Assembly: GCF_044704955.1 (NCBI RefSeq)
Contig: NC_091984.1
Coordinates: forward strand, 169,694,001 to 169,758,000
DNA from: Pristiophorus japonicus
Lineage: Eukaryota
Direction of reading: 5' to 3'
DNA length: 64,000 nucleotides
A model generated the notes under the pieces. It saw only the letters and a list, made by a program, of their open reading frames with translations, was not told the DNA's origin and made no database searches. Of the stretch, positions 1 through 64,000 are shown in pieces. The translations under genes and the position numbers were made by a program. Numbering within the stretch: the first letter of the stretch is position 1; each line of letters opens with the position of its first letter.

Positions 1-551
1 ATCTCCCATATGGTACCTTGTTAGATAGTAAAAATAGACTTGCAAAGAATCATTAATACAAGCATGAGACATTTTTAACAAGCTGTCAATTTAAACAGGT
101 ATTTAACTACTGAGAGAGCAAACCAATCTCTCTAGCTGAGAGATTTTCCAGAGGCTCATGTTTGAAAAAGCAGTGCCAAACACAGCGTATTGCAATGACA
201 TAGGAGTTCCGATCACATTGCCAACCACATGCTGCTTGCACGGCGGAAACTTGTTGAAAGCTATTTAGTTCACGTTCATTTTATTAAATGGGCTTATCTA
301 TCAACTTACATATATCTGAGTGTTTGTAAGGCTATTACCTGTTGAGCAAGTCTTGCATATTTTTATTTTAAAGGTTTTTAGTAGGTTGCTGTGTCAACCA
401 TCTCATGGACAAAACATTTTACAAGTTAGGGAACTGGGTGGCAGTGTGCTGACTCTGGCCTTTCACCCCTGTGACCTGGCCTTTCACCCCTATAACCTTT
501 CCTCAAATCCAGACCAGGCAGCCTCTGCTGGCTGGCTGGAAGAGCTCTACA

Positions 552-880
552 TAGGGGTTGCCAACCCTCCAGGATTGGCCTGGAGTCTCCAGGAATTGAA
601 GATTAATCTCTTGGACACGGCAGAGGAACCCGGAACAAAAATTAAAGGGGCATTCAAAAAAATGATGCTTTTTAAAAATTTCTTTGAACACTACTGTTTA
701 TTAATTATAAGAATATTGGAGATGGGGAACAAAGGCTGTTTGACTGACATGCGAGAATCATCCAATTGGGTAACGAAGAGTCTGTTCACTTTCCAATGGC
801 GTGGGAAGGCGGGGCCCGCTGGTGAGGACGGACGTGTTGGCTGGCCAATGGCAGGATGTGGGGGGGCGAGGCAGTTGTAA
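552..880 (+). mobile_element. DNA-transposon left-end fragment (non-autonomous)
   Basis: Starts TAGGGGTTGCCAACCCTCCAGGATTG, resembling a vertebrate DNA-transposon terminus; no right TIR found; internal CCAAT/GC-rich segment. Confidence 0.45.
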
Positions 881-889
881 CCAGAAGGT

Positions 890-1155
890 TGTATGAAGAA
901 ACCTCCAGCAAACATCCACCACAAACACACTCAACCAGAGTTGCTGACTCTAGTTCTATGAGTTTGGAGAATTTCAATCCTCCTCGTGGGCATGAACTGA
1001 AGGGAAACATCACCATGGTGCTGTTGTGAGGTTGGGCAGAATAGAGAGAGAGATTACTCTGCATCTGACTGTGCTGTACCTGACCAGGGAGTACTTGATG
1101 CTGACAATGGGTTGACAAGAGTTCATTCCCCAGCACTGTCATCTCACCTTGACAA
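890..1155 (+). mobile_element. ancient LF-SINE-like fragment
   Basis: Contains TTACTCTGCATCTGACTGTGCTGTACCTGACCAGGGAGTACTTGATG...GAGTTCATTCCCCAGCACT, resembling the LF-SINE 3' region; related copy on minus strand at ~26.0-26.3 kb. Confidence 0.5.
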
Positions 1156-1214
1156 GCACAAAAATTCTAAAACCAAATTTGGGTGGGTCACATTGGCTGG
1201 GTACATCATGCAGG

Positions 1215-1320
1215 AAAGGGTCAGGACTGAAAGGCTATTTCAAAAGCTGATTGGCCTGCTCTATATTTCCAGCATTTTCTATTTTTATTTCAGATTTTCT
1301 GCACATGTATTTTGTTTTAT
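1215..1320. repeat. right half of fold-back (Penelope-associated) element
   Basis: CCTGCTCTATATTTCCAGCATTTTCTATTTTTATTTCAGATTT matches the right arm of the 22850-23020 element. Confidence 0.55.
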
Positions 1321-1619
1321 TAGCTACTAAGTGTGTGGATGCAGCATCAAACTTCTAAAATAGAGGAAGGTAGGGAGAGAGAATGCAATTAAAGCCACCA
1401 ATCTGGTGGCACTGGCTCACACACACCATAGTCTTGGCCAAATCATTGAGTGCAGGATTAAACCAAGTCAAACCATGGGATAGAATTTCTCCCTCGTTCA
1501 CAATTCGTGGAGGGAAATCTCATGTTCTGTTTTATAAACTCAAGCCTACCAACATTCTTTTGTACACACTCGTCTCCAGCCATCCAGTCTCCACAGTGTT
1601 GATGTCAGCAGAGCAATAA

Positions 1620-2130
1620 AAAAGCATATGGAATGCTAGGTTTTATTAATGAGGGCAAGCAAGTACAGAAGCAATGAGGTAATGATAACCCAATGCAAAC
1701 TGTTAGCTTGCAGTTAGGATATTATACTCAGTTTTGGACACCCTACTTTTAGAAGGTTGTGGACAGGGTCAAGGAGAGATTTATCAAAATGATACAAGGG
1801 ATGACGGGCTTTAATTATGAGGAGGACCTCGAGCTAAGAATCTTCAAGTGGAAGAGGAGATTAAATACAAGTGCTCAAAATTATGAGGGGTTCTGATGAG
1901 ATAAATAGTGAGAAACTATTTCTACTGGTTGGTGAGTCGGTAACTAGAGGGCATTCATTTAAGATCATCACTAAAAGAATGAAGGGAGAGCCAAGATTTT
2001 CTGAGTAAGAAGGTTGCTGGATGTGGAAATAGTGGCGGAATTAGAATCGATATGAGCTTTTAAAAGCTAAGTGGATAAATATTTGAAAAAGTCCAACTTA
2101 AAAGGGAATGGGGAAAGGGCAGGGCACTGG
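1620..2130 (+). mobile_element. old CR1 LINE 3' fragment
   Basis: Degenerate match to the CR1 ORF2 C-terminal region seen in intact copies elsewhere in the window. Confidence 0.7.
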
Positions 2131-2167
2131 ATCTACAAGCATGACACCAGAACGGTGAGGTTATAAT

Positions 2168-2297
2168 CAATCTGTTCCGTAATTTGTTGTGGGTGCGTGG
2201 CCCCTTCAAATTACCGCATGTATGTTTTTGCCATTAGAAATGAAGCTGGCTACACGGGAGCTGCACATTGCTGCGTAGCCAGTAAACGGGAATGTTG
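2168..2297. mobile_element. degenerate hAT-type MITE (same family as 52100-52222)
   Basis: Ends CAATCTGTTCCGTAA / TAAACGGGAATGTTG; flanks GTTATAAT and GTTTATAA look like a decayed 8-bp TSD; internal GGGAGCTG similarity. Confidence 0.5.
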
Positions 2298-2304
2298 GTT
2301 TATA

Positions 2305-2447
2305 ACCTGAATAGGCTGGGGCTCTTCTCTCCAGAAAAGAGAAGGCTGAGAGGTGTTCTAATAGAGGTCCTTAAAATTATGAAGGGGTTAGGTAGTGTCG
2401 ACGTAGAAACTTTCCACTTGTGGGGGAGTCTAAAACTAGGAGTCATA
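2305..2447 (+). mobile_element. CR1 fragment
   Basis: Encodes LNRLGLFSPEKRRLRGVLIEVLKIMKG. Confidence 0.75.
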
Positions 2448-3530
2448 ACAACATCATTTATATAACACCTTTAATAAAATGACCCAAGGCGCGTCACAGG
2501 AGTGTTAGCAAAAAAGAAATTGACACTGAGCCATACAAGATGTTAGCGCAAATGACTAAAAAAGCTTGGTCAAAGAGATAGGTTTTAAGGAGAGTCTTGA
2601 AGGAGGAAATAGAAGTAGAGAGGCGGAGAGGTTTAGGGAGGGAATTCCAGAGCTTAGGACCAAGGTAGCTGAAGGCACGGTCGTGCCAATGGTGGAGCGA
2701 TTATAATCAGGGATGTTCAAAAGTCCAGAATAGGTGGAGTGCATAGATCTAAGGGGATTATAGGGCTGGAGGAGATTACAGAGATAGGGAGGGGCAAGGC
2801 AATGAATCATCATCGAATCATAGAAATTTATAGCACGGAAGGGGGCCATTTTGGCCCATCGTGTCCGCGTCGGCCAACAAGAGGCCACCCAGTCTAATCC
2901 CACTTTCCAGCTCTGTCCGTAACCCTGCAGGTTACGGCACTTCAGGTGCACATCCAAGTACTTTTTAAATGTGGTGAGGATTTCTGCCTTTACCACCCTT
3001 TCAGGCAGTGAGTTCCAGGCCCCCACAACCCTCTGCGTGAAGAAATTTTCCCTCAAATACCCTCTAAACCTTCTACCAATTACGTTAAATTTATGCCCCC
3101 AGGTTGTTGACCCCTTTGCTAAGGGAAATAGGCCCTTTCTATCCACTATATCTAGGCCCCTCATAATTTTATACACCTCAATGAGGTCTCCCCTCAGCCT
3201 CCTCTGGTCCAATGAAAACAAATTCAGCCTATCCAATCTGTCCTCATAGCTTAGATTCTCCACTCCAGGCAACATCCTCGTAAATCTCCCCTGTACCCTC
3301 TCCAGTGCAATCACATCCTTCCTGCAATGCGGTGACCAGAACTGCACACAGTACTCCAGCTGTGGGCTAACCAGTGGAGGGATTTGAAAACAAGGATGAG
3401 AATGTTAAAATCAAGGCGTTGCTTAACTGGGAGCCAATGTTGGTCAGCTAGCACAGGGGAGATGGGTGAGCGGGACTTGGTGTGAGTTTGAACACGGCCG
3501 GCAGAGTTTTGAATGACTAAGTCTATGGAG
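2448..3530 (-). mobile_element. L2-clade LINE 3' fragment, split by a CR1 insertion
   Basis: TKSRSPISPVLADQHWLPVKQRLDFNILILVFKSLH and APPYLCNLLQPY motifs; homologous to 21245-22070 and 27931-28627. Confidence 0.85.
2805..3374 (-). mobile_element. CR1 3' fragment nested in L2
   Basis: QFWSPHCRKDVIALERVQGRFTRMLPG...FFTQRVVGAWNSLP; TTCTATGA-type tail. Confidence 0.9.
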
Positions 3531-3534
3531 ATAG

Positions 3535-3792
3535 TCATTGATAAGGAATTCAGGAGAAACACCTTTACTCAGAGAGTGGTTAGAGTGTGGAACTCGCTAC
3601 CACATGGAGTGGTTGAGGCGAATGACACAGGTGCATTTAAGGGGAAGCTGGATAAGCACGAGGGGGAAAGGAATAGAAGGAAATGCGGTTAGGGTGAGAT
3701 GAAGTCGGGTGGGAGGAGGTTCATTTGGAGCACAAACACTGGCACGGACCTGTTGGACCGAATGACTAATTTCTATGCTGTAAATTCTATGC
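3535..3792 (+). mobile_element. CR1 3' end
   Basis: FTQRVVRVWNSLP-coding sequence followed by CR1 3'UTR ending GCTGTAAATTCTATG. Confidence 0.8.
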
Positions 3793-3861
3793 AATAATTA
3801 GCAAGGATGCAGCTTTGAGATTTCGGACAGTTGTCAGTGTCTCCATTCCTCACATCCAGCT

Positions 3862-4352
3862 GGGCTAGAAATTAGCCAGCCTAACGCACGTTTTCGTTAA
3901 AACTGCTTTTTTTGTTCTTAAGATAAAATGCACAAAATTCCCCAAAGTTTAAGAATGGCTTTTTCAAAATATTGGCATTTACCAGATCGCCATAGCGTTA
4001 AAAATCGCGAACCCATACTCTGGTTAAAAACAACGCCTGTGCCTAAGAAAAGTCGGTAAGTAAGACTGACAAAAAAGGTGTTTAAATCCAGCGATTCATT
4101 TCTTTAGGCTTCTGTGAATGTTTTCTCATTTTTTTATTTTTGTTGGTGTTTTCTCCCTTGTATTTTTGGTGATATTGGCCTAGCTAGAGAGGACGGCGGC
4201 ATTAAACACGATTCCTCCAGCAACGTCGTTTTTTAATGGCAGGGGTATTTTTTGGCCAAACTTACCCCCTTAAAAATGGTGAAATGTTTCTTCTTATTTC
4301 TTCACAAAAATATTATTTATCAAATAACAAGAGACTGGGGAATTTCTAGCCC
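3862..4352. mobile_element. PIF/Harbinger-type MITE
   Basis: Perfect 12-bp inverted termini GGGCTAGAAATT (3862) / AATTTCTAGCCC (4352); 3-bp TSD not preserved. Confidence 0.65.
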
Positions 4353-5329
4353 AAAGTCTCAGTTTGGAAGCAAAGCAGCAGGTTGTTATGGACAGACAAT
4401 GCTGAACTCAAATATACTCCTCCATAACAGTAATGATAAGACCACTCGACAGACACGGACAAGAAGGCCATTAGGCTTTTCCAAGCTCAGCAATCCAGAA
4501 AGAGGTTACAAGTCCCATCACACCATCCAGCCGCTGTTTAAATAATTCAAGGATTTTTGCCTACACGACCTAACCTACTACCAAAAGTCATAGTGCTCCA
4601 AAGCCACAAGGCAATTCTCTCAATCTCAGTTTACCATTAACAGCAAGTTGCTGTGCTGAGGTCGGGCGTTTCCAGACTGGGGAGTGGGGGTGGGGGGAAC
4701 ATTGAGGGCAAGTCATATCCCACCAGAGTGTCAAACCAGCCTTTGGTCAGCAGACTAGCCATGATGATAAGAATAAAGCTTGCACACCATCCCTTTCCTT
4801 CAGAGAAAATATATTACATATGAGGATGTCAAATACTACGTATAACATTGTTATTAAATTGGGTTACTTATGCCAACCATGCCTTTAGTTTAGCGGCAAA
4901 TATCAGTCAAAGCTTAAAACTGATTGAACCCATGCTTGTTTGAATCCCTTGCCATCCACATTTTGTATACATGTTAATTTAAACTAATACTGTTCGTGAT
5001 TAGTAACAGAGGAAGGGCATTAGTGAAGTTACTGAGTTTGAGAGCAATAAGGGTTTCTGTGCTGCTCTTTGGCTAAACACAGTGACCAGAACAAAGCTCC
5101 AGGCACATACAAAATAATCAGCACAGTTCTGGTCCATTAAGTTGCAGTTATGTTTCCAGAGGGGCTAAGCCCGGAGTCGCTGCAATGGACTCGATTGTAT
5201 TCCTGCATTATATTGGGGGGCGGTGTGCACAGTACCACTTCATTCCCTCTCCCTTAATATCACACATCAGGCACTGTTGTAGAATCAGCATGTTGAGGTC
5301 TCTTTTTAAGTACTTAAAATTTTTTTTCC

Positions 5330-5660
5330 AGATACTTATTTCAATCTCCGCTCCAGGACTTGAACACGTAATCTAGGTTGATAACCCACCCAGAACTGAG
5401 GGAGTGCTGCAATGTAACACGAGATGTTAAACTGAGGCCTATCTGTCTGTTCAGGCGGACATCAAATATTCCACGTCACTATTTGAAGAGAAGCAAGGCG
5501 TACTCCCATTGGCCAGCAACCCTCGTCCAAACAACACAATAAAAGTCACATATTTACAGGATATGTGCTGTGAGCATCTGACTGTTGTTTGCCTCCATAT
5601 CACCAATAACTGCTTTTCAAAAGAAAATCTTATTTATTGGTTCTGAAGTGCTCTGAGGTC
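5330..5660 (+). mobile_element. degenerate SacSINE1/DeuSINE
   Basis: GACTTGAACACGTAATCTAGG...GAGATGTTAAACTGAGGCC core, homologous to 33338-33800. Confidence 0.7.
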
Positions 5661-5813
5661 ATGAGAAAATCCACCAATGGAAATCCCCTCTCATTTCTGA
5701 GGGGAGAACGCAATGGCCAACATCTTGAACTTGGGGATTAATTTGCTTTATACCAAAAGTTAAAGGAGGACATTTTTATTCAACCAGGCCTTTCTTGTGG
5801 GCATTTAACATAC

Positions 5814-5845
5814 CTGGGTAGATGTTTCACTCATATGGAAATACT
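5814..5845 (-). other. candidate 32-nt exon
   Basis: Minus strand TTCTATGTTTGCAG|AGTATTTCCATATGAGTGAAACATCTACCCAG|GTATGT; one open frame (YFHMSETSTQ). Confidence 0.3.
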
Positions 5846-7519
5846 CTGCAAACATAGAACAGTGCAACATTGAACAATCACACACACAGCACATCAGACC
5901 GACTTCCTGGAGCCTACGCAAATCTCATTTGTGGTTAATGGCTTCAGGAATAAATTGGCTTCAGGAATAAATTAACCTGAGGAAGTACTTTAGTAGGAAA
6001 TGCATTTACTCGTCTTGCAGCCACAGGCAGGTACACAGTAAAAAGTTACCAAGGAAATCTATCGCAGAGCGGCACTGAAGGCCATACAGAACAGGACCAG
6101 AAAAATCGCATCCTTATAGACACAACAGGGAGGGTAGAAGTAACCCATACTACAAACAAAATAGGCAGGTCTATACAAATACACCCAAGCAAGTCATACT
6201 GCGATATCACAGGATGTACCTTCCCAGCTGTAATGGTGCTGCATCACGCACAGCACTCAAGGGAACTCCAGCAGAGGCAGTGTTCCCTTGGCAAAGACTA
6301 CTTGATGCTGGTGATCAGTGTGGGAAACATCAAAGCCAGGTTGTGCTGCGAGGGCCCTGGCAACTGGCACTGCAAAGAACTAGAAACCACACAATGCTGT
6401 GCTGAGATTCTTCGGCCGTGTGGAGCGGAACACCACATGCCATGGTGTGGGAAGCGAGAGCTATCGGAGGGAGACCATTCCCAGAGAAGGCCAAAATCTG
6501 GGGACAATACATTTATCATTATACTTTGGTTCCAACTGAGATTTCTCAAAGATTCCTAAAGAACAGGATCTACTGGATGGCTCTCTCTTGATGAGGAACT
6601 CCTGACTCCCCAGTTGTGTAATAAAGGGTCCGTGTGTAAATAGTACAACTTTCCACGGACGACAGCTGCACACTGGCATTTGACACTCACATTAGACAAA
6701 GGAAAGGCTAAGCGACCGCACCTTTCCAAAAAATGGAAGTGCAGTCTAATTTCTAGCAAACTTTATCTACATGTAACAATGGCCAGGGCTGTGACTAAGG
6801 AATAACTTGCTGTCAGAACTGCCTGAATCCGAGAGACCAGCTTTCTTCAGGATCAGTATCGTCGAAACTTCGAGAGGTGCCAGCAGGGACTCAAGTGATG
6901 CTCAGGTTTGATTCCGTGGATGTAGGTGACCCTGGCAGATTTACTCCCAGTGTAGGAGTTCCTTCCAAAACGGCCTTGACAGGAAGCCAGACAGTTTAGC
7001 ATGAATTAGTATCACATTTTAATGGGAAGCACTGTAGGCATCTCGGGCATATAGAACATACAGTATTTAATGTAAAGATTGCAGTACTGCACAGCTTTTT
7101 AAATCTAAACTTTTAAAAGAAAACTTGGACAAAGAGGGAGTTAAGGTTTCAAATCTGCATTGCTGGTGGAGGCCTTAACCAGAAAATCTTGGACAAAGCA
7201 TACTTGGATTTTTATACATGTCAGCAATGCAGACTGATAATTACCCCCTAAACATACAAGACTAGACTGTGAAGAAAATCTAATTGGGAGACTGTGGGAA
7301 CAACAGGAACCAGTCTGACTGTCCAAAGAGAGAGGCTTCTTTAAACAGTGCAGGATACGTGGCCACCACTTAAGATCAGGACATACAAAAGATAATTAGT
7401 GACCTGTTTGAGTATCTTTTATTCTTCAAATCATATGGCAAGCAAGATCTTTAGACAACAAGCATTTTTATAATTAAGAATGGACTAATGAATTTGGTAG
7501 AATTATTTAAAGTCTTTAT

Positions 7520-7835
7520 ATGAACATAAGAATTAGGAGCAGGAGTAGGCCATATGGTCCCTCCGCCTGCTCCGCCATTCAATAAGATCGTGGCTGATGT
7601 GATCTTGGCCTCAACTCCACTTCCCTGCCCGCTCCCCAAAACCCTTGACTCCCTTATAGTTCAAGAATCTGTCTATCTCAGCCTTGAATACATTCAATGA
7701 CCCAGCTTCCACTGCTCGCTGGGGATAGAGAATTCCAAAGTTTCACGACCCTCAGAGAAGCAATTCCTCCTCATCTCTGTCTTAAATGGGCGACCCCTTA
7801 ATCTGAAACTATGCCCCTGGTTCTAGATTCCCTCA
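7520..7835 (-). mobile_element. CR1 3' end (host of the next insertion)
   Basis: GAACATAAGAATTAGGAGCAGGAGTAGGCC tail plus ORF2 C-terminus. Confidence 0.85.
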
Positions 7836-7929
7836 TAGAAACATAGAAAATAGGTGCAGCAGCAGGCCATTCGGCTTTTCGAGCATGCATCACCATTTAA
7901 TATTATCATGGCTGATCGTTCACCTCAGT

Positions 7930-10899
7930 ACCCCACCCCTGCCTTCTCGCCATACCCCCTGATCCCTTTAGCCAGATGGGCCACATCCAACTCCCTTTTG
8001 AATATATCCAATGAACTGGACTCAACAACTTTGTGGAAGAGAATTCCACAGGTTCACAAATCTCTGGGTGAAAAAGTTTCTCCTCATCTCGATCCTAGAT
8101 GGCCTACCCCTTATCCTTAGACTGTGACCCCTGGTCCTGGACTTCCCCAACATCGCACACATTCTTCCTGCATCTAACCTGTCCAATCCCGTCAGAATTT
8201 TATATGTTTCTATGAGATACCCTCTCATTCTTCTAAATTCCAGTGAATATAAGCCTAGTCGATCCAGTCTTTCTTCATATGTTAGTCCTGCCATCCCAGG
8301 AATCAGTCTGGTGAACCTTCGCTGCACTCCTTCAATAGCAAGAATGTCCTTCCTCAGATTAGGAGACCAAAACTGCACACAATACTCAAGATGTGGTCTC
8401 ACCAAGGCCCTGTACAACTGCAGTAAGACCTCCCTGCTCCTATACTCAAATCCTTTCGCTATGAAGGTGAACATTGCATTTGCTTTCTTCAACACCTGCT
8501 GTACCTGTATGCCTACTTTCAATGACTGATGTACCATGACACTCGGGTCTCATTGCACCTCCCCTTTTACTAATCTGTCACCATTCAGATAATAATCTGC
8601 CTTCCTGTTTTTGCCACCAAAGTGGATAACCTCACATTTATCCACATTATACTGGATCTGCCATGCATTTGCCCACTCACCTAACCTGTCCAAGTCACCT
8701 TGCAGCCTCTTAGCATCCTCCTCACAGCTCACCAGCCACCCAGCTTAGTGTCATCTGCAAACTTGGAGATATTATATTCAATTCCTTCGTCTAAATCATT
8801 AATATATATTGTAAATAGCTGGGGTCCCAGCACTGAACCTTGCAGTACCCCACTAGTCACTGCCTGTCATTCTGAAAAGGACCCATTTATTCCCACTCTT
8901 TCCTTCCTGTCTGCCAACCAGTTCTCTATCCACGTCAATACATTACCCCCAATCCTATGGGCCTTAATGTTGCACACTAATCTCTTGTGTGGGACCTTGT
9001 CAAAAGTCTTTTGAAAGTCTAAATACACCACATCCACTGGTTCTCCCTTATCCATTCTACTAGTTACATCCTCAAAAAATTCCAAAAGATTTGTCAAGCA
9101 TGATTTCCCTTTCATAAATCCATGCTGACTTGGACCGATCCGGTCACTGTTTCCAAATGCGTTGCTGTTACATCTTTAATAATTAATTCCAGCATTTTCC
9201 CCACTACCAATGTCAGGCTAACTGGTCTATAATTCCCTGTTTTCTCTCTCCCTCCTTTTTTAAAAAGTGAGGTTACATTAGCTGTCCTCCAATCCATAGC
9301 AACTGATCCAGAGTCCATGGAATGTTGGAAAATGACCACCAATGCATCTGCTATTTCTAGGGCCACTTCCTTAAGCACTCTGGGATGCAGACTATCAGGC
9401 CCTGGGGATTTATCGACCTTCAATCCCATCAATTTCCCAAACACCATTTCCTGACTAATAAGGATTTCCCTCAGTTCCCCCTTCTCGCTAGATCCTCGGT
9501 CCCCTGGTATTTTTGGGAGGGTATTCGTGTCTTCCTTAGTGAAGACAGAACCAAAGTTCTTGTTCAATTGGTCTGCCATTTCCTTGTTCCCCATTATGAA
9601 TTCACCTGATTCTGACTGCAAGGCACCCAACATTCGTCTTCATTAACCTTTTTCTCTTCACATACCTATAGAAGCTTTTGCAGTCAGTTTTTATGTTCCC
9701 TGCAAGCTTCCTCTCATACTCTATTTTCCCCCTCCAAATTAAACCCTTAGTCCATCTCTGCTGAATTCTAAATTTCTCCCAGTCCTCAGGTTTGCTGCTT
9801 TTTCTGGCCAATTTATATGCCTCTTCCTTGGATTTAACACTATCCCCAATTTCCCTAGTCAGCCATGGTTGAGCCACCTTCCCCGTTTATTTTTACGCCG
9901 GACAGGGATGTACAATTGCTGGAGTTAATCCATGTGATCTTTAAATGTCTGCCATTACCTATCCACCGTCAACCCTTGAAGTATTATTAGCCAGTCTATC
10001 CTAGCCAAATCAAGTCTCATACCGTCGAAGTTACTTTTCTTTAAGTTCAGGACTCTAGTCTCTGAATTAACTGTGTCACTCTCCATCTTAATGAAGAATT
10101 CTACCATATTATGGTCACTCTTCCCCAAGGGACCTCGCACAATTAATCCTCTCTCATTACACAACACCCAGTCTAGGATAGCCAGCTCTCTAGTTGGTTC
10201 CTCGACATATTGGTCTAGAAAACCATCCCTTATACACTCCAGGAAATCCTCCTCCACCCTATTGCTACCAGTTTGTTTAGCCCAATCTATATGTAGCTTA
10301 AAGTCACCCATGATGACTGCTGTACCTTTATTGCACGCATCCCTAATTTCCTGTATGATGTCATCCCCAACCTTACTACTACTATTGGTAGCCTGTACAA
10401 CTCCCACTAGCGTTTTCTGCCCTTTGGTGTTCTGCAGCTCTACCCATACAGATTCCACCTCATCCAAGCTAATTTCCTTCCTTATTATTGCGTTAATCTC
10501 CTCTTTAACCAGCAACACTACCCCACCTCATTTTCCTTTCGGTCTATCTTTCCTGAATATTGAATACCCTTGGATGTTAAGTTTCCAGCCTTGGTCACCC
10601 TGGAGCCATGTCTCTGTAATCCCAATTACATCATATCCATTAACGGCTATCTGCACAGTTAATTCATCCACCTTATTATGAATGTTCCTCGCATTGAGAC
10701 ACAGAGCCTTCAGGCTTATTTTTTTAATACTCTTTGTCCTTTTAGAATTATGTTGTAATGTGGCCCTTTTTGATTTTTGACTTTGATTTTTCTGCCCTTC
10801 TCTTTTACTTTTCTCCTTTATACCTTTTGCTTCTGTCCCCATTTTACTTCCCTCTGTCTCCCTGCATAGGTTCCCATCCCCCTGCCCGATTAGTTTAAA
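7930..10899 (-). pseudogene. CR1 ORF2 (APE endonuclease + reverse transcriptase), frameshifted
   Basis: ORF pieces [59 protein letters not shown]. Confidence 0.93.
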
Positions 10900-11762
10900 T
10901 CCTCCCCAACAGCACGAGCAAACTCCCTCCCCCGCCTCCCTCAGGACATAGGTTCCGGTCCTGCCCAGGTGCAGACCGTCCAGTTTGTACTGGTCCCACC
11001 TCCCCCAGAACCGGTTCCAATGTCCCAGGAATTTGAATCCCTCCCTGTTGCACCATTCCTCATGCCACGTATTCATCTTAACTATCCTGCTATTTCTACT
11101 CTGACTAGCATGTGGCATTGGTAGCAGTCCTGAGATTACTATCTTTGAGGTCATACTTTTTAATTTAACTCTAGCTCCCTAAATTCAGCTTGTAGGACCT
11201 CATCCCATTTTTTACCTATATCGTTGGTACCTATATGCACCACGACAACTGGCTGTTCACCCTCCCCCTCCAGAATGCCCTGCAGCAGCTCCGAGACATC
11301 CTTGACCATTGCACCAGGGAGGCAACATACCATCCTGGAGTCTCGATTGCGACCACAGAAATGCCTATCTAATCCCCTTACAATAGAGTCCCCTACCACT
11401 ATAGCTCTCCCACTCTTTTTCCTGCCCTCCTGTGCAGCAGAGCCACCCATGGTGCCATGAACTTGACTGCTGCTGCCTTCCCCTGATTGTCCATCTCCCC
11501 CAACAGTACCCAAGGTGGTATATCTGTCTTGGAAGATGACGGCTGCAGGGGACCCCTGCACTACCTTCCTTCCACTGCTCTTCCTGATGGTCACCCATTC
11601 CCTATCTGCCTGTGTAACCTTTACCTGTGGTGTGACTATTTCACTAAACGTGCTATTCACGACATCCTCAGCATCATGGATGCTCCAGAGTGAATCCATG
11701 CGCAGCTCCAGAGCCGCAATGCGGTCTGTCAGGAGCTGCAGCTGGATACACTTCCCGCACAC
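10890..11762 (-). pseudogene. CR1 ORF1 (Cys finger/leucine zipper + SGNH/GDSL esterase-like domain)
   Basis: CGKC..LL...I..LE; IVVGDSIVRG, CCLPGA, VHIGTND, DGLHL blocks; ends FARAVGEDLN*. Confidence 0.9.
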
Positions 11763-11799
11763 ATAGTAGTCAGGGACATTATGGTCTCCTCACATGGTG

Positions 11800-12465
11800 G
11801 ATGATAGAGGCTCTGGAAAGGGTGCAGAAGGGGGCCATTTGACTAATTCCAAGTCTAAAGCATCTTACTTATCAAGATAGGTTAAAAGAGTTGGGACTCT
11901 ATACCTTAGAGCAGTGCAGACATAGGGGGATATGATTGAAGGGGGTATAATAAGATAATGAAGGGAATAGACAGTGTTCCAGCTGACAGTTTATTTCAAT
12001 TAAATAGGTTAGACAGGACCAGGGGTCATGAATTTAAGTTGTATCGGGCTAGACCTTGGTTAGATGTCAGGAGGTGGCTCTTTCCCCAGAGAATAGTAGA
12101 CCTCTGGAACAAGCTGCCGTTTCATGTGGTGGATGCAGACTCAATGAATTCCTTCAAGTGAAAGCTGGATTTGTTTCTGGCTGCAGCAGAGATCAACTCT
12201 TACAGAAAGTAGGTACTGCAGGGAATTTAATGGCCAGACTGATCTCCTGGACTAGCTCCGATCGGCGAGATGGGTCAGAGAGGAATTTCCTAGATTTTTT
12301 TCTCCCAAATTGGCCTGCGTTTTTTAATCTCTTTTTTTGCCTTCCCCAGGAGATCACATGGTTTGAGGTGGGGTGGAGTGTATATGTTGTGATACACATG
12401 GTATCGCGATTGGGTGGGACAGGATCAATCGACCAGGTGGTCTTTACCTGTCCATCAATGTTCAT
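11800..12465 (+). mobile_element. CR1 3' fragment of a distinct subfamily with long 3'UTR
   Basis: TRGHEFKL...FPQRIVDLWNKLP, then ~250 nt UTR. Confidence 0.75.
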
Positions 12466-12479
12466 ATTTTCGCATTTTC

Positions 12480-13085
12480 CCAATGACAGACACTCAGCTA
12501 ACTGGCCTATAGTTTCCTGCTTTCTGTCTTCCTCCTTTCTTGAATAGGGACGTTACATTTGCGGTTTTCCAATTCACTGGGACCTTTCCAGAATCCAGGG
12601 AATTTTGGTAGATTACAATCAATGCACCCACTATTTCTGCAGCCACTTCTTTTAAGATCCTAGGATGCAAGCCATCAGGTCCAGGGGACTTGTCAGCCCT
12701 TAGTCCCATTAGTTTGCCTAACACTTTTTCTCTAGTGATAGTTTTAATTTCCTCCAGTGATAGTTTTAATTTCCTCCGTCCCTTTTCCCACTGATTTTCT
12801 ACTAGTATTGGGATGTTTTTAATGTCTTCTACCGTGAAGACAGATACAAAATATTTGTTCAAAATATTTGTTTCCCATTATTAATATTCCAGTCTCATCC
12901 TCTAACGGACCAACGTTTACTTTAGCTACTCGTTTCCCTTTTATATACCTGTAGAAGCTCTTACTGTCTCTTTTTATATTTCTTGCTTGTTTACTCTCAA
13001 TCTATTTTCTCCCTCGTTATTAATTTTTTCAAGTGGTTTCTAAAATTTTCCCAATCTTCTAGCCGATCACTAATCTTCGCAACAT
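12480..13085 (-). mobile_element. CR1 ORF2 internal fragment
   Basis: [15 protein letters not shown]...NYRPVS. Confidence 0.9.
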
Positions 13086-13849
13086 TCACATATGGCGACC
13101 AAACTGCAGAAACACTTGATTTGTTTTGATACAGTGTATTACACACAGACGAGAAATTCGGACAGAGAAAGACCAGCTGGTCTATCACATCCATATCAGT
13201 GTTACACGGTCAGAGTCAATGGGCACACACTGTGTGCTCAGTATAAAATTCCAGTTTGTGCCTTACCCTCTTGTATGCTAATGCTCGCTTGTTTTTCCCT
13301 ACATTATTTGCTGTTTTTCTAGCCAATTAGGCAGCGTAGCATTAGTTTTGGTGCTGTCATACCACCTAGAGAACAGGGTTTTTATTTTGTTTCCCTTGTG
13401 TTGGGTGCTGCGCCTGTGGCCAGCTGAACATAAGCAGCTACTTTACTTTGTTTTCAACCTTTATTCCAATAAGGTCAACCAAGTAGGATATATTTCTGGA
13501 GCTTGGCTGCCCAGTATTGATTGGTGTTGATGCGTTCCAGCACCTTAAACCCACAGGAAAACTGAAAACTCAAACAAAAAACCTGGACTGGCTGGTTTAC
13601 ATAACCAATACAGTAATGTCTGTCTAATCTAACCCACCCCTGCGGAAAGACTGAAGACTAATTCTGGGAAGAGGACCAACTTGAGGCAGAAAGATTCTTT
13701 GACTAGCAAATCCCCAAACTGGCCCAATGGTGCCAGACGTGGGGGTAGGAGACCACATGGGACACAGCTGATCCACAACAAGAAGAAAATAATTCCACGT
13801 GTGTGCGGTAGCATGTGGTTTCCCCAGCTCTTATACAACGGCAGTATCT

Positions 13850-14035
13850 GGTTGAATAAATTTAAGACAGAGATAGACAGTTTCTTAACCGATAAGGGGA
13901 ATAAGGGGTTATGGGGAGCAGGCAGGGAAGTGGAGTTGAGACCATGATCGGATCAGCCATGATCTTATTGAATGGCGGAGCAAGCTCGAGGGTCCGTATG
14001 GCCTACTCCTGCTCCTATTTCTTATGTTCTTATGA
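13850..14035 (+). mobile_element. CR1 3' tail
   Basis: FKTEIDSFL...GCCTACTCCTGCTCCTATTTCTTATGTTCTTATG. Confidence 0.85.
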
Positions 14036-14914
14036 CCTGCTAATATTAAACCTCAGGCACTTCCTGTGTGCTTTTCTGATGCCAATATGGAAGTATGAAT
14101 CACTCATATTATCCAACTGTTTTTGTGGTGAGAGACAGCAGGACACTCCTCCTGCTCAAAATGAAGTAGAGAAAATGGAAAGCCTGCCTCAAGTAAGGCT
14201 GCGACACAGCAGCGAGAAGGAAGATCAACTGACACTCATCCTGTAGAATTCTGAAAGGCTCAGTCTCAAGTAGCTATCCCAAACATCGATGAGAGTTCTT
14301 GTAGTGGAGGTTGACTGAATGAAGTTCATTCATTCTCTTACTGGTAACAGATTTTGAATAGATTCAGTGTCACCTGACTAGTCCCAGCGGTATCTTTCCC
14401 TGCAGTAGATTCCCAAGAGAGAAACGATGTTATAATGTATATGCCTACACACACAACATAGCATATTATAATTTGTCTGTATGAATATAGAAAAGCATAC
14501 TATTTCCCTCCAATCTAGCTTTAACTTCACTGTTGAATAAGCTTTATTAAGGAATTATTGCATCTGACTCAGTCCACGTTAAAAAGCTGGCCATCTTGCA
14601 TTAAGTAGCATCCTAGGACTGACTGCAGATATTGCATAAGGGAACAGATGGCCCCAGGGAGAGGTGGGCGGGCTTCAAAGGCTGCAACAAAGAGTTTCAG
14701 AGTGCGGTATGAAATAATTTGAGCTGTGCTCTCATTTTCGTAAAGGCAGGCACCACTGCACTTGACATACTTACACAAGCATGCCAACATGTTTAACACA
14801 GTTAAAGGTCTGCCTTACAACTGTCAGAGCCACCAATCAAATCACACCAGGCATCAGAATAGTGCCCCAAGCCAATCTTCCAGGGCACCAGCCAATCACC
14901 CTGGGCTCCAGCAA

Positions 14915-15240
14915 CACAGCTAACACTTCAGTGCAATACTAAGGGAGTGCCGCACATTCAAATGTGCCATCTTTCGAATGAGGCGTTAAGCCGTAAAAGT
15001 TCCTAAAGCACTATTTCGAAGAGGAGTAGGGGAGTTCTCCCCAGTGGCCTGCCGATAGTGATCACTCATCTAACATCACTAAAATAGATTATCTGTTGCT
15101 GTTTGTGGGAGCTTGCTGTGCGCAAATTGGCTGCCGCATTTCCAACATTAGAACCGTCACTACTCTTCAAACAGTACTTCATTGGCTGTAAAGCTCTTTG
15201 TGACGTCCCGATGGTGTGAAAGGCACTATATAAATGTAAG
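14915..15240 (+). mobile_element. SacSINE1/DeuSINE
   Basis: Deu core and tail TTGCTGTTTGTGGGAGCTTGCTGTGCGCAAATTGGCTGCC...GGCACTATATAAATGTAAG. Confidence 0.8.
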
Positions 15241-15339
15241 TTTTTTTTCCGCTTTAATCATGAACACCCCTAGCACTGTGAAAAAAGGGCGAACCATGGG
15301 AGCTGTGAAGCCAATCACATCAAGCACCAACACAGACCG

Positions 15340-15505
15340 TCCAATTACCCCCCCCCCCGCCGCCCCCCCAGGACAACAGGGACACCCAATTATCCACCGG
15401 GGCAACAAAAACCTCCTAATTACCTCCCCCACTCCCCCCCCCCCCCAGGGCAACAGAGACATCCAATTACCCCACGGGGCAACAGGGACATCCGATTACC
15501 CCACA
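15340..15505. repeat. minisatellite, ~28-bp unit CCAATTACCCCACGGGGCAACAGGGACAT
   Basis: About 4-5 imperfect copies with expanded poly-C tracts. Confidence 0.75.
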
Positions 15506-15619
15506 GCAATAGCCACCAATGCAGACACCGCAACAAAGTCCAGTGCTCCAAGCACCAGAGGGGAACCAAATCAATTGCTGCAGACACAGCAAAAGCCATT
15601 CATTTACAAATTACTTGCA

Positions 15620-15995
15620 TGAGTTCCCTGGATGGATCAATTGTAAAGCCAACATGTATTTGGGCCATAAAGACCAATAGGACCCAGATCTAATTGCTGA
15701 TCTATAATAAGATAGTTAGCAATTAGGTATTATAAGCAGCTTCAGCAGCCCTTGGCTAGCGAAGGGAGAAATACCTGCCAAGTTTCCTGCTCCTGATCAC
15801 TATTGAGTGATCTCTGCTGCAAAATGCACAAGCATGGCTTTCAGTTGAGGGCAGGGTCAGGTTCAGGCTCAGTTATGATGCCCATTACAGTTGAATAGCC
15901 TAGCAGTACTCATATGAAGAATGACCACGAGAGAGGTATCCGGGGCCATGTAGTCTCTGTGGAATTGTATCCCAGCAGAAGCAATGTCCTCACAG
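15620..15995 (+). mobile_element. ancient SINE-like repeat
   Basis: Degenerate head and TTCCTGCTCCTGATCACTATTGAGTGATCTCTGCTG core recalled as a shark interspersed repeat. Confidence 0.4.
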
Positions 15996-17673
15996 AGTGG
16001 AGAAAATGACCAAAACTAAAATTAAATTAAGCAAAAAAAACAGCAGTTTTTTTGTTGAGTCATCAACACTGGAATAATTGACAGCACACTTGTCACTCTG
16101 GCTTGATGGAAATGATATGAAAGGCTTGTTCACATCACTCTTCGGGCAAGTAATTAGTTCATTCGCAAATCACCATTTTCACAGCCTCCCCAACTTCTTC
16201 GGTAAAACCGCAGCACTTGGGCACAAGGCACAGAGGGTTTGTTGGGTCATCCTCATTGCACAAAATCATTCTCGCCTACAGTATGCACACAAATAATCAG
16301 CACATAACCCTTTGTCAGGTTAGGGTAGCCACTGATTAGTCACTATTCCTGGAAGATTTCACTTCATCTGTTCTCCATTGCTTTGTCGATCACAATATGT
16401 TAGCCCACAACGTGATACTGTTTCACCCTTGGGGTTTCCAAGTTTTGTTAAGCAAACAATCACTAAACATTTTGAACTGGGTACACCACATAATGAGAAG
16501 TATTCCACAGTCCAAAAGGCATTAGTCTAACATCAAGCTTTTTAAAATTGAAAACTGCTTAAACTTTCAAGGGCACACATCTTAGCAACTGAACCCGACA
16601 AAAAGCAGAGGCATTTTATATCAATAAGCAGACTTCAGGGTCAGTCCCTCTCCTGGAATGATTTAACATTCTATGGCAATATAACTCGCCAATAGGAATT
16701 GAGTGGGATGCTCAGTCTGAAAGCAGGGAGTTTTCTGGTGCTCCGAGGGTTAATCCCCACATGCTGCTTACTAATCTCCATTTCAACTGTAATCGTTCCA
16801 CTACTCGCCCCTCAGACAACCAGAACTAGAAATCAAAATAAAAGCTACCTTCCAAACCCACGGGCTAGCCTCGACGTTCTCTCTCTGCACACTCACCAAC
16901 ACAGGTACGTAATTTATAAACGCAACAAAATGACAAGGTATGCCTCTCTCTGGAGAAAGATCGTTCCTTCTTAAACTGCTCTCTGTATAGAAATATGAGA
17001 TCTAGATGGTCACAGGCAGTATTGAATACACCATTCACTGGAGCAGGCAAACCTCATCAGCCCCACAGAAAATAATGGATTAAGGACACCACATAACTCA
17101 TTATGGACTGCAGCAGAGCACAAATATATATCACTTTGAGTCAATTAAAGAGAAATCAGGCAGCTATTTTGGTGGCTATTTATTATACAAACAGTGGCAG
17201 GATCTCTCTCCCTAGCTTCATTCCGAGATGCCCTCGATTACTTTTGTAAACCTGGAAGTGTTAAACAGGTTATACCAAGCAGTTTTTAGGTTATAACTTT
17301 GTGACACCCCCTCCTTTTAATGCAATGATTCAGACACACCACAAGAAGCCATGAATATTTCACACACGTCTACTTCAGTTTATAAAACATCCCCCACACC
17401 ATTTCTATTAAAAATACCAAAGGAGGAAAACCGAGCTGTGTTTACTGCACGAGACTAAACAAAGTGAGAACAGCTGTAATACAAATACTTGCCAGAAAGG
17501 TTGCGCTGCTGGTTATATATTTTCACCCAGAAAAAATAAATTACAAAAATTCAGTTGAAGACATCATGCATGCGGAGACTCCCGGCATGTTTGTGGAGGG
17601 ATTCCCCTGTCCTAACCACAGGTGACAGACAGAAAGAGGACAGTGTTCACAGGCAACTTCTGGAGGTACTCAC

Positions 17674-17895
17674 CATTACAACAGTCGCTACAGCTTCATC
17701 CACTTCTGGCCGTATCTACTACCTAAAAGCCTCCTGTAAATCCCTGCCTGAAAACACCAGTCGCTGCCAACCATGTGGCCTGGAGAGCACAGCTCTGACA
17801 CAGGCACAAAAGCATCTGCAGGTCTGAGGGAGGCAGCATGCTGCTGTCAGACGTTTGTTCCTCTTTCAAGCCTTCCATCTCACGCCCACACAGTC
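17674..17895 (-). other. candidate first exon of a minus-strand host gene, ending in ATG at the splice donor
   Basis: ...GTTGTAATG|GTGAGTAC (ATG 17676-17674, consensus donor); in-frame TAG upstream; lies directly below promoter motifs. Confidence 0.5.
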
Positions 17896-17985
17896 CCCCC
17901 TGACCCCGGCCTCACTGCTTTTAAGGCAGCTTGAGACTCAAGGCAGCCAATCAAAGAGACTGAAAACCGCCCACCCATCCACCCA
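17896..17985 (-). promoter_or_regulatory. candidate Pol II promoter
   Basis: GC box GGGCGG (17967-17972), NF-Y site AGCCAATCA (CCAAT 17947-17951) and TATA-like TTAAAA (17919-17924) in plausible order and spacing. Confidence 0.5.
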
Positions 17986-18717
17986 CACAAACATACAGAC
18001 CCACCTGATCTGTACAGTACATACAGTAGGGGCTACAAGTAGCTACATATTCCACAAGAGAAAATAACAAATACTACTGCCAACGGGTTGTTTTCTGAAG
18101 TAAAAATGTGCAGTGTTTACACAGCTGAGGAGTCTATCTAGCAGCGTCCCCTTCTCTTGCTATCACTCGATCTGTGGTAACCCTGCATCTATACATTTCC
18201 TGTACTTTCATCGCTGTTCTTTTTGCAACAATGTCAGTTTCATTCTTTCAATTAACCCCTTGCATCCTGGAATCCCTATTGTTTCTTTCAGCACGCACCG
18301 ATGTTGGAATATAAAGCTGCAATGCTGACTAACCACACAAGCGAAAACTGGGCAGAAAATGCTGAATTACAGGACTTATGCTCTGCTCTCCTGAAAAGCT
18401 CGGAATCAAAGGTCGTTGTATTTTCAGAACTAGCAGTGCATTCACAGAACATAAAGACATGTTGGCTTCCTTCCCCCCACTCCCCACCTCTCCCCTCCCA
18501 GTATTACTTCCAGTGCTGGATTCTTTCAGCACCTTATTCATTCAGGATGCTGGGTGCTGCACTCGAAAGAGATACTGCACTTGTACATTTATCTTTTTAT
18601 AAAAACACATTTTTAAAGCATGGCCCACACCGCATTTTATTCCTTCCCCAAAACCAACAAACGTCTCCCTAAACTTGCATAATTGTATAAAATGCTTGGA
18701 AGCTTTCAAATTGTGTG

Positions 18718-20605
18718 TTAGAAACATAGAAACATAGAAACATAGAAAATAGGTGCAGGAGTAGGCCATTCGGCCCTTCTAGCCTGCACCGCCATTCAAT
18801 GAGTTCATGGCTGAACATGCAACTTCAGTACCCCATTCCTGCTTTCTCACCATACCCCTTGATTCCCCTAGTAGTAAGGACTTCATCTAACTCCTTTTTG
18901 AATATATTTAGTGAATTGGCCTCAACAACTTTCTGTGGTAGAGAATTCCACAGGTTCACCACTCTCTGGGTGAAGAAATTTCTCCTCATCTCGGTCCTAA
19001 ATGGCTTCCCCCTTATCCTTAGACTGTGTCCCCTGGTTCTGGACTTCCCCAACATTGGGAACATTCTTCCTGCATCTAACCTGTCTAACCCCGTCAGAAT
19101 TTTAAACGTTTCTATGAGGTCCCCTCTCATTCTTCTGAACTCCAGTGAATACAAGCCCAGTTGATCCAGTCTTTCTTGATAGGTCAGTCCCGCCATCCCG
19201 GGAATCAGTCTGGTGAACCTTCGCTGCACTCCCTCAATAGCAAGAATGTCCTTCCTCAGGTTAGGAGACCAAAACTGTACACAATACTCCAGGTGTGGCC
19301 TCACCAAGGCCCTGTACAATTGTAGCAACACCTCCCTGCCCTTGTACTCAAATCCCCTCGCTATGAAGGCCAACATGCCATTTGCTTTCTTAACCGCCTG
19401 CTGTACCTGCATGCCAACCTTCAATGACTGATGTACCATGACACCCAGGTCTCTTTGCACCTCCCCTTTTCCTAATCTGTCACCATTCAGATAATAGTCT
19501 GTCTCTCTGTTTTTACCACCAAAGTGGATAACCTCACATTTATCCACATTATACTTCATCTGCCATGCATTTGCCCACTCACCTAACCTATCCAAGTCGC
19601 TCTGCATCCTCATAGAATCCTCCTTGCAGCTCACACTGCCACCCAACTTAGTGTCATCGGCAAATTTGGAGATACTACATTTAATCCCCTCGTCTAAATC
19701 ATTAATGTACAGTGTAAACAGCTGGGGCCCCAGCACAGAACCTTGCGGTACCCCACTAGTCACTGCCTGCCATTCTGAAAAGTCCCCATTTACTCCTACT
19801 CTTTGCTTCCTGTCTGACAACCAGTTCTCAATCCATGTCAGCACACTACCCCCAATCCCATGTGCTTTAACTTTGCACATTAATCTCTTGTGTGGGACCT
19901 TGTCGAAAGCCTTCTGAAAGTCCAAATATACCACATCAACTGGTTCTTCCTTGTCCACTCTACTGGAAACATCCTCAAAAAATTCCAGAAGATTTGTCAA
20001 GCATGATTTCCCTTTCACAAATCCATGCTGACTTGGACCCATCATATTACCTCTTTCCAAATGCACTGCGATGACATCCTTAATAATTGATTCCATCATT
20101 TTACCCACTACCGATGTCAGGCTGACCGGTCTCTAATTCCCTGTTTTCTCTCTCCCTCCTTTTTTAAAAAGTGGGGTTACATTGGCTACCCTCCACTCCA
20201 TAGGAACTGATCCAGAGTCAATGGAATGTTGGAAAATGACTGTCAATGCATCCACTATTTCCAAGGCCACCTCCTTAAGTACTCTGGGATGCAGTCCATC
20301 AGGCCCTGGGGATTTATCGGCCTTCAATCCCATCAATTTCCCCAACACAATTTCCCGACTAATAAGGATTTCCCTCAGTTCCTCCTCCTTACTAGACCCT
20401 CCGACCCCTTTTATATCCGGAAGGTTGTTTGTGTCCTCCTCAGTGAATACCGAACCAAAGTACTTGTTCAATTGGTCCGCCATTTCTTTGTTCCCCGTTA
20501 TGACTTCCCCTGATTCTGACTGCAGGGGACCTATGTTTGTCTTTACTAACCTTTTTCTCTTTACATATCTATAGAAACTTTTGCAATCCGTCTTAATGTT
20601 CCCTC
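18718..20605 (-). mobile_element. young 5'-truncated CR1
   Basis: (TTCTATGT)3 tail; uninterrupted 427-aa RT/C-terminal ORF; one upstream frameshift at ~20133. Confidence 0.95.
18825..20108 (-). CDS. CR1 ORF2 reverse transcriptase, C-terminal part (open frame within a truncated element)
   Basis: [34 protein letters not shown] motifs. Confidence 0.8.
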   Translation of the reverse strand: MGKMMESIIKDVIAVHLERGNMMGPSQHGFVKGKSCLTNLLEFFEDVSSRVDKEEPVDVVYLDFQKAFDKVPHKRLMCKVKAHGIGGSVLTWIENWLSDRKQRVGVNGDFSEWQAVTSGVPQGSVLGPQLFTLYINDLDEGIKCSISKFADDTKLGGSVSCKEDSMRMQSDLDRLGEWANAWQMKYNVDKCEVIHFGGKNRETDYYLNGDRLGKGEVQRDLGVMVHQSLKVGMQVQQAVKKANGMLAFIARGFEYKGREVLLQLYRALVRPHLEYCVQFWSPNLRKDILAIEGVQRRFTRLIPGMAGLTYQERLDQLGLYSLEFRRMRGDLIETFKILTGLDRLDAGRMFPMLGKSRTRGHSLRIRGKPFRTEMRRNFFTQRVVNLWNSLPQKVVEANSLNIFKKELDEVLTTRGIKGYGEKAGMGY

Positions 20606-20717
20606 ACGGTGAAGCCGAACAAGACGTTGGCCGACTCACTTGCTCATTATTTGACAGAGTTGAACCTCCAGACGCAAACCCGGATATTGCCATCATCCAA
20701 TGGGGGAAAACGGTATT

Positions 20718-21173
20718 GGGGTAGAATTTCTGCAGTGCCGCTTCCAATCTCTCTCTATAGTGGAAACTCTGCAGAAATGTTGGGAAAGACTATTTCTCTG
20801 GAGGTTCCAGTGAAGTCGCAGTGGGAGATCGCGGAAATAGGCCTGAAAGTAGGGCTGGAAGAGCCTGCACAGGCAGGTTGGGACATTTGTAAATGACAAA
20901 GCTTTTTTTGAGTTTGATGCTTTGGGCGGCGGGGAGCCAATGGGGAGCAACAAGGACGCCGATGGTTGTTGAGCAGCACTCGGCAGAGAGCAGGGTGTGG
21001 CTGGTGGGGTTTTCAGTCAAGTTAGATTTGGAAAGGGTGAAGTTCAGAAGGCAGGCTAGAGAATTCAAGTCTGGAAGTAATGGAAGTGTGGATAAGGGTT
21101 CCAGCAGCACAGGGAGGGACATAGGCAACATTACCGAGAAGAAAGTGAGCAGTTTTAATGATCAGATTTCCCC
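20718..21173. mobile_element. possible degenerate Harbinger-type MITE
   Basis: Left GGGGTAGAATTTC resembles other Harbinger termini in the window; right end GATTTCCCC is weak. Confidence 0.3.
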
Positions 21174-21244
21174 AATGCCCTCCTCACTGTCCTCTGACAC
21201 AAACTCCAACTCTTTCAGACTCCATCCATTCCTGTGCTCTCCCA

Positions 21245-22070
21245 GCAACAACTTGCATTTATATAGCACCTTTATATGTTCCAAGGGGCTTCACAGGAGT
21301 GTTGTGCGATAAAAATTTGACACCGAGCCACATAAGTAGAAATTAGCGCAGGTGTCCAAAAGCTTGGACAAAGAGGTAGGTTTTAAGAAGCGTCTTAAAG
21401 GAGGAAAGAGAGAGGTAGGGAGGCGGAGAGGTTTAGGGAGGGAGTTCCAGAGCTTGGGGCCTAGGCAACAGAAGGCATGGCCACCAATGGTTGAGTGATT
21501 ATAATCAGATATGCTCAGGAAGGCAGAATTATAGGAGCTCAGACATCTCAGGGGGTTGGGGGCGGTTGTGGGGCTGGAGGAGATTACAGAGATAGGAAGG
21601 GTCGAGGCCATGGAGGGATTTAAAAATAAGGATGAGAATTTTGAAATCGAGGTGTTGCTTAACTGGAAGCCAATGTAGGTCAGCGAGCATAGGGGTGATG
21701 GGGGAGCGGGACTTGGTGCGAGTTAGGACGCAGGCAGACGAGTTTTGGATCACCTCCAGTTTAGGTAGGGTAGAATGCGGGAGACCAGCCAGGACTGTGC
21801 TGGAATAGTCAAGTCTTGAGGTAACAAAGGCATGGATGAGGGCTTCAGCAGCGGATGAGCTGAGGCAGGGGTGGAGACAGGGCGATGTTACGGAGGTGGA
21901 AATAGGTGGGTCTTAGTAATGCTGCGGATATGTGGTCGAAAGCTCATTTCAGGGTCAAATATGACACCGAGGTAACGATGCGGGGGCGGGAAGAGAAACC
22001 ATTGCTGGTGATTCTCTGGCTACGATGAGAGAGATAAGAATGGAACTCGGCGAGTGCAGTCCCACCCACC
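21245..22070 (-). mobile_element. L2-clade LINE 3' fragment with internal deletion
   Basis: IQNSSACVLTRTKSRSPITPMLADLHWLPVKQHLDFKIL; tail CAAGTTGTTG; jump at ~21972 to an upstream RT segment. Confidence 0.9.
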
Positions 22071-22849
22071 CAGCAACCCCATCCTTGCTGCTCGATGGGA
22101 TATCGGGCATGAAGCTCAGTCCAGGGCCCAACAGAATACTGAGGATGCGCATCCTCTGTGTCAGATGAAGCACCATTCTTCCTCATTTATTAAACATTCA
22201 CACACAAAAGTACTACAAGAAACCTGATGCAATCCTTTTCACCTTAAAGACGCTAATTAAGACAAAGAGCTAGTAGAAGCGTACATGCTTCCCAAGAGCC
22301 ACCTCCTGTGTTTTGCCCCGAGTGATGCTTCCTTTCAATGGAAGAAAGCAGACAGTGGATGAAGCTTCAGCTGCAGGATTCCCAGACACAGGTGAAACTT
22401 AGCAACAAACTGAGGCCAACCAATAAAGGCCGGGTTTCAAGAACTGCTTTGTCTAGATGCCGAACAAGAGATACCGGAGTTATTTCTATTGCCTGCTATT
22501 CATACGCTGTCCTGAGATAAAGGAACCTCAGTTCATCAACACGGAGCTTAAAAGGATTCGGACAGCAGCTTGCTCAGAACCAGCTTCAAGTCGCATCAAC
22601 GGTCAACCTGACAAACAGAAGGCTGCAGTTTTCAGGTGCCTTCCATAAAACCAGGACACCACTGGGAGTTTCACACTGCCGTCCTACCAAAGGTGTGCTG
22701 CAGTATATTAGCAACAAGGACCCGCAGCAAACTCAGACAGTGGCAGCGATCCAGCAGCGTCTGAAGACAGGGTAAAACTGCACACACATCACACCCACAT
22801 GTACTGAAGTGGCAATCGTAACACCAGTAGACAAACTACTAATTAGCCT

Positions 22850-23020
22850 CAAATAGAAACAGAGACTGCTGGAAATACTCAGCAGGCCAGGCAGCATCTG
22901 TGGAGACAGAAACAGACGAAAGGTCGCAGACCTGAAACATTAACTCTTTCTCTCTCCACAGATGCTGCCTGACCCGCTGAATATTTCCAGCATTTTCTGT
23001 TTATATTTCAGATGTCCAGC
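22850..23020. repeat. fold-back element (Penelope-associated) with hammerhead-like loop
   Basis: 46-nt inverted arms 22867-22912 / 22947-22992 with 4 mismatches. Confidence 0.8.
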
Positions 23021-24238
23021 ATAGGAACATAGCAACACATCGGGACAAGGAGTCCATTTAGTCCCTCGAGCCTATTCCACCATTCAATGAGATCACGTCT
23101 GATCTGCGGCCTAACTCCATCTACCCACCTTTGGGCCTTATCCCTTAATAACTCTGGTTAACAAAACACTATCAATCTCCGATTAAATTAAAAATTGACC
23201 CAACATCAATTGCCGTCTGCGGAAGAAAGTTCCAAAATTCTACCACCCTTTGCGTGTACAAGTGTTTCCTAACTTCACTCCTGAAAGGTCTGGCTCTAAT
23301 TTTTAGACTATGCCCCCTCGTCCTAGAATCCCCAACCAACGGGAATAGTTTCTCTCTATCTACCCTCTCAGTTCCTCTTAGTATCCTGAAAACTTCGATC
23401 TGATCATCCCTTAACCTTCTAAATTCTAGGGAATACAACCCTTGTTGTGTAATCTCCTCGTAATTTAACCCTTGGAGTCCAGGTATCATTCTGGTAAACC
23501 TACACTGCACTCTCTCCAAGGCCAACATATCCTCCTGAAGGTGCGGTGCCCAGAACTGCTCACAGTGCTCCAGGTGTGGTCTAAAGGTGTGGGCTTTGTA
23601 CAGCTGCAGCATAACCTCTGACCCCTTGTACTCTAGATATAAAGGCCAGTATTCCATTAGCCTGTTTGATTATTTTCTGTGCCTGTTCATGACATTTTAA
23701 TGATCGATATATCTGGACCCCCAGGTTTCTTTGGACATCCACTGTTTTTAGCCTTTCACCATTTAGAAATGCCCTGTTCTTTCTTTTTTAGGTTCAATGT
23801 GGATGACCTCACATTTGCCTATATTGAAATTCATTTGTCACAGTTCTGTCCATAATCTGTCGATATCCCTTAGTAATTTTATGCTTCCATCTACACTGCC
23901 TACAACTCCACTTAAATTTTGTGTCATTGGCAAGTCTTTCTATGCCATCATCTAAGTCGTTAATAAAGACGGTGAATAGTGGAGGCCCCAACACAGATCC
24001 CTGCGGGACACCACCAGTCACCTCCTGACAAATTGAGTACCTACCCATTATGCCTACTGCCTGTCTCCCGCCGTTCAGCCCATTTCCTAACCAGGTCAAT
24101 AATTTGCCCTCAAAACCCTGGGCTTCTACCTTAGATAACAGTCACTTATGTTGGACTTTATCAAATGTCTTCTGGAAGTCCATATAAATAACATCCATAG
24201 ACATTTCCCTGTCCACTATTTTATTCACCTCTTCAAAA
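23021..24238 (-). mobile_element. older CR1 fragment
   Basis: [23 protein letters not shown]; inserted in the fold-back element, which resumes GCATCCACAATATTTTG at ~24241. Confidence 0.9.
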
Positions 24239-24659
24239 CTGCATCCACAATATTTTGTCTTTTGTACTAATTAGCCTCGTAGGCTTTCCAGGTAGAAACG
24301 TGAAACGAAACAGCAAATGTCACAACTGACTGTTGCAACACTCGTTCCTCTGAACTAAACCTTTTAAGAAGCAGGTTGTCAATTAGACGCACTTGGGATA
24401 TTGTGCCAATTCTGCACGCGCGTCTGGAAGTCTCAGTGTCTCTCAGGAGATTTGAAAACCACGCCTGCCTCGGTCAGTAGGGAAAGGTAACAACAAGGAA
24501 ATGGATTCCTCCACTGAGTCTGTGAATGATGTATAACACAAAGGGAAATGAGGGAAACATAGCCAGAAAAGCTCTCTAAAAAGGCAAGCAGTGAATGAAA
24601 GAGTTAAAAAAGAAACAATGTTCAATTATACAGCAGCTTAGTATGTCTCTCGGGACACA

Positions 24660-24966
24660 GCAAATTACTTTAAGTAACTATTTCTATGTAAGCAAATAAA
24701 GCAAACAATGATGAGACAAATGACCAGTTAATCTAATTTTTGGACGGACTCCCTGCTTTTCGTCAATGAGAGTAAAGTGATGTTTAACAGCCACCTGAAC
24801 AAGACAGGGCCTTGGGCTTAACATCTCAACCCCAGATTAAAATCCAACACTGCAGCACTCACCTAGTACTGGACCATAGCATCAGTGTAGGTGATGTGCA
24901 CACGTCCTGGACTGAGGCGTGAACATACACGCTGCTGACTCAGCAAAACGCCAACAGCTGAGCCAA
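24660..24966 (-). mobile_element. degenerate SacSINE1/DeuSINE
   Basis: Reverse complement of head (CTGACTCAG...CTGAGCCA) and core (TTAACATCTC, GCAGCACTC). Confidence 0.65.
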
Positions 24967-25399
24967 GCCGGCATTGCCCCGATATCTCCCAAACCTAAAG
25001 CACCTTGCTCAGAAATATGCCAAATTGGTCACCTTTCCCAGTGGGATGGCAGTGAGACCCATGGTGGCTGAAAATACAAGAAATGTTCTGTACTTTTCTA
25101 AAGCCGGGCATTACACAACATAATGAGAGAGTGTGTAACCACAGAACTATTTCACAGTTATCATTCAGAGTTGTAGTTTCTTTACAATAGGGTGCATAAT
25201 GATTACTGCCTGGAGTACTCATGAGTGATGGATCACTCCAATTCATCTTAATACATTGTCACTGCTGAGATATCCTATACTTACACAAATTAGATTAACC
25301 CATTAAATATTTATCAGGCACTAATTGATCTCCCACAGCAGAACAGATAATAAAGTCCAAGTGCAGTGTTCAGGTCAAGCACTGTTACAAGGTGGCGAT

Positions 25400-25625
25400 G
25401 ATGAGGCGAGGAGGAGCCGAGGAAGAGCAGGAGAGGAAAAGGAGGAAGGAGGAGGAGAAAGTGGAAGAATAGAGGAAGAGGATCAAAAAGTGGAGGAGAA
25501 GGAAGGAGGAAGAGGAGAGTGGAAAGCGAGAGTTGGGAATACAGTGAGGAAAAGAGGGGGTGGTGGGGGGGAGGCGAAGGCATAGGAGTGGTGACAAAAA
25601 GGGGAGGAGTGGAGGCGAAGGGAGA
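25400..25625. repeat. GA-rich low-complexity tract
   Basis: GAG/GGA-rich purine tract. Confidence 0.85.
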
Positions 25626-26009
25626 ACAGGTTGGGGGCGTGCTAGTGTATGTTCGCTGGGTCAGCATACAGTCCCAGTTATGGGTTATATAGCTAACCTT
25701 ACATAATAGGACTATTAACATTAGATGGCCTATCACAGTGCCACCTACAGGTGTCATTGGTACTGCACGTACATTTGGATATTTTTATAATTGATTTTCC
25801 CATTGAGAAAGCCTAACTCCATACATTTTGGAGCAGAATGTTGCAACTGCAGAGATTGCAATATATGATAAATATACTCTCTTCTGCATCTAGCCCATTT
25901 TAGAATTTTGCGCAGATAAAAATGTTACAAAATATATAAATCCGTTTCTACCAGAGATCCAGGTGTACAGATTTTATTCAAATATTGATTTTTCTTTGTT
26001 TTTGCACAT

Positions 26010-26290
26010 CAGGGCAATGCTGGGAAATGAACTCAGTGCCACGATCGAGAACTCCCAGATGCAAAGTAAAGCGGTTCACAAAATTACATCTCAAGCAACT
26101 TGTCTTTGCATCAGATGGCACCAGCAGCAGCCCTGTACCAGGGCTGGGGGTGGTCTACAGCAAATCAAACCCCGTATCTGCCATGGGGAGCGCACAATGG
26201 AAATTCGACGCTGGAACAATACAGAGGACGTTGGTGGTGACGACCACCATTCACTCATTTGGTTCAAGCCGTGCTTGTGCTCGGCCACGA
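26010..26290 (-). mobile_element. ancient LF-SINE-like fragment
   Basis: Minus strand TTACTTTGCATCTGGGAG...GAGTTCATTTCCCAGCATTG parallels 1055-1140. Confidence 0.45.
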
Positions 26291-26489
26291 AGCGCAGAAA
26301 GTAAAACCAATACAATATACAGAACAATAGCCACGTGGTCATCCAGCGACGGTTTCCTTAACTGAAAGGTCAGGAGTCCAGGACGACAGAGCTAGTACTA
26401 CCGGTCAATCACATGTATCTGAATGTCCTGTACCACCCACATCATTTCAATCAATCAGGGGGCATGGTCTTGACCCCGGGTGACCTTAG

Positions 26490-26755
26490 CGTACAGTACT
26501 GAGGGACTGCTGCATTTTAAGACACGATGTCCTTTGGATGTGACATCAGACTGAGACCCTGTCTGTCTATTCAGCTGCAAGTGCAAATCCTAATACAATG
26601 CAAGTTTAGCTGATTTCTTATCCAACAGCCCCCTCTCAACCAATAGCGAGGCTGTTTGTCTACATAACTACAGTTACTACACTTCAAGAGTAATTCATAA
26701 TGCAAAGAACTTCATGACATTTCAGTGTGACAAGTTTATACAAGTGCAAGTGCTG
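26490..26755 (+). mobile_element. degenerate SacSINE1/DeuSINE
   Basis: GTACAGTACTGAGGGACTGCTGCATT core; ACAGTTACTACACTTCAA tail. Confidence 0.65.
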
Positions 26756-26859
26756 TTTATTGTACAGAGTATTGGTGAGTTTGACGTGGCAATATAGGCT
26801 TAAGTCACTGATTACAGGTCATGAAAAGGCAGAGGCGTGGGTGAAGGAGGGCTGGACAT

Positions 26860-27003
26860 TCCTTCAAAGCTACTCCTTTGACCAAATTTTTAGTCACCCT
26901 TCCTAATATCTGCTTCTTTGGCTTGGTGTTAATTTCCATCCGAAAATGTGCCTGTGAAATGCCTTGGGATGTTTTTCTACGTTAAAGACGTATAAAGACA
27001 GCT
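26860..27003 (+). mobile_element. L2 3' tail
   Basis: CTTTGACCAAATTTTTAGTCACC...CTGTGAAATGCCTTGGGATGTTTTTCTACGTTAAAG. Confidence 0.7.
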
Positions 27004-27410
27004 GTTTTCTTTGGAACAGAGGAGGCTGAGGGGAGACATGATTGAGGTGTATAAAATTATGAGTGGTCTAGATAGAGTGGATAGGGAGGACCTATTTCCC
27101 TTAGCAGAGAGGTCAACAACCAGGGGGCATAGATTTAAAGTAATTGGTAGGAGGTTTAGAGGGGACTTGAGGGGGAATGTTTTCACCCAGAGGGTGGTGG
27201 GGGTCTGGAACTCACTGCCTGAAAGGGTGGTAGAGGCAGAAACCCTCACCACATTTAAAAAGTACTTGGATGTGCACTTGCAGTGCCGTAACCTACAGGG
27301 CTACGGACCAAGAGCTGGAAAGTGGGATTAGGCTGGGTAGCCCTTGGTCGGCTAGCACAGACACGATGGGCTGAAGTGGCCTCCTTCCGTGCTGTAAATT
27401 TCTATGATTA
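27004..27410 (+). mobile_element. CR1 3' fragment (same subfamily as 2805-3374)
   Basis: EQRRLRGDMIEVYKIM...FKKYLDVHLQCRNLQGYG. Confidence 0.9.
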
Positions 27411-27930
27411 TTGTGGCGATAAGGCAGTGCAAAGGCATAACTTGTCTAGGGTCTGTACAAGTTGTTTTGAATTTACAACTTCATGGAGACAATGATGAAA
27501 TGGAGGATACTTCACAAGCATTAACTAGCAAGCCACTTGCCTCATTGCAGAAGTTGGTAAAAACTGGTTTGGGAGCAGGTTCGGACTCCATTACCCAGTT
27601 GGGCACTGTCTTGAAGCAACGGTTGCCTGATCTGGACACTGGCATTAATTAGCATGCAGCATCCAGCATCCTTGGCATCTGCAGGAGACAACTCAAGCCT
27701 GCAGGCAGAGAGACACAGCTTGAACCTCCCTGAAGAATGCTCCCACTGATGATGTCATGGTGTAAATACAATTGGTCCAAGACATGACGAGGCAGGCTTT
27801 GACACGTATGGAGGTACAATAAGGAGAGTCATTGTAACAACATTCAGAAACCTCGCAGCAGTACAACAATCTCGGCAAACAGGCTGCTCCCGGGGCTTGC
27901 CTCCCGCAGTGGCACGTACACAGAAGGGGA

Positions 27931-28627
27931 CAACAACTTGTATTTATATAGTGCCTTTAATGTCGACAAAACAATAAATTTGACAACGAGCCACACAAGA
28001 AGAAATTACGGCAGATGACCGCTTGGTCAAAGAGGTAGGTTTTAAGGAGCGTTGTAAAGAAGGAAAGCGAGGTAGAGAGGCAGAGAGGTTTAGGGAGGGA
28101 GTTCCAGAGCTTAGGGCCGAGGCAACAGAAGGCACAACCACCAATGGTTGAGTGATTATAATCAGGGATGCTCAAGAGGGCAGAATTATAGGTGCGCAGA
28201 TATCTCAGGGGTTGTGGGGCTGGAGGAGATTACAGAGATAGGGAGGGGCGAGGCCATGGAGGGATTTATAGGGCAGGGTCATGGAGGGATTTGTAAACAA
28301 GGATGATAATTTTGAAATCGAGGCATTGCTTAACCGGGAGCCAACGTAGGTCAGCGAGCACAGGTGTGATGGGTGAGCGAGACTTGGTGTGAGTTAGGAC
28401 ACAGGCTGCCGAGTTTTGGATCACCTCAAATTTACGTAGGGTAAAATGTGGGAGGCTGTGCTGGAATAGTCAAGTCTGGAGGTAACAAAGGCATGGATGA
28501 GGGTTTCAGCAGCAGATGAGCTGAGGCAGGGGTGGAGACAGGCGATGTTACAGAGGTGGAAATAGGCGGTCTTAGTTATGCCGCGGATATGTGGCCGGAA
28601 GCTCCTTTAATATGACACCGAGGTTGC
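27931..28627 (-). mobile_element. L2-clade LINE 3' fragment
   Basis: Highly similar to 21245-21972; GPKLWNSLPK...LKTYLF. Confidence 0.9.
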
Positions 28628-28753
28628 TAGGTGCCTCCCAAGTTGCGAGCACCAGCATGTGAGCAAAATACAGAAGCAGCACATCGGAAGGTTGTGGCTG
28701 GGTCTGCAACACGTACAATTAGGTGGCGAGCAGGATCACAAATATCATACATT

Positions 28754-28980
28754 ATAGAATCATAGAATAGTACAGTACAGGAGGCCATCCAGCCCATCGA
28801 GTCATCGCCAGCTCTTTTAAAGCGCAATCCAGTCAGTTCCACTCCCCTGCTCTTTCCCCATATCCCTACAATTTTTTCTCCAAGTATTTATCCAATTCCC
28901 TTCTGAAAGCTACTATTGAATCTGTTTCCACCAGCCTATCAGGCAGTGCATCCAAATCCTAACCACTCGTTGTGTAAAAC
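28754..28980 (-). mobile_element. CR1 3' tail
   Basis: ATAGAATCATAGAA tail and C-terminal coding remnant. Confidence 0.8.
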
Positions 28981-30624
28981 ATCGTACACAAAAAACACCG
29001 GAATCGAGTAAATAAATCACAAATGGACAGCACATTGGTGCATCACATTAAACATACTGCACACATACACGTTTGCATTAATAAAAACTGAAGCTCAGCA
29101 CTGCAAAGGTTGCTGTCAGTATTTTATCTAAAATTAATTCTAAAAAACACATAATACGGCTTGTGCAGAACAGTGGGGAGAGAAGCAGCACTTAACTCCT
29201 CTGCCATAGAAAACAGCCTTTAGTTAAAATGTAGTTACAAAGTTCTGCATTCTGTGGGCTGTGTATAGGCCTCAACAGTGCCCACGGCACCTGTGCCACT
29301 TTGGGCATTGATCTGTGTCCTGGAATCGAACCATCTGTAGATCCTCTTCACCTCCTTTAATGCCAAGACTGTGCCACGTGCAACCCACAATTATTCTGCC
29401 AACTCATACTGCAAGGTACCAGTGTGGTCCACAAACAAAATGTTTTAAGTGATGAAAGGTTTGCTGGTATATATCTGCCCAGAAAACGGGTGTGGCTTCT
29501 TGTGGGGGCTTGGGATTTCTGAGAGTTGTCACCCACCATGTGTGAAGCAGGCAATCCTGGTGTCCCAGGGGTCAACCCTACAATTTGTTTTCCCTTCCCA
29601 ATAGTTGGGAAATCCTCGATTGGCTCAACGTGTGTGCACCATGAGCACCCCCTCACATATTTTCCCCCAGTGATCGCACAGCACCTGAACATTCAGGGGA
29701 CTGTCAGCTTTCTGATGATAAAAGACACAGGCACGATGGACCAAATGGCCTTCTCCTGTGCTGTGAGATTCTATGAAAAGGAAGGGCAGTGCTTGTAGTT
29801 TCGGATTGTCAATGGTGCTTTGTATTCAGGGAAAGCCGTATGAGTGGATAAATTGTGTCCGCCTCCCCAGGTGGTGCTACACGTTGGTTATCTGTTCCCT
29901 CAGCGATTCAATGATACACTGCACATGGGCTGATCTCCTGTTTGTGCTTAGAAACTGGTGGCATTGAAGTTTAGTGTGGTCATAATTGGTACTGCCGTTA
30001 TTTGGAGTTTGCCCTTCAATGTAGGTCTGGTTTCAGGAGTGGACACCGTTCAGAGTTTGCAGCCCTGTCAAGACACAGCCTCCTTTACACATTATTCCTT
30101 GCTAGCATTCAGGTAGATGACATCGTGCTGCACCAGGCAGTCTTCAAAGTCCTTGAACTTCCAGGGCCATGGCCTTTGCTGTTTCTGTTCCTCCTCCAAA
30201 GTGCCTAACAAAGAGATACTTGATGATTCATCAATGCTCGATTGGTCAGTAAAAGACTCTTCCTTGGCTAGCTCTGTAAACTATCCTATGCTCACCTCTT
30301 TAAACCAGCTTCAACTATCTGAGATTAACCTGAATCAGTTAAGTTTGCAGGTTTCCTATTTACTATTGCTGAGCAAGAACTTAAAGTAAAAACCACAATG
30401 AAAAAAGGCTCAGTGCGTTAATGTGCGTGCGGTTTGGTCCCAGGACAGGTTCAGGACATTGGGCACGCCACATCAGTCAAACAGAAATTTGCAGTAGTTT
30501 GGCTTGGAGACCAACATGGAGTTTTTGTGTGTCAAAAAAAGATAGAAATGATAAACTGGGAGAAGTGTGAGTTTTTATGTCAAGAATATGAAACCTAAAT
30601 AGACAAACTTGGATCAAACATGTT

Positions 30625-31550
30625 AACATAGAAAATAGGAGCAGTAGGCCACTCCGCTTTTCGAGCCTGCTCCACCATTCAATATCATGGCTGATCCTGT
30701 ATCTCAACACCATATTCCCGCTTTTCCCCCATACCCCTTGATGCCTTTTGTTTCTAGAAATCTATCGATCTCCCTCTTGAATATATTCAGTGACTTGGCC
30801 TCCAGCCTTCTGCGGTAGAGAATTTCACAGGTTCACCACCATCTGAGTGAAAACATTTCTCCTCATCTCGGTCCTAAATTTCCCAACCCGTATCCTGAGA
30901 CTGTGACCCCCTTGTTCTAGACTTCCCAGCCTGGAGAAACATCCTCCCCGCATCCAATCTATCCAACCCAGTCAGAATTTTATAAGTTTCAATGAGATCC
31001 CCTCTCATTCTTCTAAACTCTAGTGAATACAGGCCTAGTCGACCCAATCTCTCCTCGTATGACAGTCCTGCCATCCCAGGAATCAGTCTGGTGAACCTTC
31101 GGTGCACTCCCTCTATGGCAAGTATATCCTTTCTTAGGTAAGGAGACCAAAACTGCACACAATACTCCAGGTGCGGTCTCACCAGGGCCCTGTATAACTG
31201 TAGTAAGATATCCTTGCTCCTGTACTCAAATCCTCTTGCAATGAAGGCCAACATACCATTTGCCTTCCAAACTGCTTGCTGCACCTGCATGTTTGCTTTC
31301 AATGACTGGTGTACAAGGACACCCAGGTCCCTCTGTACATCGACATTTCCCAAGCCATCACCATTTAAATAATACTTTGTACTTATGTTTTTCCTACCAA
31401 AGTGGATAACTTCACATTTATCCACGTTATACTGCATCTGCCATGTGTTTGCCCACTCACTCAACCTATCTAAATCACCTTGCAGCGTCTTTGCATCCTC
31501 CTCACAACTCACAATCCCACCTAGTTTTGTGTCGTCAGCAAATTTGGAAA
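30625..31550 (-). mobile_element. CR1 3' fragment
   Basis: [11 protein letters not shown]...[13 protein letters not shown]. Confidence 0.93.
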
Positions 31551-32154
31551 GATTAGGTACAGATAAAGTGGAAATATTGTGGATTGAGACAAACAACATT
31601 AAACGGAAGAAAAACTATTGGGATGTGCTATAAACACTCAGTAAGAAAGGAGGATTACATCTGGAAGTTTACAAACTAATAAGGGAATCGACATACCAGG
31701 GATAAACTGGGAAATTTATAATGGGAGTAAAAGGATTTAAAATAGGTTTGTGGACAGATACTGGACAGGTACCTGTCTCAAATAGTTAAGGAATCTACAT
31801 GGAGGGGATGATACTGGACCTGACACAGTGTATGCAATAGCCAGGGGACATGTGTAAGAAACTGTAGTTAGAAAGGGCTTTGACACTGGTACAAGTGGGG
31901 TGTTTGCACACTCGTTTACCAAGTGCAGATCCTGCACAACCCAATATAAACCAAAGCCAGCATCCAGGACCAACTACAATGGGGCTGGATTTAAGGTCAG
32001 GCTAACAAAAGGGAACAGAAAGCACAACAAAGCCTCTCAAGTTTGAGGAAGGAGACAAGGAACGGAGAAGAGAGAACCAAAGGGACTGTGACACATTGGC
32101 AGAAACACTACTCGGAATACAAAAGAACGCTAAAGAGATAAGTAAACTGATGAG

Positions 32155-33122
32155 GTAAGAACATAAGAAATAGGAGCAGTAGTAGGCCATACGTCCCCCA
32201 TCAAGCCTGCTCCACCATTCAATCTGATCATGGCTGATTTGATCATGGACTCAGATCCACTTCCCTGCCTGCTCCCCATAACCCCTTATTCCCTTATCGG
32301 TTAAGAAACTGTCTATCTCTGTCTTAAATGTATTCAATGTCCCAGCATCCACAGCTCTTTGAGGCAGCGAATTCCACAGATTTACAACACTCAGAAGAAA
32401 TTCCTTCTAATCAGAGTTTTAAATGGGTGGCCCCTTATTCTAAGATTATGCCCTCTAGTTCTAGTCTCTCCCATCAGTGGAAACATCCTCCCTGCATCCA
32501 CCTTGTCAAGCCCCCTCATAATCTTATAAGTTTCGATAAGATCACCTCTCATTCTTCTGAATTCCAATGAGTAGAGGCCCAACATACTCAACCTATCCTC
32601 ATAAATCAACCCCCTCATCTCCGGAATCAACCTAGTGAGCCTTCTCTGAACTGCCTCCAAAGCAGGTATATCCTTTTGTAAATATAGAAACCAAAATTGC
32701 ACGTAGTATTCCAGGTGTGGCCTCACCAATACCCTGTACAACTGTAGCAAGACTTTCCTGCTTTTATACTCCATCCCCTTTGCAATAAAGGCCAAGATTC
32801 CATTGGCCTTCCCGATCACTTGCTGTACCTGCATACTAACCTTTTGTGTTTCATGCACCAGGACCCCCAGGTCCGCTGTACTGCAGCACTTTGCAATTTT
32901 TCTCCATTTAAGTAATAATTTGCTCTTCGATTTTTTTCTGCCAAAGCGGATAAGCTCACACTTTCCAACGTTATACTCCATCTGCCAAATTTTTGCCCTC
33001 TCACTTAGCCTGTCTACGTCCTTTTCCAGATTTTACGTGTCCTCCTCACACATTGCTTTTCCTTCCATCTTTGTATCGTCAGCAAACTTGGCTACGTTAC
33101 ACTCGGTCCCTTCATTCAAGTC
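32155..33122 (-). mobile_element. CR1 3' fragment
   Basis: MEYNVGKCE...RPHLEYYVQFW; TAAGAACATAAGAAATAGGAG tail. Confidence 0.93.
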
Positions 33123-33337
33123 ATCCAAGTAAACAGGGTAAGTGATGGAGCAGGAAAAGGCATCAGTACAAACCTAGTTTTAGAACAGAGATGGAGAGAG
33201 GAATATGGTAAAGAAGGTTAAGAAACTGGTTAGAGAGATAATGTAGAAAATTAGATTAAGATTGGGGGGGGGCGGGGGGGAGAAGATGAATCACAATATG
33301 GAAGACTTTTATAAATATTAAATATTTATCTGTCAAC

Positions 33338-33800
33338 ACTGTGGTTCAGTGGGTAGCATACTCACCTTCTGAGTCAGAAGGTTGGGGTTCAAGTCCCACT
33401 CCAGGGACTTGAGCACATAAATCTAGGCTGACACTCCAGTGCAGTGCTGATTGATCGTTGCACTGTTGGAGGTGCCGTCTTTCAGATGAGACGTTAAACC
33501 GAGGCCCCGCCTGCTCTCTCAGGTGGACGTACAAGATCCCAGAGGACTATTTCGAAGAGCAGCAAGGGGAGTTATCCCCGGTGTCCTGGATAATATTTAT
33601 TCCTCAATCAACATAACAAAAACAGATTATCTGGTCATTATCACATTGCTGTTTGTGGGTGCTTGCTGTGCACAAGTTGGTTGCCACGTTTCCTACATCA
33701 CAACAGTGACTACACTCCAAAAGTACTTCAACGGCTGTAAATCATTTTGAGATGTCTGGTGGTCGTGAAAAGTGTTATAGAAATGCAAGTCTTTCTTTTC
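33338..33800 (+). mobile_element. full-length SacSINE1/DeuSINE
   Basis: tRNA-like head with A box (TGGTTCAGTGGG) and B box (GGTTCAAGTCC), Deu core (GATGAGACGTTAAACCGAGGCCCC), LINE-derived tail ending ATGCAAGTCTTTC. Confidence 0.9.
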
Positions 33801-34864
33801 TTTATATACTCAAAGCAAAAAGATGGGCAAGGAAATAGTCGGAACTCTGAGGACCCAAAGGATGTTTTGATATCAAGGAACAAAGTATATGGCAGCCCTC
33901 CCAATACAGAGGTGAAATTTCCAAGGAAATATAAAGAATGATAGGAATTACAAACAAAGGATGTGAAAGACAGGTTGGGGGCAGTAAAAGAGACCAAGAT
34001 ACTTGGCCCGGAGAGGCTGCACACTCAGGTATTTAAGATAGTAACGAATGAAAACGGTCATGTTCTGGCGAATATCTTTAGGGAATCATTAGCAGGTCTG
34101 ATGACAACTCCAATTTATTAAAAGCAGAAGGAGGATAACCCCTGGGAATCACAGTGTGGTGAGCTTGACGTGTAGCTGGAAAAACATTGCAGGGCATCCT
34201 GAAGGAGTGGAGAATGAAGCACCTTGGAATAAGTCACAGTCATGTGACTCAATGGGAGGGCAGTTAGGCCTGGCAAATTTATCATCGTCATGAGAAATAA
34301 TGGAGCTGGTGGACAAAGGATACTCAGTGCACGTTATATATGTAGATTTTAGCAAAGTTCTTGTCAGTGCCATGAGGAAAATTGGTCCACAAGGCTGAAA
34401 GACAGAGCTGGGGCACAGGGAACTGCTGCTTGGAAATGGCTGAATCAAAAGAAACAAAGCTGCATATGGTGCTGTAATGACACACTGATATGGGCAGGGG
34501 GAGGGGGGGGCGGGTGGTGGGGGGTGGGAACTCAGCATTTTTCAGGGATCAGTGCTTGGACTGTTACTATTACTATGTATAAATGATTTGGTGGGGAACC
34601 CCAGGAAAAAAATACCAGATTTCTAATCTTATTTTGGGAGAGTAGCCTGCATGCCCTGCTGTCCCCCTTTACATTGGATGTCAAGAGCACACTGCAGACA
34701 TGCTGAGCTCCGCGGTACAAGAAATAGCAGGAGTCTCAGTTTAGACAATTAGAACTACTTTAAGTCTAAATACTCAATTTCTACAAATTACTCAGTGCTG
34801 AATTTTAGAAAGTAGAATTTTTTTTTAAAAGTATGTTAAATAACAATTTTCTTAATTCAGATTT

Positions 34865-35033
34865 CTTAAGAAATATTCAAGGTAGAGATTAATAGATTTA
34901 TGGACATTGAAGGACTCGAGGGATATGGGTGAAGGTGGAGTTGAGGTAGAAGATCAGCCGTGATCTTATTGAGTGGTGGAACAGGCTCGAGGGGCCGAAT
35001 GGCCGATTCCTTCTCCTATTTCTTATGTTCTTA
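34865..35033 (+). mobile_element. CR1 3' tail
   Basis: ATATTCAAGGTAGAGATTAATAGAT...CCTATTTCTTATGTTCTTA. Confidence 0.85.
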
Positions 35034-35842
35034 AATAGTTCGGCATTTTCCATAAATTAGCAAAACAATTCAAAACCCCTTTGCTTTTTAAAAAAAAGTC
35101 TCAAGAGTCAACATTAGGTTTTATTGTTGACTACAAATCCCTTTACTGTATGTAATCCCCAGACAAATAAATGTCCAGAACACAGCTCAATACAAGACAA
35201 CACCCTGCACTTCTTCCCCAACACGACATGCTGGCTCAGCCCAGCCTCCATCCACCAGTGCATGCAGTCAAAACACAAGCATTCCCGGATAACTCCAGCT
35301 CAACGACTCCCTGTCCAATAATTAAGGAGGCCCAAGCAGTCTGCAAGGTGGCGATAAACAAGGGCAGCAAGCGGGTGCCGAGGGAGGCAGAGGATATCAG
35401 CGACACATCCCTTTGCTAATTAACAGGGTATTCTGTGGAGAATTCTTCCAATTCTCAGCTCGCAGCTCCAGATGATGCGGAGATCAATTTGAAAGGAATA
35501 CATTCCGTTTTCCAATCTTACAATTTGTTACAGAGAGGGTTTTTGGGGGGAATGGGGCAAATTCTTTAAAACCTCTAATCCTGGCTGCTGGAAGGAGCTT
35601 TTTTTGCCGGGGAATGCTGCATCTGTGTGTCTCCTTCGCTTTCCCCCATCCTCCCACCAACTGCTTAATAATATTTATCTGCAGACTTAAAATACAAGAT
35701 GACAAAAGTAATGGCGATTTGACCATAATTTGTGAGGATGGCAAAGAGTTTATTTATATCAGAATTGCAGAGAGCTTCCCATGTCATTTCTATATAGTTT
35801 AATTCAATGATTAAATATTCAGAAAATGTATATGTAGAAACA

Positions 35843-36370
35843 TGGGGGAGACTGTGAGGGGGGGGGGGAAAGAGAATGTAGGGGTGGGAGGGGGAAGAGG
35901 TTGTGGGGTGGGGGGAGGGGGGGGAAGAGAAGACTGTAGGAGCGGGGGGAGAGACTGTCGGGGGGAGGGGGGAAGAGGGCGGGTGAGGCTGTGTGGTGGG
36001 GGGGGCGGCAGCAAGAGGCTGTGGTGGGGGGGGGGAGGGGGTGTAAGGGGAAGAGGCTATAGGGGGGGGAAGAGGAAGGGGGAAGAGACTGTGGGGGGGG
36101 GGAGGCTGAGGGGGGGGAAGGGGAAAGAGGCTGTGGGGGGGGGGGAAGGGGGAAGAGGCTGTGGGGGGGGGGAAGAGGGGGAGGGGGAAGAGGCTGTGGG
36201 GCGAGGGAAAGAGAGGTTGTGGCGGGAGGGGGGGGAAAAAGAGGTTGTAGCGGGGGGAGGGGGGGGGAGAGTGGGAAGAGGCTGTGGGGGGGGTAGTGAG
36301 ACTGGGGTGAGGGGTGAGGGAGAGACATTGTGTGGGGGCAGACTGAGGGGAGGGGGCAGAGAGAGACTGT
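35843..36370. repeat. G-rich minisatellite (GAAGAGGCTGTG(G)n units)
   Basis: More than 10 imperfect units with long G runs. Confidence 0.9.
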
Positions 36371-36678
36371 AAGAAGTGACATAACTGTCATGGATAAAAC
36401 TGAAATAGCGAAGCATGGGGGAGAAGAAAAAATAAGGAGGGTGCATGAGTGAGAGAGAATACGAGAGAGATTTGTTTTACATATATTAATCTATTGTGGA
36501 CAGAGCTAGAATGGAAGGTGTACAAATTGTCGCTGTCTCTCACTCACTATCTGCTTTCATTACGTATGGGTCTTTTGCACACTTCTCTCCATTACTGATG
36601 TATCTGAAAGACTAATTTCCAGCAATTTGATATACATGAATACTAATGGGGAAGCTCCGCAGCTTACCCCATCTAACA

Positions 36679-38480
36679 ATGGAAGGCAAGTGCAAAGGGA
36701 AACAAAAATATGCTGAAGAAAATCGTGGTTTGCAACAGGAGTGGGAGAATTAGTACTTTTTTGTAGAACATAATGGTAAGGCCATGTGTCTTCTGAGCCA
36801 GATGTGTATCTCTCAGTTCAAATCTTCAAACATGCAGCGCCATTTCGCTTTCAGCCATGCACATTTGGATCAAGGATTCCCACAAGGTTCTGAACTCTGC
36901 ACTTTAAAACTAAAAACTTTGAAACAACAAACAGATGTACAAGCCCAGGTCCTCACCAGATTTACCCAAACAATCTCAGACAGTAATGCTAGCCTCCTAT
37001 TATGTGGCCTGGCACATAGCCCGTACGACAAAGCCCTATTCTGAAGGTGAGTTTATAAAAAGGTGCCTCACTGATGTGATTTCAATCCTGTCACCAGAGA
37101 ATGAGAATCTACAGAAGACAATGTCTGGCCTGCAGCTCACACCACACAATAGGACGCAGAATCTCCGACCTGAATAATGACCTTGAATCGCAACTACACT
37201 CACACCTTCAGCAGCGCGAGTATTTGAGCATCGCCTTGGATGAGTCATGTGACGTACAAGATAAACCTCAGTTGTCAGTATTTGTCCGCACCGCATCTGA
37301 CGACTGTGTTGTAAGGGAAGAACTGCTCGATATCATATCACTAAAGGCCAGAACTCGTGGACGAGATATAAAAGAAGCATTGGTGTCGGTAGTTGCAAAC
37401 AACTTGCCTTTACAGAGCTCACTGCCATTGCGACGGACCGGGCTCTGTCCATGTGGGGACCTGTGAATGGATTAGTGGGGCTTTGTAAATCTGATGGGTG
37501 CTTTCCTGAATTTTGGACATTTCACTGCGTTATTCATCTTGGGCACATGGTGTCTAAAAATCTCAAATTATATCACATCATGAAACTGTCTTAAAGACAT
37601 TGTGAATTAAATTCGCACAAATGCACTCAATCACAGACAATTTCAAAATGTAATTAAAGACCTGAATGAAGACGACTCCCCTGCCGATTTGTCAATTCAC
37701 TGCTCAGTTCCATGGCTCTCGAGAGGTAAAGTTAATCCCCGTGTTTTCGAGCTGCTGGAACCAGTGACATTGTAAGAGAAACAGAGAATACATACCGAGC
37801 TTACAGATCCGGGGTGGGTTCTAGATTTGGCATTTTTTGCAGACATGCTGCTGCATTTGGATAAACTAAACGTGGAATTTCAGGGGAAATTCAAGTTGCT
37901 GTGAGATCTAGTGCAAAGTGTATTTGTGTTCATAAACAAATTGCAATTGTTTCACAGGCAAAAACTTCAAGCCAGATCAAAAGAAGATGAAGCAGAGCCC
38001 CTGAAGTGGAGCACAACTAGGTATGCAAGCTTGGTTAAAGATCTTAAGGACAATTTTGAGGAAAGATTGTAAGATTTGCAGCGGAAAAGACCTCAAATCA
38101 GATTTCTGATTGACCCTTTTAGTGCTGAAGTGGATTGTCTGATGCCCTCTTTAGCCATTAACACAGCAACGTCCCAGTTGGAAATCATAGAACTTTTGGA
38201 AGATGAGAGAATGAAATCTGGTCAGAAGACAGAGGGGACCCTTACTTGCTGGAAATCTGTATCAAAGGATAAATACCCCATCAGGTGCAGCCCTAAAATT
38301 TATCTCCATGTTTGCCTCGACTTCTGAGTCTGTTTTCTTGACACTCAAACTTTTGAAATTCCAGTACCGATCAGCTTCGACGGACAGACGCTTAGAAGGA
38401 CTGCCGCATGTGGGCACAACTGAACACAAACCAAACTTCAAGGGAACTGCAGCAAGCAAGGATTGCCGGAAGTCACTTAA
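36679..38480 (+). pseudogene. decayed hAT/Charlie (SPIN/GTF2IRD2-type) transposase
   Basis: EWEN*YFFVEHNGKAMCL..K..N.QRHF, KPYSEGEFIKRCL, LSIALDESCD..D.PQL.VFVR, EELL, FHCVIH, WLSRG, LDLAFFAD, C-terminal TTEHKPNF. Confidence 0.9.
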
Positions 38481-38639
38481 CCTGTCTATATAAGTAAAAA
38501 AGTAAGTTTTCACTATCATCATAGTTCATTATATGTATATTACTATTATATTATAATATAAATTATAAATGTATAAATATACGTATATATATATCAAAAA
38601 ATCATTACATATTACTATGGCTCTTTGGCAATAAACATT

Positions 38640-38682
38640 TATAAATTCTGGCTCCTTGTCAGGCTCAGGTTGGCCACCCCTG
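38640..38682 (+). mobile_element. right TIR region of the hAT element
   Basis: TGGCTCC...AGGTTGGCCACCCCTG is a typical Charlie-group terminus; left TIR not found. Confidence 0.7.
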
Positions 38683-38734
38683 CAATAATGCTTTTATCTG
38701 GCGGCAAGAATCTTTTTTAGGGCCTTCACTTATA

Positions 38735-39738
38735 GCAGTAAAGAGAGAGTGGGAATAAACAGGTCATTGTTGGGATGGCAGGGTGCAACTAGTGGAGTGC
38801 CGCAAGGTTAAGTGCTTGGGCTTCTGCTATTTACAATCTAAATCAATGACTTAGATTAGGGCACTGAGTGTAATATATCCAAGTTTTTTGATGATACAAA
38901 GCTAGATGGGAAAGTAAGCTGTGAAGAGGCTGAACAGGGATATAGACAGGTTAAGTGACTGGGCAAGAAAGTGGCAGATGGAGTATAATGTGGGGAAATG
39001 TGAAATTATCCACTTTGGTAGGAAGAATAGAAAAGCAGAATATTTAAAAATATGTTTGTATGCAAAGGGATTTGGGTGTCCTTTATCCACAAATCACAGA
39101 AAGTGAACTTCCAGGTACAGCAAGCAATCAGAAGGGCAGATGGTATGTGAACCTTTACTGCAAGGGGTTTGGAGTGCAAGAGTAAAGAAGTCTTACTGCA
39201 ATTATACGGGGCTTTGGTGAGACCACACCTGGAGTAGTGTGCAGTTTGGTTGCTTTACTAAGGAAGGATATACTTGTCTTGGAGGGGTGCAATGAAGGTT
39301 CACTAGATTGATTCCTGGGATAAGAGGGATTGAGTAGAATGGGCCTATATTCTCGGGCCTATATTCTCTGAAGTGTACAAGAATGAGAGGTGATTGTATT
39401 GAAGCGTATAACATTCTTCCAAGGCTTGACAGTGTAGATGCCGAGAGGCTGTTTCCCTTGGCTGGAGAGTCTCGAACTGGGGTCTCAAGATAAGGGGACA
39501 GCTATTCAGGACTGAGATGAGGAGAAATTTCTTCACTCTGAGGGTTATGAATTCGGAATTCTTTACCTCAGAGGGCTGTGGATGCTCAGTCGATGAGTAT
39601 ATTCTAAACAGAGATTAAGGGAATCAAGGGTTATGGGGATAGGACAAGAAAATTGAGTTGATGTAGAAGTTCACCCATGAATGACGCAACAGACTTGAGG
39701 GGCATTATGGCCTACTCCTGCTCCTATTTCTTATGTTG
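38735..39738 (+). mobile_element. CR1 3' fragment, decayed
   Basis: SGVPQG, DIDRLSDWARKWQMEYNVGKC; CR1 tail. Confidence 0.88.
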
Positions 39739-39789
39739 TCAACATGGAGATCTTCCAGCATGTCTGCCTGTAAATAATTTAATATCAGT

Positions 39790-39990
39790 TGGCACCACTT
39801 GTTCTTCTGAATCAGAAGGTTGTGGGTTCCAGCCTCATTCCAGGACTTGAGTACATAATCTCTAGGCTGACATTTCAGTGCAGTACTGAGGAAATGTTGT
39901 AGTATTGGAGATGCTATCCTTTGGTGTGACGTTACAACCAATGCCCCATCTCCGTGTTCCAGTGATTCAGGTGAACGTTAAAAGATTAAT
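39790..39990 (+). mobile_element. SacSINE1/DeuSINE 5' part
   Basis: CTGAATCAGAAGGTTGTGGGTTCC...GGACTTGAGTACATAATCTCTAGGCTGACA. Confidence 0.75.
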
Positions 39991-39994
39991 CGCA

Positions 39995-40340
39995 CCATCA
40001 CTCCACCAAATAGTGGGAAGGTGATAGAGGAGCAGATTTGCAAAGAAATTACTGAGAGGTGCAAGAACTATAGAGTAGCAATAATGGTAGACGTTAACTA
40101 CCCCAATACTGAACAGCATAGTGATTGTGTTAAGGGCACAGAAGAGGAGGAATTTCTGAAGTGTGTGCAGGAGAATTTTCTTGATCAGAATGTCTCCTGC
40201 CCAACACGAAGGAGGCATTGCCAGATCTGGTCCTGGGGAATGAAGTGGGTCAAGTGGGGAATGTCATAGTTGGAGAGCATCTCAGGAATAGCGATCATAG
40301 TACAGTAAGATTTAGTTTAGTTATGGAGAAGGACAAAGCC
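39995..40340 (+). mobile_element. older CR1 endonuclease fragment (probably continues at 44226-44495)
   Basis: EEQICKEI, FLKCVQENFLDQ, DLVLGNE, SDH motifs. Confidence 0.8.
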
Positions 40341-40349
40341 AGTCAGTTT

Positions 40350-41705
40350 ATCAGTGGTGGTAAACATTTGGAAACAAGGAGAGCTCAGACACGTGTCATG
40401 CTCCTCCTGTGCAATGTGGGAAGTCAGGGACGCTTCCAGTGTCCCTGACGACTACATGTGCAGGAAGTGTATCCTGCTGTAGCTCCTGACAGACCGCATT
40501 GCGGCACTGGAGCTGCGCATGGACTCACTCTGGAGCATCCGCGAAGCTGAGGATGTCGTGAATAGCACATTTAGTGAGTTGGTCACACCGCAGGCAAAGG
40601 TTACACAGGCAGATAAGGAATGGGTGACCATCAGGCAGAGCAGTGGAAGGAAGGTAGAGCAGGGGTCCCCTGCGGTCATCCCCCTCCAAAACAGAGACAC
40701 CGTTTTGGGTATTGTTGGGAGGGATGACTCATCAGGGGAAGGCAGCAGCAGCCACGTTCATGGCACCATGGGTGGCTCTGCTGCTCAGGAGGGCAGGAAG
40801 AAGAGTGGGAGAGCTATATTGGTAGGGGATTCAATTGTAAGTGGAATAGATAGGCGTTTCTATGGCCGCAATCGAGACTCCAGGATGGGATGTTGCCTCC
40901 CTGGTGCAAGGGTCAAGGATGTCTTGGAGCAGCTGCAGGACATTTTCGAGGGGGAGGGTGAACAACCAGTTGTCGTGATGTACCAAAGATATAGGTAAAA
41001 AAATCAGGATGAGGTCCTACAAGCTGAATTTAGGGAGCTAGGAGTTAAATTATAAAGTAGGACCTCAAAGGTAGTAATCTCAGGATTGCTACCATTGTCA
41101 AGTGCTAGTCAGAGTAGGAATTGCAGGATAGCTAAGATGAATACGTGGCTTGAGGAGTGGTGCAGGAGGGAGGGATTCAAATTCCTGGGACATTAGAACT
41201 GGTTCTGGGGGAGGTGGGACTAGTACAAACCGGACGGTCTGCACCTGGACAGGACCGGAACCAATGTCCTAGGGGAAGTGTTTGCTGTTGGGGAGGGGTT
41301 AAACTAATATGGCAGGGGGATGGGAACCTATGCAGGGAGACAGAGGGAAGTAAAACAGGGGCAGAAGCAAAAGATAGAAGAAGAAAAGTAAATGTGGAGG
41401 GCAGAGAAAACCAAGGCAAAAATCAAAAAGGGCCACATTACAGCAAAAGTCTAAAGGGACAAAGTGTTTTAAAAAGACAAGCCTGAAGGCGCTGTGCCTC
41501 AATGCGAGGAGTATTCGTAATAAGGTGGACGAATTAACTGCGCAGGTAGCTATTAACAAATATGATATAATTGCCATTACAGAGACATGGCTCCAGGGTG
41601 ACCAAGGCTGGGAACTCAACATCCAGGGGTATTCAACATTCAGGAAGGATGGACAGATAGGAAAAGGAGGTGGAGTAGTGTTGCTGGTTAGAGAAGAAAT
41701 TAACA
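40350..41705 (+). mobile_element. CR1 5' part: ORF1 (esterase) and start of ORF2
   Basis: CSSCAMW...CRKC finger, ILVGDSIV, CCLPGA, DGLHL, then LCLNARSI/ITETWL. Confidence 0.93.
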
Positions 41706-43761
41706 TAAAAACATAGAAAATAGGTGCAGGAGTAGGCCATTCGGCCCTGCACCACCATTCAATAAGATCATGGCTGATCATTCACCTCAGTACTCCTTTC
41801 CTGCTTTCTCTCCATACCCTTTGATCCCTTTAGCCGTAAGGGCCATATCTAACTCCCTCTTGAATATATCCAATGAACTGGCATCAACAACTCTCTGCGG
41901 TAGGGAATTCCACAGGTTAACAACTCTCTGAGTGAAGAAGTTTCTCTTCATCTCAGTCCTAGATGGCTTACCCCTTATCCTTAGACTGTGTCCCCTGGTT
42001 CTGGGCTTCCCCAACATCGGGAACATTCTTTCTGCATCTAACCTGTCCAGTCCCATCAGAATTTTATGTTTCTATGAGACTCCCTCTCATCCTTCTAAAC
42101 TCCAGTGTATAAAGGCCCAGTCGATCCAGTCTCTTCTCATATGTCAGTCCAGCCATCCCTGGAATCAGTCTGGTGAATCTTCGCTGCACTCCCTCAATAG
42201 CAAGAACATCCTTCCTCAGATTAGGAGACCAAAACTGAACACAATATTCCAACTGAGGCCTCACCTGTACAACTGCAGCAAGACCTCCCTGCTCCTGTAT
42301 TAAAAATCCCTAGCTATGTAGGCCAACATACTATTTGCCTTCTTCACCGCCTGCTGTACCTGCATGCCAACTTTCAATGACTGATGTACCATGACACCCA
42401 GGTCTCGTTGCACCTCCCCTTTTCCTAATCTGCCGCCATTCAGATAATATTCTGCCTTCCTGTTTTTGCCACCAAAGTGGATAACCTCACATTTATCCAC
42501 TTTATACTGCATCTGCCATGCATTTGCCCACTCACCTAACCTGTCCAAGTCACCCTGCAGCTTCTTAGCATCCTCCTCACAGTTCACACCGCCACCCAGT
42601 TTAGTGTCATCTGCAAACTTGGAGATATTACACTCAATTGCTTCATCCAAATCATTAATGTATATTGTAAATAGCTGGGGGCCCAGCACTGAGCGCTGCG
42701 GGACTCCACTAGTCACTGCCTCCCATTCCGAAAAGGACCCGTTTATCCTGACTCTCTGCTTCCTGTCTGCCAACCAGTTCTCTATCCACGTCAGTACATT
42801 ACCCCCAATACCATGTGCTTTGATTTTTCACACCAATCTCTTGTATGGTACATTGTCAAAAGCCTTTTGAAAGTCCAAATACACCACATCCAGTGGTTCT
42901 TCCTTGTCCTCTCTACTAGTTACATCCTCAAAAATTCTAGAAGATTTGTCAAGCATGATTTCCCTTTCATAAATCCATGTTGACTTGGACCGATCCTGTC
43001 ACTGCTTTCCAAATGCGCTGTTATTTCATCTTTAATAATTGATTCCAACATTTTCCCCACTACGGATGTCAAGCTAACCGGTCTATAATTACCCGTTTTC
43101 TCACTCCCTCATTTTTTAAAAAAGTGGTGTTACATTAGCTACCCTCCAGTCCATAGGAACTGATCCAGAGTCGATAGACTATTGTACAATGATCACCAAT
43201 GCATCCACTATTTCTAGGGTCACTTTATTAAGTACTCTGGGATGCAGACTATCAGGCCCCGGGGATTTATCGGTCTTCAGTTCCTTCAATTTCCTTAACA
43301 CAATTTCCCGCCTTAGAAGGATTTCTTTCAGTTCCTCTTTCTCACTAGACCCTCGGTCCCCTAGTACTTCCGGAAGGTTATTTGTGTCTTCCTTCGTGAA
43401 GACAGAACCAAAGTATTTGTTTAACTGATCTGCCATTTCTTTGTTCCCCATTATAAATTCACCTGAATCTGACTGCAAGGGACCTACGTTTGTCTTCACT
43501 AATCTTTTTCTCTTCACATAACCATAGAAGCTTTTGCAGTCAGTTTTTATGTTCCCAGCAAGCTTCCTCTCGTACTCTATTTTCCTCCTCCTAATTAAAC
43601 CCTTTGTCCTCCTCTACTGAATTCTAAATTTCTCCCAGTCCTCAGGTTTGCTGCTTTTTCTGGCCAATTTATATGCCTCTTCCTTGGATTTAACACTATC
43701 CTTAATTTCCCTCGTTAGCCACGGTTGAGCCATCTTCCCCCTTTTATTTTTACTCCAGATA
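41706..43761 (-). mobile_element. antisense CR1 nested in the plus-strand CR1
   Basis: Tail at 41706; RT motifs in ORFs 42064-43517. Confidence 0.93.
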
Positions 43762-44225
43762 GGGATGGCAGGACTGACATATGAGGAGAGACTGGATCAA
43801 CTGGGCCTGTATTCACTGGAGTTTAGAAGAACGAGAGGGGATCTCATAGAAACGTATCAGATTCTGACGGGACTGGACAGGTTCGATGCAGGAAAAATTT
43901 TCCCGATGTTGGGGAAGTCCAGAACCAGGGGACATAGTCTAAGGTTAAGGGGTAAGCCATTTTGGACTCAGATGAGGAGAAACTGCTTCACCCAGAGAGT
44001 TGTGAACCTGTGGAATTCTCTTCCGCAGAGAGTTGTTGATGCCAGTTCATTAGATATATTCAAGAGGGAGTTGGATATGGCCCTTACGGCTAAAGGGATC
44101 AAGGGATATGGAGAAAAAGCAGGAAAGGGGTGCTGAGGTGAATGATCAGCCATGATCTTATTGAATGGTGGTGCAGGCTCGAAGGGCCGAATGGCCTGCT
44201 CCTGCCCTAATTTCTATGTTTCTAT
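43762..44225 (+). mobile_element. CR1 3' end
   Basis: MAGLTYEERLDQLGLYSLE...; TTTCTATGTTTCTAT tail. Confidence 0.93.
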
Positions 44226-44495
44226 TCAGGAGAACATTTATAGCCACTTGGACAAACATAGACTAATAAAGGGGAGCCAGTACAGATTTGTGTAGGGCAA
44301 ATCAGATTTGACTAACTTGATTCAGTTTTTTAATGAGGTAACAGAGAAGGTGGATGAGGGAAGCGCAGTTGATGTGTATATGGACTTTCAAAAGGCACTT
44401 TATAAAGGTACCACATATTAGGTTTGTTGGCAAAATTGAAGCCTATGGGATAAAAAGGGCAGTAGCTGCTTGGATACAAAAGTGGCTAAGGAATT
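44226..44495 (+). mobile_element. older CR1 RT fragment
   Basis: LTNLIQFFNEVTEKVDEG..VDVYMDFQKA remnant. Confidence 0.8.
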
Positions 44496-44496
44496 G

Positions 44497-44801
44497 TGGC
44501 GAGAGAGTTATGCCGCAGTAACCTTAACCTCAATGAGCAGTGTGGTCCTAATGGTGCTGGTTGGCTGCAGATCTCCCTTAATGAGGTGGCATATCTCACT
44601 GATGACCTCCTTTCAGAATCGCAGCCTTCTAATGCACATGTTATCGGACAAGTCCAGGTATAATCGTTTATCCCTGTAAATGTGTTGGGTGTAACTCCTG
44701 AGCAGTCTGCCACCTCTTTGATTGAAGAGCATTATGTGCCCAATGAACCTTCTCCCATCTTTATTCTGCAGCAATACTGGTTGAGAAATTACAAGCCCCA
44801 T
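44497..44801 (-). pseudogene. PIF/Harbinger (HARBI1-like) transposase N-terminal fragment
   Basis: IYRDKRLYLDLSDNMCIRRLRF*KEVISEICHLIKGDLQP...IEVKVTAA resembles the Harbinger transposase N-terminus. Confidence 0.8.
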
Positions 44802-45080
44802 CACTATAAATGCCCTAATCGATCTTCTTAAATTGTCCTCAACAAAGTGATTAGATGATTGGCGAGATTCAAAAATGCCCTTAAAATCACTCACAAATTA
44901 CTTCTCCTCCCAACCATTTCAAACAGCCTTTTATTAAAAATCCTCCATGGCATTCATCTGCCGAGTTAAGGCCAGGTGAGTGCAGCTTTTCTTGAGCGTC
45001 TTTTTGGTCGAGCAATCATTTGGGCGAAATGCCGAAAGTAGCGCTAGGCGATAATCTGGGCGATTATCAGGCGCTAGTTT

Positions 45081-46650
45081 CATAGAAACATAGAAACATA
45101 GAAAATAGGTGCAGGAGTAGGCCATTCGGCCCTTCTAGCCTGCACCGCCATTCAATGAGTTCATGGCTGAACATGCAACTTCAGTACCCCATTCCTGCTT
45201 TCTCGCCATACCCCTTGATCCGCCTAGTAGTAAGGACCTCATCTAACTCCTTTTTGAATATATTTAGTGAATTGGCCTCAACAACTTTCTGTGGTAGAGA
45301 ATTCCACAGGTTCACCACTCTCTGGGTGAAGAAGTTCCTCCGCATCTCGGTCCTAAATGGCTTACCCCTTATCCTTAGACTGTGACCTCTGGTTCTGGAC
45401 TTCCCAAACATTGGGAACATTCTTCCTGCATCTAACCTGTCTAACCCCGTCAGAATTTTATATGTTTCTATGAGGTCCCCTCTCATTCTTCTGAACTCCA
45501 GTGAATACAAGCCCAGTTGATCCAGTCTTTCTTGATAGGTCAGTCCCGCCATCCCGGGAATCAGTCTGGTGAACCTTCGCTGCACTCCCTCAATAGCAAG
45601 AATGTCCTTCCTCAGGTTAGGAGACCAAAACTGTACACAATACTCCAGGTGTGGCCTCACCAATGCCCTGTACAACTGTAGCAACACCTCCCTGCCCCTG
45701 TACTCAAATCCCCTTGCTATGAAGGCCAACATGCCATTTGCTTTCTTAACCGCCTGCTGCACCTGCATGCCAACCTTCAATGACTGATGTACCATGACAC
45801 CCAGGTCTCTTTGCACCTCCCCTTTTCCTAATCTGTCACCATTCAGATAATAGTCTGTCTCTCTGTTTTTACCACCAAAGTGGATAACCTCACATTTATC
45901 CACATTATACTTCATCTGTCATGCATTTGCCCACTCACCTAACCTATCCAAGTCGCTCTGCAGCCTCACAGCATCCTCCTCGCAGCTCACACTGCCACCC
46001 AACTTAGTGTCATCCGCAAATTTGGAGATACTACATTTAATCCCCTCGTCTAAATCATTAATGTACAGTGTAAACAGCACAGAACCTTGCGGTACCCCAC
46101 TAGTCACTGCCTGCCATTCTGAAAAGTACCCATTTACTCCTACTCTTTGCTTCCTGTCTGACAACCAGTTCTCAATCCATGTCAGTACACTATCCCCAAT
46201 CCCATGTGCTCTAACTTTGCACATCAATCTCTTGTGTGGGACCTTGTCGAACGCCTTCTGAAAGTCCAAATATACCACATCAACTGGTTCTCCCTTATCC
46301 ACTCTACTGGAAACATCCTCAAAAAATTCCAGAAGATTTGTCAAGCATGATTTCCCTTTCACAAATCCATGCTGACTTGGACCTATCATGTCACCTCTTT
46401 CCAAATGCACTGCTATGACATCCTTAATAATTGATTCCATCATTTTACCCACTACCGATGTCAGGCTGACCGGTCTATAATTCCCTGTTTTCTCTCTCCC
46501 TCCTTTTTTAAAAAGTGGGGTTACATTGGCTACCCTCCACTCCATAGGAACTGATCCAGAGTCTATGGAATGTTGGAAAATGACTGTCAACGCATCCACT
46601 ATTTCAAAGGCCACCTCCTTAAGTACTCTGGGATGCAGTCCATCAGGCCC
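45081..46650 (-). mobile_element. young CR1, same subfamily as 18718-20605
   Basis: Near-identical tail and ORF2 (231+244 aa, one stop, a small in-frame deletion). Confidence 0.95.
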
Positions 46651-46889
46651 TATTATAAACAGTATACTGGGCCTTGCACGAAGATGACGTCATATTTTTT
46701 TAAAAATAGCCCGAGAGATGTCGCTCATTCCTATATGCCGAAAGTTGCGCCGGTGATAAATGGGCTACAATTGAGCCTGCTCCGCCATTTAATACGATCA
46801 TGGCTGATCTGATCATGGACTCAGGTCCACTTCCCTGCCCACTCCCCATAACCCCTTATCGGTTAAGATAAGGGACTATCTTAACAGAT

Positions 46890-48263
46890 ATACCAGTATA
46901 AGGGCGCCCTTATACATGGCCTTTTTCGATCTTACAAAGGCCTGTGACACTGTCGACCATGAGGGCTGATGGAGCATCCTCCTCCATTTTGGGTGCCCCC
47001 AAAAGTTAGTCAACATTCTTCGCCTGCTCCATGACGACATGCAGGTCGTGATTCTTATCAGCAGATCCGTTCCACGTCCGAACTGGGGTCAAACAGGGCT
47101 GCGTCATGGCTCCAAACCTCTTCTCAATCTTCCTCGCTGCCATGCTCCATCTCACGGTCGACAAGCTGGAGTGGAACTAAACTACAGAACCAGTGGGGGA
47201 AGCTGTTTCATCTATGCCGCCTCCAAACCAGGTCCAAGACCACCCCAAACTCTGTCGTTGAACTTCAGTATGCGGACGACGCCTGTGTCTGCGCACATTC
47301 TGAGACTGAACTCCAGGATATAGTCGATGTATTCACCGAGGCATATGAAAGCATGGGCCTTACGCTTAACATTCGTAAGACAAAGGTCCTCCACCAGCCT
47401 GTCCTCTTCGCACAGCACTGCCCTCCAGTCATCAAGATTCATGGCGCGGACCTCGACGGCACGGACCACTTCCCATACCTCGGGAGCCTCTTGTCAACAA
47501 AGGCAGACATTGATGCGGAGATTCAACATCGCCTTCAGTGCGCCAGTGCAGCCTTCGGCCGCCTGAGGAAAAGACTGTTCGAAGACCAGGCCCTCAAACC
47601 TACCATCAAGCTCATGGTCTACAGGGCTGCAGTAATACCCGCCCTCCTGTGTGGATCAGAGACATGGACGACTAACAGAAGACACATCAAGTCTCTAGAG
47701 ATATATCACCAACGATGTCTCCGCAAGACCCTGCAAATCCCCTGGGAGGACAAACGCACCAACATCAGTGTCCTCGCCCAGGCTAACATCCCCAGCATTG
47801 AAGCACTAACCACACTCGATCAGCTTCGCTGGGCAGGCTACATAGTTCACATGCCAGACACGAGACTCCCTAAGCAACTGCTCTATATGGAGCTCCTTCA
47901 TGGCAAACAAGCCAAAAGGTGGGCAGCAGAAACGTTACAAGGACACCCTCAAAGCCTCCCTGGTGAATTGCAACATCACCACTGATGCCTGGGAGACCCT
48001 GGCCGAAGACTGCCCCAGGTGGATAAAGTGCATCCGGGAGTGCGTTGAGCTCTTCGAATCTCAACGCTGCGAGCGTGAAGAGATCAGGCGCAGGTAGCGG
48101 AAGGAGTGTGTGATAAATCAGTGCCACCCACCCTTCCCCCGACGGATATGTGTCCCACCTGTGACAGGGTCTGTGGCTCTCGTGTTGGACTGTTCAGCTA
48201 CCAAAGAACTCACTTTAGGAGTGGAAGCAAGTCTTCTTCGATTCCGAGGGAAGGCCTATGATG
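46890..48263 (+). mobile_element. 5'-truncated RTE (BovB-like clade) LINE
   Basis: LYMAFFDLTKA, LQYADD, GLTLNIRKTKVL, FPYLGS, SETWT, FHQRCLR-like, QLRWAG; (ATG)n tail; TSD ATCGGTTAAGA at 46858-46868 and 48264-48274. Confidence 0.93.
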
Positions 48264-48808
48264 ATCGGTTAAGAAACTGTCTATCTCTGTCTTAAATGTA
48301 TTCAATGTCCCAGCTTCCACAGTTCTCTGAGGCAGCGAATTCCACAGATTTACAACCCTCAGAGCAGAAGTTCCTTCTCATCTCAGTTTTAAATGGGCGA
48401 CTCCTTATTCTCAGATTATGCCCCCTATTTCTAGTCTCCCCCATCAGTGGAAACATCCTCTCTGCATCCACCTTGTCAAGCCCCCTCATAATCTTATACG
48501 TTTCAGTAAGATCACCTCTCATTCTTCTGAATTCCAATGAGTAGAGGCCCAACCTACTCAAGCTTTCCTCATAAATCAACCCCCTCATCTCCGGAATCAA
48601 CCTGGTGAACCTTCTCTGAACTGCCTCCAAAGCAAGTATATCCTTTCATGAATATGGAAACCAAAACTGTACGCAGTATTCCAGGTGTGGCCTCACCAAT
48701 ACCCTGTACAGCTGAAACAAGACTTCCCTGCTTTTATACTCCATCCCCTTTGCAATAAAGCCAAGATTCCATTGGTCTTCCTGATCATTTGCTGTACCTG
48801 TATACTAA

Positions 48809-49021
48809 CTTATGTATGTAAACATTGTAACTGTGCAAGACTTGCCACCAGAGGGCGCAACTGTTGGAGGCCCAAAGGTCACCTGCACACCTCGAGCAAG
48901 GGAGTATAAAAGGTTGTCTACCATGCTGCTTAGGCACTCTGGAGTTGTATTAAAGAGACTAAGGTCACATCAGTTTTAGCTCACAGTACTCAGTCTTGTG
49001 GAGTTCTTCCATACTTAAACA
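48809..49021 (+). mobile_element. solo LTR (Gypsy-like)
   Basis: 4-bp TSD CTAA interrupting CR1; TATAAAA, ATTAAA; ends ...AACA; homologous to 62982-63230. Confidence 0.8.
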
Positions 49022-51675
49022 CTAATCTTTTGTGTTTCATGCACAAGTACCTCCAGGTCCTACTGTACTGCAGCACTTTGCAATTTTCTCCATTTAATAA
49101 CTTGCTCTTTGATTTTTTTTTCTGCCAAAGTGGATAACCTCACCCTTTCCAACATTATACTCAATCTGCCAAATTTTTGCCCACTCACTTAGCCTGTCTA
49201 TGTCCTTTTGCAGATTTTTTGTGTCCTCCTCACACATTGCTTTTCCTCCCATCTTTGTATCGTCAGCAAATTTGGCTACGTTACACTCGGTCTCTTCTTC
49301 CAAGTCGTTAATAATTGATTGGGGTCCCAGCACTGATCCCTGCAGCACCCCACTAGTTATTGATTGCCAACCCGAGAATGAACCATTTATCCTGACTCTC
49401 TGTTTTCTGTTAGTTAGCAAATCCTCTATCCATGCTAATATATTTCCCCCAACCCTGTGAACTTTTATCTTATGCAGTAACCTTTTATGTGGCACCTTGT
49501 CAAATGCCTTCTGGAAGTCCAAATACACTACATCCACTGGTTCCCCTTTATCCACCCTGTTCATTGCATCCTCAAAGAATTCCAGCAAATTTATCAAACA
49601 TGACTTGCCCTTCATAAATCCATGCTGACTGCCTGACCGAATTATGCTTTTCCAAATGTCCTGCTACTGCTTCTTTAATAACAGACTCCAACATTTTTCC
49701 AACTACAGATGTTAGGCTAACTGGTCTATAGTTTACTGCTTTTTGTCTGCCTCCTTTTTTGAATAGGGGAGTTACATTTGCAGTTTTCCAATCTGCTGGG
49801 ACCTCCCCAGAATCCAGGGAATTTTGGTAAATTACAACCAATGCATCCACAATCCCTGCCACTACTTCTCTTAAGACCATAGGTTGCAAGCCATCAGGTC
49901 CAGGGGATTTATCTGCCTTTAGTCTCATTATCTTACTGAGTACCACCTCCTTAGTGATTGTTGTGTTAGGTTCCTCCCCCTCTGTAACCCCTTGACTATC
50001 TACTGTTGGGATATTGTTAGTATCGTCTACCGTAAAGGCTAATACAAAATATTTGTTCAGAGTTTCTGTCATCTCCATGTTCCCCATTACTAATTCCCCT
50101 GTCTCGTCCTCTAAGGGACCAATATTTACTTTAGCTACTCTTTTCCTTTTTATATACCTATAGAAACTCTTGCTATCTGTTTTTATATTTCATGCTAGTT
50201 TACTTTCATATTCTATCTTCCCTTTCTTTAAAAAAAAAGGATCGTCATTCTTTGCTGGCTTTTAAAAGCTTCCCAATCTTCTGTCCTCCCACTAGTTTTG
50301 GCCACTTTGTATGCCCTTGTTTTTAAATTGGATACCGTCCTTTATTTCTTGAGCAAGCCACGGATGGCTTTCTTTTCTTTTGCACCCTTTTCTCCTCACT
50401 GGAATATATTTTTGTTGGGAATTGTGAAATATCTCCTTAAATGTACGCCACTGTTCATCAACCATCCTACACTTTAATCTATTTTCCCAGTCCACTTTAG
50501 CCAACTTTGCCCTCATACCTTCATGGTCTCCTTTATTTAAGCTTAGTACGCTGGTTTGAGATCCAACTTTCTCACCCTCCATCTGAATTTGAAATTCAAC
50601 CATGCTATGATCACTCATTCCAAGGGGATCCTTTATTAATCCTGTCTCATTACACAGGACTAGATCCTGGATAGTTTGCCCCCAGTTTGTTCCGTTACAT
50701 ACTGCTCAAGGAACCCGTTGCTTATGCACTCTATGAACTCTTCCTCAAGGCTACCCTGACCAATTTGATTTGTCCAATCAATATGGCGGTTAAAATCACC
50801 CATGATTATTGCTGTTCCCTTTTTACAGGCCCCCACTATTTCCTGGTTTTTATTCCGACCAATAGAGTTGCTACTGTTAGGGGGTCTATAGACTACGCCC
50901 ACCAGTGACTTTTCCCCCATTTTATTCTTTATCTCCACCCAAACTATTTCATCATCCTGATCATTTGAGCCAATATAATTTCTCACTATTGCAGTGATTC
51001 CATCCTTTATCAACAGAGCTACCCCATCTCCTTTTCCTTTCTGTCTGTCAAATACGCCTGAATAATTAGTTCCCAGTCCTGGTCACCTTGCAACCACATC
51101 TCTGTAATGGCTATCAGATCATACCTATTTGTATCTATTTGTGCCTTCAACTCATCTATTTTGTTACGAATATTACGTGCATTTAGACAAAGAGCCTTTA
51201 AATTTTTTTTTACCCTTTTTTCCTGCTTGTTTCCTTCAAACTCACTTTCTTTATTTTTGCTTTCTCATTCCAGCTTTACTCCCCTCCCTACTGAACCTAT
51301 TTTCAGGTTCCCATCCCCCTGCCAAGCTAGTTTAAACCCTCCCCAACAGTACTAGCAATCCCCCCCCACCCCATGAGGATATTGGTCCCGGCTCTGTTGA
51401 GGTGCAACTCGGCCGGCTTGTACAGGTCCCACCTCCCCAGAAGCGGTCCCATTGCCTCAGAAAACTAATGCCCTCCCTCCTGCACCATCTCTCCAGCCAC
51501 GTATTGATCTGCTCTAACCTCCTGTTTCTGTACTTGCTAGCGCGTGGCACCAGGAATAATCCGGAAATTACTACCTTTGAGGTCCTGCTTTTTAGTCTCT
51601 CTCCTCGCTCCCTAAACTCTGCCTGCAGGACCTCATGCCTCTTTCTACCCATGTCATTGGTCCCGATATGGACCA

Positions 51676-51727
51676 TATGAACCGATATGGGTGCTAAATG
51701 GGCGATGATGCGCCGAAAGTCAAGCCC
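51676..51727. mobile_element. probable Harbinger terminus of the 44497 element
   Basis: TAAATGGGCG repeats shared with 46750-46766; ends AAAGTCAAGCCC. Confidence 0.5.
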
Positions 51728-51729
51728 TA

Positions 51730-51800
51730 TGTGCTCAAGTCTCAAGAGTGGGACTTGAATCCACAACCTTTTGACTCAGAACCAAGAGTGTTACCCCTGA
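51730..51800 (-). mobile_element. SacSINE1 head fragment
   Basis: GTGCTCAAGTCTCAAGAGTGGGACTTGAATCCACAACCTTTTGACTCAG. Confidence 0.8.
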
Positions 51801-52099
51801 GTATACAGAGTGGGGGGGGGGGGGGGGGGGTCTGTGCAGCAATAGAATATTGTAAGAAGCAGAGAAATTTCTGCTCCAGACTCAATGAGATTGGTCTACC
51901 CTTTCTCTATTGTTTCTGGGATCCTGCTAGACACAAAATAACCTCTGCAATTGTACAAATAATACAATAATTGTACAAAGATATAACAGTCACTCAACTC
52001 CTAAATAATTGTGAAGCAGTTTGAGACACTTGCTTTCAAACATAGTCTTTCAAACAGAGTGAAAGTTTGATGACCTCTGAATTGGGACAGCATTACAAG

Positions 52100-52222
52100 T
52101 AATGTTCCCTTTAATTTGTTTTTTGGCGTGTCCCGGTTTTCCCTATTTAAAAGCCGCTGAGCCGGCCCCGCGGGAGCTGTGGAGCGCTGCCTGGCTGTGC
52201 GGCACAGATAAAGGGAACATTG
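52100..52222. mobile_element. hAT-type MITE
   Basis: TIRs TAATGTTCCCTTTA / TAAAGGGAACATTG; 8-bp TSD ATTACAAG / GTTACAAG. Confidence 0.85.
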
Positions 52223-52671
52223 GTTACAAGTGTTCTGTCCCACAAAAGTTCAGAATGTGGAACACAACTTCTCACATCAACCTGATGTATAATGCTGTTG
52301 AGTATTTCACACAATTATGGTTTGTTTCTTAAATGTTTGACCGCTATTCTTGGCAGTCTGGAGGCTGAAAAATATTCAATTCAAAGAAAACCAAACTGTC
52401 CCCAGTTAGGCTACAGGAGCTCCAAGAACAACAACTTCAGCTGCGCAAATAGAGACGTCACAAATCAAACGTGTTCAGGACGAGGCAGTGGATGGTTGCC
52501 AACACTGAATGGATGCTTGGGAATGCTGAAAGCTGCGAGGTATTATTCCGGGCTGCAAGGAGGGCCACTTTCAGCGAAAAGCTGGTATCACCCCTGAGCT
52601 CAAGGTGTAGCTCTCTCTTTGTTTTAAATCATAGCATTGGAAGCTTGAACAAAGAAAATGGAACGTTACAA

Positions 52672-52875
52672 GGACATAAGAAATAGGAGCAGGCGTAGGC
52701 CGTACAGCCTCTGAAGCCTGCTCCACCATTCAAGACGATCATGGCTGATCTTCGACCTCCACTCCACTTCCTTGCCTGATACCCATATCCCTCGACTCCC
52801 CTAGAGTTAAAAAAATCTACCTATCTCAGCCTTGAAGATGCTCAACGACTGAACATTAACAGCCCACTTGGGGAG
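52672..52875 (-). mobile_element. CR1 3' tail
   Basis: ACATAAGAAATAGGAGCAGG tail. Confidence 0.85.
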
Positions 52876-52879
52876 GCAA

Positions 52880-53018
52880 TTTGTGGGAGCTTGATGTGCA
52901 CTAATTGGCTGCCACGTTTCCTACATTACAACAGTGACTACACTTCAAAAGTACTTCATTGGCTGCAATGCACTTTGGGGCATCCTGAGGTTGAGAGAGG
53001 AGCTATGTAAATACAAGT
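52880..53018 (+). mobile_element. SacSINE1 3' part
   Basis: TTTGTGGGAGCTTG...ACAACAGTGACTACACTTCAAAAGTACTTCATTGGCTG. Confidence 0.85.
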
Positions 53019-53444
53019 ATTAGGGCTAAACATTCTGGGGCTTCACGCCACCCATTACTGGCAAACAGTAGTGTAAAGAGGGCAGCCGCCACATTTTCGC
53101 CTGCTGGTGGCGGGTTCTATGGTGTCAGCCATTTTCCAAGGCCCGGCAGCGTTGCGGGAACATCAATGGCCCTGCAGGTTTCAATGAGGGAGTGGTGACG
53201 GCACGCCAACTTAACGTCACCTCGGCGAAGCTCACCGTGTACACCTATAGTGCAGCAGACTGACAGTGGCGATGTCAGCACATTTTAAAGTGACACACAC
53301 ATCCTACAGGCAAGTTTGCATTTAAGCTTTTGGACTGGATTTTTTAATTTTATGGAAGTAATGGCTTGCTGCAATACATGTTAAAGTGTGTAGAGAGTGC
53401 TGCTGGATGCTTGCAAGGCTTTGGATGATAAAGGAAGGTTCTGG

Positions 53445-53572
53445 GAAGACAGAAAATGCTGCAAATACTCAGCAGGTCAGGCAATATTAAACAGAGTTCG
53501 CGTCTTAGGACAAAAGGCTGCCTGACCCACTGAATATTTCCAACATTTTATGCTGTCATTTCAGATTTCCAG
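53445..53572. repeat. fold-back (Penelope-associated) element, second copy
   Basis: AAATGCTGCAAATACTCAGCAGGTCAGGCA / TGCCTGACCCACTGAATATTTCCAACATTT. Confidence 0.75.
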
Positions 53573-55453
53573 CATAAGAAAAAATAGGAGCAGGAGTAGG
53601 CCAATTGGCCACTCGAGCCTGCTCCACCATTCAATAAGATCATGGCTGATCTGATCGTGGACTCAGGTCCACTTCCCAGCCCACTCCCCATAACCCTTTA
53701 CTCCCTTATCGCTCAAAAATCTGTCTCTCTCCATATTAAATATATTCAATGACACAGCCTCCACAGCTCTGAGGCAGAGAATTCCATAGATTTATAATCC
53801 CAGGGAAGAAATTTCTCCTCATCTCAGTTTTAAATGGGCGGCCCCTTATTCTAAGACTATGTCACCTAGTTTTAGTTTCCCCTCGGAGTGGAAATATTCT
53901 CTCTGCATCCACCTTGTCGAGCCCCCTCATAATCTTATACGTTTCGATACGATCACCTCTCATTCTTCTGAACTCTAATGAGCATAGATCCAACCCACTC
54001 AACCTATCCTCATAAGTCAACCTCCTCATCTCCGGAATCAACCTAGTGAACCTTCTCTGAATAGCCTCCAATGCAAGTATATCCTTCCTTAAATACGGAG
54101 ACCAAAACTGAACACAGTACTCCAGGTGTGGCCTCACCAATACCCTGTACAGTTGTAGCAGGACTTCTCTGCTTTTATACTTTATCCTCCTTGCAATAAA
54201 GGCCAACATTCCATTTGCCTTCCTGATCACTTGCTGTACCTGCATACTAACATTTTGTATTACATGCACAAGGACCCCCAGGTTCCTCTGCACTGCAGCA
54301 GTTTGCAATTTTCTCCATTTAAATTATAATTTGCTTTTCTATTATTTCTGCCAAAGTGGATAACCTCATTTTCCCACATTATACGCCATCTGCCAAATTT
54401 TTGCCGACTCACTTAGCCTGTCTATATCCCTTTGCAGATTTTTTTGTGTCTCCTCACATTTTGCTTTCCCACCCATCTTTGTATCATCAGCAAACTTGGC
54501 TACATTACACGCGGTCCCTTCATCCAAGTTATTAATATAGATTGTAAATAGTTGAGACCCAGCACCGATCCCTGCGGCACCCCACTAGTCACTGTTTACC
54601 AACTGGAAAATGACCCATTTATCCCAACTCTCTACTTTCTGTTAGTTTGCCAATCCTCTATCCATGCTAATATATTACCCCAACCCAGTGAGCTTTTATC
54701 TTGTGCAGTAATCTCTTATGTGGCATCTTATCGAATGCCTTCTGGAAATCCAAATATACCACATCCACTGGTTCCCCCTTATCCACCCTGCTCGTTACAT
54801 CCTCAGAGAACTCCAGCAAATTTGTTAAACATGATTTCCCTTTCATAAATCCACGCTGACTCTGCTTGATTGAATCATGCTTTTCCAAATGTCCCGCGAC
54901 TACTCCCTTAATAATGGACTCCAGCATTTTCCCAACGAGAGATGTTAGGTTAACTGGTCTATAGTTTCCTAGTTTTTGTCTGCCTCCTTTTTTTTTAAAT
55001 AGAGGCGTTACATTTGCGGTTTTCCAATCCACTGGAACCTCCACAGAATCCAGGGAATTTTGGTAGATTACAACCAATGCATCCACTATCTCTGCAGCCA
55101 TTTCCCTTAAGACCCTAAGATGTAAGGCATCACATCCAGGGGACTTGTCCGCCTTTAGTCCCATTATTTTACCTAGTACTACTTCATTAGTGATAGCGAT
55201 TGTATTAAGTTCCTCTCTACCTATAGCCCCTTAATTATCCACTATTGGGATGTTTTTAGTGTCTTCTACCATGAAGACTGACACAAAATATTTGTTCAAC
55301 GTGTCTGCCATTTCCCTGTTCTCTTATTAATTTCCCAGTCTCGTCCTCCAGAGTATCAATATTTACTTTAGCCACTCTTTTCCTTTTATGAACCTGCAAA
55401 AACTCTTACTGTTTTTATAATCTTTCATAATCTATCTTCCCTCTGTTAATCAT
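53573..55453 (-). mobile_element. CR1 ORF2 3' half
   Basis: [31 protein letters not shown]. Confidence 0.93.
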
Positions 55454-55749
55454 CCGCTCGCAGAGGGAAGAGGAAGACGCAGAAGAGGAATAAACAAAAA
55501 GAAGGATGCAACCCAGACAGCCCCTTTCTGGCCGGGATAACATCATGTGTCTACAGTACCAGTATAACTCCAACTCCAATTCCGCTTTCAACACTTGTCC
55601 CACAGCTTACCTTTCCTCTGTTACTGACCATCACAGCGCCCACTTAGCCAAAATACTGAAATAAAAGCCACCACAAAGAAAACTTTCCAATCCAACTTTA
55701 TACATCTATCCATCTAATATGACATCAAGAAATCAACTTATCACCCTTA

Positions 55750-58440
55750 GGAGGTGGGGTAGCGTGGCTGCTTAAAGAGGAGATTTAAGCAATAATAAGG
55801 AAAGACATTAGCTTGGATGATGTGGAATCTGTATAGGTAGAGCTGCAGAACACCAAAGGGCAGAAAACGCTAGTGGGAGTTGTGTACAGACCATCAAACA
55901 GTAGTAATGAGGTTGGGGATGGCATCAAACAAGAAATTAGGGATGCGTGCAATAAAGGTACGGCAGTTATTCATGGGTGACTTTAATCTGCATATAGATT
56001 GGGCTAACCAAACTGGTAGCAATACGGTGGAGGAGCATTTCCTGGAGTGATAAGGGATGGTTTTCTAGACCAATATGTCGAGGAGCCAACTGGAGAGCTG
56101 GCCATCCTAGACTGGGTGTTGTGTAACGAGAGAGGATTAATTAGAAATCTTGTTGTGTGAGGCCCCTTGGGGAAAGGTGACCATAATATGGTAAAATTCT
56201 TCATTGAGATGGAGATTGACACAGTTAATTCAGAGACGAGAGTCCTGAACTTAAAGAAAGGTAACTTCGATGGTATGAGACGTGAATTGGCTTGGATGGA
56301 CTGGCGAATGATATTAAAGTGTTGACGGTGGATAGGCAATGGCAGACATTTAAAGATCACATGGATGAACTTCAACAATTGTACACCCCTGTCTGGAGTA
56401 AAAATAAAACGGGGAAGGTGGCTCAACCGTGGCTAACAAGGGATAGTGTTAAATCTAAGGAAGAGGCATATAAATTGGCCAGAAAAAGCAGCAAACCTGA
56501 GGACTGGGAGAAATTTAGAATTTGGCAGAGGAGGACAAAGGGTTTAATTAGGAGGAGGATAATAGATTATGAAAGCAAGCTTGCAGGGAACATAAAAACT
56601 GACTGCAAAAGCTTCTATAGATATGTGAAGAGAAAAAGATTAGTGAAGACAAATGTAGGTCCTTTGCAGTCAGAATCAGGTAAATTTATAATGGGGAACA
56701 AAAAAATGACAGACCAATTGAACAAATACTTTGGTTCTGTCTCACTAAGGAAGACACAAATAACCTTCCAGAAATACTAGGCAACCAAGGGTCTAGCGAG
56801 AAGGAGGAACTTTAGGAAATCCTTATTAGTCAGTAAATTATGTTAGGGAAATTGATGGGACTGAAGGCCAATAAATCCCCAGGGCCTGATAGTCTGCATC
56901 CCAGAGTACTTAAGGAAGTGGCCCTCGAAATAGTGGATGCATTATTGGTCATTTTCCAATGTTCTATTGACTCTGGATCAGTTCCCATGGATTGGAGGGT
57001 AGCTAATGTAACCCCACTTTTTAAAAAAAGGAGGGAGAGAGAAAACAGGGAATTATCGACCCGTTAGCCTGACATCGGTCGCAGGGAAAATGTTGGAATC
57101 AATTATTTGCGCATTTGGAAAGCAGTGACAGGATCGGTCCAAGTCAGCATGGATTTATGAAAGGGAAATCATGCTTGACAAATCTTCTAGAATGTTTTGA
57201 GGATGTAACTAGTAGAGTGGACAAGGGAGAACCAGTGGATGTGGTGTATTTGGACCTTCAAAAGGCTTTTGACAAGGTCCCACAAAAGAGATTAGTGTGC
57301 AAAATTAAAGCATATGGTATTGGGGGTAATGTATTGACATGGATAGAGAACTGGTTGGCAGACAAGAAGCAAAGAGTAGGAATAAACGGGTCCTTTTCAG
57401 AATGGCAGGCAGTGACTAGTGGGATACCGTAAGGTTCAGTGCTGGGACCCCAGCTATTTACAATATACATTAATGATTGAAATGAAGGAATTGAATGTAA
57501 TATCTCCAGGTTTGCAGATGACACTAAGCTGGGTGGCAGTGTGAGCTGTGAGGAGGATGCTAAGAGGCTGCAGAGTGACTTGGGCAGGTTAGGTGAATGG
57601 GCAAATACATGGCAGATGCAGTATAATGTGGATAAATGTGAGGTTATCCACTTTGGTGGCAAAAACAGGAAGGCAGATTATTATCTGAATGGTGACAGAT
57701 TAGGAAAAGGGGAGGTGCAACAAGACCTGGGTGTCATGGTACATCAGTATTGAAGGTTGGCATGCAGGTACAGCAGGCAGTGAAGATGGCAAATGGCATG
57801 TTGGCCTTCACAGCTAGAGGACTTGAGTATAGGAGCAGGGAGGTCTTACTGCAGTTGGACAGGGCCTTGGTGAGGCCACATCTTGAATATTGTGTAGAGT
57901 TTTGGTCTCATAATCTGAGGAAGGACATTTTTGCTATTGAGGGAGCGCAGCGAAGGTTCACGGATCCCGGGATGGCAGAACTGACATATGAAGAAAGACT
58001 GGATCGACCAGGCTTATATTCACTGGAATTTAGATGAATGAGAGGGGATCTCATAGAAACATATAAAATTCTGACGAGACTGGACAAGTTAGATGCAGGA
58101 AGAATGTTCCCGATGTTGGGGAAGTCCAGAACCAGGGATCACAGTCTAAGGGTAAGGGGTAAGCCATTTAGGACCGAGAGGAGGAAAAACTTCTTCACTC
58201 AGAGAATTGTGAACCTGTGGAATTCTTTACCACAGAAAGTTGTTGAGGCCAGTTCGTTAGATATACTCAAAAAGGAGTGAGAGGTGGCCCTTATGGCTAA
58301 AGGGATCAAGGGGTATGGAGAAAAAGCAGGAATGGGGTACTAAAGTTGCAAAAATGATCAGCCATGATCATATTGAATGGTGGTGCAGGCTCAAAGGGCC
58401 GAATGGCCTATTCCTGCACCTAATTTCTCTGTTTCTATGC
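55750..58440 (+). mobile_element. CR1 with nearly complete decayed ORF2
   Basis: Endonuclease to C-terminus with stops and frameshifts; TTTCTATG tail. Confidence 0.95.
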
Positions 58441-59039
58441 ATTCCCTTCATGATTGTCCTGTGTTAGCCTTTGCCTAGCGTACTGATGTCACGCAGTGAT
58501 ACTCTAGTATTGCTGGTGGAAAGTTGTTGATTTTCAGTTGGGAACACTGCAAATGGCCTTGCTGGTCAATCTTGAGGGCCTGGTGGTTAGGAGTGTGAAA
58601 TCGAGTAACAGTGTTTCCTCTTATTCTTCACTCACCTCACCCTCTTCTTGGTCACCCACTTGCTGGGCAGGCTGCATTTATTGGGTGTGTGAAATGAGGA
58701 AGGCACAAGGGTGGAGTTGTGGTGAGGGAGGGCGGGAAAGCAAGAGGTGCATGCCAGAAGGAGAATAGTGTAAGAGGATAGCATCATCTTGTATCCTTTC
58801 TGCCCTGCCACTGGCTCAGCCATGCTCCTGCCAAGAATGGCCTGCACCATCTCCTCCAAGGGGGTGAGGTGAGGCTAGGAATGGGGTGTGTACCTCGTGA
58901 TTGGTATAGATTGCTGGTTCGGGGCGGGGGGGGCAGGGGGGGAGGTGGGTTGGGGGACGGAGGGAGGAGAGAGGCATGCATTGAGAAGTTTGAGAGGCTA
59001 GTGGTGCAGTTGGTAGGAGAGGGCTTTAGAAAATGCATT

Positions 59040-59262
59040 CACTAGCCTTGCCGAGGTCATGAAGCTTATTTGAGCACTGGAGTCAGGAGGTGAGGGTGAC
59101 ACTGCTGGCAGTGACAGCCTCGGTGATGTGGTTGCACATTATTCTTTCTGGAGGGCCTCCGTCCCCTGTGGGTGGAGGCCTCTCTTGCAGTGTTGACCCC
59201 TGCACAAAGCTGGAGTGCTGCGTGCGAAACCCTGGGTGCCCTTTCCTGGCTTGCTAATCCAT
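59040..59262 (-). pseudogene. Harbinger Myb/SANT-like DNA-binding protein remnant
   Basis: APR(F)SHAAL..VQGVN...ITEAVTASSVTLTS*LQCSNKLHDL resembles the trihelix motif of Harbinger ORF2. Confidence 0.65.
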
Positions 59263-60699
59263 CTGTGTTGGTGCTGAAGCACTTTTCTCATTTTTTGAGA
59301 TGCGCAAGGGAATTCAGCTTCAAGAGATGAAGACTTCCATTTGGGACTTCTTTTTAATGTTAATTTTTTTTAAAAAAGAGCCAGGGCTGAAAACAGTAGT
59401 TTTTACTTCATTTTTATTTTTTCAGAAGGCAGTGCAATTTTAATGTTCCACAATGCCTAGCAAACTCATGCCTCACTTCCAGAGACTGTTGAACGATAGA
59501 ATGGCACTTCTGGGCAGCAACTTCACCTCCGATGCCTGCAGCAACGCCACCAGGAGGGCGTTACATGGTGAGTTAGGGGAAAAAGCTGAAGAATTGTCCC
59601 CTCTAACACTACAACCATTTTCCGTGGCCATTCGAGCCCGCAGTGACACAGGCAACTCTTGTGACGGCCACGAATTTTTAACCCTTAGATTCTTTATTTT
59701 AAACAGCTTAATGCCAGTGTTGAAATAGCAGAAGAATATCCTCGAAACAACACATGCACTAATACTCAAACAGTAATTTCTAGGCTTTTAAAAAGCATCA
59801 ACTCCAACGTCACTTAGATTAGAGTCCTGCTTTGTGGGTGCAAGGAACTCACAAGAAATGCATGAAGTACATGTAGGCTGAGAGTTCCTTACAATTGTCC
59901 ATACTACAAGCTCCCTGTCGCAGCTGGGCTAGCCATGGGGCACTTACTCATAAATATGGGGAGGAGAAGAGGCAGAGAGAACAGGAAAAATTCACACACC
60001 TGCAAGTTTGTTCCTTTCGAAATGTTTAAATTTTCTCTGCGAAATGAAAACATTTAAAAACCAGCTGCAAACCATAAGACTTGGCAACATGATTTAAACT
60101 ATAGGGCAACAGGTTTCAATGGATGGAAATGATGGGCTGCGCTTGCAGCAGGCCCTGCACCTCACCACCAGTCAGGGCCCAGAAAAATATGCCCTTCGAT
60201 TTTATAACTATCTGCCACTATCTGAACAGAATCCAAGCATTTTTGCAAACTGACAGTTGCCATGAATCTGTCAAACGGAATTTTGATAAATCACTTCACA
60301 ATCACAACTTGAGCTATACAGAGAGCGCCCACACAACTAGAACACAGTTTAGAGCTTGCTGTTTTTGTGCTGAGATAAATACAATATCTGTATTGCAGCA
60401 TATCTCAAAAGTGCAAACTCAGCTTAGAGACACAGGGGAAAAAAAACATATAATAAATGCTGCCCTTTAAAGGCATTGAGATGTCAGTGCATTAGCCTTT
60501 CCCATATCATACATGCCCACATCATTATACCCAACAGCTGCAGAAAGGTTGTAGGTGAGGTGGGTCTTGCTCAATTTGAACATTAGCAGCATTCCCCACT
60601 TTTGAAGTACATTTATGTGGTGACAATGGATTGCAGTCCCTCCCAATCCTGTTGGGATACTTCACGCAGCAGAGTCATGTACTCTGCCCAAGAGTACCA

Positions 60700-62250
60700 C
60701 TTAGTAAACATCTAGGGGTTGTTGCAAGAATGTATGGGGCAAGAAAACATGAAATGGTCCAATGATGCTCATTCTTCGCCACAACTCTCCGACTGAAGTA
60801 CATCTCTCCAATCCCCTAACTCTCCCATCAAAGCTCATCCCTTTTATACTTCAACTCTCCCAAAGTTCATCTTTCCAGTACTGTAACTTTTTCATTGGGT
60901 CTTTCAACTATACTTAAAAAAAAATCTAATCTCAGTTATTTGCCTGGCATATTATTCCAAACATGTATAACCGTTTTGGGAAGATTTCCTCTATTTTCCA
61001 TTTGCAGTGAAATTAGAAATGCATACTTTATACTCCCACTTATAACTGTGCCACAAATATCTAAAAAGTTAATTTTGTGATACAGTGATGGATTTAAATA
61101 AACTTTCCACTCTTGTCAAGGAATGTCCTCTGGTCTTAATTTCCTGTCTTGCTTTTAAGTGATAAAACGGAGTTGATCTTATCTGAACGATTTATTAAAG
61201 ATCATTTAATGTGCCTTGCTGCATCCATTTTACACTGGGATCATTCTTCTTGCTCTTTTCTCCACCCTCTCCCAAGTACATTTCCTTTTTGTGGCATGAA
61301 GATCAAACCTGGACAAAATACTTTTAAATGTTTTCAGCAATGCATTATAAAACCTTAGAACATAATTTTTCAACTTGTTTCCTATTGTGTCAGCTTAAAA
61401 TTCCCACCAGCTTGCTTTGCTTCACTGATATTGAAAGTGATATATTTTATAATCCCAGGTCCCTTTCCAAATCTCCTTATGCGAATTCAATTCCATTCCT
61501 TATTTAATTATTGCTCACATTTTCTTTGAATCTCTCTGAAACTTCACATTTCTAGTTTAAATTTAATTTGCCATTAGTTTCTCCAATTGCATAATTGATC
61601 TAAATTCTTTTGCAAATCTTTAGCTGCATCGTCTGCCTCTATTCTGTTCAAATTTGACAAGCCTACGCTTAATTTTAGTAACTTGGTCATTGATGTAGAT
61701 TATAAACAGGAATCCAGGCATTGACCCATGCGGGAGACTACAAAACAGCTTTCCCCAAACTGCTGTTACACCTCACACAAGTACTCAGCTTCCTTTTTTA
61801 AAAAAAACAGCCTTCGACAGTTTCATGTTCAACCCTGGCTTCCTGGGGCCTTTAGTTCAGTTAGGCATCTTTGACATAGAACCTTGTCAAAAGCCCTGTG
61901 AAAGTCCAAATAAACGATATGATTGGGAGCACCATTATCGCTTTACTGGTAGCATCTTCAAAGTCTACAAGAAGGTTGGTCAGGTAGGATCTTCCCCTTC
62001 TAAATCCATGCTGGTTGCTTCATATTAGGTTACTCCTCCAACCTACCTATGGAATATGCCCATTATTTTACCTGTTGTTGGACCAATCATTTGTGGACAT
62101 TTTTAAATATAGATACTACATTTGCATGCTTCCAGTCTTTCAGAGCATCACCAATGCAGAGTCATCCTTTCATGATGTCAAGTAGTGCTTCACAAATTTG
62201 CTGATTTCATCGAACACTATCTCAGGGAATTGGTTCGTCTCAGCATATCA
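60700..62250 (-). mobile_element. very old CR1-type LINE
   Basis: Faint QHGFRRGRS, YLDF..AFDKV, SPAWVNAW (GVPQGSVLG-like) and DLG remnants with CR1-like 3'UTR. Confidence 0.65.
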
Positions 62251-62981
62251 AGTACTGTAACACACAACTTCAAAACCTACTAGATCATTGGATGTACTAC
62301 AGAAGTTAGGTATTAAGTTAGTGATATCTTTTCTAAATACTTGTATGTATATGTAATTACCAATTAAAAAAAATTACATTCCAGACTAAACACTTTGTTG
62401 CAGATGCCAAAAAATTATTTTTTTTCATGAAAACTAGTCATTTTATGCAGGGTTCTTCAAACCCAAAGGCAGAAATTTACAAGCAGCTACAACTGCTCTC
62501 TAATTGACCTCTGGAGTTTACAACTAGCTACAATTACCTCATGTGGCAATTTAGACAACTTCCCCAGAGACAGATCAGGCTAAACGCAGCATCATGAGTA
62601 TTTGCTTAAAACTTGAACTATTTTATCTTCAAAATCACATCCACTTTTATCTTTGTATTCTCATTTCCTCTCAATAGTCTTTTACTGTTTTGATACTGAA
62701 AGAATTAAAAGTGAGTGCCTTTGGAGATACAATCAACGGTATCCTTTTTGGTAGCAGTGTAAATGCATTCTATGATCTTTTTGTGTCTTGATACTATAGT
62801 GCTCGAGGAATGGATTGCATCAGGTACGAGAACCTGGTCAGCCTCACAAATGGATTTTATTCTGTCAAAACTCTAAGCATCAATAAGATGAAAACTAAAC
62901 ACCAACTCTGATCTATCAGCAGATTTAGGACCTGGCTTGAGGTCACCACTATTGGAATGTCAAATCAAATTAGACTGCCTC

Positions 62982-63230
62982 TGTTATGTATGTATAATGT
63001 ATGTACAGTAACACTAGATCACTTAACGTACCTTCACACAGTATGCACCATACCTGTACCACCAGAGGGTGCTACTGGTGGAGACCGAAGGGTCACCTGC
63101 ACACTGCAGGTAACCAAGTATAAAAGGGAGCTCACCTCATTGTGTCCTCACTCAAGGAGCTGCAATAAATGGACTAAGGTCACTACAGTTCAAGTACTAT
63201 ACCCTTACTCATATTAGAGTGCTTGCATAT
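62982..63230 (+). mobile_element. solo LTR (Gypsy-like)
   Basis: Starts TGTTATGTATG; TATAAAA and AATAAA; CCTC on both flanks; homologous to 48809-49021. Confidence 0.75.
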
Positions 63231-63444
63231 CCTCAAGCTCACCAAATCAGAAAAACAAAGTTATTAAGAGAACCACGATCGAAACTTTAATACTGGGAGC
63301 TGCATCTGCTTGGACACTGGTCACATGAGCAGGGTTTCCATTTCCGCACTCACTGTTCACATATTTAAAACTGTGGGCTCGTGAGCACAGGTGGATTCCC
63401 TTGTCCATGGTGCAAAAAGCAACAAATTCAAATCTCACTATGGG

Positions 63445-63657
63445 CTGGACACACAGGGTGGTAGAATCTTGGAACTCTTTTCCGCAAACAGCAATTGATG
63501 CTAGATCATTTGCTAATTTTAAATCGGAGATTGATACTTTTTTGTTAATCAAAGGTATTAAGGGATATGGAGTTCGATCGCAGATCAGCCATGATCTCAC
63601 TGAATGGCAGAACAGGCTTGAGGAGCTGAATGGCCGACTCCTGTTCCTATGTTTCTT
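63445..63657 (+). mobile_element. CR1 3' tail
   Basis: THRVVESWNSFPQ...FKSEIDTFL; CCTATGTT tail. Confidence 0.85.
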
Positions 63658-64000
63658 CAAGTGACTAATAAATAGTCTTACACTCAACATTGCACAGATG
63701 GTTTCTGCTTTCAGGGAGCACATACATTGTGTTCAGCAGTTATGTGCATCCATTCTTGTGAAGAGGCCACACTTTACAGAGTCAGAAACTGTCCTGTTAG
63801 CAGACAATTCTCAGAGTTGTCTGGAAATTGGTGCTTATAAATATCAAGTCCTTGACATTTGGCTCATTGAGATTTTTTTTCTTCATAATCAATGAGAAAA
63901 GAAAGATCCTGAGGAAAAGAAATACCTGCCAGAAGCACCTCTCAACAAAACACATCGTCCAAAACAGAGAAGTTTGCAATACATTGACTGCAATCACTCA

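Follow-up and report, generated by a model that had tools for sequence, protein, structure and literature searches.

A conserved U_UUA_AAC heptamer at the ORF1/ORF2 junction of CR1 elements as a candidate site of -1 frameshifting

Known routes to LINE ORF2 and the CR1 copies of the window

Canonical vertebrate CR1 elements with an esterase-bearing ORF1 combine a zinc finger, a coiled coil and an SGNH esterase in ORF1 with an APE-type endonuclease and a reverse transcriptase (RT) in ORF2 (PMC13343379; type IVB in PMC4120745), and end in a stem-loop and a microsatellite tail (PMC13343379). The main texts of these two papers leave frameshifting unmentioned and do not treat the route by which ORF2 is translated; PMC3708506 describes the translation of LINE ORF2 as unclear. 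SART1 and mammalian L1 likewise have a bicistronic mRNA with ORF2 downstream of ORF1, but differ in that they yield a free ORF2 protein by termination–reinitiation. A -1 shift in a LINE nonetheless has precedent: the Dictyostelium elements TRE5-A and TRE3-A, APE-type non-LTR elements that differ from CR1 in clade and in ORF1, are stated in a figure legend of PMC5911963 to need one for ORF2. Beyond LINEs, the signals typified by IBV use U_UUA_AAC in the register considered here and couple an abundant upstream protein to a rarer polymerase fusion (PMC5009743). A literature search that did not extend to the chicken and turtle CR1 work of the 1990s retrieved no paper on CR1 frameshifting, and the accessible text of PMC13343379, PMC4120745, PMC3708506, PMC7140322, PMC3905857, PMC2734521, PMC11835228 and PMC1925062 contains no mention of it.

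Against this background, we analyzed a 64,000-nucleotide stretch of the Pristiophorus japonicus genome (NC_091984.1, positions 169,694,001 to 169,758,000; hereafter the window), which holds three ORF1/ORF2 junctions, at 10899 (minus strand, copy 1), 41298 (plus strand, copy 2) and 51336 (minus strand, copy 3), the number given by the preliminary description made from the same DNA. ORF1 of copy 1 (10890..11789, minus strand; tblastn and Pfam), with zinc finger, coiled coil and SGNH esterase, lacks its start, contains two frame breaks and aligns by tblastn with P0034 at 74-83% identity across two frames; its Pfam match to Lipase_GDSL_2 is weak (E 0.005), and its relatives have PF13472. The endonuclease and RT of ORF2 (8025..10713, minus strand; tblastn with P0207) are interrupted by stops and frameshifts, with a weak Exo_endo_phos_2 match on copy 1 and RVT_1 recovered on a sister copy. 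The 3' tail (7834..7890, minus strand) comprises a stem-loop region and a TTCTATG-type end; tails of these elements finish in such repeats, and that of the sister copy folds at -23.5 kcal/mol. Taken together, the esterase ORF1, the APE endonuclease and RT of ORF2, the 3' stem-loop with its short tandem-repeat tail, and a junction closely like rows labelled CR1 (by eye; e.g., ScyCan_CR1-1a) identify the elements, as judged from domains, tail and junction likeness, as a vertebrate esterase-type CR1 LINE. Copy 1 itself is a decayed, dead insertion that retains the signal passively.

The junction and its conservation

On the minus strand the junction of copy 1 reads GGG GAG GAT TTA AAC TAA. The heptamer T_TTA_AAC (10893..10899, minus strand) consists of the last two ORF1 codons (Leu-Asn) and the preceding wobble T, its bounds being set by the identical seven letters in copy 3, in the metagenomic locus L001 and in 18/18 readable consensus junctions. 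Directly 3' of it lies the ORF1 stop TAA (10890..10892, minus strand), which is TAG or TGA in relatives. The place, register and stop that had been described for this heptamer are thus borne out, but the ORF1 frame of copy 1 is broken upstream, near 11170, and is then put out of register by an insertion of ~11 nt at 10926-10943. In copy 2 (41298..41307, plus strand), ORF1 stays in a single frame over 40378-41304 and the heptamer is missing its first T (G_TTA_AAC, then TAA); copy 3 (51327..51336, minus strand), of a divergent subfamily, reads T_TTA_AAC TAG.

As had been noted, the -1 frame is open into the endonuclease: starting with FKLIGQGDGNL, it runs for 62 codons without a stop as a basic linker (FKL...KKIS; 10714..10899, minus strand) as far as LKALCLNARN at 10713, and meets its stop past that motif at 10530-10528. 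The linker of copy 1 includes an in-frame ATG (10842-10840) that is specific to it and absent from copies 2 and 3. Five sense codons 5' of the heptamer lies the site of a -1-frame stop of this CR1 family (10915..10917, minus strand), which is mutated in copy 1, where about 86% of the X1 contig depth differs from it at 10916 (G>T); the stop is retained by copy 3 and most contig depth, and L001 carries it at the same spacing as copy 3. None of the 40 of 152 variants listed for the contigs aligned over the window falls at 10889-10899, which we do not count as evidence.

The 10-mer word formed by heptamer and stop means little by itself because it is common in the window: with at most one mismatch it has 23 matches against 13.3 expected, and the further matches examined, exact at 4978 and near at 61561, are not junctions. 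In codon register the situation is different. Of the 2647 codon positions in the window's 12 CR1 coding stretches, nine hold a canonical heptamer of any kind and none holds TTTAAAC, and from this rarity its placement at the last two ORF1 codons is unlikely to be due to chance. In the CR1 coding DNA of the window, TTA makes up 37 of the 261 Leu codons and AAC 41 of the 109 Asn codons.

The vertebrate CR1 library in the supplement of PMC13343379 offers a broader comparison. TTAAAC followed by a stop has 31 matches in the first 400 nt of its consensus rows, 18 of which are ORF1/ORF2 junctions as called by eye, from sharks, rays, a chimaera, bowfin, a teleost, coelacanth, a frog, a lizard and crocodilians. 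All 18 readable junctions have TTA, AAC, the preceding wobble T and then the stop; the first T is present in each although the search term left that position free, and in 14 of the 17 junctions with a full codon there it occupies a four-fold wobble site. Six synonymous Leu/Asn variants followed by a stop gave no junction among the 36 matches listed (14 with TAG, 22 of 25 with TAA), and three of the five matches of an upstream anchor search are junction rows already among those counted. Such counts overstate independence, since close relatives are numerous among the sequences compared. As far as consensus letters can tell, heptamer and stop are conserved at silent positions, beyond amino-acid coding, and the alignment proposed in the preliminary description, which had set a heptamer kept by amino-acid constraint alone against frameshifting, comes out on the side of the heptamer.

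A metagenome scan returned 11 loci, with a CR1-type junction at L001 only, an intact fish-type locus reading CAT TTA AAC TAG with its -1-frame stop six codons upstream. Among the remainder, L003-L006 were rejected because they represent a different, long-tailed esterase gene, and L002 and L007-L011 because no DGxH match was found in them. The genome-contig scan gave two weak loci, and no relatives were found in the viral contigs scanned.

Frameshifting and its alternatives

The best reading of these observations is that CR1 ORF2 is probably made by programmed -1 frameshifting, as an esterase–endonuclease–RT fusion, because U_UUA_AAC and the adjoining stop are conserved, ORF2 lies one base back, and there is no conserved start codon. 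Mammalian ribosomes are known to shift particularly readily on U_UUA_AAC, G_GGA_AAC and G_GGU_UUU (PMC5009743). Briefly, most ribosomes would stop and release an ORF1 protein of about 310 aa, while a minority would slip, with tRNA-Leu and tRNA-Asn moving from UUA AAC to UUU AAA, and would read ...GLN-L-x-x-QG... through the basic linker into the endonuclease and RT. Such slippage would set the ORF1 product in large excess over ORF2, in the manner of gag-pol. The transframe peptide first put forward, ...GEGLKL..., calls for revision: the main form would be ...GEGLNL..., because tandem slippage comes after AAC has been decoded as Asn. The expected shark-type peptide would be ...GEGLNLIWQGDGN..., with K for N in the minor form.

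The protein record bears on this reading from both sides of the junction. Among 57 ORF1 homologues ending 22-34 aa past DGxH, 22 end in LN, 12 in GN and 23 in neither. The residue before LN has only T/C-ending codons in 11 cases and only A/G-ending codons in one, against 26 and 49 at neighbouring positions (Fisher p 2.5e-4, for sequences that are not independent), and that before GN is Gln in 12/12, as G_GGA_AAC needs, on the evidence of protein sequences. This covariation of the preceding residue with the LN and QGN endings is what the slippery rule would predict. A GKL in P0144 was rejected as a further witness of G_GGA_AAC, for it sits within a linker.

On the ORF2 side, a conserved in-frame ATG before the endonuclease, which had been named at the outset as an argument against frameshifting, was not found. 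FKL stands ahead of the endonuclease with no intervening Met in 18/18 FKL cases among 120 ORF2-type proteins, and FKL is found as well in gene models from crane and turtle (P0128, P0064). The first -1-frame ATG of L001 is codon 44, within the endonuclease and after the LNARS motif, and copies 2 and 3 have no in-frame AUG within the linker stretches that stay in frame. A Met is present in the linker of four of the six distinct junction-type FKL proteins (P0157 and P0144 left aside), as in copy 1. An absent AUG is not proof of frameshifting, because translation of L1 ORF2 can dispense with its AUG (PMC1965478).

This last point leads to termination–reinitiation, by which ribosomes would end translation at the ORF1 stop and begin again close by, now in the ORF2 frame, to give a free ORF2 protein, either at a UAAUG as in SART1 (PMC3708506) or without AUG as in L1, whose ORF2 start tolerates any sense codon (PMC1965478), the conserved letters and the G-rich block then serving termination or restart. 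We consider it unlikely. The stop does always adjoin the conserved block, and an in-frame UAAUG is present in three of the 18 consensus junctions, all shark (ScyCan_CR1-1a, SquAca_CR1-17a and SquAca_CR1-6c). However, the other 15 have none, nor do the three window copies and L001, so that the conserved UAAUG overlap of SART1-type coupling is lacking; the CR1 family of the window mostly has TAA TA (10888 variant, about 97% of X1 depth), giving Ile in the ORF2 frame. Reinitiation would also leave the X_XXY_YYZ pattern at silent sites and the LN/QGN covariation unexplained.

The heptamer might instead be a by-product of protein constraint, with Leu-Asn at the esterase C-terminus and Phe-Lys-Leu in ORF2, or an RNA element with a role other than in translation. 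A frame-0 LN combined with a -1-frame FKL would indeed dictate the same letters, and some shark CR1s carry the motif TTTAAACTA in their 5' UTR rows as well. Yet FKL is constrained only if it is translated, and L001 and copy 3 have a -1-frame stop six codons before the heptamer and no AUG in the interval; moreover, the 23 of 57 related esterase ORF1s that end otherwise make LN no requirement of the fold. We regard this explanation as quite improbable.

Most improbable of all, in our estimate, is an event at the RNA level, either splicing, with CTAG/G as the acceptor, or the gain of one base through polymerase slippage on the TTT-AAA run. Junctions of the TAG type do end in YAG, and P0198-P0200 have esterase and endonuclease in one frame with the joint ...YLKL..., implying a one-base gain at the junction in those copies. 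These in-frame forms are, however, singleton clusters, the runs are just three bases long, and the stop offers no AG in the TAA and TGA types (7/18 consensus rows and copies 1 and 2).

Programmed frameshifting, if true, would give the CR1 RT protein a different size and composition, joining the enzyme to an esterase domain proposed to target membranes (PMC4120745). A shift of this gag-pol-like kind would contrast with the worked-out cases of LINE ORF2, which are reinitiation. It would also account for gene callers clipping or misjoining CR1 ORF2, and would mean that CR1 retrotransposition assays need an intact junction.

Downstream sequences and candidate stimulators

A candidate stimulator is the G-rich block of copy 1 (10869..10886, minus strand), comprising a G5 run, two bases and a G3 run, and read as QGDGN in the -1 frame. 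It starts at 10886, 6 nt past the heptamer as originally described, with the G5 run 10 nt past it, and is invariant across the three window copies while its flanks diverge; in some 14 of the 18 consensus junctions, a run of at least four Gs follows closely on the stop (by eye). The position and conservation of the block are hence upheld, but the stimulator role attributed to it is unsupported, the folds being weak. Five of six local folds have z-scores between -0.99 and -1.76, and the sixth has +0.42. Folding, shared-stem and Rfam comparisons found neither a local pseudoknot nor a stable stem-loop at a distance of 5-9 nt downstream: the downstream regions have no common stem of at least 5 bp, and the junction has no match in Rfam. 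A G-quadruplex, the other structure suggested beforehand, is predicted weakly, with two tiers, in three of four sequences, and shuffles score as well in three of four. CR1 thereby differs from the viral and retroviral signals, being without a pseudoknot or strong stem-loop and having instead an adjacent stop and a purine-rich downstream RNA with G runs (72-83% purine in the first 60 nt).

Help for the shift would most likely come from the adjacent stop codon and the G-rich block, without a classical pseudoknot, and this is the least certain part of our proposal. The CR1 stimulator could represent a novel type, since no natural G-quadruplex-stimulated frameshift was known to a 2016 review (PMC5009743). 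Tentatively, and with the chances in our judgment leaning against it, one may picture a LINE clade that ranks among the most abundant of vertebrates, and its relatives in other animals, as making their RT fused to a membrane-binding esterase via a -1 shift, swapping U_UUA_AAC, G_GGA_AAC and G_GGU_UUU, and driven by the adjacent stop and a conserved G tract (as G-quadruplex, protein-binding site or long-range arm), with no pseudoknot.

One long-range arrangement examined, in which the G block would pair with the 3' tail of its own element, is not supported. A duplex of ~11 bp can be drawn, at -15 to -20 kcal/mol, but over 24 probe/body pairs 0-33% of 45-nt bins equal or beat the tail, which is the top partner in two, and co-folding leaves the tail's own stem intact. 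As a separate observation, made by eye, amniote tails carry a C-rich stretch that could pair with the G runs of amniote junctions.

CR1 copies in the window

The window is animal DNA rich in CR1 LINE copies, whose nearest named relatives come from sharks and rays (the Pristiophorus protein P0034 matches at 83% over the esterase end), and the flagged element is typical of the esterase-type CR1s of vertebrates. This element, copy 1, runs from 11789 to 7834 on the minus strand; its ORF1 lacks a start and has two frame breaks, one near 11170 and the other an ~11-nt insertion at 10926-10943, while its ORF2 is interrupted by stops and frameshifts. It is nonfunctional in its present state, and the question therefore concerns the CR1 family. 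The preliminary description had placed T_TTA_AAC in the ORF1 register directly before the stop, with the -1 frame open into the endonuclease, and both observations are borne out: the junction reads GGG GAG GAT TTA AAC TAA (heptamer 10899-10893, G-rich block from 10886, minus strand), and no stop occurs in the -1 frame over the 62 codons up to the endonuclease start at 10713. Two further junctions lie at 41298 on the plus strand (copy 2), where a G replaces the first T of the heptamer, and at 51336 on the minus strand (copy 3), where a divergent subfamily reads T_TTA_AAC TAG.

The CR1 copies are also nested: the tail of copy 1 lies within an older CR1 (7523-7833, minus), an opposite-strand CR1 (41704-43767, minus) interrupts copy 2 in its endonuclease, and a further CR1 fragment (11813-12188, plus) lies directly against copy 1 where its 5' end is broken off. 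A 316-aa frame at 47035-47985 (minus), presumably RTE-like, encodes an RT C-terminal region unlike that of the CR1 copies.

Conservation of the heptamer and of the ORF1 end

Twelve CR1 coding stretches in the window offer 2647 codon positions; a canonical slippery heptamer of any kind sits in register at 9 of these, and TTTAAAC at none. A search of the PMC13343379 supplement, confined to the first 400 nt of each CR1 consensus, returned 31 matches to TTAAAC plus a stop, 18 of which are, by eye, ORF1/ORF2 junctions; their hosts are sharks, rays, chimaera, bowfin, one teleost, coelacanth, frog, lizard and crocodilians. These rows are related and noisy, and hence are not 18 independent trials; their range is that of jawed vertebrates. 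T_TTA_AAC followed by a stop is conserved, silent positions included, in all 18 readable rows, beyond the amino-acid constraint against which the early proposal was to be tested. The first T, which the search term left free, is present in every row; among the 17 junctions with a full codon there, it stands at a four-fold wobble position in 14 (GCT 9, GGT 3, CTT 2). Six synonymous Leu-Asn spellings yielded no junction among the matches listed (14 with TAG; 22 of 25 with TAA); in the CR1 DNA of the window, TTA makes up 37 of the 261 Leu codons, and 41 of the 109 Asn codons are AAC. The stop codon is variable (TAG 11, TAA 6, TGA 1). In the same supplement, splice-donor-like words (GGTGAGT, GGTAAG) are found in the 5' UTRs of the shark elements SquAca_CR1-3, SquAca_CR1-18, CarCar_CR1-14, ScyCan_CR1-12 and PriPec_CR1-10, two of which also have a second TTTAAACTA motif.

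At the protein level, 57 of 181 surveyed proteins terminate 22-34 residues past the esterase DGxH motif, with LN (22), GN (12) or other endings (23). Because these 23 homologues end otherwise, LN is dispensable for the esterase fold; several of them resemble what we take to be L2-type ORF1s and some are decayed copies. That the heptamer is a by-product of coding is quite improbable, given this dispensability. The residue before LN is of the type with only T/C-ending codons in 11 proteins and only A/G-ending codons in one, a bias that is reversed at neighboring positions (26 versus 49). Before GN the residue is Gln in 12 of 12 proteins, drawn from three families with tails of 24, 27 and 28 residues, although 10 of them constitute a single family; spelled CAG GGA AAC, these ends would yield G_GGA_AAC. 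In four more proteins (P0015-P0018) the C-terminus is GF or has GF close by, which would be compatible with G_GGU_UUU. This covariation, before LN as well as before GN, is read from protein sequence. All three words, U_UUA_AAC, G_GGA_AAC and G_GGU_UUU, are among the most shift-prone heptamers (PMC5009743). Taken as a whole, the CR1 junction signal is real and family-wide, and is probably functional. Four metagenome contigs (L003-L006) encode a CR1-like esterase that extends into a variable tail, 110-220 residues long and rich in Pro and Ser, with no ORF2 behind it.

The start of ORF2 and the proposed shift

The fish-type metagenome locus L001 retains an intact junction (CAT TTA AAC TAG) and esterase end, its tail being identical to a cluster with sturgeon records. 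Its -1 frame has a stop six codons upstream, and its first ATG is codon 44, past LNARS, the motif with which the endonuclease begins. The upstream stop recurs in copy 3 and in ~86% of the contig depth aligned over copy 1, and is lost in copy 1 itself. Among 120 ORF2-type proteins, FKL, the first -1-frame residues at the heptamer, precedes the endonuclease in 18, none with an intervening Met; 75 lack FKL within 75 residues before the motif, most being called from a start inside the basic linker, and in 27 the endonuclease motif is unmatched. At several of these starts relatives have Leu or Val, and TTG or GTG may have been called there. Some linkers do contain a Met, in differing positions (crane P0128, P0148, P0131 and P0173; 10842 in copy 1), which counts against this pattern. 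The conserved in-frame ATG that would have spoken against a shift was looked for, and no ATG is conserved. Translation of ORF2 by reinitiation could draw on the UAAUG, with its AUG in the ORF2 frame, of three shark consensus rows; an ORF2-frame AUG is present only sometimes and without conservation. Reinitiation is judged unlikely.

The established layout comprises the in-register heptamer, the adjoining stop, a -1 ORF2 opening just before the heptamer, silent-site conservation and a non-conserved AUG. From these sequence features, we consider it likely that programmed -1 frameshifting makes a CR1 ORF1-ORF2 fusion; splicing or polymerase slippage as the means of joining the frames appears very improbable. 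In the frameshifting scenario, tRNA-Leu and tRNA-Asn would slip in tandem, the ORF1 end ...GLN being continued by L-x-x-QG, and a fusion of ~1,300 residues (about 310 + 60 + 920) would be produced at a low rate. In the standard tandem-slippage model the main transframe peptide carries Asn, which replaces, as the main form, the Lys peptide suggested earlier.

In three singletons (P0198, P0199, P0200) esterase and endonuclease share a frame, the join reading ...RYLKLVGQGG; this implies a putative one-base gain in the A run of the heptamer, whether a mutation, a slip of the RT or an error in sequencing, and shows where the two frames meet. In P0117 the esterase C-terminus continues in frame into the endonuclease start, without LN or FKL, making it either a natural single-ORF element or a mutated copy.

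Known systems and candidate stimulators

The CR1 signal would work like viral -1 sites but lacks their local pseudoknot, which sets it apart from the canonical members of that class. Among LINEs as a group the idea has a precedent, since a figure legend (PMC5911963) attributes a -1 shift to Dictyostelium TRE5-A and TRE3-A; for CR1, no mention of frameshifting was found in literature searches or in passages of CR1 and LINE papers other than the 1990s descriptions of chicken and turtle CR1.

The stimulator is the weak point of the frameshift reading. Conservation of the G-rich block, as first described, holds (the same 18 nt in copies 1-3, with a diverging linker behind), and the block is a candidate stimulator. 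Local folds at the junction are unremarkable, the 60 nt downstream are 72-83% purine, the compared junctions share no stem of at least 5 bp, and Rfam gives no match for the junction. ViennaRNA predicts a two-tier G-quadruplex 6 nt past the heptamer in copies 1-3 and none in L001; the prediction betters shuffles in copy 3 only (9/200; others 74-104/200). A synthetic three-tier G-quadruplex with a 6-8 nt spacer gave ~7% -1 shifting against 0.4% in a disrupted control (PMC3919603), and a two-tier one would be expected to be weaker. Some feature downstream of the stop is being kept, since about 14 of the 18 consensus rows have a run of at least four Gs after it, and QG lies at a constant distance from FKL in the ORF2-type protein families compared. 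In pea enation mosaic virus, a nearby stop matters for -1 shifting (PMC5009743).

Pairing of the G block with the element's own 3' tail was considered and gained no support: the partner is fair, not outstanding, and the tail stem is retained in co-folding. That stem covaries between CR1 subfamilies (GGTGCAGG/CCTGCACC versus GGAGCAGG/CCTGCTCC) in the tails compared, namely 18733-18790 (minus) and its sisters at 7834, 41704, 45089, 53581, 58439 and 13893-14035; the 3' side of its internal loop is more constant than the 5' side in the window tails. By eye, crocodilian-type CR1 3' UTRs (PMC4316615, supplement rows) share nine letters, GGCAGGGGG, with the shark junction block, and contain, between two stems, a conserved stretch rich in C with which the junction G runs could pair.
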